Assembly: GCA_046160105.1 (NCBI GenBank)
Contig: JBJXGT010000009.1
Span: 27,350 to 91,349 of the forward strand
Length of the DNA: 64,000 nt
DNA from: Gemmatimonadales bacterium
Lineage (GTDB): Bacteria; Gemmatimonadota; Gemmatimonadetes; Gemmatimonadales; GWC2-71-9
Direction of reading: 5' to 3'
Below are positions 1 to 64,000 of the stretch, one piece after another; position 1 is the first letter of the stretch; every line of letters starts with the position of its first letter. Below the pieces are notes generated by a model, which saw only the letters and a program-made list of their open reading frames with translations, was not told where the DNA came from and did no database searches. Both the position numbers and the translations under genes were made by a program.

Positions 1-1112
1 ATCAATCCGATCGCGAGGCCGGGAATCCACCGCCGCCGAGTCGCGTCGATCCACGATACCAGCCCGGCCGCGAGGAACAGGGTGACGATCGGCGCGAGGA
101 ACAGCCCGAGCCGGGGCGCGATCGGAAAGACCCGGAAGACCGCCAACGCGGCGAGCACCGGTAGCGGCCCGATCAGGATGACCGCCGTGCGGCCATCGGT
201 CGCTTGCACTACCCAGCGGATGCCATACCAGATCGGTATCAGGAGCAACCCGGGTATCAGGTCGCCGCCATGGCCGAACACCGTCGGCGACACCAAGCTC
301 ATCGTGGCGGTCCACAACCGATAGGCGAGATCCGGTGAACCGGGGTCGAGGAACTGATTCCTCCAGAACGCCGTGACATACCCGCGGAGCCACGGCTCGA
401 GGCTGAGGTGTCCGAAGTAGACCACCGCGATCAGGCCGCCGACCACGGCCGCGAAGAGGATCCTCGACCGGAGGTCCGCCGACAGCGCCACCCGCCATCC
501 CCGCGACAGGACCACGGCGGGAAGGCCGGCGGCCACCACCACGATCGCCGCCGACGAGAACCAACAGGTCAGTCCGACCGCGACACCGCAGCCAAGTGCG
601 CGCCGTGCTGACAGCACCGGACGATGCGCGAGATGGAGCAACACGGCGATGACCGCCACCGTCACCAGCGGATCGCCGCCGTAGGCCTTGAGCTCGACCG
701 CGTACTCCGCCAAAGCGGGGGACACGGCGGTCAGGGCGAGCGCGATCAGCGCGATCCGTTCGCCAGCCAGACGTCGAAACAGGAGCCAGACGGCCGGCAG
801 GTATCCGACACCGAATAACAGGGTCGGCAGCCGCAGGGCTTGTTCGCTCGGCCCGAAGAGATCGGCCGCCAAGTGCACCAACAGCAGCCACCCCGGCGGG
901 GAGATCTGCCCGAAATCGTGGACTCCCCACGTCGCCAGGAACGGCTTCCAGAGCAACCCGATGGCGACCGTGGCTTCGTCGACCCAGAGGGATCGGTTGC
1001 CGGCCCAGACGGCGAGACGGACCCCGATGCCGAGCGCGATGAGCGCCACCGGCGCCCACCGGCGCGCGGCGTTGAAACGGCGGTCGAAGGCGGCGTCGGT
1101 CACGAAGGTCAT
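1..1112 (-). CDS. Integral-membrane glycosyltransferase, GT39/ArnT-PMT-like (N-terminal ~370 aa; ORF continues beyond left edge)
   Basis: Absent from the ORF track because there is no stop in the window. My reverse-strand translation from ATG (1112-1110) reads MTFVTDAAFDRRFNAARRWAPVALIALGIGVRLAVWAGNRSLWVDEATVAIG... and stays open to base 1. It has many hydrophobic helices. The first helix is followed by an LW(V/L)DEA motif, as in ORF 22218..23801. Overlapping + strand ORFs 408..1697 are Arg/Pro-rich shadow frames. Confidence 0.6.
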   Translation of the reverse strand, partial: MTFVTDAAFDRRFNAARRWAPVALIALGIGVRLAVWAGNRSLWVDEATVAIGLLWKPFLATWGVHDFGQISPPGWLLLVHLAADLFGPSEQALRLPTLLFGVGYLPAVWLLFRRLAGERIALIALALTAVSPALAEYAVELKAYGGDPLVTVAVIAVLLHLAHRPVLSARRALGCGVAVGLTCWFSSAAIVVVAAGLPAVVLSRGWRVALSADLRSRILFAAVVGGLIAVVYFGHLSLEPWLRGYVTAFWRNQFLDPGSPDLAYRLWTATMSLVSPTVFGHGGDLIPGLLLIPIWYGIRWVVQATDGRTAVILIGPLPVLAALAVFRVFPIAPRLGLFLAPIVTLFLAAGLVSWIDATRRRWIPGLAIGL

Positions 1113-1187
1113 GAGCAAGGGTCCGGGGACAGTACCGTGTCGGACGGGGGCGGTCCTGTCAGGGTTCCCGCGCGGCGCGAGCGGATG

Positions 1188-1685
1188 CTATCGAAGGTCG
1201 CCGCCGCCGGGTTTGATCGACTCGTGGACCGCGACGATCCGCCACCGGCCGTCTTCGGGGGCAAGAACCTCGGTGCGAGCGACCACTTCCCGCCAGCTCG
1301 TCCCCGTGGTGTCAGCTTTCTCGCAGTCGAGGATCGCGGTCACCACGGCCGCTGCGCGACTGAGCACGTCGACCCGAAAGGGCTCCCGCCAGACGCATTC
1401 GACCTTGGTGTAGGAGGCATACCGAGGCGGGGCCCCGCGCACGATCGCGGCCCAGTCGCCGATGTCGCCGTTACCGACGTAGGCCGTCGCCTTGCCATAG
1501 TAGGTCAACACGGAGTCGATGACGCGGGCTCGCATTGCCGCGATCATCTCGTTCGAGACCGATCGCACCGTGTCGGCGATCGCCGCGCGGGCCGCCGGGT
1601 CGAGCTCGCCGGTCGCCGTCGAGCGGCATCCAGTCAGGACGAGCGCGAGGGCGAGGGTCGCCGCCATTCGGGTGAGGGTCGTCAT
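1188..1685 (-). CDS. NTF2-like (SnoaL/DUF4440-type) lipoprotein
   Basis: Track ORF of 165 aa. Signal peptide with lipobox (LALALVLTGC). About 140-aa mature domain with NTF2-like pattern (...YYGKATAYVGNGD...RWRIVAVHES). Confidence 0.6.
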   Translation of the reverse strand: MTTLTRMAATLALALVLTGCRSTATGELDPAARAAIADTVRSVSNEMIAAMRARVIDSVLTYYGKATAYVGNGDIGDWAAIVRGAPPRYASYTKVECVWREPFRVDVLSRAAAVVTAILDCEKADTTGTSWREVVARTEVLAPEDGRWRIVAVHESIKPGGGDLR

Positions 1686-1718
1686 CTCACAATATAGGCC
1701 GAGATAGGCGCCGCGCCG

Positions 1719-3362
1719 TTACCGGGTTGGCGGGCCGCCTCGGGGGTGTTGGGCTTGGTCCCGGCGAACCGTCTGCTTCTTGCCCTTGATCGTCGTAGCC
1801 CGGAGCGCCGCGACGATCCGGTCCAGCGACTCCTCCGGCACTTCGACCAGCGAGAACCGATCGTCGATCTCGATCGCGCCGATGCTGGCGGCGGGTACTT
1901 TCGCCTCGTTGACGATCGCCCCGACCAGATCGGCCGGTCGCATCTTCGCCTTCCGCCCGGCCCCGACGTAGATCCGGGCCATCCCGGCCGCCCCAGGACG
2001 CGGCTTGCCCAGCGCCGCTTTCGGGGGCGCGATTTCCTCGGGTTCGATCTCGGCCGCGCCAGCTCCAGCCAGGTGAGCCAGCTTCACCGCCGCAGTGGCC
2101 ACATCCATCGGATCGAATTCCTCGGTCAACGACTCGACGATTCCCCGATAGCCGTCGAGCTCGCCCGCCGCGATCGCCGCCCGGAGGGCGGTGCGAGTCT
2201 GCTCCAGTCGGGTCGCTCGGATGTCGACCGCGGTCGGCAGCTGGGCCACCTCGATCCGCTGCTTGGTCACCTGCTCGATGGTCCGGAGCATCCGGTGCTC
2301 GCGGGGCTCGAACAGCGTGATCGCCACCCCGGCTCGGCCCGCTCGTCCGGTCCGCCCGATCCGATGCACGTACGCGTCCGGCGACTCGGGGACGTTGTAG
2401 TTGACCACGTGGCTGATCTGCTCGATGTCGAGTCCTCGGGCCGCCACGTCGGTGGCGACCAGGAGGTCGACCGATCCCGCCCGGGTTCGCGCCATGGCCC
2501 GGTCTCGCTGGACCTGGGTCATCCCGCCATGGAGCGCCAGGGCCCGGTAGCCGCGCCCCGCCAGGCTCTCGGCGAGGCTATCCACCTCGGTCCGGGTCCG
2601 GCAGAAGACCAGCGCCAGGGCCGGCGCCTCGAGATCGAGCACCCTGCCTAACGCCGCCACCTTCTGGGCTCGGGGCACCAGATAGGCGGTCTGCCGGACC
2701 TTGGGCAGCACCCCCTTCGGGGTCGCCTCCCGGGCCACCAGCACCCGGACCGGGTCGGCGAGGTGACGCTCGGCGATCTTGGCGATCCGGGGGGCCATGG
2801 TCGCCGAGAAGAGCGCGGTCTGTCGTTTGGCGGGCGCGGCCGAGAGGATCGCCTCGATCTCGTCGGCGAACCCCATGTCGAGCATCTCGTCGGCCTCGTC
2901 GAGGACGATCGCCTGGACCGCCGACAGGTCGAGGGTGGCCCGGCGCAGGTGATCGAGGGCACGACCCGGCGTGGCGACCACCACGTGGACCCCGCGCCGG
3001 AGGACCCGGATCTGCTGGCTGAACTCCTGGCCCCCATAGATCGGAACGGTGGCCGCGTTGAGCGAGCGGCCGTACCGGTGGAACGCCTCCGCCACCTGCA
3101 TCGCGAGTTCCCGGGTCGGTACCAGCACCAGCACCACCGGCCGCGAAGGTGCCGGGGCTCCGGGCGGGAGCCGCTGGAGCAGGGGCAGGGCGAAGGCCGC
3201 GGTCTTCCCGGTGCCAGTCGCGGCCTGACCGAGCAGGTCGCGGCCGGCGAGGAGAGGGGGGATCGCCTCCCGTTGAATCGGCGTGGGCTCTTCATAGCCC
3301 AGCGTGGTCAGTGCGGCGACCAGCTTGGGGTCGATTCCGAGGGCTTTGAACGGGCTGGGCAT
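1719..3362 (-). CDS. deaD: DEAD-box ATP-dependent RNA helicase with C-terminal DbpA-type RNA-binding domain
   Basis: Motifs AQAATGTGKT (Walker A), PTRELA, VLDEADEML (DEAD), SAT, HRIGRTGRAG. C-terminal ARIYVGAGRKAKMRPADLVGAI...IEIDDRFSLVEV resembles a DbpA domain. Start moved to the internal ATG at 3362 (MPSPFKALGID...), because the upstream 23 codons are Arg/Gly junk. Confidence 0.9.
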   Translation of the reverse strand: MPSPFKALGIDPKLVAALTTLGYEEPTPIQREAIPPLLAGRDLLGQAATGTGKTAAFALPLLQRLPPGAPAPSRPVVLVLVPTRELAMQVAEAFHRYGRSLNAATVPIYGGQEFSQQIRVLRRGVHVVVATPGRALDHLRRATLDLSAVQAIVLDEADEMLDMGFADEIEAILSAAPAKRQTALFSATMAPRIAKIAERHLADPVRVLVAREATPKGVLPKVRQTAYLVPRAQKVAALGRVLDLEAPALALVFCRTRTEVDSLAESLAGRGYRALALHGGMTQVQRDRAMARTRAGSVDLLVATDVAARGLDIEQISHVVNYNVPESPDAYVHRIGRTGRAGRAGVAITLFEPREHRMLRTIEQVTKQRIEVAQLPTAVDIRATRLEQTRTALRAAIAAGELDGYRGIVESLTEEFDPMDVATAAVKLAHLAGAGAAEIEPEEIAPPKAALGKPRPGAAGMARIYVGAGRKAKMRPADLVGAIVNEAKVPAASIGAIEIDDRFSLVEVPEESLDRIVAALRATTIKGKKQTVRRDQAQHPRGGPPTR

Positions 3363-3577
3363 GGCGCAATATACCGGTCCGCGCCCGCGCCCCCGCATCT
3401 GGTCGCCGCCTCGACCTGCGGTCCGGTTCACGGTTCGCCGGATGCCCCTGACCGGGGTAGGTTCTTCGGGGTCGATTGCCGACCCGATGGTCGCCGCCCG
3501 ATGAGGGGCGGTCGGCGGGTTTTGCGCAACGGGTATCGAGGCGACGCAGGTGGGAACGCCATACCGAGGAGTCCATT

Positions 3578-4720
3578 ATGGTCATCCGCTCGATCCGCAC
3601 CGCGGTCCCGGCTCTCGCCGCCGTGATCCTCTGCTCCGGCTTCCAGGCCGGCGACCAACCCGAGACCGAACTGGCTGGCTTCGTCAAGGCCTACCTCGGC
3701 ATGGGCCTCCCGACCGGATGGGACGGGATCGAGAAGCTGCCCAAGTCCAAGTGGGCCGCGGGGCCGACGTCGCTCAAGAACTGCCTCCCCAACGGCGACT
3801 GCTACGCCCGCCAGGGCACCGCGACGATCGGGGGGCGCACCCTCGCGGTGGTCGCCTCGGGCGCCCGGACCATGGTCATCAACCTCTTGATTAGGAACAT
3901 GGGAGCCCCGTTAGGTGATCCCACCATCGTCGCCGCTTTCAAGGAGGCGGGCTTCTCCGCCGACCTGGCTCGCTGCCCGGTCAAGGCCGGCGCCGGCACC
4001 AACTGGTACCACCTGAAGGCCGCTGGTCTCGACTCGGCCTACTTCTCGATCCAGCCCGCCGGCCCCGGCCGGCCCAACGAGGGTTACATCCTCTCTCGAG
4101 GCGACGAGCTTCCGCCCCTCCAGCCGGCGCAGTTGGCCAACTACACCGAGCAGTGTGCGCCGGGGGCCGCCCGGAAGCCGGTCTCGACCCAGAAGCCTCA
4201 CGAGGCCCTGGCCCAGACCGTGGTGACCCTCCTGGCCCAGGCCGGCGGCCCGACGCTCTACGACTGGAAGGCCCTTCTGGCGCTTCCGACCGAGGTCACC
4301 TGGGACGGCGACGCGCCCAAGGCGGTCGACTACAAGGCGATCGGCGATCCCAACCCGATGACCTTGTCGGGCTTGGTCAGCTACGGTGGGCGGAAGTTCA
4401 CGGTGCGGGCGAGTGGGACGGCGACTCAGGTCAAGACAGTCCATTTGGAGGAACGCGGGCAGCACCCCAAGGGCGAGCACATGCTCGGCGTGGTCTATGA
4501 GAAGGGGATCGCGGTGCGGCTGGTTCGCTGCGGGCCGGTCTACACCGAGTCGACCAACAACTGGTACAGCCTCCAGAGCGCGAAGACCCGGCCGGCCAAC
4601 ATTCGTCAGTCGATCGGGTATGACGGCAACAACGTCACCGACGTCTACGAGCTCCGGCTCGACGCGACGCTCCCGACCCGCGATCCCCGCGATCGAAACC
4701 CCGGGGTGGGCGGCTGCTGA
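3578..4720 (+). CDS. Hypothetical lipoprotein with two related halves
   Basis: ATG at 3578 preceded by GAGGA (3566-3570). Signal with lipobox (PALAAVILCSG). Both halves end in a related segment (...LARCPVKAGAGTNWYHLKAAG... versus ...LVRCGPVYTESTNNWYSLQSAK...). No family recognised. Confidence 0.7.
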   Translation: MVIRSIRTAVPALAAVILCSGFQAGDQPETELAGFVKAYLGMGLPTGWDGIEKLPKSKWAAGPTSLKNCLPNGDCYARQGTATIGGRTLAVVASGARTMVINLLIRNMGAPLGDPTIVAAFKEAGFSADLARCPVKAGAGTNWYHLKAAGLDSAYFSIQPAGPGRPNEGYILSRGDELPPLQPAQLANYTEQCAPGAARKPVSTQKPHEALAQTVVTLLAQAGGPTLYDWKALLALPTEVTWDGDAPKAVDYKAIGDPNPMTLSGLVSYGGRKFTVRASGTATQVKTVHLEERGQHPKGEHMLGVVYEKGIAVRLVRCGPVYTESTNNWYSLQSAKTRPANIRQSIGYDGNNVTDVYELRLDATLPTRDPRDRNPGVGGC

Positions 4721-4725
4721 GGCCC

Positions 4726-5022
4726 ATGGGTGATGCGGCCGAGTCGATTCAGCACGAGGAAACCGGCCATCGCGGATCGTTCTTCATCGAGCGCGACGGC
4801 AAACGGGTGGCGGAGCTCACCTACAGTCGTGGCAACGCCACCCTGGTGATCATCGACCACACCGAAGTGGGCTCGGAACTCTCAGGGCAGGGCGTCGCCC
4901 GCCAACTGCTCGACGCGGCTGTTGCTTGGGCGCGCCAGACCAGTACCAAAGTCATGGCGACCTGCCCCTACTCGCTGGCCCAATTTGCCAAGGACGCCTC
5001 GATTCGCGACGTACTGCTCTGA
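4726..5022 (+). CDS. Small GNAT-like N-acetyltransferase (YjdJ/PF14542-type)
   Basis: 98 aa. Pattern ...GHRGSFFIERDGKRVAELTYS...IDHTEV..ELSGQGVARQLLDAAVAWARQTSTKVMATCPY... is typical of the short GNAT_acetyltran_2 family. Confidence 0.75.
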   Translation: MGDAAESIQHEETGHRGSFFIERDGKRVAELTYSRGNATLVIIDHTEVGSELSGQGVARQLLDAAVAWARQTSTKVMATCPYSLAQFAKDASIRDVLL

Positions 5023-5065
5023 GGTCGGTGGCGGCCTCCGGGCGTCCGGCTCGCTGTGGCCAACG

Positions 5066-5527
5066 TCAGCTCGAAGGCGGTGTTAGGCCGAGCATCCGGA
5101 GGTAGGTCACCAGGTTGCCGTAATGCAGGTTGGTATGGCCCACGTTCGCGAACAGCGGTGCCAGGGCGCCGCCGCTGTGGGCCGCGGTGCATTGGGCCGT
5201 GGCTTGGGTCAGCTTGCCGACGACGGTCGCCTTGTCGGTCGGGCCCTTCTCGATCGGATCGGCCCACTCGACCTTCTTGCCGGCCGCACGGGCGCAATAG
5301 TACCCGTAGGAATCGGCGATATGCGCCAGCATCTGACCCACGGTCCGGACCGTCGCCGCGGGCCGGTAGCCGTACTTGTCGGCGGGAACCAGGTCGGCAA
5401 CCTTGGTGACCAAGCCACTGACTTCGGTGAACCCGGCCCGGGCGATGGCGGCGGGATCGTCGGTAGACTGGGCGGCCGCCGGGACCGCGACCAGCGAGCC
5501 GAGCAGGGCGAGGCGAACAGGACGCAT
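5066..5527 (-). CDS. DinB-family protein (secreted)
   Basis: Only the C-terminal 153 codons of track ORF 5066..6358 look coding. They read MRPVRLALLGSLVAVPAAAQ (signal) then ...TVGQMLAHIADSYGYY...GHTNLHYGNLVTYLRMLG, a DinB four-helix His pattern. Confidence 0.75.
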   Translation of the reverse strand: MRPVRLALLGSLVAVPAAAQSTDDPAAIARAGFTEVSGLVTKVADLVPADKYGYRPAATVRTVGQMLAHIADSYGYYCARAAGKKVEWADPIEKGPTDKATVVGKLTQATAQCTAAHSGGALAPLFANVGHTNLHYGNLVTYLRMLGLTPPSS

Positions 5528-5720
5528 CGGGTGACTCCGGGCTGATGAGGGATGGAGCGACCGCTTCCCCGGTCGCCCTTGAAGGCCGAACGGATCATCC
5601 CCGAGCGGGGTTTCAGCCCGGGAGACATCGAAGCCAAGGGGGGACGGGAGTGGTGGTCTGCCTGGGGCGAGCGGTGGTGGACGGCTTCGTTGAATCGGCT
5701 GTGGTTTGAGGTGAGTTAAC

Positions 5721-6719
5721 TCAGGGGACCGCCGCGGGGTTGGTGACCCCGGCGCCGTTCCCACGGTCCATCGCTCGAGCGAGCCACCAGGCGACCAGCC
5801 CGATCCCGATCGCTTGGATTGCCACCGCGACCCAGGACGGGGCGGTGAACTGGGTGGCGATAGCCGGCCCCGCGTACCAGTAGTAGACCCCGCCGGCGGC
5901 GGCCGCCAGGAACGGCAACACCCGCGCCGCGTCCAATCGAAAGATCCCGACCACCAACCCAACGACCGCGAGGCTGGCGAGCGACCATCCCAGGGTGGTG
6001 GCGTAGGCCAATCCGAACGTGCCCAACGCGCCATCCGCCACTTGGTTGTAACCGATGATGAACCCCGGTAGCGCCGCGAAGAAGGCTCCGTACGGGGTTG
6101 CGATCCACCGAGCTGTCCGCCGGGCGGTTCCCAGGATCTGAGGGATCGCTTTGCTCTCGGCGAGGTCCAGGCAGCCCTGGGGCGTGCAGACCGAACAGCT
6201 CGCGCATCTGGTCCGTTCGATCCGGGCGATCGGTGCCTGACCGTAGAGCAACTCGACCGGGAGGACCGGACACAGCGCGTTGCAGAAGGCCGATCGCACT
6301 TGGAAGAGTGCTCCGAGCGCGACGGCGATTCCGCCGACCGCCGCGACCGTGATCGCAAGCGTCACGCCGTCTTGGTTGAAGAGGAACCGCCGCGCCGGCA
6401 CCAGCAGGTAGAACAGCGCCAGGCCGCCGATGGCCAACCACCGGGCCGTGCCCGACGGCAGTGGGCGGGGTCTTCCCAGGTGGTTCCCGATCTCGTTGAG
6501 GGTTGCCAACGGACAGATGCCGCGCCAGATCCTGGTCGAAACGAAGAACGTCGCTGGTAGAACGGGGATGGCGACATACCAGAGAAACCGGAGCCCGGTC
6601 GGGGGGTCGAGCAGGAGCCAGGTCAGCAACACGGGGACGGCCAGCAGCGCCGCCCGCCGCCCCACCGTCCACCCGGTGCGGGCTCCGGGCGGTCGCATCA
6701 CGAGTGGTGGACTAGCCAT
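5721..6719 (-). CDS. Polytopic membrane protein with 4Fe-4S-type Cys motifs (NapH/MauN/NosR-like)
   Basis: Multiple TM helices plus RGICPLATL, FCNALCPVLP and RTRCASCSVCTPQGC motifs. Start chosen at ATG 6719 (MASPPLV...). ATG 6698 or the longer track ORF start at 6794 are possible. Confidence 0.65.
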   Translation of the reverse strand: MASPPLVMRPPGARTGWTVGRRAALLAVPVLLTWLLLDPPTGLRFLWYVAIPVLPATFFVSTRIWRGICPLATLNEIGNHLGRPRPLPSGTARWLAIGGLALFYLLVPARRFLFNQDGVTLAITVAAVGGIAVALGALFQVRSAFCNALCPVLPVELLYGQAPIARIERTRCASCSVCTPQGCLDLAESKAIPQILGTARRTARWIATPYGAFFAALPGFIIGYNQVADGALGTFGLAYATTLGWSLASLAVVGLVVGIFRLDAARVLPFLAAAAGGVYYWYAGPAIATQFTAPSWVAVAIQAIGIGLVAWWLARAMDRGNGAGVTNPAAVP

Positions 6720-6828
6720 GGAGGGCTCCGATCGGCGGGTCGGCGCGAGGTTTCGCGGATTGCCTATCCTATCGGTCGATCCCTGAAGGGACACTGAAGC
6801 GAACGTGAGGTCCTGTTGCGCTCCGCGA

Positions 6829-8271
6829 TCAACGGCCGGGGGCGGCCGTCTCCTGGAGGAGGCGAGCGAGCTCCGCCTGGAGGGAGGGGAGCAGCGCTCG
6901 CCCTCGGGCCGATCCCATCAAGTTGGTCATCTCGTACGGGTCCGCCTCGAGATCATACAGCTCGTCCATGCCCGGCAGCTCGAGGTAGTGGACGTACTTG
7001 TGTCGGGTGGTCCGGACCGCCTGATAGCCCATGTTCCGGATCCGGGGGAACACGGCGTCGCTGTAGTACTCGATCAGGACCGACGCCCGCCACGGTACGG
7101 TCTGGCCCCGCAGGAGCGGCACCAGCGACCTGCCATGCCGGGTCACGGTGTCGGGCGCTCGGGCCAGTTCGAGCAAGGTCGGCGCCAGGTCGATCGTCTG
7201 CACCATCTCGGTCGGAGTGCCGCCGGCCGCCGCGACCGCCGGGTATCGCACGATCAGCGGAATGCGGATCGTTTCCTCGTAGGCCAACCGTCGCTCGTCG
7301 TTGAGTTGGTGCTCGCCGTAGAAGAAGCCATGATCGCTGGTCACGACGATGACGGTCCGTTGGTACTCGCCCATCGCCTTCAAGGTGTCGACGATCCGCT
7401 GGAGGCTCTCGTCGACGCCGAGGAGCATCTCGAGCCGGCCCCGGACGTCGTCGTCGGGCGTCCCGGTGCCGGGACCTAACGGCGTGACCCCGGCCAGGGG
7501 TCGAAGCAACGCCGGCTTGCCGACCACCGTCGGACCGGCGTTGGGCCGCCGAGGCACCACGGCGTTGGCGTAGCGACCCTGGTGGCGGGGGGCCGGGATG
7601 AACCCCTCGCGCTGGCCCGCCACCGCCCCCGTGCTTCCGTCGTCCCGTTGGACGACGTTGGGATGGAGCGCCTTGTGGGCCAGATAGACCAGGAAGGGCT
7701 TGCCTTCCGACCGGCGGATGAACCGGACGACATGATCGGTGAGCAAGTCGGTCACGTAGCCGGTTTCCTTGGTTCGGATCCCGTCGATGTTGAAGTTGGG
7801 ATCGAGCGCCTCGCCCTGCCCCTTCATCGCGACCCAGTGGGTGAAACCGGGGCGGGGCCCATCGTCGTTGCCCATGTGCCACTTGCCGAAGAACCCGGTC
7901 TGGTAGCCCGCCCGTTCCAGGGGCCGCGCGAATGTCTCGAGCCGGTGACTGGTCGAGTCGCGGGCGGTATTGTCGATGATCCCGTTGGTGTGGACGTATT
8001 GCCCGGTGAGGATCGCGGCCCGGCTCGGCGAGCAGAGCGGGGTGGTGGCGAAGGCGTTCCGGAACCGGACCCCGTCGCGGGCCACCTGATCGATGGCGGG
8101 GGTCTCGACGAAGGGATGTCCCTCGATGCCGAGATCGTCCCATCGGAGGTCGTCGACCAGCACCACCACGATGTTAGGCGGTCGATCGGCGGTCGTCGCC
8201 GGATCGCCCCGGTCGCAGGCCGCCAGCCCGAGGGCCAACGCGGCCCACCAACCGGCGCCAGGCCGGATCAT
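6829..8271 (-). CDS. Sulfatase (formylglycine-dependent, type I)
   Basis: Signal/lipobox MIRPGAGWWAALALGLAAC. Motifs NIVVVLVDDLRWDD and TTPLCSPSRAAILTGQY (C-x-P-x-R formylglycine motif). Start ATG 8271 overlaps the stop of the upstream FGE gene (ATGA at 8268-8271). Confidence 0.9.
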   Translation of the reverse strand: MIRPGAGWWAALALGLAACDRGDPATTADRPPNIVVVLVDDLRWDDLGIEGHPFVETPAIDQVARDGVRFRNAFATTPLCSPSRAAILTGQYVHTNGIIDNTARDSTSHRLETFARPLERAGYQTGFFGKWHMGNDDGPRPGFTHWVAMKGQGEALDPNFNIDGIRTKETGYVTDLLTDHVVRFIRRSEGKPFLVYLAHKALHPNVVQRDDGSTGAVAGQREGFIPAPRHQGRYANAVVPRRPNAGPTVVGKPALLRPLAGVTPLGPGTGTPDDDVRGRLEMLLGVDESLQRIVDTLKAMGEYQRTVIVVTSDHGFFYGEHQLNDERRLAYEETIRIPLIVRYPAVAAAGGTPTEMVQTIDLAPTLLELARAPDTVTRHGRSLVPLLRGQTVPWRASVLIEYYSDAVFPRIRNMGYQAVRTTRHKYVHYLELPGMDELYDLEADPYEMTNLMGSARGRALLPSLQAELARLLQETAAPGR

Positions 8272-9398
8272 GCCGGACCTCCCTGAGTGGTCTTCCAGCG
8301 CCGCCATTGCTCGACGGTCATCACGGTCCGAAACCCGATGTGCGAGGTGCCGGTATCCGGCGCCCCCGGGCTCCGCGCGCTGACTCGATAGCCCCGGCAG
8401 TAGGAATCGTTGCAGAGGTAAGACCCGCCCCGGATTACCCGGGCGGGCTCGCCCTCCGTACGGGGATCGAGGCTCCGGCTCGGGCCGGTCGGATTGACCA
8501 CCACCCCGCGGGCCGCGTCCGCGGCGTAGCTGTCGGGCCGATACCAGTCGAGGGTCCACTGCCAGACGTTACCTGCCATGTCGTATAACCCGAACGGATT
8601 CGCGGGGTAGCGACCGACCGCGGTCGGCGCCGCCGGATGAACCGGGAAAGTACCGGTGTAGATATGGGCCTGCGGATGGTCCCGATCGAACGAGTCATCG
8701 CCCCACGCATGGCGGCGGCGAGCCGCTCCGCCGCGCGCCGCGTACTCCCACTCGGCCTCGGTCGGAAGCCGCCGGCCCGCCCACGTGGCGTAGGCGACGG
8801 CGTCGGCCCAGGCCACCTGGACTACGGGGTGATCGTCTCTCCGATCGATCGAACTCCCCGGCCCCTCGGGATGGCGCCAATCGGCCCCCGGTGTCCATCG
8901 CCACCAGCGGGACCAAGAGGCCAAATCGACCGGGTGGCCGGTCGGGGCGAATACCAGCGCGCCCGGCACCAGCAGGGCCGGGTCGGGTGGGGGAGTGCCC
9001 GGCGGAAGCTGGCGCATCAACTCGGCCGTATCGGGCGCCCGCTCCGCCACCGTCACGTACCCGGTTGCGGCGACGAACGCGCGGAAATCGGCGTTGGTGA
9101 CCGGGTGCGCGTCGATGAAGAACCCGTCGACCTCGACCGGATGCACCGGTCGCTCGGCGGCGCTCGCGTGTTGGTCGTCTCCGCCCATGGCGAAGCGGCC
9201 GCCCGGGATCCAAACCATCCCAGGCGGGGCGTCGCCGGGCGGCCCGCTGACGGCGATGGTCGAGGCCGCCGGCCCGGGCGCGGAATCGGTTGGTCGGCAG
9301 GACAGCAGGAGCGGAGCGATCAGCCAGATCCCTCGACCGATTCCACTGACCGGGAACCGGCTGGCGGCGCCGCGGATCCGCTCAGCGACCGGCCGCAA
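8268..9398 (-). CDS. Formylglycine-generating enzyme family protein (SUMF1/FGE)
   Basis: Segments MVWIPGGRFAMGGDD...PVHPVEVDGFFIDAHPVTNADFRAFV...NVWQWTLDWY...RGGSYLCNDSYCRGYRVSARS. Start is uncertain. TTG at 9398 gives a lipoprotein-like signal (...GIWLIAPLLLSC). The track start (TTG 9461) would overlap the upstream gene by 80 nt. Confidence 0.8.
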   Translation of the reverse strand: MRPVAERIRGAASRFPVSGIGRGIWLIAPLLLSCRPTDSAPGPAASTIAVSGPPGDAPPGMVWIPGGRFAMGGDDQHASAAERPVHPVEVDGFFIDAHPVTNADFRAFVAATGYVTVAERAPDTAELMRQLPPGTPPPDPALLVPGALVFAPTGHPVDLASWSRWWRWTPGADWRHPEGPGSSIDRRDDHPVVQVAWADAVAYATWAGRRLPTEAEWEYAARGGAARRRHAWGDDSFDRDHPQAHIYTGTFPVHPAAPTAVGRYPANPFGLYDMAGNVWQWTLDWYRPDSYAADAARGVVVNPTGPSRSLDPRTEGEPARVIRGGSYLCNDSYCRGYRVSARSPGAPDTGTSHIGFRTVMTVEQWRRWKTTQGGPA

Positions 9399-9882
9399 AC
9401 GTTCGCTGCCAGATCCCAGGGTTTTTCGAGGCGAGGTACCACGCCGCCGCCAGGACCGCAAAGCTGTTGGCCGCCATGATCGACCACCAGGGGAGGAGGG
9501 GTCGGATCGAGTTGGTCAGCAACCCGACGACGATCACGGTGACCACGAAACCTCCGACGATCAATGCGGTCATCAGCGGTGCTTGGGCTGGTTGGCGTTC
9601 GGCCTGCGCCGCGAATCGCGTCACGATCAGTCCGATCAACAGCGACGCGGCGAGATGGAGTCCACTGTAGGCCGCGATCGCGACGTAGTCGAGTTGGATC
9701 GGGAGGACCAGGATGCCTGGATCGCGCACGCCTCGCCAGACGCTCTTGCCGAGGAGGTTGACCGTGTACAACGCCCCGCGAGCGGCCAGCAGATCGAGGA
9801 CCGCGTAGAACAGGGCCACCGCGCCGAAGGCGATGATCCCGACCACCAGGCCCTGGCGAACGACCCGAATCGAAGGTGCCAT
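9382..9882 (-). CDS. Hypothetical 4-TM membrane protein
   Basis: 166 aa. ATG preceded by AAGGGGGG. Four clear hydrophobic helices. Composition is unlike the surrounding shadow ORFs. Confidence 0.65.
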   Translation of the reverse strand: MAPSIRVVRQGLVVGIIAFGAVALFYAVLDLLAARGALYTVNLLGKSVWRGVRDPGILVLPIQLDYVAIAAYSGLHLAASLLIGLIVTRFAAQAERQPAQAPLMTALIVGGFVVTVIVVGLLTNSIRPLLPWWSIMAANSFAVLAAAWYLASKNPGIWQRTFAAGR

Positions 9883-10027
9883 CGGACCCCCCTTGGTCGG
9901 GAGATCCTATCGCCGACACCAGTTGCTGGCTAGGGGCTCCGCGAGCGCGCTCGACAGCGTCACCGCCCGCCCGTATGTTGGGCATCTTGGTTCTCACCAT
10001 CCAGTTCGACGAATCGAGGAGCATCCG

Positions 10028-11482
10028 ATGCGCCGCCGCGACCTGCTCACAGCCCTGGGAACCGCTGGAGGTTTCGCGGCCCTGACTGGTCGGCCCAGCT
10101 TGGGAGGGTTCCGGCCCCCTCTTCAGCTCGCCGATCCCGACCTCCACGCCCTCGTCACCGCCGCCATCGTGAAGTTCTCGGTTCCAGGCGCCAGCGTGGC
10201 CGTGTTTCGTGACGGACGGTTGTCGGTCGCCGCGGCCGGCCTCGCCAACGTCGCCACCGGGGTCGAGCTGACCACCGACACCGTGATGCATATCGGCTCG
10301 ATCACCAAGGTCCTCAACACCACCTTGGTGATGCAGCTCGTCGACGAGGGCCGGGTCGATCTGGAGGCCCCCCTGATCAAATACCTGCCCGAGTTCCGGG
10401 TGGCCGATCCCGACGCGACGCGGCGAATCACCGTCAAGATGTTGGTCAACCACACTAGCGGCATCAACGGCGAGCTGACGCCGGAAGCCGGGCACGATCG
10501 CGAGCGGATCGTGGACGCCATCGGGCGGATCGCGGCGATGGACCAACTCCACCCGCCCGGAGCAGACCTCTCGTACTGCAATCCCGGGACGGTGCTGGCG
10601 GGCTATCTCTGCCAACAGCTGCTCGGCAAGAGCTGGTACGACCTCGTCAAGGAGCGGATCTTCAGGCCGCTTGGCATGGACCATTCCATCGTCGTGCCCG
10701 AGGATGCCCTCCTCCACCGGGCCAGCGTGGGACATTTCCTCCCGGCGCCGGGTGGCAAGCCGGTGCGTACCAGCTTCGCGTTCCTGCCCCTCAGCTACGC
10801 GCCGGCGGGGGCCACCGCGATGCTCTCGGCCACCGACCTGGTCACCTTCGCGCGGGCCCATTTGAGCAACGGCGTGGCGCCCAACGGCCATCGGCTTCTG
10901 TCGGAGAAGAGCGCCCGGATGATGCGGACCAAAACCGCGTCCTATCAAGGGCCCGGCTTCGCCGACTTCGGGCTCGGGTGGATGCTCGGGGAAAACGGGA
11001 TGGTCAGTCATGGAGGGGGCGGTCCCGGGATTCTCTCCGGGTTGTACGCCCATCCGGGCTCGAATACCGCGGTCGCGGTGCTCACCAACGCGGCGCACGG
11101 GACCTCAGTGGTCAACGCCGTCGCGTCGCCGGTGCTCGAGGCGACCGCGAAGATCCCACCACTCGGCTCGGCCGCCGCGGCGCTGGTGAAACGGGCGACC
11201 GATGCTCCGGTCGCGCTCGAACCGTACGGGGGGCAGTACGAGAGCGCCGCGACGGTTGTCCGAATCGTGGCGCATGGGACCGGGATCGCGCTGACCTCCC
11301 GGTCGAAGTTCACCGTCTACGATACCACCAGTTTGACGGAGAGCCCGCCGGTACCCCTTCGACCGATCGACCGCGGGCGGTTTGCCTTCGGCTCCGCGCT
11401 GCTCGGGTTCGTAAACCCTGGCCCCGACGGTCGGATGGGTCACCTCGCGATGAGCGGTCGGCTGATCAAGCGCGTCGGGTAG
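10028..11482 (+). CDS. Serine hydrolase, beta-lactamase/PBP4*-family, Tat signal
   Basis: ATG 10028 preceded by GAGGA. Tat motif MRRRDLLTALGTAGGFAAL. Motifs S-x-x-K (GSITK), Y-x-N (SYCNPG) and HGG. Confidence 0.85.
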   Translation: MRRRDLLTALGTAGGFAALTGRPSLGGFRPPLQLADPDLHALVTAAIVKFSVPGASVAVFRDGRLSVAAAGLANVATGVELTTDTVMHIGSITKVLNTTLVMQLVDEGRVDLEAPLIKYLPEFRVADPDATRRITVKMLVNHTSGINGELTPEAGHDRERIVDAIGRIAAMDQLHPPGADLSYCNPGTVLAGYLCQQLLGKSWYDLVKERIFRPLGMDHSIVVPEDALLHRASVGHFLPAPGGKPVRTSFAFLPLSYAPAGATAMLSATDLVTFARAHLSNGVAPNGHRLLSEKSARMMRTKTASYQGPGFADFGLGWMLGENGMVSHGGGGPGILSGLYAHPGSNTAVAVLTNAAHGTSVVNAVASPVLEATAKIPPLGSAAAALVKRATDAPVALEPYGGQYESAATVVRIVAHGTGIALTSRSKFTVYDTTSLTESPPVPLRPIDRGRFAFGSALLGFVNPGPDGRMGHLAMSGRLIKRVG

Positions 11483-11504
11483 CTGGCCGCCGGTCGGCGC
11501 CGGG

Positions 11505-11924
11505 CTACTTGGCGCGGGATTCCTCGACGATTCGCTCCACGATCGTTCGGGCGAACTTCTTGTCCCAGATCACTTCGTCGTGCCGAACCGTGACGGAGAT
11601 GCGGCTCCCCGCACCTTCCGACTTCACCTTGACCGAAACCTCCCGGTCCGGCGTTCGGCCGGTTAGGGTCCGCTCCTCCCGGGCGCCTTCGTGCTCGGTC
11701 GAGTACTTGCCCTCGGCGATGCCCAGGCCGTGAAAGGCCTTCCGGACCGCCTCGTAGGCGGCGTCCACCGGGAGGGCCAGCTGGGAATCCACCTCTCGAT
11801 CGGTGACGTAGACCGCACCCCCGGCACCGGCCCCCGCGGCCGCGATGACACAGGCATTCGAGGTGATCGCGACCGAGGCGAGGAACGTGGTTGGAAGGAG
11901 ACGGTAGTTCGGACGGTTGGCCAT
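11505..11924 (-). CDS. DUF3568-like lipoprotein
   Basis: ATG 11924 preceded by GAGGTG. N-terminus MANRPNYRLLPTTFLASVAITSNAC (lipobox), then ...VYVTDREVDSQLALPVDAAYEAVRKAF...VSVKVKSEGAGSRISV.... Confidence 0.6.
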   Translation of the reverse strand: MANRPNYRLLPTTFLASVAITSNACVIAAAGAGAGGAVYVTDREVDSQLALPVDAAYEAVRKAFHGLGIAEGKYSTEHEGAREERTLTGRTPDREVSVKVKSEGAGSRISVTVRHDEVIWDKKFARTIVERIVEESRAK

Positions 11925-12113
11925 GGGACACCTCAACGTGCTGCGGAAACGACGCTCGAATCGACGCCCAAGGCGCAATGAAAGTTTCGTTCCACTCCAC
12001 CACGATCGCGGCAAGTCGTTGCCGTGGTGAAGGTTATCGGGGAACGAAGCCAATCCTCAGATCCTCGCAGGACAGAAAAGTGTCCTCGAACGAGGACACT
12101 TTTCCGGGCGCCG

Positions 12114-13919
12114 CTAACCGATCAAGTCCTCACCGGCGCCTGGGACGGGCCGGGGGCCAGCCGGTGGCAGGGACACCCCCGGTGTAGTCCCGAACACCGC
12201 CTCTGCTCGCATTTCGCCGTCGATACTCGTCAGCGATTGGCCAAGTTCCTCCTGAGCCTTCCGAAGGGCGTGACGATAGGCCCATCGATACCAGGCGAAC
12301 GCCCCGCCAGCCAGCAAGCCGGCCGTCCCGACGGCCGGCAGCCAGGCGATTGCCGCTCCAAGGCCAAGCGGCCCGAGTGCCGTCGCCGCGCCAACGCCGG
12401 CGCCGACCACACCGCCGCTGGCGGCGATGACCCGGTCGACGAGCCAATTCTTCCGAAGGCCGGCACGGAGGTCGCCTTGGACCATGACCTCGGTTCCGCC
12501 CGTCCCGCCATGGACCGGCCGGATTCGTACCGTCAGCCGGGCGACGTCGATCTGCGTCATCCGGTAGGAGAACATCGAGATACCCCGACCGGCGACCGCT
12601 GTCCCGGCCCTCAACATGGGGACGTCGAAGACCATCACGCCGCCGTCCAGAGGGTGCCCACCAACCGTGTCCATGAGCTTGAGCTCGTAGGGAAACCTCG
12701 AGAAGACCCGCCCGAGGATCTCGAGCACGCGGCGCGGGGCACTCCGAAACACCCGCTGGGCCGTGATGCTCCTGGCCGTCGTTCCGAGCATCGCGGTCCA
12801 GATCCGCTCGTCGCGTTCGTCGGTCGTCGGGATCGGGACGCTCGCGCCGGGGGCTCGCTCGGCGATGGCCACCGAGACGAATTCGGCGCCGATGCCCGCC
12901 TCGGCCGCCGCCGCCTGGATCTCGCTGAGGCGATAGCCCCCGCTCGCCTTGTCGGTTTCCACCGGCAGCGTGGTGGCGTCGGTGCGCCGGCGGATTCGGG
13001 TCGCGGCGTCGATCTGCAATTCCGCCGCGCGTCGCCAGATCGCCCTGGCCTCGGCCTCGTTCACCGAGACCGGATCCTCGGCCGGGGGGCGGTCGGATTC
13101 GAGCGCCCCCGTCAAGGCATCCGCGAGCGCTTCACCGGTGGGATACCGATCATCCGGGTTCTTGGCGAGGCACCGGTCGATGACCGCGGCGATGGCGGGC
13201 GCCACTTCGGGAGCAACCTCCCGAAGTGGTGGGGCCGGCTGGACCGCGTGTTGCACCAAGACTGCCGAGGCCTGGGCCGCGTCGAAGGGGAGCCGTCCGG
13301 CGAGGCATTCGAAGCCGACCACCCCGAGGGCGTAGAGGTCGCTTCGGCCGTCCAGTTCGTGACCGGCGACCTGCTCGGGGCTCATGTAGTGGACCGACCC
13401 GAGCACCCAGCCGTCTTGGGTCAGCCGGCTCGCGTGAAGGTCGCGGGCAATGCCGAAGTCGGTCACGACCACCCGGCCTGTGTGCTTGTCCAGCATCAGG
13501 TTCTCGGGCTTGACGTCGCGGTGGACGACACCGCGGGCATGGGCGTAGGCCAACGCCCAGGCGGCCTCCCGAAGCACCCGAACGGTCTCGGCGGGGCCGA
13601 GCGCGCCGGTCCTGGTCAATCGCTCGGCGAGCGACTCGCCCTCGACGAAGCCCATGACGAAGAAGGCGAAGCCGCTCATTTCGTCGGCCTGGTAGACGGG
13701 GACGATGTTCGGATGGGACAACTGGGCGGCGGTCCGCGCTTCCCGAAGAAACCGGGTTCGGAGCTCGTCGCTTTGGGCCAACTCGCGGGGCAGGACCTTG
13801 ATCGCGACCATTCGATCCAAGCGAACGTCCCGGGCCAGGTGGACGACGCCCATGCCGCCTCGGCCGAGTTCCTTGATCAGCTGGTACTGATTCGCCACCA
13901 AGCGGGCGAAGTCCGTCAT
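12114..13919 (-). CDS. Hanks-type Ser/Thr protein kinase with uncharacterised C-terminal domain and C-terminal TM hairpin
   Basis: Motifs GRGGMGVVHLA, VAIKVL, HRDVKPENLM, DFGIA, SPEQ. About 330 aa of unassigned sequence follow, ending in Gly/Ala-rich TM helices (...VIAASGGVVGAGVGAATALGPLGLGAAIAWLPAVGTAGLLAGGAFAWY). Confidence 0.9.
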   Translation of the reverse strand: MTDFARLVANQYQLIKELGRGGMGVVHLARDVRLDRMVAIKVLPRELAQSDELRTRFLREARTAAQLSHPNIVPVYQADEMSGFAFFVMGFVEGESLAERLTRTGALGPAETVRVLREAAWALAYAHARGVVHRDVKPENLMLDKHTGRVVVTDFGIARDLHASRLTQDGWVLGSVHYMSPEQVAGHELDGRSDLYALGVVGFECLAGRLPFDAAQASAVLVQHAVQPAPPLREVAPEVAPAIAAVIDRCLAKNPDDRYPTGEALADALTGALESDRPPAEDPVSVNEAEARAIWRRAAELQIDAATRIRRRTDATTLPVETDKASGGYRLSEIQAAAAEAGIGAEFVSVAIAERAPGASVPIPTTDERDERIWTAMLGTTARSITAQRVFRSAPRRVLEILGRVFSRFPYELKLMDTVGGHPLDGGVMVFDVPMLRAGTAVAGRGISMFSYRMTQIDVARLTVRIRPVHGGTGGTEVMVQGDLRAGLRKNWLVDRVIAASGGVVGAGVGAATALGPLGLGAAIAWLPAVGTAGLLAGGAFAWYRWAYRHALRKAQEELGQSLTSIDGEMRAEAVFGTTPGVSLPPAGPRPVPGAGEDLIG

Positions 13920-13983
13920 GCCGGGAAGATAGCGGAGGGGTTCCCCGGCGGGGTAACGAATCGGTCGAAGCCGGTGCCCTCGA

Positions 13984-14286
13984 TTAGACCGGGGTCGGGA
14001 CTCGGCCGAGTCCGCGGTCCGCCCGGAGCGGCTCGTCTGACTTGGCCGTCAACAACCGCTCGGCGAAATCGACTCGGGCCTCGAGGTGTTCGATCTGCGC
14101 TCGGGATTCGGTGGCCACGGCGTCGAGGTCGGCTTGGAGGGCCTGGACGGTGGCCTCGAGTTGCTCAACGTCGTGCGACTGGGTCTTGGACCGGTCCCGG
14201 TGGCGGTAGTGGAGCCAGAGCCAGAAGCCGGCGAGGCCGGCGACGGAAACCGCCATCCAGGAATAGGCGACGTACATGTCTTGCAC
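13984..14286 (-). CDS. Small membrane-anchored coiled-coil protein
   Basis: GTG start with GAGG 8 nt upstream. One TM (YSWMAVSVAGLAGFWLWLHY), then heptad-like VEQLEATVQALQADLDAVATESRAQIEHLEARVDFAERLL. Confidence 0.5.
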   Translation of the reverse strand: MQDMYVAYSWMAVSVAGLAGFWLWLHYRHRDRSKTQSHDVEQLEATVQALQADLDAVATESRAQIEHLEARVDFAERLLTAKSDEPLRADRGLGRVPTPV

Positions 14287-14371
14287 GGCGAACGCCTCGA
14301 TTGCGAGTGGTGGGTTCCCGACGGACCGGTCGAGTCGGTTGTTTCATGCCCTGGCCGACTCGATGCCGGCC

Positions 14372-16189
14372 TCAGGTGAGTTCCTGAACCGCCCGCCAGG
14401 CTTGGGTGATGGCTGAATTGGTATCGGCCCGGGCGCCGGCGTCCGAGTTGGCGATGGCGATTCTGCCGAACCGCTGCCGCCCGAGCACCCAGGGTTTCTG
14501 GTCCTCGGAAGGCCACTCGGGTTCCCAGAGGAGCGACGGTGAGTAGGCATACCCGTGGGGCCACCGATTGACGGTGATCGCCCGGACATCCCGGCCGGCA
14601 TCGAACCCGGCGGCCGCCAGCGCCTGGTCGAGCTGGTCGCGAACATGGTGTTCGAACACCGAGAAGGGCGTGGCGAGGAGCCGGCGGCGTCCCTCCCGCC
14701 ACTGCTCGGGACCCTTGAGGATGCCGTCGTAGTGGACGTGGCAGAGGTGAAGAACCATCGGATCGTCCGGGGTCTGGGACCGGCGATAGCTGCCTAACGA
14801 AACGGGGTAGTCGAGCTCGACCTGCTTGTAGAAGTCCTTGGTATAGTACACAAAATCGATACCGAGGTCGGCGAACGCCCGCCAGTTGGGGACCAGTACC
14901 TTGGTATAGGTCAGGGGGACCTTGACCCCGTAGGCGAGTCCCTTCTTCTGCTGCTCCGGAAGCTCGGGGCACAGGTAGGGGATCGCCATGTTATAGCAAG
15001 CCAAGACCGACTGGCCCGCCCGGACGGTGTGGGGGCCGTCCATCCCGACATAGGTGATATCGACCGCCCGCTGATCGGCCGTGTGGCGGACTTGGACGAC
15101 GGTGCTGTTGAGGCGAATCCGGATTCGATTCCCGGGCCGATCGAGTCGACCGTAGTTGGCCCGGGCGGTGACGACGTCCTCCATGGTGGTGCCGGGCATC
15201 GCCTCGGGGATGAGGGCGCGGACCAAGAGCCGGGCCACCGACGCGTTGCCGTCCGGAAAGTGGAAGATGTAGGGTTCGTCGCCTCGGTGACCGGAGCGCG
15301 TCAGAGTGTCGTCGAGGCCCGGCATGCCCCCGTCGTAGTCGTGGATCAGGGTGCAAGGCACCTCTTCGATGCCCACGCACCAATAGCTGATCCCCCATTT
15401 GCGATAGATCTCGACCACTTGGGGATCGACCTTGCAGTACTCGCTGAGGAACGCCGCGTAGCTGACCCGGGCGAGGATCTCGCGCTTCTGTTCCAGCGTC
15501 TTGCCGGGCAAGTAATCGACCCGCTCGGTCTGGACCCGGATGAAGTCGCGTCGCGCCGGTTCAGTCAGCGGCGCTTGGGCCGCGAACTCGTCCCACGGCC
15601 GTTTCCCGTAGCCGGTCACCAGCTTCCGTTGCCCGAAGCCGCCGGCGTCGAACACGATCGCCTTCGACAGCCCGAGGGACGAGTACAGCTGCTGGTCATA
15701 CGCTTGGTAGAATTTGCCGACGTCGATGCCGATGTCGATCAGGGTTTGCTTCGCGATCGCGCTGTAGGCCGACGGCGTGTCGATCGACTCGGTGCCCCCG
15801 TAGCCGATCCGAACCGTACCGTTGATCGAGAACTCGTTCCGCTTGGCGTGGCCGCCGAAGTCGTCATGGTTGTCGAGCACGAGGATCCGGGCGCCGGGTC
15901 GCTGTTTCCGGTAGAGGTGCGCCGTCGCCAGACCACTGATCCCCCCGCCAACGACCACCAGGTCGTACCGCTCCTCGGGCGACCCGGTTGGCCAGGTCCG
16001 ACCCGCGACCCGGGAATGCATCGTCTCCCAGGAGCCGTCGTGACTGCCCCGGAGGCCCGTCTTCGCGGGTGGGTAGTCGGCGCCTTGGAGCCAGTCGGAG
16101 TCGAGGCGCCGCGCCCACGGCGCCAGCCCGGCCCCGATCGCGAGCGGGGCGCCGTTCAGGAAATCCCGCCGCGTCACGCCGTCAGCCAT
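14372..16189 (-). CDS. Tat-exported FAD-dependent oxidoreductase (amine oxidase / spermidine dehydrogenase SpdH-like)
   Basis: Tat motif TRRDFLNGAPLAIGAG. Rossmann motif YDLVVVGGGISGLATAHLY...VLDNHDDFGGHAKRNEF. The SpdH-like assignment is from memory of that family's N-terminal pattern, not a search. Confidence 0.75.
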   Translation of the reverse strand: MADGVTRRDFLNGAPLAIGAGLAPWARRLDSDWLQGADYPPAKTGLRGSHDGSWETMHSRVAGRTWPTGSPEERYDLVVVGGGISGLATAHLYRKQRPGARILVLDNHDDFGGHAKRNEFSINGTVRIGYGGTESIDTPSAYSAIAKQTLIDIGIDVGKFYQAYDQQLYSSLGLSKAIVFDAGGFGQRKLVTGYGKRPWDEFAAQAPLTEPARRDFIRVQTERVDYLPGKTLEQKREILARVSYAAFLSEYCKVDPQVVEIYRKWGISYWCVGIEEVPCTLIHDYDGGMPGLDDTLTRSGHRGDEPYIFHFPDGNASVARLLVRALIPEAMPGTTMEDVVTARANYGRLDRPGNRIRIRLNSTVVQVRHTADQRAVDITYVGMDGPHTVRAGQSVLACYNMAIPYLCPELPEQQKKGLAYGVKVPLTYTKVLVPNWRAFADLGIDFVYYTKDFYKQVELDYPVSLGSYRRSQTPDDPMVLHLCHVHYDGILKGPEQWREGRRRLLATPFSVFEHHVRDQLDQALAAAGFDAGRDVRAITVNRWPHGYAYSPSLLWEPEWPSEDQKPWVLGRQRFGRIAIANSDAGARADTNSAITQAWRAVQELT

Positions 16190-16227
16190 GGTCCGCGCCT
16201 CGCTGCCGTGAGAGAGGTCCCCCGTAC

Positions 16228-17670
16228 CTACCGAATTCCAACCTGACCCTTCACCGACGCGATCAGCTTCGCCGAATCGTAGCCGATGCCGCCCTTGAAC
16301 ACCGTCACCGCGTTTCGAATCACCGTCGGGTCGGCCGCCAAGTCGCCGCGGAGCACCACCAGATCGGCCAGCCTGCCGGGCTCCACGGTCCCTCGCTCGG
16401 CGAGTTTGCCGAGGATCCGGGCCCCGTTGGCGGTGATGACTTGCACGGCCTCCGGGATCGAGAACTTGGCTTCGACGAGCAACTCGAGGACCCGCTGGTT
16501 GCCGAAACCGGGCAAGGCGCCGAACGCGGGATCGATGCCCGCCCCGAGCACCCCGCCGGCGTTGACGAAGGCCCGCTCGTACTGGAGCGACTTGGGGTAG
16601 ATCTCCCGCATTTTCGGGTAGATCTCGCCGACCGGGGTCGGGAGGTCCAGATTGGCCCGCCGCTTGAGCTCCTGCTCGCCGATCCAGGGGGCCATCGCCT
16701 CGAGGGTCCGCGGGTCAGGCCCGGGCCGGCCCGGGGCGAGCTGCTCGTTGACCCCGGTGGTGGTCATCGGGATGCCCTTCGCGACCATCAGCTTGAACGT
16801 CTCGGCGACCCGCGGGTCGCCGAGGTCGAGGGCCGCGATCGCCGCGAAGTTGCTCGCCGGGCAGCGATCGGGTGCCTTGGCCGGATCGTAGTCGGAGTTG
16901 GTACGGAGTCCGTGCTCGATGTTGTCGATGCCTAACCGCACCGCCTCGGAGAAGCTGATCGAGCAGAGATGGCCGGTGACCTTGAGCCCGTGCTTGTGGG
17001 CCTCGTCGACCACCGCGGAGAAGATCGGCCGGGAGATCTGGGTGTAGACCTTGACCCACTCGGCCCCTTCCTCGGCCCAATGCCGCACCACCCGCCGCGC
17101 CGAGGCCTCGTCCTGCAGTTCGTACATCCCGTCGTAGCGCACCGGTCCGGGGGAGATCAGGTACGGCCCGGTGATGTGGATCCGGGGGCCGGGCACCTCG
17201 CCCCGTTCGATCCCGCTCTTGAGGGTCAGCTCGGTGTAGGGCGCGTTGCTGCCCGTGGTCCGCACCGTGGTGACGCCGCTACCCAGGTAGAGGCGAGGGA
17301 ACGAAAAGTTCGATTGCACGCTGGTCCCGGCCGGCGTGGTATAGAACATGTGATCGTGCATCCCGATCAGGCCGGGAATCACGGTGTGACCGGTGAGATC
17401 GACGGTCCGCGCCCCCGCCGGGATCGTCACCGATCCGGTTGGGCCAACCGCCTGGATCCGGTCGCCGGCGAGGACGATCGTCTGTCCGGACCTGACGGCC
17501 GAGCCGGTGCCGTCGATCAGCCGCGCGTTGGTGAGGGCGATGATCGGGGCGTCATAGGTGACGTACTGCCGGACGTCGGGGGAGAGACTCGCCGCCCGCT
17601 GCGCCTGGGTCGGCGGCGCGAGGAGCGCGGCGGCCAGCACGGTGAGCGCGAGAGAAGGTCGAGAGCGCAT
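16228..17670 (-). CDS. Secreted amidohydrolase-family metallohydrolase
   Basis: Signal MRSRPSLALTVLAAALLAPPTQAQ. Motifs H-x-H (GMHDHMFY) and ...GTVEPGRLADLVVL.... Confidence 0.85.
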   Translation of the reverse strand: MRSRPSLALTVLAAALLAPPTQAQRAASLSPDVRQYVTYDAPIIALTNARLIDGTGSAVRSGQTIVLAGDRIQAVGPTGSVTIPAGARTVDLTGHTVIPGLIGMHDHMFYTTPAGTSVQSNFSFPRLYLGSGVTTVRTTGSNAPYTELTLKSGIERGEVPGPRIHITGPYLISPGPVRYDGMYELQDEASARRVVRHWAEEGAEWVKVYTQISRPIFSAVVDEAHKHGLKVTGHLCSISFSEAVRLGIDNIEHGLRTNSDYDPAKAPDRCPASNFAAIAALDLGDPRVAETFKLMVAKGIPMTTTGVNEQLAPGRPGPDPRTLEAMAPWIGEQELKRRANLDLPTPVGEIYPKMREIYPKSLQYERAFVNAGGVLGAGIDPAFGALPGFGNQRVLELLVEAKFSIPEAVQVITANGARILGKLAERGTVEPGRLADLVVLRGDLAADPTVIRNAVTVFKGGIGYDSAKLIASVKGQVGIR

Positions 17671-17755
17671 GGGGGTCGGCCGGGGAAACGGGATGATGGT
17701 AGGCTACCCGCGCCGACCCGAGAAGGGAAGGCTTCGGCGCGGGCGCCAGGTGTCG

Positions 17756-20700
17756 TTAGGGACGCCGCATGAAATACGGCCTCGGAGCCGGCTTGGGATC
17801 GGGCCAGACCCGGGCCGCGTCGCTGCCGGCGAAGAGAAGTCCCTCCTTCATGACGTAGCGGATCTTCTGCGCGTTGGCGATGTCGACGAGGGGATTGGCG
17901 TCGAGGATCACCAGGTCGGCCAGCTTGCCGACCTCGAGCGAGCCGATCTGGCTCTCGAGCCCGTGGTGGGTCGCCCCCCGGATCGTGGCGATCTCGAGCG
18001 CTTCGGCCGGGGTGAATCCGCCCTTGACGAACAGGTCGAGTTCCCAGTGGGTGTCGAGACCGAACATCTGGCCGTGGGCGCCGACTTGGAGCGAAGTCCC
18101 GTTGGCGAAGAGCTTCTTCATCTCGGCGGCCGCGCGCCACGCCGCCATGTCCTCCGGCCAGAGGTGGGTGGGATTCCGCACCCGCATCAGCTGCTCCGGG
18201 AGGACGAACCGGGTCAGCTTGGAATCCTCCCACAGCTTGCTCCCTTGGTGGTACCAGCCTTCACCCATCTTCCCGTTGTAGACGACCAGGAGCGTCGGGG
18301 TCATCCCCGCGGAGGTTCCGCCCCAGAAACGGACCACGTCGTCGTAGAAGGGGACCAGCCCCATCGAGTGCTCGATCCCGGTGATTCCGTCGCTGATCTG
18401 GCTCAAGTTCATCTGCGGGTCGCCGTTGGACTCCGAGAGGACGTTGAGCCCGAGGATCCGGGCCGCGGTGGCGGTGAGATGGCGTCGTTTGCGAACGTCC
18501 TGGACGTAGTCCTTCACCGCGGTGGCGCCGTGATCCTTGTTCCAGCGGAGTTGCTCCAGGGCATCGTCCAGCGTCTCGACCGGGCGGTACATCCGGAGTC
18601 GGAATCCCTTCCGCTGCCCGAAGATGACCGAGCCGGTGGTGAACAGCCGCGGCCCGGTAATCCGGCCGGCGCGGGTCATGTCAGAGAGCCACCCGTCGCG
18701 GTACTCGTTACCGTAGACCTCGTAGAGGGTGGTCACCCCGTAGGCGAGCGGGCCGCTCAGGTAGGTCGGGTGCTGCTCGATGACGTGGAGCGGGGAGTGC
18801 TCGATGTGGGGATGGGCGTGGGCATCGATCAGCCCCGGAATGATGGTGGTCCCGGCGACGTCGTAGACCTTCGCCCCGGCGGGGACCGAGGTGCCGGTGC
18901 CTAACGCCGAGATCCGGCCGCCATCGATGATGACCGTGGCGTTCTCGAGGACCTCGCGCCGGGCGTTCATCGTCACCACCCGGGCCCCGGTGAGCGCCAC
19001 GACCCCGGGCGAGGCCGCCACCTCGAACTCGAACCGGAGCTCGGAGCGCTCCGCGGTGGAGCCGGGGACCCGGGGTCCGTTCCACTCGCTCGGCGCCGAG
19101 GTTCGGGGGAGGCCCGCCTCCGCCTGGATCCGAGCGACCGCCTTCGAGTAGAACCCCGACCCCCGGGTCCAGTGGACCGTGGCCCCATCTGCCGACCAGG
19201 TCAGGTAGCCGCCGTCCTCGGGATCCACTCGGACGCTGTGCCCCAGCCGATCGATCGCGGAGACGACGGGCGGGGCGCCGACGGCCACGAGCGGGGTGAG
19301 GAAGCTCCGCTGGTACTCGCGATAGGCGATCCAGCGGAGGTCGCTCGACGGAACCGCGGCCACCGCGTGCGGAAACTTGACCAGCGACACTTCGTTGCGT
19401 CCGTCGAGGTCGATCCGCTTGAGGGTGAGGGTGTCGCGCTCGAACTCGGTGAAGTAGAGGGTCTCGCCGCCCGGCCCGAAGGTGACGCTCGGCGGCTGCT
19501 TCCCGGCGATGTTGGCGTACTCGAGCGGCTGTCCCTCGATGCCGGTGACCCGGCGCTCTCGGCCATCGACCCGGATCATCAGATCGAAGCGCGCCTCGTT
19601 GGAGAGCCACAGCCCCCGCTCGACACCGCCGGCCCCCCGCACGTAGGCCAGCCGGGCGCCATCGGCGGACACCGCGATCGCTCCGTACTGCGCTGGCACG
19701 GTGGTCAGCCGCTCGACCGGCCCACCCAGGCGGGCCATCCGGTAGACCGCGCCGAGACTGTCGTCGGTCCAGGCCGCGAAATAGAGGGCTCCGGTCGCCG
19801 GGTCGTAGGCCGGGCTCGTCTCGAGCGCGTCGGAGCGGGTCAGCTGGCGCCGGGCGCCCTTGCCGTCGTCGAGCCAGAGGTCGCCTAACGCCTCCGCCAC
19901 GATCCCCTGGGGGGTCGGGAGGCCGAATCGGTGGACCCGGGTCGTCGTCCGCCTCCGGGCCTCCGCCACCGGAAACCGAATGGTGGTCGACAGTTCTCGG
20001 TCAACGGAGGCGGTGAACGGAATCGGGGTCGTCGCGCCGGTAGCGACGTCCACCGCCAGGATCTTGCCGCCGGTGCCGAGAAACACCCGCCGCCCATCCG
20101 GATGCCAGGCGAGCGACGGGGCCGGTCCGTAGTCCGAGCCAGCCTCCTGGCGGTCGCGGTCGAGGTCGCGAAGGAGGACCCGCTCCCGCCGGGTGGCCAG
20201 GTCGTGATGAATCGCCACCGTCGTCTCGAGGGACCGATTGAGGTAGACCAGCTGCCTTCCGTCGGGGGAAAGCGCCGGCGCGAAGGCGCCGCCAGGTCGC
20301 TCGATCACGGTCTGGGCCTCACCGGTCAGGAGGTCGTAGCGATCGATCCGGGCCCCGCCCATCGGGATGACGTAGGGGTTGAATCCGAAGGGGTAGAGGG
20401 GGCGTTCGTTCCGCTCGTAGTAGACGCCGGTGCCGGTCGGCTCCGCGACGGGGGCGGCGATGGCGCCGCCCCGGACCAGCTGGTGACGACCGCCGGCGAG
20501 GTTATAGGCCACCAAGAGTCCGGGAATCCCGTCACCCGACGCTCCCGCGTAGATCGTTCGCCCGTCCGGGGACCAGGCGGGTCGATACACGTTCTCGGTC
20601 GGCGCGGCCGGCAGATGGTGGAGATTGCCGCCGTCGCGATCCATCACCCAGGACGCGAACTGGCCAGACCGATCTGACGAGAAGGCGATCGAGCGTCCGT

Positions 20701-21013
20701 CCGGACTGTACCGAGGGAACAGGTTCCAGGACCGCCCGCTGGTAAGCCGCTTGGCAGCTCCGCCGCCGATCGGCATCTCGTAGATCGTGCCGAGGAGATC
20801 GAACGCCAGGAACCGCCCATCGGGCGACACCGTGAGACTCATCCAGGTGCCTTGGGTCGCGTCGAAGGCCAGCCGCTTGGTCGGGCCGGTCGGGGTCTCG
20901 ACACTCCAAGCCGCCTGGGACTCTACCGATCGGGGCGAGCCGGCCAGCGACACCGCGGCGATGGCAGCGATGGCACCAACGCCACGCGCGACCGAGAGGC
21001 TTCGGGTCGTCAT
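17756..21013 (-). CDS. TolB-like beta-propeller fused to amidohydrolase domain (secreted, 1085 aa)
   Basis: The N-terminal two thirds carry repeated ...SPDG(R)..(A/V)F... propeller blades. The C-terminal third has LIDAHAHPH (H-x-H) and ...VGKLADLVILD.... Confidence 0.85.
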   Translation of the reverse strand: MTTRSLSVARGVGAIAAIAAVSLAGSPRSVESQAAWSVETPTGPTKRLAFDATQGTWMSLTVSPDGRFLAFDLLGTIYEMPIGGGAAKRLTSGRSWNLFPRYSPDGRSIAFSSDRSGQFASWVMDRDGGNLHHLPAAPTENVYRPAWSPDGRTIYAGASGDGIPGLLVAYNLAGGRHQLVRGGAIAAPVAEPTGTGVYYERNERPLYPFGFNPYVIPMGGARIDRYDLLTGEAQTVIERPGGAFAPALSPDGRQLVYLNRSLETTVAIHHDLATRRERVLLRDLDRDRQEAGSDYGPAPSLAWHPDGRRVFLGTGGKILAVDVATGATTPIPFTASVDRELSTTIRFPVAEARRRTTTRVHRFGLPTPQGIVAEALGDLWLDDGKGARRQLTRSDALETSPAYDPATGALYFAAWTDDSLGAVYRMARLGGPVERLTTVPAQYGAIAVSADGARLAYVRGAGGVERGLWLSNEARFDLMIRVDGRERRVTGIEGQPLEYANIAGKQPPSVTFGPGGETLYFTEFERDTLTLKRIDLDGRNEVSLVKFPHAVAAVPSSDLRWIAYREYQRSFLTPLVAVGAPPVVSAIDRLGHSVRVDPEDGGYLTWSADGATVHWTRGSGFYSKAVARIQAEAGLPRTSAPSEWNGPRVPGSTAERSELRFEFEVAASPGVVALTGARVVTMNARREVLENATVIIDGGRISALGTGTSVPAGAKVYDVAGTTIIPGLIDAHAHPHIEHSPLHVIEQHPTYLSGPLAYGVTTLYEVYGNEYRDGWLSDMTRAGRITGPRLFTTGSVIFGQRKGFRLRMYRPVETLDDALEQLRWNKDHGATAVKDYVQDVRKRRHLTATAARILGLNVLSESNGDPQMNLSQISDGITGIEHSMGLVPFYDDVVRFWGGTSAGMTPTLLVVYNGKMGEGWYHQGSKLWEDSKLTRFVLPEQLMRVRNPTHLWPEDMAAWRAAAEMKKLFANGTSLQVGAHGQMFGLDTHWELDLFVKGGFTPAEALEIATIRGATHHGLESQIGSLEVGKLADLVILDANPLVDIANAQKIRYVMKEGLLFAGSDAARVWPDPKPAPRPYFMRRP

Positions 21014-21151
21014 GAGGGCTCCGAACGAGTTGTTTGGGGCGGCGTGACGGAAGACAATCTAGGGGCAAAGCTGATCGCGCGCGAACGGGAGCGCACTGCG
21101 CCGGCCTCGGCCGACTCGATACGCTCCCGCCGGAATTTCCTGAAGCGCAGG

Positions 21152-22015
21152 CTACCGCTGGCGACGAACCTCGATGTTGCCGTTGCCGGAGGTCATCACG
21201 AGCCGGCCGCCGCCGTCGCCGATGGTGCCGCGAACCCGGGAGTGGTTGATCCGGCCGCGGACTTTGAGCGGGAGGTCGACCGACACCCGGCCATTGCCGG
21301 TGCTCGACTGCAGCTCGGCCCCAAAGTCCTCGGGGACCGCGACGGTGATCGACCCATTGCCGGTGCTGAACTCCATGCTCGCCGAGCGCTCGAGCTGGTC
21401 CATGGCGACGTCGATGTCCCCGTTGCCGGAGCTGGCCGTCACCGGTCCGGCCGAGGTGGTCACCCGGATGTCGCCGTTCCCGCTGGAGGCGTCCACCGGA
21501 CCGTGGGCGCCCTCGACCGTGACCCGACCGTTGCCCGACGCCGCGATCACTTCGGGCCCGGCGCCCGAGATGCTCACTTCGCCGTTGCCGCTCCCGGCTT
21601 TGACCCGGACGCCGGCCGGAATTCGGACCGTGAAGTCGATCCGGATCTGGTGTTCTCTCCACCAATCGCTCGAGCGGTTGCGGCCGTGGTAGTCACCGTC
21701 TTCGTCACATTCATCCTCGTCGTCGTAAACGGCGCAGACGGTGAGGCCGCCTGAGCCCCGGCGCACCACGAAGCCGACGTCCTCCGCGTCGCCGCGGCGG
21801 ATGACCTTTTCGGCCCGGACCTCGACCTGGGTCCCGGGGCCTTGGGTGACTCTGATCGTCCCGTTGGGCGAGGCGATCCGGATCCAAGCGCCATCGTCGA
21901 TCCGTTCCGTCAGGGAGTAGGAAGTCCCCTCTCGGCCGACGATTTGCTGAGCGGAGCCGGAATTGACGGAGGCGACGGTGGCGGCGAGCAGGCTCGCCAG
22001 GACGATCAGGCGCAT
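21152..22015 (-). CDS. DUF4097-type repeat protein (putative adhesin-like beta-helix), secreted
   Basis: Start at ATG 22015 (MRLIVLASLLAATVASVNSGSAQ). Seven (S/T)GNG-x-(I/V)-x-V repeats (GSGNGEVSI, ASGNGRVTV, SSGNGDIRV, SSGNGDIDV, STGNGSITV, STGNGRVSV, TSGNGNIEV). Confidence 0.8.
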   Translation of the reverse strand: MRLIVLASLLAATVASVNSGSAQQIVGREGTSYSLTERIDDGAWIRIASPNGTIRVTQGPGTQVEVRAEKVIRRGDAEDVGFVVRRGSGGLTVCAVYDDEDECDEDGDYHGRNRSSDWWREHQIRIDFTVRIPAGVRVKAGSGNGEVSISGAGPEVIAASGNGRVTVEGAHGPVDASSGNGDIRVTTSAGPVTASSGNGDIDVAMDQLERSASMEFSTGNGSITVAVPEDFGAELQSSTGNGRVSVDLPLKVRGRINHSRVRGTIGDGGGRLVMTSGNGNIEVRRQR

Positions 22016-22217
22016 CGGAAACCCTCGAAGGCGGTTTGGACCACCGTTGGATGCCGGCGGGCGAGGAAACGTTGCCAGCCCACTTCTCTCCGGCCACGAG
22101 GAGCCCATCCGGGCCGTGGCGACCCGTGCCGCTGGTCGCGACTAGGAGGCGGGCACGGGCTGGGTCAGCCGAAGATGATCGGCGCAGGCCGATGAACGCA
22201 AGTCACTGGCGCGCGGT

Positions 22218-23801
22218 TCACGGGGCGGACACCGAGCGCGTGAGTCGAAGGTGGTAGGCCCGCGCGCCGAGGTACTCGCGACGCTCCAAGACGTCGATCG
22301 GTTGGTCGAGATGCTCCGAGATCACCTGCGGACCAACCAGCGGCCCTTCGACCTCGACAAGCCAGAAGGTGTGCGCGGGGCCTTGGCTGTTCGACAAGAA
22401 CCGGCGCAGCCGGTCCACCTCCTGGTCGGTAAGCTCCATGCGTTTCCCGCCATCTTTGCGGGTCCCTTGGTCGGTCGGAATCAGTTCGATGGAGTTGGGT
22501 CCGCGGTAGTAATACTGGATGGAAAGCGGATTGGTGTTGAAGCTCACCACTGGTTCGCCCGGGACCTCCTGGGCCATGACCCATTGGATCGGGCCGCGCC
22601 AGTCCCGGCGCCCACGGAAGTTTCGGGTGAAGCTCAAGAACCCGACTATCCCGGCGGCGAGAAGCACCAGTTGGGCGGAGCGGGCGAGGGCCAGCGGACG
22701 CAAGCGGGAAGCAACCAGGCTCGTCGTGAGCAGGATCGGGATGGCGGCAATCACCAAGTGCCGCGTGTCGACCATGGTCTTATTGAGCAACCGGAGGCCG
22801 AGCAGGGAGCCGACGCTGACCACGGTGAAAACGAGAAAGGTTGCTTCGGTACGGCTCACCCGCCCCCGACACTGCCAGAGGCGGAGAGCGACGATCCCGA
22901 TCAGGACGCCAAGGTAGGCTGTGGCGCGTCTCGCCCCATCGTAGACCGCGACGGTCCGATGGACCATGTCGACGACCGTCGTGGCGATCCAGGTCGAGGT
23001 GTTGATGAAGGTCTCCGAAGCGGTCCCGGCGACCAGGGTAATCGGGGGAAGGTAGGAGCCCTGCGTCTCGACCTGGCCGCGGATGATCACCAACCACGGC
23101 AACATCAAGACGGCCAAGGCGATGCCCGAGCCGACCACCCTGGCCCGCTGGGGAAGCAGCATGCCCCCCAGGAACAGCCCCGCGAGGACGAAGCCCGAGT
23201 AATAGAAGGTCTGGAGGGCGCCGTAGCAGGCGAGCACGAACAACACCGTGTCGCGGCCGGGTCGATCGCTGCCGGCGACAAAGACCCGCACGAACAGCAT
23301 GACGGCGGCGGCCAGGAAAGCGAGCGCGACCGCATAGGGCCGGGCCTCGCTCGCGGCCCAGGCGATATGGGCCGTCATCGCGACCAGCACGCCGACGCTG
23401 AATAACCCGCGCCCGATGCCGAGGTCGCGGGAGGCTCGATCAAGGCACCAGACCATGAGCAGGGCCGCCGCGGCCGACATCAACCGCACCGATTCGAGCG
23501 AAGGGTGGATCATTCGCCAGAAGTGAACCATCAAGAAGTACAGCGGCGGCTTTCTCGCGGCTACCAAGGCGTGGTCGATCGTCTCGCCAACCGATTGACC
23601 GGTCCGCGACATCGTAAACGCCTCATCCAACCAGATACTCTTCCGGACAATGACGACAATGGCGCCGAGCAACAGGAGCGCCGCCGCCGCAACGACAGGC
23701 ATCCAGTCGCGCGCCCGGGGGTCCTGGTGGTTCTGGGGCGAATCCGTCAACGCCGCTCCCTCAATTTTGGGTGCCCTTCGAGGCCGCCGGTACCCGCACA
23801 T
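22218..23801 (-). CDS. Integral-membrane glycosyltransferase, GT39/ArnT-PMT-like
   Basis: About 11 hydrophobic helices followed by a soluble C-terminal domain. N-terminal IWLDEAFT motif as in the partial gene at 1..1112. Start uncertain (ATG 23801 or ATG 23702). Confidence 0.65.
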   Translation of the reverse strand: MCGYRRPRRAPKIEGAALTDSPQNHQDPRARDWMPVVAAAALLLLGAIVVIVRKSIWLDEAFTMSRTGQSVGETIDHALVAARKPPLYFLMVHFWRMIHPSLESVRLMSAAAALLMVWCLDRASRDLGIGRGLFSVGVLVAMTAHIAWAASEARPYAVALAFLAAAVMLFVRVFVAGSDRPGRDTVLFVLACYGALQTFYYSGFVLAGLFLGGMLLPQRARVVGSGIALAVLMLPWLVIIRGQVETQGSYLPPITLVAGTASETFINTSTWIATTVVDMVHRTVAVYDGARRATAYLGVLIGIVALRLWQCRGRVSRTEATFLVFTVVSVGSLLGLRLLNKTMVDTRHLVIAAIPILLTTSLVASRLRPLALARSAQLVLLAAGIVGFLSFTRNFRGRRDWRGPIQWVMAQEVPGEPVVSFNTNPLSIQYYYRGPNSIELIPTDQGTRKDGGKRMELTDQEVDRLRRFLSNSQGPAHTFWLVEVEGPLVGPQVISEHLDQPIDVLERREYLGARAYHLRLTRSVSAP

Positions 23802-24290
23802 CGACCGTCCAGCGACCAGAGAGTGTATTGGAATTGCCCCGACCGAGGCGGGCCCGCCCGACCATCCTCAGGCGTCGACCAGAAGGAGGACTTCTCCCCG
23901 TCGAACACACTCTTGGATCTCGGCGAGGCCGAGGACCATTGGACCGGTGATCCACCCACGGTAATTGGATGTGGATGCGGCAGGGGAACCTAGCAAGACG
24001 GATGCCCTCCGACAGGCTTTTCGGACGGAGCAGACAACGGTTGCCCGTTGGTCAGTGGCCGCCTGGTAGTGCCCCGGGTCGATCAACCCCGGCCGGCGAG
24101 TGATGGCAACATGCCACACCTGTTGCGACGCCACCACATTCCCTCCTTGCGGATACCCAATCAGCGGGCAGTTGAATTCAGGATTAGGAGCCGAGCGCGA
24201 GCCCTCGGCGGCTTGGCAAGGGGCCTACCCGGCGGTATCGTCACCTGGCGGGCGGCTTTCCGGCTCCCGTCCTTCCCGTGGAGTGCGTCG

Positions 24291-25079
24291 ATGCCCCCAA
24301 ACCAGTCGAGGCCAGTCGCGTTGGCGCCGCAGGCCCGGATTGGCAACCTCCTCGCGATCGTCGTTGGCGCGCTGGTTACAGCTGCCCTTCCGGCTCGTGT
24401 TGCGGGTCAATCAGCGACCGAGCCGGCCGAAGTGCGGCAGATCGTGACCTTCCTGTTCGTCCCCGGTCGGGCGGCCGAGGCCCAACTCGTTTACCGGGAT
24501 CAGCTGCGACCGATCTACCAGGCCCTTCCGGACCTGCTCCGGTTTCGCGGCTACGGGGAGGTGGAGAGCCCGGAACCGCTCGATCTCGTCGTCGTCAGCA
24601 GCTACCGGGGCATGGCGGGCATGGATCGGGCTAACCAGGCCCTGCGCCGACCGCGCCCCTCGGGGCCGTCGGCGTTGGCGCTCTACGGGATGCTCTCGGC
24701 GATGACGCAGCGCCATCACGACCAGTTCGTCGAAATGATTTCCCGCCTCAGCGATTCGGCGCCGGGGGCGAGTCGCCTCACGGTTTTCGAGTACCTCCGG
24801 CTCGTGCCGGGCACCCGCCCGGCGTTCGAGGACCAGCTGGTTCGGCTCCGAGCGGCCGAGCGGGCCCAGGGGGTAGTCCTCTGGTCGGAAACCGGCCGAC
24901 TCCTCGTCAGTGACGGGTGGGACTATCTCCGCATCTTCGGGATCGGTTCGCTCGGCGATTGGCATCGGTACCTCACCGAGCTGCGAGGCACGGAGGCGGC
25001 CGCCGCCGTGACCTCGCGCGTCGCGGCCCGGAAGACGATCCTCGTTCGCGAGCTGCCCGAGATCGGCGTATCGCGGTGA
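24291..25079 (+). CDS. Hypothetical secreted protein (two ferredoxin-like/ABM-NIPSNAP-like halves, inference)
   Basis: ATG 24291 preceded by GGAG. Signal ...LLAIVVGALVTAALPARVAGQ. Two about 100-aa halves with similar beta-alpha-beta hydrophobic patterning (IVTFLFVPGR... and LTVFEYLRLVPG...). The stop overlaps the permease start. Confidence 0.55.
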   Translation: MPPNQSRPVALAPQARIGNLLAIVVGALVTAALPARVAGQSATEPAEVRQIVTFLFVPGRAAEAQLVYRDQLRPIYQALPDLLRFRGYGEVESPEPLDLVVVSSYRGMAGMDRANQALRRPRPSGPSALALYGMLSAMTQRHHDQFVEMISRLSDSAPGASRLTVFEYLRLVPGTRPAFEDQLVRLRAAERAQGVVLWSETGRLLVSDGWDYLRIFGIGSLGDWHRYLTELRGTEAAAAVTSRVAARKTILVRELPEIGVSR

Positions 25080-26473
25080 CCGCTCCCCCGCGGTCCGAAG
25101 GACCGGGCGGCGAAGGACTTCATCGGCAGCTGTCGGCCGGGCAGCAGGCGATGATGGCGGTCGGTGGCGCCATCGGCACGGGGCTGTTTCTCGGCAGCGG
25201 GCTGACGGTCGCGGCGGCGGGCCCGGCGGTGGTGTTCTCCTATCTGCTGGCGGCGGTGATTTCGTCGCTCTTGTGCGCCGGGCTCACCGAGCTGGCGGTG
25301 GCCCATCCGGCGGCCGGCTCGTTCGGTCTCTACGCCGATCGTTATGTGTCTCCGTTCGCGGGGTACGCGGTGCGGGTCAGCTACTGGCTGATGCAGGTGA
25401 TCGCGACCGGCGGTCACTTGGTGGCGATCGCCACCTACCTCCGATTCTGGTTTCCCGAGGTGCCGGCGTTCGTGTGGGTGGTCGGGTTCGGTGCCGGGCT
25501 GGCGTGGCTCAACACCCGAGAGGTCGGGGCCTTCGGCACGGTCGAGTACTGGTTCGCGATGATCAAGGTCGTGGCGATCGGGTTGTTCGTGGCGTTGGCC
25601 GTCGGCCTGCTGATCGGGGTGGTGGGCGACCAGTCGCCCGGGCTGACCAACTACACCGCCCATGGCGGGTTCGCGCCGAACGGATTCTCCGGCATCTGGA
25701 TCGGCGCCGTGTTCGCCATCTACTCGTTCATCGGCGTCGAGATCGTGGCGGTCACCTCGGGCGAGGCCCGGGATCCGGCCCGGACCATTCCGGTCGCGAT
25801 GGGGCGGATGGTTCTCGGTCTGAGCCTGCTGTACTCCACCACCGTGCTTTTGGTGGTGGGGGTGGCGTCGTGGCGCGAGCTTGGGGTCGGTCAGAGTCCG
25901 TTCGTCACCGTGCTCGCGAGCGCGGGGGTGCCGGTCGCGGCCGGGGTGATGAACTTCGTGGTGCTGACCGCGGCACTATCCAGCGCAAACGCCAACCTGT
26001 ACCTCTGCTCGCGAATGTTGTTCTCGCTGGCGCAAGGCGGTTACGTCCCCGCCTCGCTGGGGCGGCTGGGATCGCAGGGCGTGCCGGCACGGGCCGCGGT
26101 CGTTTCGTCGCTCGGGTTCGGTCTCGCGGTGGTGCTCCAAGCGGCGTGGGGCAACACGGCGGCCTATACCTGGTTTTTCGGGGTTGCGTTGTTCGGGGCG
26201 ATGTTCGTCTGGGTGATGATCTTCGTGACCCATCTCCGGTTCCGAGCCGCTCGCCCCGGCGATTCCATGCCGGTGCGAGTACCGCTCTCCCGGGCCATGT
26301 CGTGGCTCGGCCTCGTCCTGGTGCTGGCGGTGATCGTCTCGACCGGCTGGATCCCGGCGCTCCGGGTTACGATGCTGGTGGCGGTGCCGTGGCTTTGCCT
26401 GTTGGCGTTGGGTTACCACTGGCGCCGCTGGGCGTCTCGACCGCGTACCCCTCCCCGTAGAACTTCGCCGTAG
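25076..26473 (+). CDS. APC-superfamily amino-acid permease
   Basis: GTG 25076 overlaps the upstream stop (GTGA). Segment ...LSAGQQAMMAVGGAIGTGLFLGSG...LTELAVAHPAAGSF... and about 12 TM helices. Confidence 0.85.
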   Translation: MTAPPRSEGPGGEGLHRQLSAGQQAMMAVGGAIGTGLFLGSGLTVAAAGPAVVFSYLLAAVISSLLCAGLTELAVAHPAAGSFGLYADRYVSPFAGYAVRVSYWLMQVIATGGHLVAIATYLRFWFPEVPAFVWVVGFGAGLAWLNTREVGAFGTVEYWFAMIKVVAIGLFVALAVGLLIGVVGDQSPGLTNYTAHGGFAPNGFSGIWIGAVFAIYSFIGVEIVAVTSGEARDPARTIPVAMGRMVLGLSLLYSTTVLLVVGVASWRELGVGQSPFVTVLASAGVPVAAGVMNFVVLTAALSSANANLYLCSRMLFSLAQGGYVPASLGRLGSQGVPARAAVVSSLGFGLAVVLQAAWGNTAAYTWFFGVALFGAMFVWVMIFVTHLRFRAARPGDSMPVRVPLSRAMSWLGLVLVLAVIVSTGWIPALRVTMLVAVPWLCLLALGYHWRRWASRPRTPPRRTSP

Positions 26474-27509
26474 TCCGGGTATGGAAGGTGATGGCCTTGA
26501 TCGGCGGGTACTTCGGGTTGGGCAAGCCGGGAAGTACCTCGAGGATCTCGTCCTCCCAGACGTAGACCGCCAACGGGAACGAAACCCGAGGGCGGCCGTG
26601 GAGCGCCGGCACTCGCGGCTTGCTGACCCGGTGAGTGGTCGAGGGGAGAATGTCGTTGGTGATTCGCTGCATGTAGTCGCCGGTGTTGAGGATGATCGAT
26701 CCCGGCGGCGCGTTGACCCGGACCCACTTCCCGGTCTTCCGACTCAGGGCCTGCAGTCCCTCGACGTCTGGCGCGGGCAGGATGGTGAACAGATCGACGT
26801 CTTCGTGACCGAGGAGCCGGCCCGCCCCCGAGGCATCGTCTTCGGCGGAGATCGGCGGGTAGTAGTTCAGCCGAAATCCGAAGTTGGTTCTGGTGAGCCG
26901 CCGGTCGTAGTGGTGGGGATCGACCCCGAGGTAGCGAAAGATGCTCTGGGTGATCGGGAGGATCAGCCGCTCGTGGGCAAGAACCACTTGGCGGAAAAAC
27001 GGCTCGGCCTCGGGATAGGGCCAGAACTGTCGCCAATCGAACGGTGTGGGCCGGGGCTCGTCGAGTGCGAAGGCTCGGCGGCAGAATACCCAGCCCTCGA
27101 CCAGGTCCGGGTGAATGTCGGAGGTTTCCTTGATCGGGAAGTAGCCCTGCTTGACCGATCCGAACCGTTCCGCGGTGAAGGCGAGCTTGTCCGCCAGGTT
27201 GGGCCGGGTGAACATCTCGACGACTCGCTCCGGTACCGAAGCGTGGAGCGCCGGGTCGACGCCGTGCCCGACCAGGATGGCGAAGCCGATCTCCTCCATG
27301 GCCCGACCGAGTTGCCGGGCGAATTCGGCCTGGCCCTCGGGACCCCCATGGAAGAACAGCCCCATGTCGCAGGTGGCGATCTGGAAGTCCTCGTCGAACT
27401 CGTCGCGGGCCACTTCGGCCAGATGATACTCCTGCGGCCGGCCGACCTGATCGAACCGCTCGAACTCCGTACTCACGGCGTCGACACCGTGCTCTTTCTT
27501 CGCCGACAT
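26367..27509 (-). CDS. 2OG-Fe(II) oxygenase, isopenicillin-N-synthase-like family
   Basis: ATG 27509 preceded by GGGAGG. H-x-D (GHEDVDLFTIL), distal His (STTHRV) and RVSFP. The 3' end overlaps the convergent permease gene by 107 nt. Confidence 0.8.
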   Translation of the reverse strand: MSAKKEHGVDAVSTEFERFDQVGRPQEYHLAEVARDEFDEDFQIATCDMGLFFHGGPEGQAEFARQLGRAMEEIGFAILVGHGVDPALHASVPERVVEMFTRPNLADKLAFTAERFGSVKQGYFPIKETSDIHPDLVEGWVFCRRAFALDEPRPTPFDWRQFWPYPEAEPFFRQVVLAHERLILPITQSIFRYLGVDPHHYDRRLTRTNFGFRLNYYPPISAEDDASGAGRLLGHEDVDLFTILPAPDVEGLQALSRKTGKWVRVNAPPGSIILNTGDYMQRITNDILPSTTHRVSKPRVPALHGRPRVSFPLAVYVWEDEILEVLPGLPNPKYPPIKAITFHTRTTAKFYGEGYAVETPSGASGNPTPTGKATAPPPAS

Positions 27510-27642
27510 GGAGCCTCCCGCGAACGAGGATGACGGCGGCTCCCGGCCGCCGGTGTCAGGGAGCATACCGTCTCGGTCGAATGGCCGCCAGCCGGTCGAT
27601 GGCGTTTGCCGGATGCCGCGGCGGCAGGGTAGCTTGCTTTCC

Positions 27643-28572
27643 ATGAATCCGCATCGTGTTCGTTCGCCTGGATCCGTTCCGCGGATCGGACGTCGTCTCC
27701 TGGGGGCCGCCGTTGGCATCGCGACGGTGACCTCGCTCGTCGCCGCGCAGTCGTCGTCCCGGCCTCGTCCGGGCCAACCGGTCATCCTGGTCACTGGGGC
27801 CACCAGCGGACTCGGTCGTGAGGTCGCGCTGCGGCTCGCCGCCGGCGGCGCTCACGTCATCGCGCACGGTCGTGATCCGGCCCGAGGGGCCGAGTTGATC
27901 GGGGAGATCGAGCGGGCGGGGAAGGGAAGCGCCCGGTTCTACACCGCGGACTTCGCCTCCAACGCCGAGGTGCGCCGGTTCGCCCAGGCGATCCTCGCCG
28001 ACTACCAGCGCCTCGACGTGCTGGTCAACAACGCCGGGGTCGGCACGGTGCCGGTCGACCGGGAGCTCACCGCCGAGGGATACGAGTATCGCTTCCAGGT
28101 GAACTACCTGTCCGGGTTTCTCCTGACCAAGCTGCTGCTGCCGCGGATCCTGGCGAGCGCCCCGTCGCGAATCGTCAACGTCTCGTCGCTGTCGGCGAGC
28201 CCGATCGACTTCGACGACGTGATGATCGCCAAGAATTTCAGCCCGAGGCGGGCCTACGGTCAGAGCAAGCTGGCGCAGGTGATGTTCACCTTCGATCTGG
28301 CCGAGGAGCTGGCCGGGAAGAACGTCCTGGTCAACGGGCTCCATCCGGCCACCTTGATGCCGACCGGGATGGTGGCGAAGGCCGGTTACCAACCCCGTTC
28401 GACGGTGGACGACGGCGCCAAAGCGGTTCTCCAGCTGGTGCTTTCCAAGGACATCGGGACCGGCGGGTTCTACGACGGCCTCGCCCCGGGGCGGGCGCAT
28501 GCCCAGGCCTATGACGTGGCGGCCCGAGCACAGCTCAAACGGGTGAGCGAGGAACTGACCAGCCGGCCGTGA
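27643..28572 (+). CDS. Short-chain dehydrogenase/reductase (possibly exported)
   Basis: Motifs TGATSGLG, NNAG and YGQSK. With ATG 27643 the protein has a signal-like N-terminus (RIGRRLLGAAVGIATVTSLVAAQSS). In-frame GTG 27727 would give a cytoplasmic form. Confidence 0.75.
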   Translation: MNPHRVRSPGSVPRIGRRLLGAAVGIATVTSLVAAQSSSRPRPGQPVILVTGATSGLGREVALRLAAGGAHVIAHGRDPARGAELIGEIERAGKGSARFYTADFASNAEVRRFAQAILADYQRLDVLVNNAGVGTVPVDRELTAEGYEYRFQVNYLSGFLLTKLLLPRILASAPSRIVNVSSLSASPIDFDDVMIAKNFSPRRAYGQSKLAQVMFTFDLAEELAGKNVLVNGLHPATLMPTGMVAKAGYQPRSTVDDGAKAVLQLVLSKDIGTGGFYDGLAPGRAHAQAYDVAARAQLKRVSEELTSRP

Positions 28573-28608
28573 GTCGGTGACCCGCCCGCCCGGCGGCGAG
28601 ACGGACGG

Positions 28609-30387
28609 CTAGTCGGGCGGGGCGAACAGCGAGTCGTATTCCCGCGTCGCCAGGAGAGCATCCACTCGGGTCGCGATCCGTGTCATCAGCGCCGGATCTG
28701 CCTGGCGGTACTCGGTCCCCACCGAGACGAATCCCGACGAGCCGGATGCGATCGCCGACACGGTGATGACCTTGCCGTCGATCTTCACCCTGCGCTGATA
28801 GCTGCCCGGCTCGTCGTCCAACCGTTCGGCGGCGAACTCCCTAACCAGAACCTCTACCAGCGTGTCGCGGAGCGGCGTCCCGGCCGGCCGGAGGTTGTAG
28901 GAGGCATACTCGCCCGGCTTGCCGACGGTGAGATCGCCGCGGTAGGCGACTGGCACGAACCCCGTCCGCTCGACCAGCCGGTCGGCCCCAGCCGCCCGTC
29001 GCCACTCGAAATGGTGGGCGACCCAGCCGGGTTCGAGGTCGGCATGCTGGTTGTACCGCATCCGCCGCCGGTCGATCGGAATCTGGTATGAAGCATTCGC
29101 GCGGTAGTCCGTCACCCCCAACACCGGCGTCTCCTCCGATCCCCCGTGGGCCAGCCAAACCACGCTCCGCTCATCCGGCGACAGGCCAATCAGCCCGGGG
29201 GTATCGAGGGGGTAGATCCCCTCCGGGTCCTCGAGTGGGTACATGGCTCGGTTCCGGGTGTCGAGGATTCGGTTGCCGAGATCGTACAGGCCGGGCCGGG
29301 AAAACGTCTGATGGTCGATCCAGCCCCGCGCCGTTGTCCGCCGACGGGTCGAACGAAACAGCGCCGCATCGGCCGTGATTAGCTTCGCGTCGCTCAAGCT
29401 GCCGCCGTTGCCGAGGGCGCGGGGGCGGGTGGAGTCGCCCTCGGAGGCGATCAGGTAGAGGTGGTTGCCCGCGGTCTGGGTCAGGAGAGCGGGCGATTCG
29501 CCAGGAAGAACCGCCACGCCGTCGATCTCCCCGTCAACGACGATCGGCTGGTTGCCGATCGCGATCTGGAACGTGGAGCTCGAGGCCAGCGCCTCCGACT
29601 CGGCGGCCTGGAAGAAATAACCCGAGATGGTTGTGACCACGAACGGGCCGATGGTGTCGGTCCGAAGCGGCTCGCTCCGACGAAGGATTCGAAACCGATA
29701 GCGAAATCCATCGGGCAGGGGCGGGCTCCCCGGGCGAGCCCGGGGCAGCCATTCGCTCCAGCGCTGCTGATCTGGGCCGGGGTGGCCAGGTAGCGGCACC
29801 TCGAAACCGGCCAACTGTTGCTCACCGACGCCGAGAAGCAGAACTCGCTTGCTGCGGCTGGTGAACACCGGGGCCGCTCCGGGAACGCGCCAGCGGCCAT
29901 CGGACAGGCGTGCGTCGGCGGTGAAGAGGATCCCGGCTTCGCTCTTCCGCATCACTCCGCTACTGGAGGCGCCCAGTCGCGCGTAGCCGAGTCCGGGGAG
30001 GGTCCGGGGATCCCCGGCACCGGCCGGCCACTCAAGCTCGAAGGTGAGGAATAACTGGTCGCCGTCGATCTCGGGCGGAATGTCGGCCAGGAGCCGGGCG
30101 ACGCCGCCGATCGCGCCGATCGTGCCGAGCAGGATGCCCGAGGCGATCGCCAGGCTCTTGAGAAATCCGGGGTCGGGGCTGCCCGCGGCCAGCCGCGCCG
30201 TGGCCAGTCCGAGAATCGCGCCGACCAGGCCGGCGAGGAGCGCGAGCCCAACGACGAAGTATCCGGCGCCACCCTCGAAAGAGGAGATCCGATACCACTC
30301 GACCGCGAGGCCAGCGACCAGTCCGCCGACGACCAGCCCGACGATCCCGGTCAGGACCGAGACCGCGATCGACGCCGGCCAACTCAC
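28609..30387 (-). CDS. Hypothetical membrane protein (about 4 N-terminal TM helices plus about 470-aa uncharacterised domain)
   Basis: GTG 30387 overlaps the MBL gene stop (GTGA). N-terminus VSWPASIAVSVLTGIVGLVVGGLVAGLAVEWY..., further Gly/Ala-rich helices, then a non-repetitive soluble domain. No family recognised. The upstream 127 codons of the track ORF are a shadow of the MBL gene. Confidence 0.6.
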   Translation of the reverse strand: MSWPASIAVSVLTGIVGLVVGGLVAGLAVEWYRISSFEGGAGYFVVGLALLAGLVGAILGLATARLAAGSPDPGFLKSLAIASGILLGTIGAIGGVARLLADIPPEIDGDQLFLTFELEWPAGAGDPRTLPGLGYARLGASSSGVMRKSEAGILFTADARLSDGRWRVPGAAPVFTSRSKRVLLLGVGEQQLAGFEVPLPGHPGPDQQRWSEWLPRARPGSPPLPDGFRYRFRILRRSEPLRTDTIGPFVVTTISGYFFQAAESEALASSSTFQIAIGNQPIVVDGEIDGVAVLPGESPALLTQTAGNHLYLIASEGDSTRPRALGNGGSLSDAKLITADAALFRSTRRRTTARGWIDHQTFSRPGLYDLGNRILDTRNRAMYPLEDPEGIYPLDTPGLIGLSPDERSVVWLAHGGSEETPVLGVTDYRANASYQIPIDRRRMRYNQHADLEPGWVAHHFEWRRAAGADRLVERTGFVPVAYRGDLTVGKPGEYASYNLRPAGTPLRDTLVEVLVREFAAERLDDEPGSYQRRVKIDGKVITVSAIASGSSGFVSVGTEYRQADPALMTRIATRVDALLATREYDSLFAPPD

Positions 30388-31232
30388 CGCAGATGCCAGA
30401 CGACGCCGTCCCAGTCCTCCGGATCGGCACCGCCCCAGCGAGCCACGGTACCGGCCGCCTCCAGCGCCAGCAGATGGGCCCGGAGCGAGAGAGCGGCCGC
30501 GGGATGAAGGGCGGGGTCGGTATCGTGGTAGATCCGGCCCACCAGCTCGGGAATGCGCTGGGGCCCCGAGCCTAACGCTTCGACCGCCTGGCGGGTGCGA
30601 GCCTCCCGGTGGGCGATGAGCTCGCGGATCCGGTCGTAGGGCGCCGCGATGGCCGGACCGTGCGCCGGGTACGCGACGGCCAGGTTCTCGATCGCGAGGA
30701 GCCGGTCGAGCGAGTCGAGGTAGGCCACCAGGTCGCCCTCGGGCGGCGCAATGATCGAGGTCGACCACCCCATCACCACGTCGCCGGGGAAGAGGGCCCT
30801 TTCCTCCTCCAACACGAACGCGAGGTGATCGGGGAGGTGCCCTGGCGTATGCAGCGCGGTCAGGTGGAATCCGGCCGCCACGATCTGGTCGCCGTCACGT
30901 AACCCCAGGTTGGTGATGAAGCCGGGATGGCTGCCGAAGAATCCGATTGGCGCCCCGACCCGGTTGGCCACCCGCCGGGCCAGCGGCCAGTGATCGGGGT
31001 GGCCGTGGCTGGGAATCACCGCGACGACACGAGCGGCGCCGACCGCCGCCGCGATTCGATCGAGGTGACCGTCGTCGCGATCCTCGCCCGGGTCGAGAAT
31101 GACGACCTCGGTGGTGCCGATCAGATGGGTGTTGGTCCCCGGTCCGGCGAAAAGGCCGGGGTTGTTTTGAGTGATCCGTCGGACCAAGGGAGAGAGCGGG
31201 ACCACCTCGCCGTAGACGATCGGAGCGGTCAC
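30384..31232 (-). CDS. MBL-fold metallo-hydrolase (LACTB2/glyoxalase-II-like)
   Basis: GTG 31232 overlaps the NUDIX stop (GTGA). H-x-H-x-D-H motif (SHGHPDH), HTPGH, and a C-terminal winged-helix-like tail. Confidence 0.85.
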   Translation of the reverse strand: MTAPIVYGEVVPLSPLVRRITQNNPGLFAGPGTNTHLIGTTEVVILDPGEDRDDGHLDRIAAAVGAARVVAVIPSHGHPDHWPLARRVANRVGAPIGFFGSHPGFITNLGLRDGDQIVAAGFHLTALHTPGHLPDHLAFVLEEERALFPGDVVMGWSTSIIAPPEGDLVAYLDSLDRLLAIENLAVAYPAHGPAIAAPYDRIRELIAHREARTRQAVEALGSGPQRIPELVGRIYHDTDPALHPAAALSLRAHLLALEAAGTVARWGGADPEDWDGVVWHLR

Positions 31233-32071
31233 GGCACGAAGAGTCGCTCGAAGGCATCGCGATCGACGCGACGGAGGTCGCTCTCGGCGACGTCGTAGCC
31301 ATCGTCGCCGGGAAGGACGACCCGACCGCGATAGACCTTCGGCTGATTGGCGGGAAGCGGGATGGGCTGGGTGGACGCCCACGCGACGGCCGCGGCGGCG
31401 GTGGGGTGAGGCGCCAGGGCCCGGAGATTCATCAGGGTCGGGAAGATGATCATCCACTCTCGCCGCACGGCCCGTTCGATGGCCTCCGCCGGGGAGACCC
31501 AGGCCGAGTCGGTGAGCTCCCAGTCGTCGTGTCCGGCGATCTGGCCGGCGGGCGCCTCGGTGACGAAGAACCGGGTATCGTAGCGACGGGGCTCGCCGAC
31601 CGGGGTGATCCAATGGGACCAGTATCCGATCCGGTCGGTGGCGAGCCGAAGATCCTCGGCGCTGACGATGTCGGCGAGGCCGAGCGTGCCGGCGTTGAGG
31701 TCGTCGCGGTAGCGCCGATACTTGGCGTCCACCGAGGGGTCGCCGAAATCGAGCAGCGCTCCGGTGCGGTCGTAGGCGAGCAAGACGCCGGCCTCTTCGA
31801 AACACTCCCGAACCGCGGCGACGAAATGGGCCAGACCACCGCCGGTGAGGCCGAGGCGCCGGCTCGCGTTCGGTTCGTCCAGGCCGGCACAGCGCACCGG
31901 GTCGAAGGCGTCGCCTGGGTCGACCCGCCCGCCCGGGAAGACGTACGCGCCACCCACGAACCCCGATTCGAGATGGCGTCGCTCCATGAATACTTCGACG
32001 CCGGACGGGGCGTCTCGCACCAAGAGGATGGTCGAGGCGAGCCGGAGCTCGGGGTCAGGCGTGACGGTCAT
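31229..32071 (-). CDS. NUDIX hydrolase with C-terminal extension
   Basis: FPGGRVDPGD...AAVRECFEEAGVLL (Nudix box with a long insert), then ...RRYDTRFFVTEAP...WVSPAEA.... Confidence 0.8.
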   Translation of the reverse strand: MTVTPDPELRLASTILLVRDAPSGVEVFMERRHLESGFVGGAYVFPGGRVDPGDAFDPVRCAGLDEPNASRRLGLTGGGLAHFVAAVRECFEEAGVLLAYDRTGALLDFGDPSVDAKYRRYRDDLNAGTLGLADIVSAEDLRLATDRIGYWSHWITPVGEPRRYDTRFFVTEAPAGQIAGHDDWELTDSAWVSPAEAIERAVRREWMIIFPTLMNLRALAPHPTAAAAVAWASTQPIPLPANQPKVYRGRVVLPGDDGYDVAESDLRRVDRDAFERLFVP

Positions 32072-32156
32072 GGTGGCGATGCAAAGCTACCTCCGGGATT
32101 CGACGCGCCGCGACCCTCGCCTCCCGGCCGCGCGGCGCTCGGCCCGCCATGCCTGG

Positions 32157-34004
32157 TTAGCGCCGCTTCGGGCCGAAGGCGAGCAGCACGTTTCCCGGCA
32201 TCTGTCCAAAGAGGGCATACCCGGAGCTGACGAACACCATCCCGCCGGCGACCGTGGGACCGGGTCCGTCGATGGCGCCGCCCCGGGCCGTGACTCCATT
32301 GACCGTGGGAAACGTCTGGGCGGTATCGAACGCCCAGAGCAGGCGACCGTCGTCGCTGGCGTAGGCCCGCAGCCAGCCGTCGAGCCCGCCCACCAACACC
32401 GCGCCGGGGATCACCACCGGGGCGGCGGAGTAGGCCGCGAAGCAGCCCATCCGGCCGCTGCAGGGTGGGGCGGGCTGGTGCCAGATCGGTGCCCCGGTGG
32501 CGAGGTCGAGTGCATGGAGGCCGGGCCGGGCCGGTCCCCCCGAATCGGTCGGGGTGAGGCGATCGGAGACCGGGGCGAATACCCGCCCCAACCCCGCGGC
32601 CACCCCCCAATGGATTCCGCCTAACGCCCCGCCGCGGCCGACTCGGGTTTGCCACAGAACGGCGCCCCGGCGGTCGGGGTCGAGGGCGTGGACCACCCCG
32701 GCCTTCTGCCCGGCGACCAGAATCTCTCGACCGTCGGCGAGGGTGACGAGCAACGGGGCCTGGCCGAAGTCGATGTCCCGGCCATGGGGGGTCGGGCAGT
32801 TGGCCCCCTTTTGGACTCCGCACGCCATGTTCCACGCGTCGCGTTCGGTGGCCTGAAACGACCAGGCGAGGGCACCAGTCGCCAGATCGAGGGCGAGGAT
32901 GGCGTCACTGGTCGTGGTGGTGGGGTGGCTGTAGTTCTCGCCGGTGCCGACATAGAGGAGGCCGCGCCGCGGGTCGACGGTGGGGCTCGACCACACCGGC
33001 GCGCCGGCCGGCCCGAAGATCGGTTGGCCGGTCCGGCCGGTGTCCGTTTGAGTGGCCTCCGCCGCGATGACCCGGTGGCGCCAACGGACCGCCCCGGTCG
33101 CGAGGTCGAGGGCCACCACCGCGCCAGACGAGGTGCAGCATCGGTAGCCGGGATTCGCCGCCGCCACCACCTCCATCGAGGACAGCGGGACGAAGACCCG
33201 GCCGCCATGAATCACCGGCGAACCGGTGACGTTGTTGGCGGGGTGGTCGGTGACAGCGGTCTTCCAGCGGAGCTGGCCGGTGGCCAAATCGAGCGCCACG
33301 ACCGTGCCGCGGAAGTCCGCCGCCACCGCGAGGCGCTGGCCATTGTCGTTCGGCGGACCGATGGCGACGACCCCCTTCACCGCGGCGTCACCTTCGTAGG
33401 TCCAGCGGATGCAGCCGGTCGCGGCGTCGAGCGCGGAGACCTCGCCGTACTGGCCCCCGACGATCAGCAGATCGCCCGCCACGGTCGGTTGGGACCGAGT
33501 CACCGTGCCGTCCGGGAACCCGAACGCCCAACGGAGCTCGAGCTCGGGCACCTCGGTGGCGGTGAGGCCCGCCTGCTCCGCGGTCCGAAATCCGGTGCCA
33601 CGGGGCGACCCGGACCAGGCGGTCCAGTCGGTGGGCGCCGGGGCTGGCGATTTCCCGCCGCGCTGACTGCAGTACGCGCTGGCCGGCATCACGGCCGGCG
33701 TGAGCTTCCGGCGGGTCAGGAACTCGGCCACCGCGACGCGATCCTCGTCCGGCAGCGCGGCCGCGACCTCTCGCATCGACCCCTTGGTAAGGGCCGCGTA
33801 GATCGCCCGGGGCGTCATCGCCGAGAGCGACGCGACGAGGGGCGCCCGGACGGAACCGTCGCCCTCGTGGCAACTGGCGCAGTGCGCTCGATAGACGACG
33901 GGCCCCCGCGGTTGGGCCGCGGCGGGCGCCGCCAGGCCTAGGGAGACCGTGACGATCGGCAGCCACCTGGTTGCGGGGAAGCGCGCTCGCGAGGATCGAG
34001 TCAT
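32157..34004 (-). CDS. PQQ-type beta-propeller dehydrogenase with N-terminal cytochrome c domain (quinohaemoprotein, PVA-dehydrogenase-like)
   Basis: Signal MTRSSRARFPATRWLPIVTVSLGLAAPAAAQ. Haem motif CASCH. Repeated Trp-containing propeller blades (LRWKT, VRWRH, LAWSF, VLWQT, PIWHQ, LLWAF). Confidence 0.75.
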   Translation of the reverse strand: MTRSSRARFPATRWLPIVTVSLGLAAPAAAQPRGPVVYRAHCASCHEGDGSVRAPLVASLSAMTPRAIYAALTKGSMREVAAALPDEDRVAVAEFLTRRKLTPAVMPASAYCSQRGGKSPAPAPTDWTAWSGSPRGTGFRTAEQAGLTATEVPELELRWAFGFPDGTVTRSQPTVAGDLLIVGGQYGEVSALDAATGCIRWTYEGDAAVKGVVAIGPPNDNGQRLAVAADFRGTVVALDLATGQLRWKTAVTDHPANNVTGSPVIHGGRVFVPLSSMEVVAAANPGYRCCTSSGAVVALDLATGAVRWRHRVIAAEATQTDTGRTGQPIFGPAGAPVWSSPTVDPRRGLLYVGTGENYSHPTTTTSDAILALDLATGALAWSFQATERDAWNMACGVQKGANCPTPHGRDIDFGQAPLLVTLADGREILVAGQKAGVVHALDPDRRGAVLWQTRVGRGGALGGIHWGVAAGLGRVFAPVSDRLTPTDSGGPARPGLHALDLATGAPIWHQPAPPCSGRMGCFAAYSAAPVVIPGAVLVGGLDGWLRAYASDDGRLLWAFDTAQTFPTVNGVTARGGAIDGPGPTVAGGMVFVSSGYALFGQMPGNVLLAFGPKRR

Positions 34005-34135
34005 CAGGGCGGCTCGGGTTCGAGGGAGGCGATCGGACCAGATGGAAGCTAACTCTACAACTCCCCGCCGGCCTCCCCCAACGCGTCCCCTTGACGGGTC
34101 TACCGGTCGGGAGTGAAGGTTCCCCAACGGTAACC

Positions 34136-34987
34136 ATGACCCCCGACTCGCCCGACCTGCCCGAGCCCTCGCGGCTGACCCGGCTCGGGTACAGCGGTCC
34201 GTTGCTCGAGGTCGATGCCCGCCAATGGCAGGGCGACCACGTCGCGTCGCGTACCGAGCGGGTCATCGAAGAGATCCCGGTGGTGCTGGTCTACAATCAG
34301 ATCCCCCACGTCGTCATGATGGCCACCCCCTCCGACCTCGAGGATTTCGCCCTGGGCTTCAGCATCACCGAGGAACTGGTTCGCTCGCCGGCGGATCTCT
34401 TGGGTGTCGAGACCGTGGCCTACAGCCGCGGCATCGAGCTGCAGATCCGGGTCCCCGCCGAGTGTCAGGCCGTGATCGAGACGCGGACTCGGCGGCTGAC
34501 GGGCCGGACCGGCTGCGGGATTTGCGGGAGCGACAGTATCGACGCGGTGCTCAAGTCGGCCCGCCGGGTCGAACCGGGGCAACCGGTGGCGCCGGCGGCG
34601 ATCCGGCGGGCCCTGCGATCGATCGGACCGGGTCAACTTCTCAACGAGGCGTCTGGCGCGGTGCACGCGGCGGCATGGGTGGGTTTGGACGGCTCGATCG
34701 GCATGGTTCGCGAGGACGTTGGCCGGCACAACGCCCTCGACAAACTGGTCGGCGGGTGTCTCGCCGCCGCGGTGGATCCTCGGGGCGGGTTCGTGGTGGT
34801 CACCAGCCGGGCGAGCTTCGAGATGGTCCAGAAGGCCACCGTGCTCGGCGCCTCTCTTCTCGTGGCGATGTCGGGGCCGACCGCGTTGGCCGTTCGGCTC
34901 GCCGACGAGGCCGGCGTCTGCCTGGTCGGCTTCGCTCGGGAGGGCCGGTTCACCGCCTACACCCACCCCGAGCGGATCCTCGGCTGA
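34136..34987 (+). CDS. fdhD: Formate dehydrogenase accessory sulfurtransferase FdhD
   Basis: Segments ...EIPVVLVYN...MATPSDLEDFALGF...GRTGCGICG...DVGRHNALDKL...VVTSRASFEMVQKA.... Convergent with the FDH operon (9-nt gap). Confidence 0.9.
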   Translation: MTPDSPDLPEPSRLTRLGYSGPLLEVDARQWQGDHVASRTERVIEEIPVVLVYNQIPHVVMMATPSDLEDFALGFSITEELVRSPADLLGVETVAYSRGIELQIRVPAECQAVIETRTRRLTGRTGCGICGSDSIDAVLKSARRVEPGQPVAPAAIRRALRSIGPGQLLNEASGAVHAAAWVGLDGSIGMVREDVGRHNALDKLVGGCLAAAVDPRGGFVVVTSRASFEMVQKATVLGASLLVAMSGPTALAVRLADEAGVCLVGFAREGRFTAYTHPERILG

Positions 34988-34996
34988 AGCGGCGGG

Positions 34997-35943
34997 CTAT
35001 CCGGCCTTCTTGGGGGGCCGGTTCTGGACGTACTGCCAGCCAAACCGACCCTTGATGCAGAGATTGCCTAACGTAACGTCGTGGTCGAGCGGCGAGGTGA
35101 CCTTGACGATGTCGTTGTCCTGGACGTGCAGCTCCAGGTTGCAGCCGACGCCGCAGTAGGGGCAGACCGTTTGGGTCACCGTCTGGCGCGACTCGTCCCA
35201 GGTGCCCGTCGCCCGACGATCGTGCTCCGTCTTGAACATCAGCGCGCCGGTGGGACACACGGCGATGCAGTTGCCGCAATAGACGCAGGCGGATGACGGC
35301 AGCTCGACCGCGAACTCCGTCGAGATCCTGGCGTCGAACCCCCGTCCCGCGACGGTCAGGGCGAAGGTGTTCTGGTGGTCGGTGCCGCAGGCTTGGACGC
35401 ATTTGTAGCAGAGGATGCACTTCCCGTAGCTCCGGACGTACAACTCGTTGTCGAGCTTGGTGGGTTGCGCCACCGTCGCCCGGAACCCGGGCTCGACGGC
35501 TTGGTGGTGGCCGGGTTGCAACCCATCCCGGTATCCGGCGGGCGCCGGCGGGGCCGGTGGCCCGTATCGTTCGGGCCGGGCCGAGTATTCTCCCATCCAC
35601 CGGTCCACGTCGGGCGTGGTCGAGAGGTCGACCGACGAGCCGAGGAACTCGAGCACCATCCGTCGACTGTGGTTGACCCGGTCGGAGTTGGTCTTGACTA
35701 CCATCCCCGGCTCGACCTTGCGGGAGCAGGAAGGGACCAGGACTCGGGATCCCTCGACCTCTACCACGCAGACCCGGCAGACGTTGACGGGGTGCAGGGT
35801 GTCGAGGTAGCAGAGGGTCGGAATCTCGGTGCCAAGCGCTCGGCACGCGTCGAGGATCGTGGCACCCTCGGTGGCCTCGACCGGGGCGCCGTCGATCGTC
35901 AGGCTCACGGTGCGCCGAGGCGGCGCAAGCTGCACCATCGTGG

Positions 35944-35947
<4 letters not shown>
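34997..35947 (-). CDS. Fe-S subunit equal to the N-terminal cluster domain of FDH alpha/NuoG (2Fe-2S, 4Fe-4S clusters, Mo-enzyme Fe4S4 domain), stand-alone 316 aa
   Basis: ATG 35947 overlaps the upstream stop (ATGA). N-terminus MTTMVQLAPPRRTVSLTIDG. Motifs CYLD...CRVCVVEV...SC (2Fe-2S), CILCYKCVQAC and CVYCGNCIAVCP (ferredoxin type), and CPYCGVGCNLELHV...LCIKGRFGW (Mo-oxidoreductase Fe4S4 domain). It then stops. Confidence 0.85.
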
Positions 35948-37827
<1,880 letters not shown>

Positions 37828-37840
37828 GGGCGTCCGATCG

Positions 37841-39757
37841 TTAGGCGGTCACGGCGGCGGCCGCGGCGATCGGCTCGATCCTCACGGCGCACGCCTTGAA
37901 CTCGGCGGTGCCCGACTTCGGGTCGACCGCGTCGATGGTCAGGACGTTGGTCTTGACCTGGTCCTGGAAGTGGAGGGTCATGAAAACGAGCCCCGCCCGG
38001 AGCGACCGATCGATGCGGATCGGAGCGACCACCGACCCCCGTCGCGAGGTGACCCGGACCGGGTCGCCGTCGGCCACCCCGAGGCGGAGGGCGTCCTCCG
38101 GCGACATGTCGACCGACTCCCCCCGGCGGAGGGGCGACGTGTACCCGCTGGTCTGGACGCCGGTATTGTACGACTCCAGTCGCCGGCCGGTGGTGAGCTG
38201 GAACGGGTACTCGGCGTCCGGCATTTCGACCGGGGGATCGTGCTCCACCACGCTGAACGGCGCGGCGGCGCCGCCGCGGGGTTGCTCCCAGAGCCGGGCG
38301 TGGAGGAACTGCTCGCCGGGATGTTGCTCATCGGGGCAGGGCCATCGGAGGCCGCCTTCCTTGTCGAGGCGGGCATAGCTCATTCCGGCCACCATCGGGG
38401 CCAGCGACCGAACCTCGTTCCAGACCTCCTCGGCGGATGGGTTTCCCCAATCGTGTCCCATCCGGCGGGCGATCTCCGCGATGATCCAGCGATCATCGCG
38501 GGCGTCGAACGGAGGCTCCAGGGCCTTGCGAACCCGCTGGACCCGCCGCTCGCTGTTGGTCACGGTCCCTTCCGACTCGCACCAACTGGACGACGCGGGC
38601 AACACCACCGTGGCGAGCTCCGCGGTCCGGGTCAGGAAGATGTCCTGGACGACCAGGTGATCGAGGCCGGTCAACAGGCGCTCGGTCCGGTGCTGGTCGG
38701 CCTCGGATTGGGCGGGATTCTCGCCGATCGCGTAGACCGCCCGGATCTCCCCGTGTGCCATCCCTTCGAACATCTGCGACAGGTTGCGCCCGTACTTCGG
38801 CTCGAGCGTCGTGCCCCAGGCCCGTTCGAACTTGGCGCGGACCGCGGCATCCTTGGTCCAGTCCTGGAAACCCGCCAGCCGATTCGGAATGGCCCCCATG
38901 TCCCCGCCGCCTTGGACGTTGTTCTGACCCCGAAGCGGGTTGAGTCCCGAGCCGTAGCGCCCGACGTGGCCGGTGAGGAGCGCCAGGTTGATCAGGCTGA
39001 GGACGTTGTCGACCGCATTGTGATGCTCGGTGATGCCTAACGTCCAGCAGATGACCGCCCGATCGGCTCGGGCGTAAGCCAGCGCCGCCCGCTCGATGAC
39101 GTCGGCCGGCACCCCGGTGGTGCGCTCGGCGTAGTCGAGGGTGTACCGCTCGACCGCGGCGCGATACTCGGCGAACCCCTCGGTCGCGTTGGCGATGAAG
39201 GCCTCATTGGCGAGGCCGGCGTGGATGATGACCCGGGCCATCGCGTTGGCCAAGGCAATGTCGGTGCCCACCTGGAGGCCGAGCCACTCGTCGGCCCATT
39301 GGGCGGTCGCGGTCCGGCGCGGGTCCATCGCGTAGACCTTGGCCCCGCGACGGATCGCTTTGAGCACGTGGTGGAAGAAGATCGGGTGATTTTCCCGGGC
39401 GTTCGCGCCCCAGAGGAAGACGACGTCGGTCTCTTCCACTTCCTGATACGAGCTGGTGCCGCCACCGGCACCGAACACCGTCGCCAGACCGACGACGCTA
39501 GGGGCGTGTCACGTACGGTTGCAGCTGTCGACGTTGTGGTTGCCGAACACCACCCGGGTCAGCTTGGAGGCCAGGAAGTTCATTTCGTTGCTGGCCTTCG
39601 AGCAGCTCATGGTCGCCAGGGCATTGGCACCGTGGGCCGACTTGGCGGCGGCGAATCCGGCGGCGGCACGGTCGAGCGCCTCGTCCCAGCTGGCCGGTCT
39701 GAGCGCACCGTTGTCGCGCACCATCGGTTGGGTCAACCGATTGAGCGGCTTGGACAT
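37841..39757 (-). CDS. fdhA: Formate dehydrogenase catalytic (Mo/W-bisPGD) subunit lacking the N-terminal Fe-S domain; contains in-frame TGA (selenocysteine) at 39509-39511
   Basis: Join of track ORFs 39509..39817 and 37841..39478 (same frame, only the TGA between them). ATG 39757 preceded by GGAGG. Read-through gives ...FGNHNVDSCNRT-U-HAPSVVGLATVFGAGGGTS...DVVFLWGANARENHPIF..., collinear with E. coli FdhF ...NNVDCCARV-U-HGPSVAGL.... Confidence 0.8.
39480..39496 (-). promoter_or_regulatory. SECIS-like hairpin downstream of the UGA codon
   Basis: mRNA reads UGA CAC GCC CCU AGC GUC GUC GGU CUG GCG ACG. GUCGUC/GGCGAC pair (6 bp, one G-U) around a GGUCU loop. The GGU CUG codons are in the same register after the UGA as the GGUC loop of the E. 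coli fdhF SECIS. Confidence 0.6.
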
Positions 39758-39792
39758 ACGACCTCCGATTCTGAGTGTTGCCCCCCAAAGAT

Positions 39793-39920
39793 GCCGCCGG
39801 GTTACCCGAGGGCGCAAGCGGAGCGGGTCGGGCGATTCGCTCCGTCGTCAGCGCTCGGCACCGGCCCTCGGGTTGAACCGCGCCGCCTGGGGAAGCGATC
39901 AACACCGGTCCCCCGGCGGC
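39793..39920 (-). promoter_or_regulatory. Structured 5' leader of the FDH operon (candidate riboswitch, class unassigned)
   Basis: Nested perfect inverted repeats. gccgccggg (39793-39801) pairs with cccggcggc (39912-39920). cccgagggc (39805-39813) pairs with gccctcggg (39864-39872). Inner hairpin gcggagcg (39818-39825) pairs with cgctccgt (38-45 of 398xx). An AT-rich ATATAC box lies just upstream (39921-39930 region). Confidence 0.35.
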
Positions 39921-39967
39921 CGTATATTTGGGGCGTCCTTTCCGACCCCGTGCCCAGGAACCACCTC

Positions 39968-42949
39968 ATGCCTCTCCTTTTTGCCGCCCCAGTCGTTCGG
40001 GCGGTGTTGCTCGGGCTCGTCACGACGAGTGCCGTCGTGGTCCGCCCGCTCGGGGCCCAACAGACCACCACCGCGACCCGCGACCCCAGCCAGAAGCAGG
40101 ATCCGACCTTCACCAAGAGCTACCTCGAGTGGCTACCGAATCGGCGCTTGGGCAGTCCGTTGGTCGACCACCTGCCCTTGGTCGATGGGATTCCCACCCC
40201 GAGGGACGTGCTCGGTTACCACATCGGGACGCCGCGCCGGCTCACCTACTACGCCGATCAACTCCGCTACTACCGGGCGCTGGCCGCGGCGACCCCGCGG
40301 GTCAAGGTGGAGACCATCGGTCGATCCGACGAGGGGCGGGAACTGGTGGTGGTTTGGGTGTCGTCGGACGCGAACATCGCGGCGATGGCCGCCAATCGGC
40401 AGAACCTGGCCAAGATCGCCGACCCACGCGGACGGAGCGACGCCGAGATCGCCGAGCTGATTCGGACGACCAAGCCCCACTATCACCTGATGGGCGGGCT
40501 CCATAGCGGCGAGACCGGTCCCTCTGAAATGCTGATGGAGCTCATCTATCGGCTGGCGACCGAGACCTCACCGGTGATCGCCCAGATTCGCAACAATCTC
40601 TACGTCTCGGTAACGCCGGTCGCCGATGCCGACGGCCGAGACCGGAACGTCGATTGGTTCCACCGCAATTTGGAGCTGGGCCTCGCCAATCCGCCGGGGC
40701 CGCCTCCGCCGCCGCCTCCGCGCGACAGCACCCGGGGAACCCAGGGACTGCCGCCAAGCCGGTTCATCCCGCCGGTGCCCTATTGGGGTCGCTACGCCTA
40801 CCACGACAACAACCGGGACATCAATCTCGTCCTGGTCCAGATGCGCGCCATCGCGGATTGGTATTTCACCGCCTATCCGCCGATCATGCACGATCTCCAT
40901 GAGTCACTTCCGTTGCTCTACACCTACAGTGGAGCGGCCCCGCAGAATCCCAATCTCGATCCGATCCTGTTCGCCGAGCTGCCCTGGTTCGCCAACTGGG
41001 AGATGGCCCAGATGACGAAGTACGGGATGCCCGGGGTGTACACCCACGCGTTCATGGACGGATGGTCGCCGGGATACCTGGGGTCGATTTCCTACAATCA
41101 CAACGGCCTGATGAAGATGTACGAGACCCAATCGGGCCGGGACCTCGATACCGCCACCGCGAAGCGCGACACGACCCGCGCCAAGCCGGACTCGAGCCGC
41201 GCCCGACCCGACTCGGCCCGGGGCCGAGCCGATTCCACCCGCGCCCGAACCGACTCGACCGCGCGGCCAGCGGCGGCAACGCCGGCCACGGCCCAGGCGG
41301 CACCTGCCGGCGCGGCGGCCCGGGGACCTGGCGCGATCCCGACCGGTCGCGGGGGGGGCCAGGATCGCGAGTGGTATCGAGGGATTCCGATCGGCGCGGA
41401 GGACTCCGCCAAGTTCACTCGGCGGGCCAACGCGAACTACATGCAGACCGGCGTGCTTTCCGCCCTCCAGCTCGCCTCGATGTTTCCTGCTACCCTGCTG
41501 GAGAACTTCGTCGTCAAGACCAGAAACTCGATCGAGGAGGGCCGGACCAAGGCGCCGCACGGGTTCGTGATTCCCGTGCAGCGCGACATGACGCGGGCCG
41601 CTGAGCTGGTCAACATCCTCCGCACCCAGCGGATCGAGGTCGGGGTCGCGACCAAGGCGTTCAAGATCGACACCGTGAGCTACCCGGCCGGCTCCTACGT
41701 CATCAAGCGCGACCAGCCCTATGGGCGCCTGGCGAAGAATCTCCTCGAGCGGCAGCAATATCCCGACGCTCGCCTCAACACCTACGACGACAGCGGCTGG
41801 ACGATGGGGCTGGCGATGATGGTCGACGTGGTAGAGGTGGCGGATTCGTCGATCCTCAAGGTCGCCACCACGCCGGTGAGCAAGGCTGCAGTGGTCGGTC
41901 GGATTGTCGGGAACGGCACGGCCGGCCTGGCGATCGCCCACCAGGGGTCGACCAACATGATCACTTTCCGGCACCGCCTCAAGCAGGTCGCGATGCGGGT
42001 GGCCGAGAAGGGCTTCACCGCCGAAGGCGTCGAGTTCCCGGCCGGGTCGTTCGTCATCGCCGATCCGTCGGCGGCGGCCCGGGCGGCGGCGGCGGAACTC
42101 GGCCTCAACGGGGCGGCGCTTTCGTCGCTGCCTTCGGTCCCGATGCACGATGCCGACCTGCCTCGAATCGGGATCTACTCGCAATGGACCGGAACCCAGA
42201 ACCTCGGGTGGTACCGGCTCACCCTCGACAAGTTCGGGGTGCCCTACGAGCTGTTCTACAAGGAGCAGATCGTCCTTGGCAATCTGCGGTCGAAGTACGA
42301 CGTCATTCTCACCGCCGAGCAGAACCTGGGCCGGGCCAACGTGCTCCAGAAACCGAACGAGAAGCCGGTACCCTATCAAAGGTCGGACAAGTACCAGTTT
42401 CTCGGGATGTACGGCGAGAGCGCTGATATCACCGGAGGGTTCGGGCAACCCGGCGTTGACGCCTTCGCCGCCTTCCTCGAGGCGGGCGGCACCCTGATCG
42501 CGGTCGGCGACGCCGCTCGCTTGCCGATCGAATTCGGGTTGGCCGGTACCGTCGACAAGGTGACCGTGCCCGGGTTGAGCGCCCAGCGGCCGTTGGTGCA
42601 AGGGGAGATCACCCGGCCCGAGCATCCGGTGTTCTATGGGTATCCGAACAAGCTGATCCCGATCAAGTACGTCGGTGGACAGCCATTCAAGGTCGGGGTG
42701 GCCGATGAGGGCAACGTGCTGGCCCGTTATGTGGGAGGGGCCGCGTCGGTGCTTTCGGGGTTGATGGTCGGGGCGGACTCGCTTCGGTTCCGGCCGTTCG
42801 CCGTCGACGTGCCGCGGGCCTATCGAGGGCAGGGCCGAGTGATTCTCTTCGCCAACAACCCGATCTATCGGTGGCAGAATCACGGGGAGTTCAACATGAT
42901 CTTCAACGCGTTGCTCAACTGGAACGACGTCGTCGCCAAACCGGAATGA
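39968..42949 (+). CDS. Secreted M14-family metallocarboxypeptidase-like protein (993 aa)
   Basis: ATG 39968 with signal MPLLFAAPVVRAVLLGLVTTSAVVVRPLGAQ. Zn motif H-x-x-E (GGLHSGETGPSEML). Large C-terminal extension. The upstream 249 codons of the track ORF are a shadow of the FDH gene. Confidence 0.8.
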   Translation: MPLLFAAPVVRAVLLGLVTTSAVVVRPLGAQQTTTATRDPSQKQDPTFTKSYLEWLPNRRLGSPLVDHLPLVDGIPTPRDVLGYHIGTPRRLTYYADQLRYYRALAAATPRVKVETIGRSDEGRELVVVWVSSDANIAAMAANRQNLAKIADPRGRSDAEIAELIRTTKPHYHLMGGLHSGETGPSEMLMELIYRLATETSPVIAQIRNNLYVSVTPVADADGRDRNVDWFHRNLELGLANPPGPPPPPPPRDSTRGTQGLPPSRFIPPVPYWGRYAYHDNNRDINLVLVQMRAIADWYFTAYPPIMHDLHESLPLLYTYSGAAPQNPNLDPILFAELPWFANWEMAQMTKYGMPGVYTHAFMDGWSPGYLGSISYNHNGLMKMYETQSGRDLDTATAKRDTTRAKPDSSRARPDSARGRADSTRARTDSTARPAAATPATAQAAPAGAAARGPGAIPTGRGGGQDREWYRGIPIGAEDSAKFTRRANANYMQTGVLSALQLASMFPATLLENFVVKTRNSIEEGRTKAPHGFVIPVQRDMTRAAELVNILRTQRIEVGVATKAFKIDTVSYPAGSYVIKRDQPYGRLAKNLLERQQYPDARLNTYDDSGWTMGLAMMVDVVEVADSSILKVATTPVSKAAVVGRIVGNGTAGLAIAHQGSTNMITFRHRLKQVAMRVAEKGFTAEGVEFPAGSFVIADPSAAARAAAAELGLNGAALSSLPSVPMHDADLPRIGIYSQWTGTQNLGWYRLTLDKFGVPYELFYKEQIVLGNLRSKYDVILTAEQNLGRANVLQKPNEKPVPYQRSDKYQFLGMYGESADITGGFGQPGVDAFAAFLEAGGTLIAVGDAARLPIEFGLAGTVDKVTVPGLSAQRPLVQGEITRPEHPVFYGYPNKLIPIKYVGGQPFKVGVADEGNVLARYVGGAASVLSGLMVGADSLRFRPFAVDVPRAYRGQGRVILFANNPIYRWQNHGEFNMIFNALLNWNDVVAKPE
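41174..41257 (+). repeat. Four imperfect 21-nt (7-aa) tandem coding repeats inside the M14 gene
   Basis: Translated units are TRAKPDS / SRARPDS / ARGRADS / TRARTDS. An Ala/Pro/Gly low-complexity tract follows (ARPAAATPATAQAAPAGAAARGPGAIPTGRGGGQ). Confidence 0.7.
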
Positions 42950-42962
42950 GAGGGAGGTCCTG

Positions 42963-43499
42963 ATGCGCTATGGATGGATGGTGGTCGGGGTGACCATGGC
43001 AGGCGCCGGAGCGTCCGCCGCGCGTGCCCAAGCGGCGCCCAGCACGGCCGGCGGGTTCGCCGCGGAGATCATGCTGCAGTTCAACGAGTCGATGAACAAG
43101 TTCGTGGCACTGGCCGAGGCGATGCCCGCCGACAAGTACGGCTGGAGCCCCGCGCCCGGCGTCATGACGGTTGCGAAGGTGTACGCCCACGTGGCCCGGT
43201 ACAACTATCTCTACCCGGCCACGAGTCTCGGGGTGGCGGCTCCCGCCGGCCAGGACGCCGACGCCGCCGAGGACCTGGCCGCCAAGGCCCAACTGGTGGC
43301 GCGGCTCAAGGAGTCCCGCGACCACATCAAGTCGGTGGTCGCCGGGCTTCGCGATCCGGGCCAGGAGACGGCCCAATACGGTCGCAAGCTGCCTCAGTGG
43401 TCGGTCTTGCTGCAGCTCGTGGCCCACATGAACGAGCACCTCGGCCAGTCGATCGCCTATGCCCGGATGAACGGGATCGTGCCGCCCTGGTCGCGCTGA
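42963..43499 (+). CDS. DinB-family protein (secreted)
   Basis: ATG preceded by GGGAGG. Signal MRYGWMVVGVTMAGAGASAARAQA. Segments ...VYAHVARYNY...LLQLVAHMNEHLGQSIAYARMNG. Confidence 0.8.
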   Translation: MRYGWMVVGVTMAGAGASAARAQAAPSTAGGFAAEIMLQFNESMNKFVALAEAMPADKYGWSPAPGVMTVAKVYAHVARYNYLYPATSLGVAAPAGQDADAAEDLAAKAQLVARLKESRDHIKSVVAGLRDPGQETAQYGRKLPQWSVLLQLVAHMNEHLGQSIAYARMNGIVPPWSR

Positions 43500-43505
43500 T
43501 CGGCG

Positions 43506-45557
43506 TCAGGGGACCTTTTCGTCGGTGAACTCGACGGTGGCCCGGGGGCCATTGCCGTCGGTTCGGACTCGGTAGACGAATCGGAGGTTCGGCGTGCCGG
43601 GTCGCCGAACCGTCCGGGTGGTGGTCAGGTCGATGACTTGATCGTAGGGTGGCTCCTTCTTCAGGGCGACTTGCCACTCGGTAACCTCACTCATGCTCCC
43701 CCCGGGAATCTCGTGATCGGACGTGGCGGCCGCTCGGTACGTCACGGTTCTGGCCGCCAAGTCGGTTTCGATCCAATACCGGTCGTCGCGACGATTGGGC
43801 CCAGGGGCGGGCGGCGGTGGTGCCGGGGGAAAGCGTGGCTCCACTCGGGGGCCGACAAGCGGGGGAACAATCGGTAGGGTGATCGACGACGCACCGCCGC
43901 CGGGGACCACGATGTGAATGTCGTTCTCGGCCGGCTGTCGGTTCGGCCAGTTCGACGGCCAGTCGCTCGACGCGATCGTGACCCGAATTCGATGGCCACG
44001 GTGGAAGCGGTAGGCGACGTTCTGGAGGGTGACTTGGTAGCGGTAGACCCGTCCCGGCTCGATCGGCGAGGGACCGACGAACCGCCAGTCCTCGGGCCGA
44101 CGGGGATTGAGGTTCGACTCGCGATAGGACGAGTTGAGCCACCCGCGAGTCACCAGGTCGGACCGTCCTTCGGGCGCCACGTCGGACAGCTTGATCGTGA
44201 AGTCCGTGTTGGACGCCGTCGACGCGGCATGGAAGCTGATCTCCGGCATACCGGTGACCTCGACGTCCTCGGCGAGCGGAGCGGTGGTGAAGGTCAGTGA
44301 CTCGGCTTCATCGACCCGCTGATCGGGCAGCGAGAGGTAATCGGTGTAGGCGGCGTCGAACCAGGTCCCATAGGGTCCCGCCGCGCTGCCCACCCACGGC
44401 CGGTATTGGTACCGGCGGGGCGCGCCGCTGTCGGGCGGGGTCAGGGCCAGGTCGCCGGCGGACGTGAGGAAGTATCGGGTCGGCCGGGTCCGCTCGATCG
44501 GCCAGTCGTCCTCGAATCGCCAGCGATTCTCTCGCATTACGAACACGGCCACCGGCGGTTCCTCGACGATCCCGGTCTCGACGCCCTTCAGGAACTGATC
44601 GAACCAGGCCACCATCAGGGCCCTGAAGTCGAGCGCGGGCCCCGGCCCGAACCCACCATGGGTCCAGGGGCCGACGATCAACTTCTGGGGAACCCGCTTC
44701 GCCTTCAGCACCAGGTAGTTCTGGTATACCTCGTCGTGGTTCCGGCCGTGGTCGAAGTAGTTGCCGATCTGGAGGGTCGGCACCGCGAACGAGGGGTACT
44801 TGCTGCGAAGATCCTTCTCCTGCCAGTAGCCGTCGTAGGCGGCGTGCTCCCACTGCGGCTGGAAGAAAGCCCGCCAACCGTTGAGGTCGGCGCGCCGTTT
44901 CCAGCGATCGACATCGAGGACCTTCCCACCCTTGCCATCGTCGTACACCGGACCGCGCAGCATGGTGTAGAGCACGTTGCTCGCCCCGTGCCAGACGTAC
45001 GGGTGATTGGTCCGTACCCCGCCCGGATACCAGTGATCGCCGAAGAAGTTGGCATAGGCGCTGTTGATCGCGATCGCCTTGAGGTGCGGCGGTCCGAGGG
45101 CGGCGACCCGAGTGGCGTTGATCGCCCCGAAGGAGATGCCCCAGAGACCGACCTGGCCGTTCGACCACGACTGGCGGGCGACCCACTCGACCAGATCGTA
45201 CCCGTCGCGAAAGGACTGAGCGTCGAAGTAGTCGGCCATGGTGCCCTCGGACGTCCCGGTGCCGCGCCCCTCGGCGAAGACGGCGACATAGCCGCGCTCG
45301 GCGAAGTACGAATCAGGCTCCTTGCCGTAAGGGATGTACGACACGACCACCGGAAATCGGCCTGGGCTCTTCGGCCGCACGATGTTGGCGACGAGGTGGA
45401 CCCCATCGCGCATCGGGACTTTGACCTCGTAGTCGGTGACCGTGGCGTGGGTCGGTTGGGAAAGGTTGCGGTACGGTCCGCTCGGCTGGGCCGAGGCGGT
45501 CTCCGCGGCCAACCCGAGAATCAGGATTGACCGGGCAAAGCGAATCCGCGAATTCAT
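43506..45557 (-). CDS. CocE/NonD-family hydrolase (S15 X-Pro dipeptidyl-peptidase-like), secreted
   Basis: Signal MNSRIRFARSILILGLAAETASAQ. Segments ...YEVKVPMRDGVHLVANIVRP... and G-x-S-x-G (LWGISFGA). C-terminal beta-sandwich region. Confidence 0.85.
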   Translation of the reverse strand: MNSRIRFARSILILGLAAETASAQPSGPYRNLSQPTHATVTDYEVKVPMRDGVHLVANIVRPKSPGRFPVVVSYIPYGKEPDSYFAERGYVAVFAEGRGTGTSEGTMADYFDAQSFRDGYDLVEWVARQSWSNGQVGLWGISFGAINATRVAALGPPHLKAIAINSAYANFFGDHWYPGGVRTNHPYVWHGASNVLYTMLRGPVYDDGKGGKVLDVDRWKRRADLNGWRAFFQPQWEHAAYDGYWQEKDLRSKYPSFAVPTLQIGNYFDHGRNHDEVYQNYLVLKAKRVPQKLIVGPWTHGGFGPGPALDFRALMVAWFDQFLKGVETGIVEEPPVAVFVMRENRWRFEDDWPIERTRPTRYFLTSAGDLALTPPDSGAPRRYQYRPWVGSAAGPYGTWFDAAYTDYLSLPDQRVDEAESLTFTTAPLAEDVEVTGMPEISFHAASTASNTDFTIKLSDVAPEGRSDLVTRGWLNSSYRESNLNPRRPEDWRFVGPSPIEPGRVYRYQVTLQNVAYRFHRGHRIRVTIASSDWPSNWPNRQPAENDIHIVVPGGGASSITLPIVPPLVGPRVEPRFPPAPPPPAPGPNRRDDRYWIETDLAARTVTYRAAATSDHEIPGGSMSEVTEWQVALKKEPPYDQVIDLTTTRTVRRPGTPNLRFVYRVRTDGNGPRATVEFTDEKVP

Positions 45558-45582
45558 TCTGGGCTCCCCTGGGTGGCGCCGG

Positions 45583-47418
45583 TCAGTATGCCTCGACCGC
45601 GCCGTTGTACAGATCGCGGGTCGCGCCCCGAAGCCGGCCGGTCTTGGGGTCGCGTTGGATGCTGATCCAGGAGCCGAACGAGGATCGGATCTGTTGTTTC
45701 GGCTGGAGGATGGCGTGCCCGCCGCGGGCGTTCAGCGCCGCGACGACGGCCTCTGAGAAGTCCTCGGTCGGCAGGACCTGCGGGCCTAGAAGCCCGCTCC
45801 CGGAAAACTGCGGGGCGTGGAGGGCGGCGTCGGGGTCGCGGCCGTAATCGAGCACGTTGACCAGCACCGCCAGAGTGTTCTCGAGCAGGCCCGCCCCGAT
45901 ACTGCTGCCGGCCAACACCCAGCGTCCGTCCTTCATGACGATGATCGGGTTGGTGGGATCAGGGAGCCGGACTCCGGGACCGGCTCGCCGGATCAGATCC
46001 TGCTGGAAGCAGGCCGCGTCGGGAATCGTGATCCCGCCGACGGTGATCCCGGTGCCTCCGAAAAGCACCGTGTTGATCGTGTGGGTCAGCGCGGCCACGT
46101 TGCCCTCGGCGTCGGTGGCCACCACCGCGTCGGAGTGGCCCCCACCGCCGCTGGTCTGCCTCAACGCGGCCTGGACTCGGGCCTGGGCCTCGGCCGCCTC
46201 CTTCTCTACCGCGCGCCACGACGTCGGGTTCTTCAGTTGACTCCACCAGAACGCCGCCGTCTCCCGCTTGAGGCGGCCGGCCGGCGAGAGATCCTGGGTC
46301 GGGAACTTGGTCTGGGCCCAGTCGGCGGGCACCCCGACGCCGCCGCCCGGCGGGCCGTCGAGAAACTGAATGTGGCTCGCTTCGATGAACGGATAGAGGG
46401 TCTCGGCCGACTCCCAGTACTTCGGCCCGTTCGGCAGGTCGACGTGCTCGAGCACCTGCATCGCCTCGAGCGTCGCGGTGGCGCCGAAGGTGGGCCAGGC
46501 GGCGCCAAGGAGCTGGTAGCCGCGGTAGGTCGCCCGAATCGGCTCGCTCCACTGGGCCCGATACTGGGCAAGGTCTTCGAGCGTCATCTTCCCGCCGTCG
46601 GCCTGGACGGCGGCGACGAGCTGGCGGGCCCATTCCCCCCGATAGATGTGGTCGGCGCCGCGCGATGCCACCTGGCGGAGGGTCGCCGCGAGGGCGGGCT
46701 GGCGGAACAGGTCGCCGGGCTGGTAAGGGGTACCGCCGCTCTTGAGGAAGACCGCCCCAGTGGCCGGGAGGCGTTTGAAGAGGTCTTTCCGATAGGCGAA
46801 GGCCCCGGCCAGGATGCCGCTCACCTTGAAGCCGCTGTCGGCGAGAAAGATGGCCGGAGCGAACAGCTTCTCGAACGGCAGCCGACCAAACCGCCGATGA
46901 GCCGCTTCCACCCCGGCGAAGAACCCCGGGACCAAGGCGGTGCGGCCGCTGGGCTGGTAGGGGATCATCCCGGTGGGACCGAGGCAGGCCGGGATGGTGG
47001 CGGGGTCGCGTTCTCCGGCGACGGTGTTGAATCCGGCATTGAGGGAGTGCACCGAGTTCGTCGCCGCGTCGTAGTAGATGAGATTGAGGAAGCCGGCGTA
47101 GCTCACCCACGAACCCCCGGCGAGGGCGATCTGGGCGAGGGCCGTGGTGATCGCCGCGTCGATGGCGTTGCCGCCTTGGCGGAGGGTCTCCCGTCCCGCT
47201 CGCACCGCGAAGGCGCCGGTGGTTCCGGTGACCATGGCCGAATCGCCCTCGCCAAGGCCCTTCGCCTTGCCGATCTCGGAGGTCAGGGCGAGATAGCGGT
47301 CCAGTTCCCCGGCGGGCCAGGTGCCCGGGGAGAGATCGACCGGCGGCTTGCCCGCGCACCCCGCGGCGGCGACAAGGGCGGCGACAACCGAGGCACGGTG
47401 AAGGGCGGTGTTCGACAC
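45583..47418 (-). CDS. ggt: Gamma-glutamyltransferase-family protein (lipoprotein)
   Basis: GTG start. Lipobox VAALVAAAGC. Segments ...GGNAIDAAITTALAQ... and the autoprocessing region ...DAEGNVAALTHTINTVLFGG.... Confidence 0.85.
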   Translation of the reverse strand: MSNTALHRASVVAALVAAAGCAGKPPVDLSPGTWPAGELDRYLALTSEIGKAKGLGEGDSAMVTGTTGAFAVRAGRETLRQGGNAIDAAITTALAQIALAGGSWVSYAGFLNLIYYDAATNSVHSLNAGFNTVAGERDPATIPACLGPTGMIPYQPSGRTALVPGFFAGVEAAHRRFGRLPFEKLFAPAIFLADSGFKVSGILAGAFAYRKDLFKRLPATGAVFLKSGGTPYQPGDLFRQPALAATLRQVASRGADHIYRGEWARQLVAAVQADGGKMTLEDLAQYRAQWSEPIRATYRGYQLLGAAWPTFGATATLEAMQVLEHVDLPNGPKYWESAETLYPFIEASHIQFLDGPPGGGVGVPADWAQTKFPTQDLSPAGRLKRETAAFWWSQLKNPTSWRAVEKEAAEAQARVQAALRQTSGGGGHSDAVVATDAEGNVAALTHTINTVLFGGTGITVGGITIPDAACFQQDLIRRAGPGVRLPDPTNPIIVMKDGRWVLAGSSIGAGLLENTLAVLVNVLDYGRDPDAALHAPQFSGSGLLGPQVLPTEDFSEAVVAALNARGGHAILQPKQQIRSSFGSWISIQRDPKTGRLRGATRDLYNGAVEAY

Positions 47419-47538
47419 GGCAGTGATCCAGATCGGGGGTGGCTCGAAAGTACCCCTTGATCCGTGAAATGGGAGGGTGTCCCGATTCGTGGGACCTGGA
47501 TCCCGGGTCTCCCGGGGTCGCCCAGGCGGAGTTGGGCC

Positions 47539-48108
47539 TCAGCGGATCCGCTCGCCCCGGGCCGAGGTCTCGAGCAGGCGGTCGAAACGGCTCCGTCGAG
47601 TCTCCTCCCGCTTGGCGCTCATCACCCAAAAGGTCATCAACTGACGATACCCCGGCGGCTGAGCCTGGAAGAACGTCCACGCCGCCCGTTTTCCCTGGAA
47701 GCGGCGTTTCAGCGAGGGATCGAACGATAGACGCTTCCGTTGCTCGTAGGTATAGGGGGCCGAACGGGCCTCGGTGCGCCGCGCGAAGGCGGCTCGCCCG
47801 GCCTCCCGCATCAGCCCTTGTCGCTCGAGCTCCCGGACCTTGGCGATGTTGATGGCGCTCCAGTTGCTGCCAGGGCGCCGCGGGGTGAAGCGGATCGTAT
47901 AGCTGGTCTCGTCCCGCCGCCTGCGGATGCCGTCGATCCACCCGAAACAGAGGGCCTGGTCGACCGACTCCGACCAGGTGAGGGTCGGTCGCCCCGTGCC
48001 GACCCGATAGAACCCGACCAAGAGCTCGGCCGCGCTCCGGTGATGACGAGCCAGCCAGGTTCGAAACGCGGCCGCGGTCGGAAAGAACCGCGGCGTGGAG
48101 GTGGCCAC
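47539..48108 (-). CDS. YdeI/OmpD-associated family protein
   Basis: Segments FFPTAAAFRTWLARHH...ELLVGFY......LTWSESVDQALCFGWIDGIRRR.DE.SY..RFTPRRPGSNWS..N..KV..L...G.M. Family pattern recalled, not searched. Confidence 0.75.
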   Translation of the reverse strand: MATSTPRFFPTAAAFRTWLARHHRSAAELLVGFYRVGTGRPTLTWSESVDQALCFGWIDGIRRRRDETSYTIRFTPRRPGSNWSAINIAKVRELERQGLMREAGRAAFARRTEARSAPYTYEQRKRLSFDPSLKRRFQGKRAAWTFFQAQPPGYRQLMTFWVMSAKREETRRSRFDRLLETSARGERIR

Positions 48109-48124
48109 CGCCGGTCTCGCCGCC

Positions 48125-49924
48125 CTACCTGGCCAGGTCGCCCACCGCCGTCGCGGCAGCGTGGGCTTTGGGCTCGTCCGCGGCGCCGCGGGCGTCGGCG
48201 TGCAATCGGGTCGCCAGTTGGCGCAGCGCGTCTCGCCGGGCCTGCCCCGACAGCGTCTCGGCCCGGACCAACTCCGCCCGGGCGGTGGTGATCTTTTCGC
48301 TGGCGAGACCCCGGCCGCGGTCGAGTTGATCCAGGTACGCCCGGGCCAGGGCGAAGCTCGCCGGCCAGACCATCTTCGGCTGCTCCTGGGCGTTCAGGTA
48401 CTCGAAGCGAACCGTCTTGGCCGCGTCGATCTCGTTCCGGGTCAGGAAGCCGCTGGGCGCCAACTCGAAGATGTCGAGGCCGCGGGCGATCTCGGAGCTG
48501 ACCAGGTATCCGTTATACCAGTACACCGACCACGATCCGCCGCTCACCAGTCGAGTCGCATCGACCGGTCCGCGGTCGTAATAGGCGATCTCGACCGGCT
48601 TGGCGGGATCGGTCCAGTCGAACACCGAGATCCCGCCCTGGTACCAGCCCTGGACCATCACGTCGCGGCCGGGAATCGGGACCAGCGAGCCGTTATGCGC
48701 CACGCAGTTCTCCAGCGAGGTCTGAGCCGCGGGCATCTTGTAGTAGCTCTTGAACTCCATCCGACGGTTGGTCAGCGTGAAGATCGCGTTGGCGCCCCAC
48801 TCGTATTTGTCGGTGGCGCGGCATCGCGGCGCTGAGCCGCCGCCCCATTCGTCGGTGAAGAGAATCTTCGAGCCGTCGTTGTTGAAGGTGGCCGAGTGCC
48901 AGAACGAAAAGTTGGAATCGGCCACCGCGCCGATCCGCGCCGGGTTGGCCGCGTTGCTGATGTCGAGCAGGAGGCCGTATCCCCCGCAAGCCCCGCCGGC
49001 CAGGCCGATCGCGGGATAGACGGTGATGTCGTGACACTGGGTCGGTCCGCGGCCGGCCCCGGGTCGCGGCGCCCGGGGCGGACGGGCGGCGGCTTGGGCG
49101 GCGTCGGCGGAGTCGACCGGATCGGCGTGGCGGGGCGGGGCCGCGAGGTCCTGGAAGATTCGAGGGGAGCTCACGATCTTGGCCTGCTCCGGGGCCGCGA
49201 GCGGGACCTTGATGACCTCGATCCGGAACAGTGCCGAGTTGGCGTCTTCCTCCGGCATCAGGGCCGAGCATCCGGGCAGTTCGTCGGCCGGGCGGACCCC
49301 TGCCGAGCCGGAGACGTAGATGTAGACGTGGTCCTTGTCTTTCGGATCGGTGACCACCGTGTGGGTGTGGGATCCCCGACAGGTCTGGACGTTGGCGACA
49401 TACTTGGGCTTGGCCACGTCGGTGGCGTCGAAGATCCGAATCCCTCGCAGTCGGTCATGGCTCACCGCGTGCTGAACCCCTTGGGGACCGCAGTCGAGCC
49501 GCCCGGTGAGCCCCTCGCCGGAGACGAACAGCAGGTTGCCGAAGACCGAGACGTCGCTTTGGGAGGCCGGGCAGAGAAACTGCTTCGTCAGCTTCGGGCG
49601 GCTCGGGTTGCTCATGTCCCAGACGGCAAAGCCGTTGTAGTTCCCCTGGAAGACATAGTTGCCGCGAAAGGCGAGGTCGGAGTTGCTGGCGGTTTCGAAC
49701 CCAGCGGGTGACGGCACGTTCGACACCAGCCGCATGTTCCACGCGGCGACGCCGGCATCGGTCAGGCCGGGCTTGAGACCGACCCGCGGATCGGGGCTCG
49801 GCGGCGTCGTCGAGAGATTGACCGGCGCGGGGGCGCTGCCGGCACCCGACGTCGACGGCTGCGAGCAACCCGAGAGCGCGAGGGTGCCGATCACGAGCAG
49901 GGAGGGGATCAGGTGGCGCGTCAT
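48125..49924 (-). CDS. LVIVD-repeat beta-propeller lipoprotein
   Basis: Lipobox GTLALSGC. Repeated h-h-h-h-D-x-(S/T)-x-P-x-x-P blades (FAVWDMSNPSRPKL, IRIFDATDVAKPKY, LLLDISNAANPARI, ISVFDWTDPAKPVE, LDIFEL). ATG 49924 overlaps the DUF305 stop (ATGA). Confidence 0.7.
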   Translation of the reverse strand: MTRHLIPSLLVIGTLALSGCSQPSTSGAGSAPAPVNLSTTPPSPDPRVGLKPGLTDAGVAAWNMRLVSNVPSPAGFETASNSDLAFRGNYVFQGNYNGFAVWDMSNPSRPKLTKQFLCPASQSDVSVFGNLLFVSGEGLTGRLDCGPQGVQHAVSHDRLRGIRIFDATDVAKPKYVANVQTCRGSHTHTVVTDPKDKDHVYIYVSGSAGVRPADELPGCSALMPEEDANSALFRIEVIKVPLAAPEQAKIVSSPRIFQDLAAPPRHADPVDSADAAQAAARPPRAPRPGAGRGPTQCHDITVYPAIGLAGGACGGYGLLLDISNAANPARIGAVADSNFSFWHSATFNNDGSKILFTDEWGGGSAPRCRATDKYEWGANAIFTLTNRRMEFKSYYKMPAAQTSLENCVAHNGSLVPIPGRDVMVQGWYQGGISVFDWTDPAKPVEIAYYDRGPVDATRLVSGGSWSVYWYNGYLVSSEIARGLDIFELAPSGFLTRNEIDAAKTVRFEYLNAQEQPKMVWPASFALARAYLDQLDRGRGLASEKITTARAELVRAETLSGQARRDALRQLATRLHADARGAADEPKAHAAATAVGDLAR

Positions 49925-50539
49925 CTGGCGGCTCCGTCGGTGGGGATCGTACGCAGCAGCGACTGCATTCGTTCGATCTCGGTGCTCTGATCGGCGACCA
50001 CATCGGAGCCGAAGCGGAACACCACTTCGTCTTGACCGGCCCCATCCGTCGCGAACAGCTCGTTCGCCATGGTGAGGGCTCCTTCGTGGTGGCGGATCAT
50101 GTAGGTCAGGAAGAGCCGGTCGAAGGCCCAGCCGCGAGCCTGGTCGAGGCGGGCCAACTCCTCATCGGTCAGCATGCCGGGCATCAGCATCGCATGCTCG
50201 GTGCCGTTCATGACCATTCGGTGGTGGGTGGCATCGGCCGCCGGCACGGGCAGCCCGCGATCGGCGAGCCAGGTCTGCATCAGCGCGATTTCGTCGCGCT
50301 GCGCCACGATGATTCGCTCGGCCAGAATCCGGATGTCGGATCGGGCGCCGTGAGACGCCGCCCACCCGGCGATCTTCACCGCCTGGGCATGGTGAGGAAT
50401 CATCCCGGCCATGAAACGGGCGTCCGCTGGCGAGACCTGGCGCAGGGCCCGCGGAGTCGGGCCGGTCGCGGCCGTCGATCGCGATGCCCCCGCGCACCCG
50501 ATGAGCGGGGACATCGCGAGCACGGCGGCCGCGCCGACG
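49921..50539 (-). CDS. DUF305-family protein (lipoprotein)
   Basis: Two M-x-x-HH-x-x-A motifs (MIPHHAQAV, MIRHHEGAL). GTG 50539 gives VPLRVGAAAVLAMSPLIGC (lipobox). GTG 50580 is an alternative. The rest of the track ORF up to 50859 overlaps the upstream gene's 3' end and looks non-coding. Confidence 0.75.
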
Positions 50540-50586
50540 CGGAGAGGCACTGAGCAATCTCGAACCCAGACCAATAACACGGGAGC

Positions 50587-50592
50587 ATTATA
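50587..50592 (-). promoter_or_regulatory. Perfect TATAAT -10-like hexamer upstream of the DUF305 gene
   Basis: Minus strand reads ...GCGCCGTATAATGCTCCCGTGTTATTG.... TATAAT ends 6 nt before GTG 50580 and 47 nt before GTG 50539. No convincing -35. Confidence 0.25.
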
Positions 50593-50617
50593 CGGCGCCG
50601 ACGCCAGCGGGGAAAGT

Positions 50618-50638
50618 CGCCGGACTCGAGTCCCGGCG
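50618..50638 (-). terminator. Hairpin downstream of lipoprotein paralog A (terminator candidate)
   Basis: Minus strand CGCCGGGAC-TCGA-GTCCGGCG (8 bp with one bulge, tetraloop) followed by ACTTTCCCC. Only a weak U-tract. Confidence 0.3.
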
Positions 50639-50690
50639 GACGAGGGCCTCCCGGGGCAGCGGAGCGCGTTGCCCGAGAGGCCGAGGTGAA

Positions 50691-53600
50691 TCAGTTCGTC
50701 ACTTGAATCGCCAGACCCCGTTTGAATGACGTGGAGGTCGGATAGGTCGGGGTGTAGATCACCGAGTGGTAGCAGGTATTGGTGGTCTTGAAGGTGGCGC
50801 TCGTGTACCACGCCTGCGGTTTCCGGTTGCTGGGCGCTGTGATCGTCAACTGGAACCACAGGACGGCGCTCCCCTGGCTCTCCGCCTGGGTAGCCGGATC
50901 GGAAAGGGTGATGGTGATCGGAGCCGCGTTGCCGTTGTTGCCGGGGAGCTGCACCACTCCGGCGCCCGAGCCGATCTTGTTGGCCGCGAGGCCGTAGCTG
51001 CCCTTGAAGACCTCGAGCGTCGCGGGGTAGCTCGATAGGGCGCTCGACTGGCCGTTCACCGACAGGTAGAGGGTGACCGCCCGAACGGTCCCGGTCGGCG
51101 TCTTGATGCTGAAGGGGGCCACGTCGGTCTTGGTCTTCGCCGTCACAGCCGCGCAGGCAAACACTGCCTGACCGATCCCCGTCAAAGCCGAGAACTGGGC
51201 GTCGAGGTACCCCGGCAGAGTCGGGGTGACTCCCGGGGCGAACAAGCCCGCGGTCGCCACGTTGAGGCCGTCGCCGAGCATCCAGGCTGCGACTTGGGCC
51301 AGACCGTTCGCTCCGGTTGGCGACCCGGTGGCTCCCACCGTCAGCGAACCACCGTTACCCGTCGCGGCATTCCAGTACACCGGCTGATTCGGGACCGGGT
51401 TGCTCCAGGCGTCGGTGACCAGCACTTGCGGTGACGGCGCGACGGCGACATTGCGTGGCAACTCCGCCGGGTAGCTGAAGGTGGGAGAGATGATCCCGTT
51501 GAGGTAGGTCTGAATTCTGGTGGCCGCCCCCGCCCCGATGGTGATTGGCGTGGATTGGGGCGACACGAAGCTCCCTGAGGTGAACCGGAGGGTCCGGTCG
51601 CCGACGCCACCGTCAATGCGCAGATCCGTGTAGGCGGCCACGCCACCGACCGCGGCGACGACGGTCGTGCCGCCGAGGGTTCCCGCGCCGGCGGCGATTG
51701 CCGCGGTCACATTCGCCGACGAAGCGACCAGATTGCCGAAACGATCCTGGATCGCCACGATCGGCTGGGTTGGGAACGCGATACCCGCCTGGGCGGTGCT
51801 GGACGGTTCCGTCGTGATGGCGATCTGGGCGGCCGGACCGGCGCCTACCGAGATCGGGCCACTGACCGCCGCGGTCAGGGCACCCGATCCGAACCGGATC
51901 GTCCGATTTCCGACCAGTCCGTCGATCCGCAGGTCGGTGAAGGTCGCGACCCCGGCAACCGCGGCGACCGAGGTGGTACCGGCGAGGGTTGGGGCACCGC
52001 TGGCCACCGAGGCGTCCACCGTCAGGCCGGTGTCGACCTGGTTGCCGTACTGATCCGTGATTGACAGCGCCGGCTGGTTGGTCCAGACCACGCCCGCCTG
52101 GGCCGAGCTCGACGGCGAACTGACGACGACGAGTGCGGAGGGTGGCCCGGCCGCGAGCTGGATCGTCACCGCCACCGGCGTCGCCGCGCCGCCGAAGGAG
52201 AAGGTCACGGTCTGCGGTGTTCCCGCCACGGGCCCGCCGATCGCCAAGTCGGTGAACTGGGCGATGCCGTTGGGATCGGTGGTTACCGGCCCGGTGAAAC
52301 TGGCCGTGCCTCCGCCTGAGGTCACCGTCGCGGTAACGTCGGTTCCGCTGGCCGTCACCGGGTTGCCGAAGGTGTCTTGAAGCTGGAACGCGGGTTGGGT
52401 GGTGAGGGGCACCCCCGCCTGCGCCGACGACGACGGGGCTGTCACGATGCTGAGCGCGGTGGGTTGTCCGGCGTCCGCTTTGATCAGCCAGTTGAGCGAT
52501 GTCCCGGTGGTGGTTCCGTCCACCGCCGTGATCGACACCAAGCCGCTATTCGGGAACTGGAGCGAGGTCGGATCGAAGGTGGCCTCGAGGTTCGCGAAAC
52601 CGGCGACGGTTCCGAACGACAAACAGGGCAAGGTCGCGATCCCGTTGACATCGGTTTGGACCTGAACCGTGTCCTGAATCGTGACCACGCCGCCGATCAC
52701 CCGGCAGACTTTGGCGTTGGCGTCCGGGTCGAACGTCGTGGCCGGATCGGCGCGGAAGGTGACGGTCACCCCGGCGATCAGGTTGGAGCCGTCCGGGTCG
52801 CCGCCGGGCGTCGCCACCGTTGCGAACGGCAGGCCGGTCGTCGTGCTGGTGCCGACCGGACCCTGATAGAAGAGCGGCGGGAACGGCGGGTTCGCGGCGG
52901 GTCCCGAGCTGGGGGCGCCCGCGGGCGGCGTGAACTTCCGAGTGCTACCACCGACCCCTCCGACGGCATTCAGACTCGGGTCGACCAAGCCGAACGGACT
53001 GAACTTGCGGGTCAGGCCACCGACCCCGCCGAGGAACATCATCGGCGCCGCCTGCAGGGGCTGCGGGGTGAGCACCGTGGTCATCTGCGCCATCAAGCGA
53101 CCGAGCCAGCCACTCCGATTCTGGCTCGTCGGCAGCGGGCTGGAGCAGGTGGACTGCAGCAGGCTCGGCACCGGGGTGGGTGTCAGCAGCTCGAACCCGA
53201 CCGTCGGGTCCTGGTGTCCGACCAGGAGCGTCGCGGGGGCTTGGGGCGGCGCGCAGATCACGACCACCGCATCCGCGGCGAGCACCGTGTTCGGATAGAG
53301 CGTGATCGCGACGTACCCCGGATAGGTGTCGAGGTTGGTGACGAGTGGCGCCGGGCCGGTCGCGATATCGGTCACCGACACCAAGGTGCCCACCGGAACG
53401 CTATTGGGCGGGAACTGGACCCCGACGACGGCGGGGATCTCGAAGGCCTTGGTCGGATCGCCCGGATTGAGGTCGAAGACCTGGCCGCTGATCCCGACGT
53501 AGCAGAAGAGGTCGGTCCGGAGCTCGTCGAGCTCGGCCTGGCTCGCGGCCTGTTGCTCGGGAGTAAGCTGGCCGAACTTCGCTTCGATCAAACGGACCAA

Positions 53601-53903
53601 ATCGCGGGTCCCGATCCGGGCCTCGTCGATCTCACCCGAGCCGACCTGACCCTCGATCGTCTCGAACCGGGCCAGGGCGGTGTTCACATCCGACCAGCCC
53701 GCCTCGCGGTACAGCACTCTCAGCTGGTCTCTGATCTCGTCCGACGTTACGGGAGAGCAGAGCGGGTTGGGTACCGCCGGCGGGCCGAGTCGTGGCCCGG
53801 CTGGAGGAATCGAGGTCGTCGTGTCTTCGCCGCCCTTGTCGACGGCGCAGGCGCTCGAAAAGAGAAGCAGGACCGCGGTGAGACGCCTGAGCGTTCTGGG
53901 CAT
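50691..53903 (-). CDS. Large cell-surface lipoprotein, paralog A (1070 aa): conserved N-domain, GGVGG linker, Ig-like (Big_1/invasin-type) repeats, C-terminal beta-rich domain
   Basis: Lipobox LLLFSSAC. Collinear with paralog B over its full length, including all Cys positions. Repeats have the form ...AGP..L.(V/I)...PSS.AQAG......QP...(I/L).D..GN.V.......V.A........L.G......(A/T).G.A.FTDL.I.G.... Confidence 0.85.
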   Translation of the reverse strand: MPRTLRRLTAVLLLFSSACAVDKGGEDTTTSIPPAGPRLGPPAVPNPLCSPVTSDEIRDQLRVLYREAGWSDVNTALARFETIEGQVGSGEIDEARIGTRDLVRLIEAKFGQLTPEQQAASQAELDELRTDLFCYVGISGQVFDLNPGDPTKAFEIPAVVGVQFPPNSVPVGTLVSVTDIATGPAPLVTNLDTYPGYVAITLYPNTVLAADAVVVICAPPQAPATLLVGHQDPTVGFELLTPTPVPSLLQSTCSSPLPTSQNRSGWLGRLMAQMTTVLTPQPLQAAPMMFLGGVGGLTRKFSPFGLVDPSLNAVGGVGGSTRKFTPPAGAPSSGPAANPPFPPLFYQGPVGTSTTTGLPFATVATPGGDPDGSNLIAGVTVTFRADPATTFDPDANAKVCRVIGGVVTIQDTVQVQTDVNGIATLPCLSFGTVAGFANLEATFDPTSLQFPNSGLVSITAVDGTTTGTSLNWLIKADAGQPTALSIVTAPSSSAQAGVPLTTQPAFQLQDTFGNPVTASGTDVTATVTSGGGTASFTGPVTTDPNGIAQFTDLAIGGPVAGTPQTVTFSFGGAATPVAVTIQLAAGPPSALVVVSSPSSSAQAGVVWTNQPALSITDQYGNQVDTGLTVDASVASGAPTLAGTTSVAAVAGVATFTDLRIDGLVGNRTIRFGSGALTAAVSGPISVGAGPAAQIAITTEPSSTAQAGIAFPTQPIVAIQDRFGNLVASSANVTAAIAAGAGTLGGTTVVAAVGGVAAYTDLRIDGGVGDRTLRFTSGSFVSPQSTPITIGAGAATRIQTYLNGIISPTFSYPAELPRNVAVAPSPQVLVTDAWSNPVPNQPVYWNAATGNGGSLTVGATGSPTGANGLAQVAAWMLGDGLNVATAGLFAPGVTPTLPGYLDAQFSALTGIGQAVFACAAVTAKTKTDVAPFSIKTPTGTVRAVTLYLSVNGQSSALSSYPATLEVFKGSYGLAANKIGSGAGVVQLPGNNGNAAPITITLSDPATQAESQGSAVLWFQLTITAPSNRKPQAWYTSATFKTTNTCYHSVIYTPTYPTSTSFKRGLAIQVTN
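51234..52475 (-). repeat. Four tandem ~100-aa Ig-like coding repeats in paralog A (a fifth, more divergent copy lies upstream)
   Basis: Repeat starts at aa 477 (DAGQPTALSIV), 584 (AAGPPSALVVV), 688 (GAGPAAQIAIT) and 791 (GAGAATRIQTY) in my residue count. Confidence 0.75.
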
Positions 53904-53944
53904 GGAGAGCCTCGGTGAAGCGAGTCGGACTATTTGGTGTTGTT

Positions 53945-53977
53945 CCCCCGAGGCGGCTGGGTGCGCCGTCTCGGGGG
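53945..53977 (-). other. Stem-loop in the 86-nt spacer between the two paralogs
   Basis: Minus strand CCCCCGAG-(17 nt)-CTCGGGGG, 8 perfect bp. No U-tract follows. The next gene's RBS (CCGAGG) lies 35 nt downstream. Confidence 0.3.
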
Positions 53978-53989
53978 ATTCTACGGACT

Positions 53990-56900
53990 TCAGTTGGTCG
54001 CGCGGATCGACAGGCCTCGCTTGAACGTCGTGCTCGACGGGTAGCTGGGCGTGTACACCAACGAACCGTAACAGGTTTCGTTAGTCTTGAAGTTGGCGTT
54101 CAGGTACCACACCTGTGGTTTCCGGTTGCTTGGCGCCGTCACCGTCAGCTTGAACCAGAGAACCGAACTACCCTTGCTCTCCGGTTGGGTCGCCGGATCG
54201 GACAGAACGAAGGTGATCGGAAGGGCCTTCCCGTTGTCGCCAGGAAGCTGGACCGTGCCGCTCCCCGAGCCGATCTTGTTGGCGGCCGAACCGTAGGTCG
54301 TCTTGAACACCTCGATGGTCGCCGGGTAGTTCGACAAGGCGCTCGACTGACCGGTCACCGACATATAGAGCGTCACCGTCCGAATGCTGGCGTTGGGCGT
54401 CTTGATGCTCATCGGGGCCACGTCGGTCTTGTTCGTCGCCGTCCCCACGGCGCACGCGAACACCGACTGTCCGGTCGGGGTCGACGCCGTGAAGGCGGCA
54501 TCGAGGTAGTTGGGCAGGGTCGGGGTCACGCCGGGAGCGAACAAGCTGGCGGAGGCCTGATTGAGGCCTTCGCCGATCGTCCACGAGGTGACTTGGGCGA
54601 CTCCGTTTGCGGCCGTCGGGGTCCCGGTGCTGCCGACGGTAAGGATCCCGCCGTTGCTGGTGGTCGCGTTCCAATAGATGGTCTGATTCCCGACCGGATT
54701 ATTCCAGGCGTCGGTCACCAAGACCTGCGGCGAGGGCGCGACGTTCGCGTAGGCGGTGAGAGCGGTCCCGTAGTCGTAGCTCTGCGCGGCGGTGCCGTTG
54801 AGATAGGTCATGATGCTGGTAGCGGCACCGGCCGAGATCGACACGGTGGTGGAGGCCGGCGACGTCAGCGCGCCGGACCCGAACTGCAACGTCCGATCAC
54901 CGGTTGCGCCGGCGATCCGGAGATCGGTGAACGAGGCCACGCCGCCGCTGGCGGCCACGGTCATGGTGCCGGCCAGGCTTCCGGCACCGCTGGCCAGGCT
55001 CGCGGTCACGTTGGCGGCGCTGTTGACGAGGTTCCCGAACTGGTCGCGAATACTGACGACCGGCTGGGTTCCAAAAGCGACGCCCGCCGCCGCCGAGGTC
55101 GACGGTTGGGTGGTGATCGCGAGCTGGGCCGCGGGACCCGCCCCGATCGTCACGGTGGTACTGGTGGTCCCAGCGAGACCACCGCTTCCAAATCCGATCG
55201 TCCGGTCGCCAGTCGTTCCGTCGATTCGCAGATCGGTGAACGTGGCCACGCCGGCGACCGCCGCCACCGAGGTCGTGCCGGCCAACGCCGGGCCGCCACT
55301 GGCGAGCGATGCGACGACCGTGAGACCGGTGTCGACTTGATTGCCATACTGGTCGGTAATGGAGACCGTCGGCTGGGTCGCGAAAGCCATGCCCGCCTGC
55401 TCCGGCGTGGACGGCTGGGTGACCATCACCAGCTTGGCCGCGGGCCCCGGGGTGAGTTGAATGGTGATCGACGCCCCGCTGGTCGCGCCGCCAAAGCTGA
55501 AGGTCAAGGTCTGGGGCGTGCCAGCCACCGACCCGCCGATGGCGAGATCGGTGAAGGTGGCGAGCCCGTTGACGTCGGTGGTCACCGGCGCGGTATAGGT
55601 AGCGGTTCCGCCGCCCGCGGTCACGGTGGCGGTCAACTCGGTTCCACTGGTCGGCGCGGCGTTGCCGAACGCGTCCTGGAGTTGCACGGCCGGTTGCTGG
55701 GCGAACGGGACGCCGGCCTGGGCGGAGCTCGACGGCGCCGTCACCAGACCGAGCTGGGTCGGTTGCCCCGCGTTCGACTTGACCAGCCAGTTGAGGGTCG
55801 AACCGGTGCTTGCGCCATCGACCGCTGTGATGGTGACCAGGTTGCTGTTCGGGAACGAGAGGCTGGTCGGGTCGAACGACGCCTCGAGGTTCGCGAAGCC
55901 ACTGCTATTGCCAAAGGAGAGACAGGGGAGGGTCGCCACGCCATTCGCGTCGGTCTGCACCTGCACGGTGTCCTGGATCGTGACGACTCCCCCGATCACT
56001 CGGCACACCTTGGCTTGGGAGTCCGGATCGAAGGTGGTGGCCGCCGAGGTGCTGAAGGTCACCGTGACGCCCGGGAACAGGTTCGACCCGTCGGCGTCGC
56101 CACCGGGCGTCGCCACGGTCGCGAACGGAAGTCCGGTCGTCGCGCTGGTACCAACCGGGCCCTGGACGTAACTGGACGGAAGCTGAGGATTGAGACTCGG
56201 CCCTGCGGCCGGTGCGAACTTGCTGGTCGCGCCGCCGACGCCGCCGACGGCGGTCAGGGTCGGGCTGACCAGACCGAACGGGCTGAACTTCCGGGTCAGG
56301 CCCCCGACCCCACCGAGGAACATCATTGGCGCCGCCTGGAGCGGCGTCGGCGTCAGCGCTCTCGCCATTTGGGCCATGACGCGGTCGAGCCAGCCATCCG
56401 GGCCCGCCTTCATGGACGACGAACCGGGGCAGGTCGACTGCAGCAGGCTCGGGACCGCCGTCGGGACCAAGAGTTCGAAACCGGTGGTCGGATCCTGGTG
56501 CCCGATGATCACCGACGCGGGCGCCGGCGGATTCGAGCAGATTACGACGACGGCGTCTTGGGCCAGGACCGTATTGGGATACAGCGAGATCGAGATGTAC
56601 CCCGGATAAGTATCGAGATTGGTGATCAGGGGGGACGGACCGGTGGAGATGTCGGTCAACGTCACCAGGGTTCCGGTCGGAACGATGTTGGCGGGAAACT
56701 GGACCCCGCCGAGGCCGGGAAGATCGAAGGCCTTGGGCGGGTCGCCCGGGTTGAGGTCGAAGACCTGGCCGCTGAGGCCGACGTAGCAGAAAAGATCCGT
56801 CACCAGGCTATCGAGATCGGCCTGGGCCGCCGCCTGCTGCGTCGGAGTCAGGTTGCCGAACTTGTTCTGGATGAACCGGACCAGATCGCGGGTCTTGATC

Positions 56901-57190
56901 CGGGCCCCATCGATGTCGCCTGCGGTGAGCTGATTCTGAATCGCCCCGAATTTCCCCAGCGTCGAGTTCGCGTCCGGCCAGGCGTTTTTCACGAAGAGCG
57001 CGTTGAGGGCCGCTTCGATCTCGTCCGAGGTGACCGGGGCGCAGTACGGATTCGGAACGGCAGCGGGCCCGAGCTGTGGGCCTCCGGGTCCGCCCGGTGC
57101 GGTCGCCGTATCCTCACTCTTGTTGTCCACGGCGCAGCCGGCCGCGAGAAGGAGAAACGCCGCGGTGAGTCGACGAGCAGTTCGGCACAT
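53990..57190 (-). CDS. Large cell-surface lipoprotein, paralog B (1066 aa), same architecture as paralog A
   Basis: Start at ATG 57190 (MCRTARRLTAAFLLLAAGC, lipobox) preceded by CCGAGG. This is the same RBS-to-ATG arrangement as paralog A. The upstream 37 codons of the track ORF look non-coding. Confidence 0.85.
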   Translation of the reverse strand: MCRTARRLTAAFLLLAAGCAVDNKSEDTATAPGGPGGPQLGPAAVPNPYCAPVTSDEIEAALNALFVKNAWPDANSTLGKFGAIQNQLTAGDIDGARIKTRDLVRFIQNKFGNLTPTQQAAAQADLDSLVTDLFCYVGLSGQVFDLNPGDPPKAFDLPGLGGVQFPANIVPTGTLVTLTDISTGPSPLITNLDTYPGYISISLYPNTVLAQDAVVVICSNPPAPASVIIGHQDPTTGFELLVPTAVPSLLQSTCPGSSSMKAGPDGWLDRVMAQMARALTPTPLQAAPMMFLGGVGGLTRKFSPFGLVSPTLTAVGGVGGATSKFAPAAGPSLNPQLPSSYVQGPVGTSATTGLPFATVATPGGDADGSNLFPGVTVTFSTSAATTFDPDSQAKVCRVIGGVVTIQDTVQVQTDANGVATLPCLSFGNSSGFANLEASFDPTSLSFPNSNLVTITAVDGASTGSTLNWLVKSNAGQPTQLGLVTAPSSSAQAGVPFAQQPAVQLQDAFGNAAPTSGTELTATVTAGGGTATYTAPVTTDVNGLATFTDLAIGGSVAGTPQTLTFSFGGATSGASITIQLTPGPAAKLVMVTQPSTPEQAGMAFATQPTVSITDQYGNQVDTGLTVVASLASGGPALAGTTSVAAVAGVATFTDLRIDGTTGDRTIGFGSGGLAGTTSTTVTIGAGPAAQLAITTQPSTSAAAGVAFGTQPVVSIRDQFGNLVNSAANVTASLASGAGSLAGTMTVAASGGVASFTDLRIAGATGDRTLQFGSGALTSPASTTVSISAGAATSIMTYLNGTAAQSYDYGTALTAYANVAPSPQVLVTDAWNNPVGNQTIYWNATTSNGGILTVGSTGTPTAANGVAQVTSWTIGEGLNQASASLFAPGVTPTLPNYLDAAFTASTPTGQSVFACAVGTATNKTDVAPMSIKTPNASIRTVTLYMSVTGQSSALSNYPATIEVFKTTYGSAANKIGSGSGTVQLPGDNGKALPITFVLSDPATQPESKGSSVLWFKLTVTAPSNRKPQVWYLNANFKTNETCYGSLVYTPSYPSSTTFKRGLSIRATN
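54533..55774 (-). repeat. Four tandem ~100-aa Ig-like coding repeats in paralog B
   Basis: Repeat starts at NAGQPTQLGLV, TPGPAAKLVMV, GAGPAAQLAIT and SAGAATSIMTY. Collinear with the paralog A repeats. Confidence 0.75.
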
Positions 57191-57330
57191 GTGGGACCTC
57201 GGAAGTGCGGGGCGACCAGGGCCGTTTGGTCGTGCCAGAAGGTAGCCTAACGTCAGATTTTTCGACAGATAGGGACTGGATTCAACGGTTTTGTGTTGCA
57301 CCTACGCAACAACTAGCCCTGGTAGCGGGA

Positions 57331-59886
57331 CTATTTTGCTCCCACCAGGGTTCGAAACCGGGGATCATTGGCCAGATTCCGGAACTGCCACCCCGGATCC
57401 TGGGCAAAGGCGCTTCGGGCGCGATCGTTGGCGGCGAAGTACACCTTGAGCATATCGATCGCCTTGGTGGTGTCGGCGAGGTGGGCGTAGGTGAAGGCCC
57501 CGAACAGGTTCAGGTCCCGGGTCGGGTCCAACTCCGGGTCGCCTTTCGATCGCTCGACGACCCGTTTGGCGCTGTCGCCCTGGCCGGCTCGTGCGAGCAC
57601 GAAGGCGACCATCATTCGCAGGTGGAGGCGAGTGAAGGCGGCATTGGACCCGGCCAACGCGGCTCCGCTGTCTGCCAGGGCCCAGGCCCCCGGAATGACG
57701 GAGGGGTCCTGGTCCTTCATGGTCAGCAGGTAGAGTTGACACTGCACCGCGTTTTCGCTTCGCGGGAACCGGCGCCGGGTTTCGTCACACCACTGGGTGG
57801 CGTCCAGTCTTTGTTGGGCGTCGTAGGACGAGGTGAACAGGCGGTAAAGGACGTCTTCGGCGTTCTCCAGGAACGCGTCCGCCCTCAGGGCAGCTCGGGC
57901 CGCCAAGTTGATGTCGACGACGCCGCTACCTGGGTAGTTGTAATGGAGGTGGGACAGGCTTGCCCAGGCACCAGCCTGGGCTTGATTGAGACCGGTCGCG
58001 GTGTCCAGGTCCTTCTTCGCCAGCTCCAACAGCGCCTTGGCTCGCGCCGCGTCCGGCTCGAGATTCAAGAGCCAGGTCCAGTACCGGAGGTTGCCGCGGA
58101 TCTCAAAGGCATCCGCCGACCCCCGGTCCATCGCGATCGCCCGCTCGATATGCGTCAACCCGGTGTCGATCCACTGTTTCACTCGATCCTGATCGAACCC
58201 CGACAGGCGCGAGCGACGATACCCGACCAGGCCCCGCAAGACCACCGGCTCGGCCCAGGTGGGATCGAGCGCTTCGGCCCTCGCCAGGAGGGAATCGGCG
58301 ACCGCGAACTGGCGATCTCGGGCGACCGAGTCCTGTTGCCGGGCGGCGACCTCCGCTTCCTTGCGGGCCCGCTCGGCTCGCTGCACCAGTGACCAAGCTT
58401 CCACGCTTCGGGTCCCTTGTCGCTGGGCCTGCAGCTTGATCTCCTCGCCGATGCGGACCCGAATCAGTTCAGCGACTTTGTTCGCCAAGGTGTCGCGGAC
58501 CGCCAGCAGGTCGGTCGCCGGCTGCTCGAATCCGGCCCGCGAGTACACGCTGCCACTCGCGCCGTCGAAGAGCGAGACGTTGACGTTGATCTTGTCGCCG
58601 CTGCGCTCGACGTCACCGCGGATCAGCGTCCCGACGTCGAGGGCCTGCACCACGCTGTCGGGACTGACGGCGGGGTTTCGAAAGGGCTGGACGCCGTTTC
58701 GGGAGATCACCGTCAGGCCGGTCACTTGGGAGAGCCGCCCGATCAGCTCTTCGGTCAAGCCATCCGCCAAGAACGCCAGGCTGCTGTCGCTGCTCTGGTC
58801 GTCGAAGTACTGGACCGCGACCCGCCGGGCGGCTGCGTCCGCGGCCGCCGGTGCAGCCGCCGCCACCGGCCCCCGGTTCTGGAAGCCGAACCGCCAGATG
58901 GCGAGGGAGCCGAGGACGGCGAGCAGCGCGACGCCCCCGATGAGCAGGTTGCGCCGCCGGGTGTCGACCGGGGGTGCGACGGCGGGGTAGGTCGAGGTCG
59001 GCACCCGCCGAGTGGCCGTGTGCCGCATCGCCACCCGACGGTTCGCCGTCGCCCCGAGCGGGACGCCAAGGATCTCGGTGAACTGGGCCGCCGACTGGGG
59101 TCGGTCGGTGGGCGTCTTGGCCATCGCGGCGAAGATGGCCTCCTCGACTTCTTCCGGCACCGAGTTGCGGACGATCCGGATGCTCGGCACCGTCTCCATC
59201 GCGTGCCGGGCCATGATCGCCATGGCGTTCTTGCCGGTGAACGGAGGCTCGCCGGCCAGCAGCTCGTAGAGGAGGCATCCGAGGCTGTAGATGTCCGCCG
59301 TCGGCCCAACCGTTTCGCCGGCGGCCTGTTCCGGCGCCATGTAGACCGGGGTCCCGATCGCCATGCCCGTTTGAGTCAACTTCTGGCCACCGCTCTCGTG
59401 GGCCGCGCGGGCGATCCCGAAGTCGGCCACCAGGGCGTGGCCGTTCGAGATCAGGATGTTTTCGGGCTTGATGTCGCGATGGACGATGTTCTGGGCGTGG
59501 GCATAGCCGAGGGCGTCGGCGATCTCGAGGGTGTACTGGACCGCATCGTCGATCGGGAGCTGCCCGTCGCGGTCGAGCCGATCGCGGAGGGACTCGCCCT
59601 GAATGAACGGCATCACGAAGTACAGCAGCCCCTCGGTCGAGCCGGAGTCGTACAGGCCGAGGATGTTCGGATGCTGGAGCTTGGCGGCGAGGCGGATCTC
59701 GCGCTCAAATCGGTCGGCGCCGATCGACGCCGAGAGCTCGGGGTGGAGGACTTTGATCGCGACCGCCCGGTCGTGCTTGACGTCCCGGGCCAGAAAAACC
59801 GTCGCCATGCCGCCTCGGCCAAGCACTCGCTCGATCGCGTAGCGATCGGCCAGCGAAGCCCGAAGTGTGTCGAGGGTGTCGGTCAC
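57331..59886 (-). CDS. Hanks-type Ser/Thr protein kinase with single TM and large extracytoplasmic TPR-like region (851 aa)
   Basis: Motifs GRGGMATVFLA, VAIKVL, HRDIKPENIL, DFGIA, APEQ. TM helix LLIGGVALLAVLGSLAIW. Then a helical-repeat region to the C-terminus. GTG start. Confidence 0.9.
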   Translation of the reverse strand: MTDTLDTLRASLADRYAIERVLGRGGMATVFLARDVKHDRAVAIKVLHPELSASIGADRFEREIRLAAKLQHPNILGLYDSGSTEGLLYFVMPFIQGESLRDRLDRDGQLPIDDAVQYTLEIADALGYAHAQNIVHRDIKPENILISNGHALVADFGIARAAHESGGQKLTQTGMAIGTPVYMAPEQAAGETVGPTADIYSLGCLLYELLAGEPPFTGKNAMAIMARHAMETVPSIRIVRNSVPEEVEEAIFAAMAKTPTDRPQSAAQFTEILGVPLGATANRRVAMRHTATRRVPTSTYPAVAPPVDTRRRNLLIGGVALLAVLGSLAIWRFGFQNRGPVAAAAPAAADAAARRVAVQYFDDQSSDSSLAFLADGLTEELIGRLSQVTGLTVISRNGVQPFRNPAVSPDSVVQALDVGTLIRGDVERSGDKINVNVSLFDGASGSVYSRAGFEQPATDLLAVRDTLANKVAELIRVRIGEEIKLQAQRQGTRSVEAWSLVQRAERARKEAEVAARQQDSVARDRQFAVADSLLARAEALDPTWAEPVVLRGLVGYRRSRLSGFDQDRVKQWIDTGLTHIERAIAMDRGSADAFEIRGNLRYWTWLLNLEPDAARAKALLELAKKDLDTATGLNQAQAGAWASLSHLHYNYPGSGVVDINLAARAALRADAFLENAEDVLYRLFTSSYDAQQRLDATQWCDETRRRFPRSENAVQCQLYLLTMKDQDPSVIPGAWALADSGAALAGSNAAFTRLHLRMMVAFVLARAGQGDSAKRVVERSKGDPELDPTRDLNLFGAFTYAHLADTTKAIDMLKVYFAANDRARSAFAQDPGWQFRNLANDPRFRTLVGAK

Positions 59887-59972
59887 AGCGAGGTGGTCAT
59901 TGGACGCTGAAAAATGGGGCCCTGGAGGGGTTTACACCAGTCAGGGCGCCTATCCAGGGGGCCGACATTGCT

Positions 59973-62369
59973 CTATCGGACCGTGTACGCCCGCCCGGCC
60001 GTTGCCTCGAAGGAAATCGTGGCCGGTCCCTCTCTGCGATGCCGGATCAGATTCCCCGCCAGGCGGACCTCCCCGAGGCCCGTACCGCGAATCGTCACCC
60101 GACCAGTTCGCGAGGCCGCGACCCGCGCCTCGGTGAGTCGGCCCGCCGTCCACTTGAGATCTACGGTGTGGCCCCCTCGCGCGCGGAGGCCGGAGACCGT
60201 CCCATCGGTCCACTCGGCGGGCAAGGCCGGGAGCAAATGGATGGCGGCTTGGTGCGACTGAACCAGCATCTCGGCGATGGCGGCGGCCGCGCCGAGATTG
60301 CCGTCGACCTGAAGCGCTCGGCCGCACAGCGAGAACAGATTGGGCAGCGACGACTTGGTGAGAAAAGCGCGGAGCTGGTCGTGGGCCGCGTTGCCGTCGT
60401 AGAGGCGGGCTCTCAGTCCCATCTTCCAAGAGTACGACCAACCGCAGCCGCCGGTGCCGCGTCGGTCGAGCGAGACGGCCGCGGCGCGGGCCAGGGCCGG
60501 GGTTTGCTCCGGGGTGATCTCGCGGCCCGGATAGAGGCCCCAGAGGTGAGAAAGGTGGCGGTGCTGCGGCTCGACTTCGTCCCAGTCCTCCAGCCACTCC
60601 TGAATCTGTCCGTGTTTGCCGATCTGATTCGGGGCGAGGCGGGATCGAGCGGCGAGCGCCTCGGTCGCCAGCGCGCTGTCGACCCCGATCTGGCGGGCTG
60701 CTTCGGCGAAGCTGCCGAGCACTTCACGAAGGATCTGCATGTCCATCGTCGGGCCGGCGGCCATCGTGCGCGCCGTCAGCACCAGGCCGGACGTCTCGTC
60801 GAAAAACTCGCCGTTGCCGGGCCAGGCCGGAAAGTTTTCGGGCGAGTTCGACGGCGCGGTGACCAGCCAGCCGTGCTTCGGCTCGGGCACGAGAATGTCG
60901 AGGAGAAACCGGGTCTGATTCCGGAGCAGGGGATAGATCCGGCGGAGCGCGGCCGGGTCGGCGGAAAAGCGATACTGCTCGAGAAGATTCGTCATCAGCC
61001 AGGCGCCGCCGACGGGCCAGGCGCCCCAGGAGGGTCCGTCCATCGGGGTCGTCGAGCGCCACAGATCGGTGTTCTGGTGGACCACCCACCCTCGCGCCCC
61101 CCAGTGCTCCCGAGCAGTCGCCGCGCCGGCCTCCGCCACCTCGCGGACCAGTTTCTCGAGCGGCCCGACCAACTCGCCCAAGTGGCCGGTTTCGGCGGGC
61201 CAGTAGTTCATCGGCAGATTGATGTTGATGGTGTACTTCGAATCCCACCAGGGATTGGGGTTGTCGTTCCAGATTCCCTGGAGGTTGGCCGGCTCGGTGC
61301 CCGGCCGGGAGCTCGCGATCAGGAGGTACCGGCCGAACTGGTAGTACAGCGCCGCGAGTCCGGGGTCGGGCGCGGTGGCGAAACGGGCGATCCGCCGGTC
61401 GGTGGGCATGGTGTCGACGGCCGGGTCCGGCCGGCCCAGCGTTAGGCCGACTCGGCGGAACCATTGCTGGTGCTCGCGGACGTGGTCGGCGAGCAGGGTC
61501 GGATAGGGTCGCTCGGCGAGGCGACCCAAGGTGGCCGCGACCCGCTGGGCCGGGTCGGCGCTCACGTCGCGGTAGTCGACGAAACTGGTGGCGGCGGCCA
61601 CCACGAAGGTCACCAGGTTCGCGCCCTCCACGGTGAGGCGGCGTCGATCGACCCGGATGGTGCCACCGTCCGCCCGCGCCACCAGGTCCGCCTGATAGCG
61701 CAGCCGGCCTTCGACGCCGAGATAGTCGGTGCTCTTGCCGGTGAGCCGAAGCCGGTCGGGCCCGAGAGCGTCCATCCGGAAATAGTCGGTGCCGTAGTTG
61801 GAGTGGGCCGGATTCCGACTGCCGCGAAGCTCGGCCGCGACCGTGATCGCTCCGGGCCGGTCGGCGCTGATCCGGACCACGATGACCTGGTCGACCGCGC
61901 TGGAGAAGACCTCGCGCAGATAGCGAACGCCCCCGGCCGAGTAGCGGACCCGCGCGATCCCCTGGTCGAGGTCGAGCTCGCGGCGGTAATCCGAGGCGCT
62001 GTCGTGACCCGGCGAGAACAGCCAGAGGTCTCCGAGCGATTGGTACTTCATCTGTTCGAACGGCTTCCCCATCATGGTCCGACCGAACAGATCGTGGGCG
62101 GCCGGAACGTCCCCGGCGAAGAGGAGCCGGCGAATCTCGGGCAGGGCGGCGGCCGCGCCGGGCACGACCGGATCGTAGGGCCCACCCGACCAGAGGGTTT
62201 CCTCGTTGAGCTGGATGCGCTCGGCCGCGGGGTGGCCGAAGATCATCGCGCCGAGTCGGCCGTTCCCGACCGGCAGGGCGTGGTTCCAACTCTCGGCGGG
62301 TTGGCGAAACCAGATCGGGGGCGCTGGCTGCGCCTGGAGGGCCAGCAACAAGAGCACCGCGTGGGTCAC
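59973..62369 (-). CDS. Glycoside hydrolase family 95 (alpha-L-fucosidase-like)
   Basis: N-terminal WFRQPAESWNHALPVGNGRLGAMIFG...IQLNEETLWSGGPYDP is a typical GH95 pattern. Length about 800 aa. Start set to GTG 62369 (VTHAVLLLLALQAQ signal, AAGG upstream). The track start TTG 62441 is possible. Confidence 0.8.
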   Translation of the reverse strand: MTHAVLLLLALQAQPAPPIWFRQPAESWNHALPVGNGRLGAMIFGHPAAERIQLNEETLWSGGPYDPVVPGAAAALPEIRRLLFAGDVPAAHDLFGRTMMGKPFEQMKYQSLGDLWLFSPGHDSASDYRRELDLDQGIARVRYSAGGVRYLREVFSSAVDQVIVVRISADRPGAITVAAELRGSRNPAHSNYGTDYFRMDALGPDRLRLTGKSTDYLGVEGRLRYQADLVARADGGTIRVDRRRLTVEGANLVTFVVAAATSFVDYRDVSADPAQRVAATLGRLAERPYPTLLADHVREHQQWFRRVGLTLGRPDPAVDTMPTDRRIARFATAPDPGLAALYYQFGRYLLIASSRPGTEPANLQGIWNDNPNPWWDSKYTININLPMNYWPAETGHLGELVGPLEKLVREVAEAGAATAREHWGARGWVVHQNTDLWRSTTPMDGPSWGAWPVGGAWLMTNLLEQYRFSADPAALRRIYPLLRNQTRFLLDILVPEPKHGWLVTAPSNSPENFPAWPGNGEFFDETSGLVLTARTMAAGPTMDMQILREVLGSFAEAARQIGVDSALATEALAARSRLAPNQIGKHGQIQEWLEDWDEVEPQHRHLSHLWGLYPGREITPEQTPALARAAAVSLDRRGTGGCGWSYSWKMGLRARLYDGNAAHDQLRAFLTKSSLPNLFSLCGRALQVDGNLGAAAAIAEMLVQSHQAAIHLLPALPAEWTDGTVSGLRARGGHTVDLKWTAGRLTEARVAASRTGRVTIRGTGLGEVRLAGNLIRHRREGPATISFEATAGRAYTVR

Positions 62370-62452
62370 AGGCCGGACCTTTCGGTAGGGTTGACGGGCT
62401 CGCGCGCCGTGCGTGTTTGGAGCAGTATTGATAGTAGCCAAAGGAGGGCGGC

Positions 62453-62683
62453 GTGGTCACTGGGTCGGTGGGACTCCGGGCCGGGTTCGTGATCCTTGCG
62501 GTCGCGATCGCGGTCGGTTTCGTCGGGGCGGTTGTCGCGGCCACTTGGCGAATGACCGGCGATCGGGCCGGCGCGAAGCGGGCCGGGCTGGCGGCGGCGG
62601 TCGGGGCGATGGCTTGGCTCGGGGTGAGCGGCGGCGCGGCTCGCGCCGGCGCGCTCCGATTCGACCCCCACCGCCAACCATGA
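62453..62683 (+). CDS. Small 2-TM membrane protein (76 aa)
   Basis: GTG 62453 preceded by a perfect AAGGAGG (62441-62447). Two hydrophobic helices. The stop overlaps the next ATG (ATGA 62680-62683). Confidence 0.55.
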   Translation: MVTGSVGLRAGFVILAVAIAVGFVGAVVAATWRMTGDRAGAKRAGLAAAVGAMAWLGVSGGAARAGALRFDPHRQP

Positions 62684-63180
62684 TCGTGCTCCTCCTCGCC
62701 GTGCTCGGCCTGGCCATCTGGCTGAGCCGGGCCGCGATCGGCCGGCGGCTGGCGTTCGGCTTGCCGCTATCGGTCCTGATCGGCTATCAGGCGTTCCGGG
62801 TGGTCGTCGAGGTGCTGATGCATCGGGCCTATGTCGAAGGCTTGATGCCGGTCCAGATGAGTTACCAAGGCCGCAACTTCGACATCGTGAGTGGAGCGAC
62901 CGCCGCCGTGCTCGGCCTGGTGCTGCTGGTCCGGGGCGCTCCCCGGTGGGTGTTGCTCGGGTGGAACCTGCTCGGCCTCGGGCTTCTCATCAACGTGCTG
63001 GTGATCCCGATGCTCTCGGCACCGGGCCCGTTCCGTCGGTTCCTCAACGAGCCGTCCAACGTCGGGGTGACGGCCTTCCCGTGGGTGTGGCTCCCCGCGG
63101 TGATGGTGCTGGCGGCGCTGCTCGGCCACCTGCTGCTGTTCCGGCGCCTCGCCGGCCACGGAGCTGAGGATCGTCGTTAG
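62680..63180 (+). CDS. Hypothetical 4-TM membrane protein (166 aa)
   Basis: MIVLLLAVLGLAIWL..., then further helices (SVLIGYQAFRVVVEVL, ATAAVLGLVLLV, LLGWNLLGLGLLINVLVIPML, WVWLPAVMVLAALLGHLLLF). Upstream in-frame codons of track ORF 62413.. are Arg/Gly junk. Confidence 0.65.
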   Translation: MIVLLLAVLGLAIWLSRAAIGRRLAFGLPLSVLIGYQAFRVVVEVLMHRAYVEGLMPVQMSYQGRNFDIVSGATAAVLGLVLLVRGAPRWVLLGWNLLGLGLLINVLVIPMLSAPGPFRRFLNEPSNVGVTAFPWVWLPAVMVLAALLGHLLLFRRLAGHGAEDRR

Positions 63181-63189
63181 GCGGCCTCG

Positions 63190-63912
63190 TCAGCGAGCGT
63201 CGTGGAAGATGATCCCCAGCGTGTGGCGGTGGCCGGCCCGGATCCGACTGACCCCATGGCGCAGGGTCACCCGATAGGCGCCGCGGGCCCCCCGGACCGG
63301 ACGGTGGTGCACCGCGAACACGGCCCCGTCTCCCTGTCGGAGCGGAACGACCGACACTCGTGATTGCATCCGGGGCCGCTGCTCCGTCATCACGAACTCC
63401 CCGCCCTCGAAATCCCGGCCCGGCTCGGCGAGCAGCACCACCACCTGCATCGGAAAGATCTCCTCGCCATACAAGTCCTGGTGGAGGCAGTTGTAGTCGC
63501 CCGCCTGGTATTGGAGCAGCAGCGGAGTCGGTTGCGCTTGCCCGGCCCCGTGGCATCGGGCCAGGAAGTCGGCGTGCTCGGCCGGAAAGCGGATCGGGTT
63601 GTCCAAGGCCTCGTGCCACCCGTTGGCGATCGGCGCGAGGTGTCGGTAGAGGGCGGTTCGAAGCTCGCTGATGAGGTGGGGAAGGGGGTACCGAAAGTAC
63701 TGATACTCCCCTCGGCCGAACCCGTGGCGCGCCATGACCACCCGGGAACGAAACCGGCTCGAGTCCGGGTAGAGGGCGATCAACTCGTCGCACTGCTCTC
63801 GCGAGAGCAACCGGCCGAGGACGGCGAACCCCTGGTCGTCGAGGTCGGCGGCGACCGGGCCGTTGCCGGCGCGGGCGATCGTCGCGAGGTCGGGACCCGT
63901 CGTTGTTGGCAC
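63190..63912 (-). CDS. 2OG-Fe(II) oxygenase-family protein (prolyl-hydroxylase-like fold)
   Basis: GTG start. H-x-D (CLHQDLYGE), distal His region (HGVSRIRAGHRHTLGIIFH). Segment ...GEYQYFRYPLP... matches a family I recall as often found near DNA-alkylation repair genes (from memory, not checked). Confidence 0.7.
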   Translation of the reverse strand: MPTTTGPDLATIARAGNGPVAADLDDQGFAVLGRLLSREQCDELIALYPDSSRFRSRVVMARHGFGRGEYQYFRYPLPHLISELRTALYRHLAPIANGWHEALDNPIRFPAEHADFLARCHGAGQAQPTPLLLQYQAGDYNCLHQDLYGEEIFPMQVVVLLAEPGRDFEGGEFVMTEQRPRMQSRVSVVPLRQGDGAVFAVHHRPVRGARGAYRVTLRHGVSRIRAGHRHTLGIIFHDAR

Positions 63913-63913
63913 G

Positions 63914-64000
63914 TTACACGATAGCGACGCCGGGCCTCGGAGGCACTCCGCTTCTTGCGGTCAAACTCCGAGGGTTGGTGGCGAAGGCGGCGCCGGCCAG
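63914..64000 (-). CDS. 3' end of an unidentified upstream ORF entering from the right edge
   Basis: My translation gives ...LAGAAFATNPRSLTARSGVPPRPGVAIV-TAA (stop 63916-63914), one base before the GTG of the next gene. Too short to identify. Confidence 0.3.
   Translation of the reverse strand: MAGAAFATNPRSLTARSGVPPRPGVAIV

Follow-up and report, generated by a model that had tools for sequence, protein, structure and literature searches.

The 64-kb window analysed here (the whole stretch of 64,000 nucleotides from a Gemmatimonadales bacterium) holds a three-gene operon on the minus strand and an fdhD gene convergent with it (Table 1). The first gene of the operon is predicted to encode the catalytic part of a formate dehydrogenase (FDH) alpha subunit, which binds the molybdenum or tungsten cofactor (Moco). 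Its reading frame is interrupted by one UGA, and the joined product of 638 residues, starting at ATG 39757, comprises 82 amino acids, the residue specified by the UGA (U) and 555 further amino acids. With cysteine as a placeholder for U this product scores 671.3 bits against the Fdh-alpha model TIGR01591 (cut-off 666.25), matching only profile positions 52-672. A Pfam search found only the Molybdopterin and Molydop_binding domains in the catalytic subunit, the Molybdop_Fe4S4 domain being absent.

The second gene encodes a 627-residue NuoE-NuoF fusion, which is matched by the NCBIfam NuoF and NuoE models. Its matches in the Protein Data Bank are NuoF, HoxF, HydB, FdsB and Methylobacterium extorquens Fdh1B, the last of which is also a NuoE-NuoF fusion. 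These Pfam, NCBIfam and PDB matches show that the NuoE/NuoF-type partner assigned in an earlier reading of the window from its letters alone (below, the sequence-only reading) is real, and in at least 60 relatives the gene immediately follows the one for the Moco part. The ATG of the third gene overlaps the nuoEF stop codon (ATGA). Its product contains a NuoG-like 2Fe-2S domain, two 4Fe-4S ferredoxin motifs and a C-terminal Molybdop_Fe4S4 domain (FS0). The convergent fdhD was identified with TIGR00129 fdhD_narQ (197 bits, cut-off 140.9); its open reading frame begins at 33971, with the ATG at 34136 as the likely start. Between positions 26367 and 50859, Pfam assigned the genes flanking the operon to peptidases, a dehydrogenase and DinB, and detected no molybdate/tungstate transport or Moco biosynthesis genes.

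Table 1. Genes and sequence elements at the formate dehydrogenase locus (positions within the window)
Feature	Position	Strand	Basis and remarks
fdhD, formate dehydrogenase accessory sulfurtransferase	34136..34987	+	Convergent with the operon; TIGR00129
Fe-S part of alpha subunit, 316 aa (predicted)	34997..35947	-	Fer2_4, Fer4, Molybdop_Fe4S4 (Pfam)
NuoE-NuoF fusion (2Fe-2S thioredoxin-like, FMN/NADH site, SLBB, 4Fe-4S)	35944..37827	-	Pfam, NCBIfam, PDB; start codon uncertain
Catalytic (Mo/W-bisPGD) part of formate dehydrogenase alpha subunit (predicted)	37841..39757	-	638 codons including Sec83, ends with TAA; without Fe4S4 (FS0) domain
Putative SECIS hairpin GUCGUC-GGUCU-GGCGAC	39480..39496	-	nt 16-32 from U of UGA; apical GGUC at nt 22-25
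In-frame UGA, codon 83, very probably read as selenocysteine	39509..39511	-	Alignment with FdhF U140; TGA in relatives; dN/dS on both sides
Shine-Dalgarno-like GGAGG	39762..39766	-	4 nt between GGAGG and ATG 39757; read from sequence

The sequence-only reading had joined the open reading frames 39509..39817 and 37841..39478 across the UGA, and inspection of the sequence confirmed that the two share one frame with the TGA as the sole stop between them. The minus-strand text around this codon is ...FGNHNVDSCNRT-TGA-HAPSVVGLATVFGAGGG, and the peptide predicted from read-through across Sec83 is ...SCNRT-U-HAPSVVGLATVFGAGGGTSSYQEVEETDVVFLWGANAR. Alignment of the joined product with Escherichia coli FdhF (40.8% identity over 633 aligned columns) places the UGA at Sec140 of FdhF, followed by histidine, as had been claimed; FdhF residues U140, H141 and the catalytic R333 correspond to U83, H84 and R276 of the window protein, so that both the histidine and the arginine are conserved. 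The PDB matches of the catalytic subunit begin at approximately residue 60 in FdhF-type chains and at residue 307 in Rhodobacter capsulatus FdsA. Homology and the adjacent fdhD suggest that the subunit belongs to a formate dehydrogenase that would oxidise formate or reduce CO2.

Related loci were compared at this codon. Rather than the two separate genes that the sequence-only reading had considered as an alternative, the relatives keep TGA at the identical position in 79/79 genome loci covering the site, with a protein identity to the window of 69-85%. These loci were recovered from metagenome-assembled genomes of Gemmatimonadota, Actinomycetota, Chloroflexota and Acidobacteriota. The dN/dS ratio is 0.14-0.57 upstream of the UGA and 0.08-0.34 downstream, indicating purifying selection in the same frame on both flanks. 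The anticipated fragmentation by gene callers was seen throughout, as all of the 120 best database homologs are post-UGA fragments of 539-556 aa. A global reassignment of TGA was rejected because TGA, the commonest ordinary stop in the window, terminates 17 of its 32 likely genes.

The RNA hairpin proposed in the sequence-only reading is present, but its distance from the UGA had been misjudged: it starts 12 nt after the A of the UGA (nt 16 counted from the U) and not 15. The register given for its GGUC motif held when the fdhF sequence was compared, since the motif occupies nt 22-25 from the U of the UGA in both the window and E. coli fdhF. G23 and U24 are the contacts of SelB in the apical loop of fdhF-type SECIS elements. 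The stem consists of nt 16-21 paired with 27-32, or 15-33 with a C-G extension, and the same stem was obtained in the RNAalifold consensus and the centroid fold. In contrast to the E. coli element with its bulged U17, the predicted consensus stem is free of bulges, with U17 paired to A31. A register shifted by 3 nt is the minimum free energy choice for the window sequence; its pairing, however, falls to 88% of the cells across the family, compared with 100% across 37 aligned sequences for the stem described here, and it was therefore discarded as the functional fold.

Throughout those 37 sequences all substitutions within the hairpin preserve pairing (G-C/G-U and U-G/C-G/U-A). Compensatory double substitutions were absent from them, because the hairpin is too conserved. 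With no pair changed on both sides, a covariation shuffle test is uninformative, and synonymous-site constraint and a comparison with cysteine-type homologs were therefore relied upon. In 80 sequences, codons +5 to +9 after the UGA (GUC GYC GGU CUG GCG) have a codon entropy of zero while neighbouring wobble sites vary; the codon of the histidine at +1 is likewise invariant at its degenerate site. The glycine codon in the hairpin is GGU in 80/80, whereas GGC and GGG dominate elsewhere. Compared with shuffles of this 68% GC sequence, the folding energy of the hairpin does not stand out (z = 0.06). Rfam returned no family at the gathering score over the window; between 39400 and 39560 at E <= 10 there was no SECIS match, the sole match being a chance mascRNA (E = 6.8).

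A natural control is provided by 50 Cys-type homologs (62-69% identity), which carry TGY in place of TGA, share the gene order and include sequences with a DSCNRT-C-HAPS motif. Wobble entropy at the hairpin codons is 0.85-1.48 in the Cys-type sequences as opposed to zero at +5 to +9 in the Sec-type. The full six-of-six hairpin occurs in only one of 43 Cys-type sequences, and GGUC (GGTC in the DNA) is found in 39/39 unique Sec-type sequences compared with 4/43 of the Cys-type. In a rough neighbour-joining tree the Sec-type sequences form one clade, apart from the Cys-type clade. The constraint at the RNA level is thus tied to the UGA and is absent with TGY. Taken together, the pattern at the UGA is far beyond chance, with TGA in 79/79 loci and zero codon entropy at five consecutive degenerate codons that vary freely in the Cys-type genes. 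These analyses support the assignment of the hairpin as an fdhF-like SECIS, which would bind SelB and direct the insertion of selenocysteine.

The genes for selenocysteine synthesis and delivery were searched for around the operon and its orthologs. Ten Chloroflexota loci have selD, tRNA-Sec, selA and selB upstream of the ortholog, at a distance of no more than 10 kb. With SelA, SelB and SelD of E. coli and Chloroflexota as tblastn queries, and with ARAGORN, no selA, selB, selD or tRNA-Sec was detected in the 64-kb window. Outside the ten loci the same programs found no Sec genes, and every Gemmatimonadota and Actinomycetota relative was without them for 10 kb to each side. Within the literature searched, which included selenoproteome surveys and reviews, Sec use in Gemmatimonadota or Gemmatimonadetes is not mentioned.

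This leads to the question whether the UGA could be read through in Gemmatimonadota without Sec machinery, by a near-cognate Trp, Cys or Arg tRNA at a leaky UGA-C, with the hairpin acting as a generic stimulator. The lack of Sec genes in the window and in the flanks of every Gemmatimonadota locus, together with the silence of the literature searched, would fit such a reading. However, coverage of each relative extended to only about 20 kb, so the failure to find sel genes there says little, and the same element accompanies the selABCD-linked genes of Chloroflexota. In every Gemmatimonadota sequence, moreover, the GGUC loop that contacts SelB is as far from the UGA as in E. coli. Were cysteine acceptable at this position, a change from TGA to TGY would be expected, as in the sister clade. 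Read-through of this kind is therefore considered very unlikely, and the Sec machinery is presumably encoded elsewhere in the window's own genome.

Even less probable is the existence of two real genes, one ending at the UGA as an 82-aa peptide and the other encoding a 545-aa protein that starts at GTG and has no Sec or Cys ligand. Gene callers do predict such fragments in all relatives, and there is an in-frame GTG at 39478, 10 codons past the UGA. Yet the 10 codons between the two (HAPSVVGLAT) encode the most conserved stretch of the protein, including the catalytic histidine, and the predicted fragment starts differ among the relatives (539-556 aa), so there is no conserved start codon. In FdhH, loss of the Sec or Cys metal ligand and of His141 leaves the enzyme inactive, and the same would be expected of the shorter protein. 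A pseudogene or assembly error would mean that a Cys-type formate dehydrogenase has acquired the TGA by nonsense mutation, or that TGC/TGT has been miscalled there. The existence of Cys-type homologs with the same motif speaks for it, but it is effectively refuted, with next to no probability left, by the recurrence of TGA at this position in 79 of 79 independent assemblies spanning four phyla, purifying selection on both flanks, the separation of the Sec-type and Cys-type clades in the rough tree, and a hairpin-specific synonymous constraint that goes with TGA and is missing with TGY.

The in-frame UGA together with the RNA hairpin signal is thus almost certainly a real selenocysteine codon. 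In the formate dehydrogenase catalytic subunit, the UGA at 39511..39509 is very likely decoded as a selenocysteine that coordinates the Mo or W atom. In the mechanism proposed by analogy with E. coli fdhF, the hairpin 12 nt downstream of the UGA would bind SelB carrying Sec-tRNA(Sec), which SelB would then deliver to a ribosome stalled at the weak UGA-C stop. This way of inserting selenocysteine is the textbook one, and nothing found here alters the textbook view.

The second feature of the operon concerns the architecture of the alpha subunit. Residues 13-309 of the Fe-S protein align with residues 24-305 of R. capsulatus FdsA, and residues 6-627 of the Moco protein with FdsA residues 307-931. 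The part of the TIGR01591 profile left unmatched by the catalytic subunit, positions 1-51, is matched by residues 260-310 of the Fe-S protein, and both proteins together cover the whole model. These alignments show an FdsA-type alpha subunit that is divided between two genes, with the order permuted to Moco/Sec part, NuoE-NuoF fusion, Fe-S part. The split is kept in at least 60 Sec-type and at least 20 Cys-type loci. The sequence-only reading had missed both the split and the fact that the catalytic polypeptide has no N-terminal Fe4S4 domain. The 316-aa protein, encoded two genes downstream, would provide the Fe4S4 domain and the NuoG-like Fe-S clusters in trans, whereas the NuoE-NuoF fusion would carry electrons from formate oxidation to NAD+, or in the reverse reaction, and FdhD would sulfurate the cofactor. 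The three proteins probably assemble into one complex, with NAD as the likely electron partner.

It is possible, although proposed here only tentatively, that the operon represents an uncharacterised class of soluble, NuoEF-linked formate dehydrogenase, in which a split of the alpha subunit at the Fe4S4/Moco boundary has become permanent and the gene order is Moco part, NuoE-NuoF, Fe-S part. Such a class would comprise two sister clades, a Cys-type one and a Sec-type one found across Gemmatimonadota, Actinomycetota, Chloroflexota and Acidobacteriota. The literature searched contained no statement on a split formate dehydrogenase, and if the split is indeed new, this would be the first formate dehydrogenase with its FS0 cluster supplied in trans, and Sec decoding would be documented in Gemmatimonadota, a phylum unmentioned in the selenoprotein surveys searched. 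For studies of CO2/formate catalysis, a NuoEF-linked Sec-type enzyme of this design would be out of the ordinary. Gene callers split the enzyme into a piece of 82-102 aa and one of about 545 aa, so that metabolic reconstructions of soil Gemmatimonadota, Gaiellales/Thermoleophilia and Limnocylindrales miss or mislabel both the formate dehydrogenase and the Sec trait. In addition, matched Sec and Cys clades with one gene architecture constitute a clean natural experiment on the cost of a SECIS to the coding sequence and on Sec/Cys exchange.

A comparable annotation problem is known from mycobacteria, in which the UGA has caused the single Sec-FDH, of the FDH-O/FdoG type and with a SECIS immediately 3' of that codon, to be entered as two ORFs (fdhA + fdoG), and selC-selA-selB are clustered (PMC13449736). 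That enzyme differs in being of the FdoG/FdnG type, with approximately 1064 aa, and the window protein falls far under the cut-offs for this type (NF041513, 169.6 against 1400 bits; TIGR01553, 204 against 814 bits). E. coli FdhH (fdhF; PDB 1AA6/1FDO) shares with the window the C that follows the UGA and a hairpin that starts 11-12 nt after it. The stem sequence of the window hairpin differs from that of the fdhF SECIS, its U17 is paired, and its loop is closed by a C-G pair to 5 nt (GGUCU). FdhH is moreover one chain of 715 aa that includes an N-terminal Fe4S4 domain, which in the window lies on another protein, and it works within formate hydrogenlyase, whereas the partner of the window enzyme is a NuoE-NuoF module.

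In its overall composition the window enzyme resembles the NAD-dependent FdsABG of R. capsulatus and Cupriavidus necator (PDB 6TG9, 6VW7): fdhD is adjacent, the Fe-S and Moco proteins align end to end with FdsA, and the NuoE-NuoF fusion matches FdsB and Fdh1B of the tungsten enzyme Fdh1AB of M. extorquens (PDB 7E5Z/7VW6). FdsABG and Fdh1AB, on the other hand, have a Cys metal ligand and an unsplit alpha subunit, whereas the window has Sec (UGA) and an alpha subunit that is divided between its Fe4S4 and Moco domains, the C-terminal half coming first in the gene order. The best-scoring match among solved structures is FdhF of the Thermoanaerobacter kivui HDCR (PDB 7QV7 chain S, 539 bits), which has Cys at the aligned ligand position. 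The HDCR FdhF and the FDHs of acetogens come from strict anaerobes, and their catalytic subunits retain their own Fe4S4 domain. Sec-containing acetogen FDHs linked to NAD(P) or ferredoxin include Moorella thermoacetica FdhAB, Clostridium autoethanogenum Fdh-Hyt and Gottschalkia acidurici FdhF2-HylABC, and in this respect the acetogen enzymes resemble the window, as they are examples of Sec-type catalytic subunits operating together with NuoE/F/G-like modules. The sequence-only reading had called the pairing of Sec with a NuoEF-type module less usual. This is correct among the characterised aerobic Fds enzymes, but the combination is not unprecedented, because the Sec-FDHs of acetogens and syntrophs have such modules.

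The catalytic part of the formate dehydrogenase alpha subunit is encoded by a minus-strand gene, here called the Moco gene, which reads AAC CGT ACG TGA CAC GCC CCT AGC GTC GTC GGT CTG GCG ACG around an in-frame UGA. Translation in a single frame from 39997 to 37841 gives FGNHNVDSCNRT, the UGA and then HAPSVVGLATVFGAGGG, and the sole further stop is the TAA at 37841. The two open reading frames named in the sequence-only reading were both found in the ORF list, in one frame and with no other stop between them. The product comprises 82 residues, the UGA and 555 residues, 638 in total. Pfam detected only the Molybdopterin and Molydop_binding domains, and the protein passed the NCBIfam model for formate dehydrogenase alpha, TIGR01591 (671 bits versus a cut-off of 666), with a match restricted to profile positions 52-672. 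Its top solved-structure matches were Thermoanaerobacter kivui HDCR FdhF, archaeal FdhA, Escherichia coli FdhH, Methylobacterium extorquens Fdh1A and Rhodobacter capsulatus FdsA, and in each case the alignment begins just past the Fe4S4 domain of that protein. Alignment to the actual E. coli fdhF gene (40.8% protein identity) placed U140, H141 and R333 opposite codon 83 (the UGA), H84 and R276, in agreement with the earlier assignment of the UGA to the FdhF selenocysteine position followed by histidine. The observation of the UGA is thus confirmed, and its interpretation as selenocysteine with a SECIS element is supported by the comparisons described here.

A scan of species-representative genomes yielded 80 loci with 69-85% identity, most of them, and the closest, from Gemmatimonadota, the others from Gaiellales, Thermoleophilia and other Actinomycetota, Limnocylindrales and other Chloroflexota, and Acidobacteriota. 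All 79 loci covering the site carry TGA, in the context CNRT-TGA-HAPSV. On both sides of the UGA amino acids are kept while synonymous sites vary, with dN/dS values against the window of 0.14-0.57 upstream (60 codons) and 0.08-0.34 downstream (69 codons). Reassignment of the genetic code was ruled out, because TGA is the most frequent stop among the other genes of the window. The best 120 protein database matches (P0001-P0120) are all 539-556 aa long, start a few codons past the UGA and cover just the 84-85% of the query that lies beyond it, as expected from the prediction that gene callers would report fragments; the family with TGA at this site (Sec-type) is systematically mis-called in the database. 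Some of these entries are labelled 'formate dehydrogenase major subunit' or 'YjgC'.

The hairpin proposed to follow the UGA is present, although its first nucleotide lies 12 nt past the UGA and not 15 nt as had been stated. Its folding energy did not differ from shuffled sequences (z = 0.06, in 68% GC sequence), so that thermodynamics alone is uninformative, and Rfam models gave no match to the hairpin region. Across 80 distinct sequences, codons +5 to +9 after the UGA show no synonymous change at all, reading GUC, GUC or GCC, GGU, CUG and GCG, and His +1 is always CAC; at adjacent codons for Ala, Pro, Thr, Val and Gly the entropy is 1.1-1.8 bits, and GGU is a minority Gly codon elsewhere in these genes. 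The six stem pairs are formed in 100% of cells in the aligned family sequences, and all stem substitutions preserve pairing (U-G to C-G or U-A, G-C to G-U, U-A to U-G), with no double changes in the alignment. RNAalifold and the centroid fold both returned this six-pair stem. The minimum-energy fold of the window (39474-39499, minus strand) is instead a 10-bp stem displaced by 3 nt with the loop GUCUGG; this register pairs in 88% of cells across the family because it relies on the variable third base of a Thr codon. Counted from the U of the UGA, GGUC occupies nt 22-25 in the window and in E. coli fdhF alike, which bears out the proposed loop register. G23 and U24 are the established SelB contacts. 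Together, the invariant codons, the conserved stem and the position of GGUC uphold the reading of an fdhF-like element, and the comparative signal for a putative SECIS is strong.

As a control, metagenome contigs were scanned for the same motif with TGY replacing TGA. This gave 50 Cys-type loci (L084-L133) with unchanged gene order; they encode DSCNRT-C-HAPSVAGL proteins sharing 62-69% identity with the window protein, and one of them, L099, has a seeming frameshift right after the motif. Among unique sequences, wobble entropy at codons +5 to +9 was 0 bits in the Sec-type and 0.85-1.48 bits in the Cys-type. All six stem pairs were possible in 39/39 Sec-type but 1/43 Cys-type sequences, and GGTC was present at nt 22-25 in 39/39 and 4/43, respectively. 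The nucleotide constraint therefore tracks the UGA and not the peptide. A rough NJ tree with unsplit proteins of ~900 aa as outgroups places the two types as sister clades within the split family.

Searches with ARAGORN and with E. coli SelA, SelB and SelD as tblastn queries found no Sec machinery genes in the 64-kb window, nor in the sequence flanking the Gemmatimonadota and Actinomycetota loci. In ten Chloroflexota loci (L061, L063, L064, L069, L070, L072, L075, L077, L078, L079), the same searches placed tRNA-Sec no more than 10 kb upstream of the orthologous gene, together with selA, selB and selD. The cluster, at ~0.2-9.9 kb in each locus, is compact and directly upstream of the formate dehydrogenase gene, with selD on the strand opposite to tRNA-Sec, selA and selB. 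In L070 (5568-6665) and L077 (2387-3620), selA, and in L070 also selB, match E. coli in at least two broken pieces, which suggests frameshifts or assembly errors in these long-read MAGs. The SelB-type loop is invariant within roughly 50 Gemmatimonadota species, indirect evidence that SelB may act in this phylum.

The sequence-only reading overlooked that the alpha subunit is split. The Fe-S protein encoded downstream combines a NuoG-like 2Fe-2S domain with a pair of ferredoxin 4Fe-4S motifs and, at its extreme C-terminal end, a Molybdop_Fe4S4 domain corresponding to TIGR01591 positions 1-51. Its residues 13-309 align with R. capsulatus FdsA 24-305, and FdsA 307-931 is matched by the Moco protein; an FdsA-type alpha subunit has thus been cut exactly at the Fe4S4/Moco boundary. 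The operon is also permuted: in contrast to the usual order nuoE-nuoF-fdsA, the C-terminal half of the alpha subunit is encoded first, followed by the NuoE-NuoF fusion and the Fe-S part. This order is kept in all Sec-type and Cys-type loci that extend far enough. In Chloroflexota the Moco gene lies 1.2-5.5 kb from nuoEF and the Fe-S gene (L079, L061, L064, L069, L070, L072, L077), with unrelated genes of the opposite strand inserted in between; those of the L079 insert (11900-17445) encode a methyltransferase, a DUF5317 protein and an HD-domain protein. In the window, fdhD is convergent to the operon.

Features of the formate dehydrogenase operon and neighbouring genes in the window
Feature	Position	Strand	Remark
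Split, permuted operon	34997-39757	minus	
Moco gene, 638 codons	39757..37841	minus	likely start ATG 39757, GGAGG upstream; UGA at codon 83
Hairpin GUCGUC-GGUCU-GGCGAC	39496..39480	minus	
NuoE-NuoF fusion, 627 aa	37827..35944	minus	downstream of Moco gene
Fe-S protein, 316 aa	35947..34997	minus	start overlaps nuoEF stop codon by ATGA
M14 zinc carboxypeptidase-like protein, 993 aa	39968-42949	plus	apparent signal peptide; divergent, unrelated to operon
PQQ beta-propeller dehydrogenase	32157-34127	minus	N-terminal cytochrome c domain; flanks operon, unrelated
ORF	34100-34966	minus	no Pfam match; overlaps fdhD or PQQ gene, probably shadow ORF of GC-rich sequence
ORF	33388-34266	minus	no Pfam match; overlaps fdhD or PQQ gene, probably shadow ORF of GC-rich sequence
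ORF, 719 aa	28609-30768	minus	no Pfam match; failed GC3/GC2 coding filter

Among bacterial selenoproteins FdhA is the most widespread, and it is often the only one of a genome (PMC13188914); aerobes commonly use Sec (PMC5029168), and formate dehydrogenase annotations split at the UGA are well known as an artefact (PMC13449736). The proposed mechanism of Sec insertion at the window UGA is the textbook one, and the SECIS is unusually close in geometry to that of E. coli fdhF. No description of the alpha-subunit split was found in the searchable literature, the coverage of which is incomplete. The lineage is less ordinary, as are a Sec ligand in a NuoEF-linked enzyme of the FdsA/Fdh1 kind and the conservation of the alpha-subunit split, an architectural peculiarity that merits mention.
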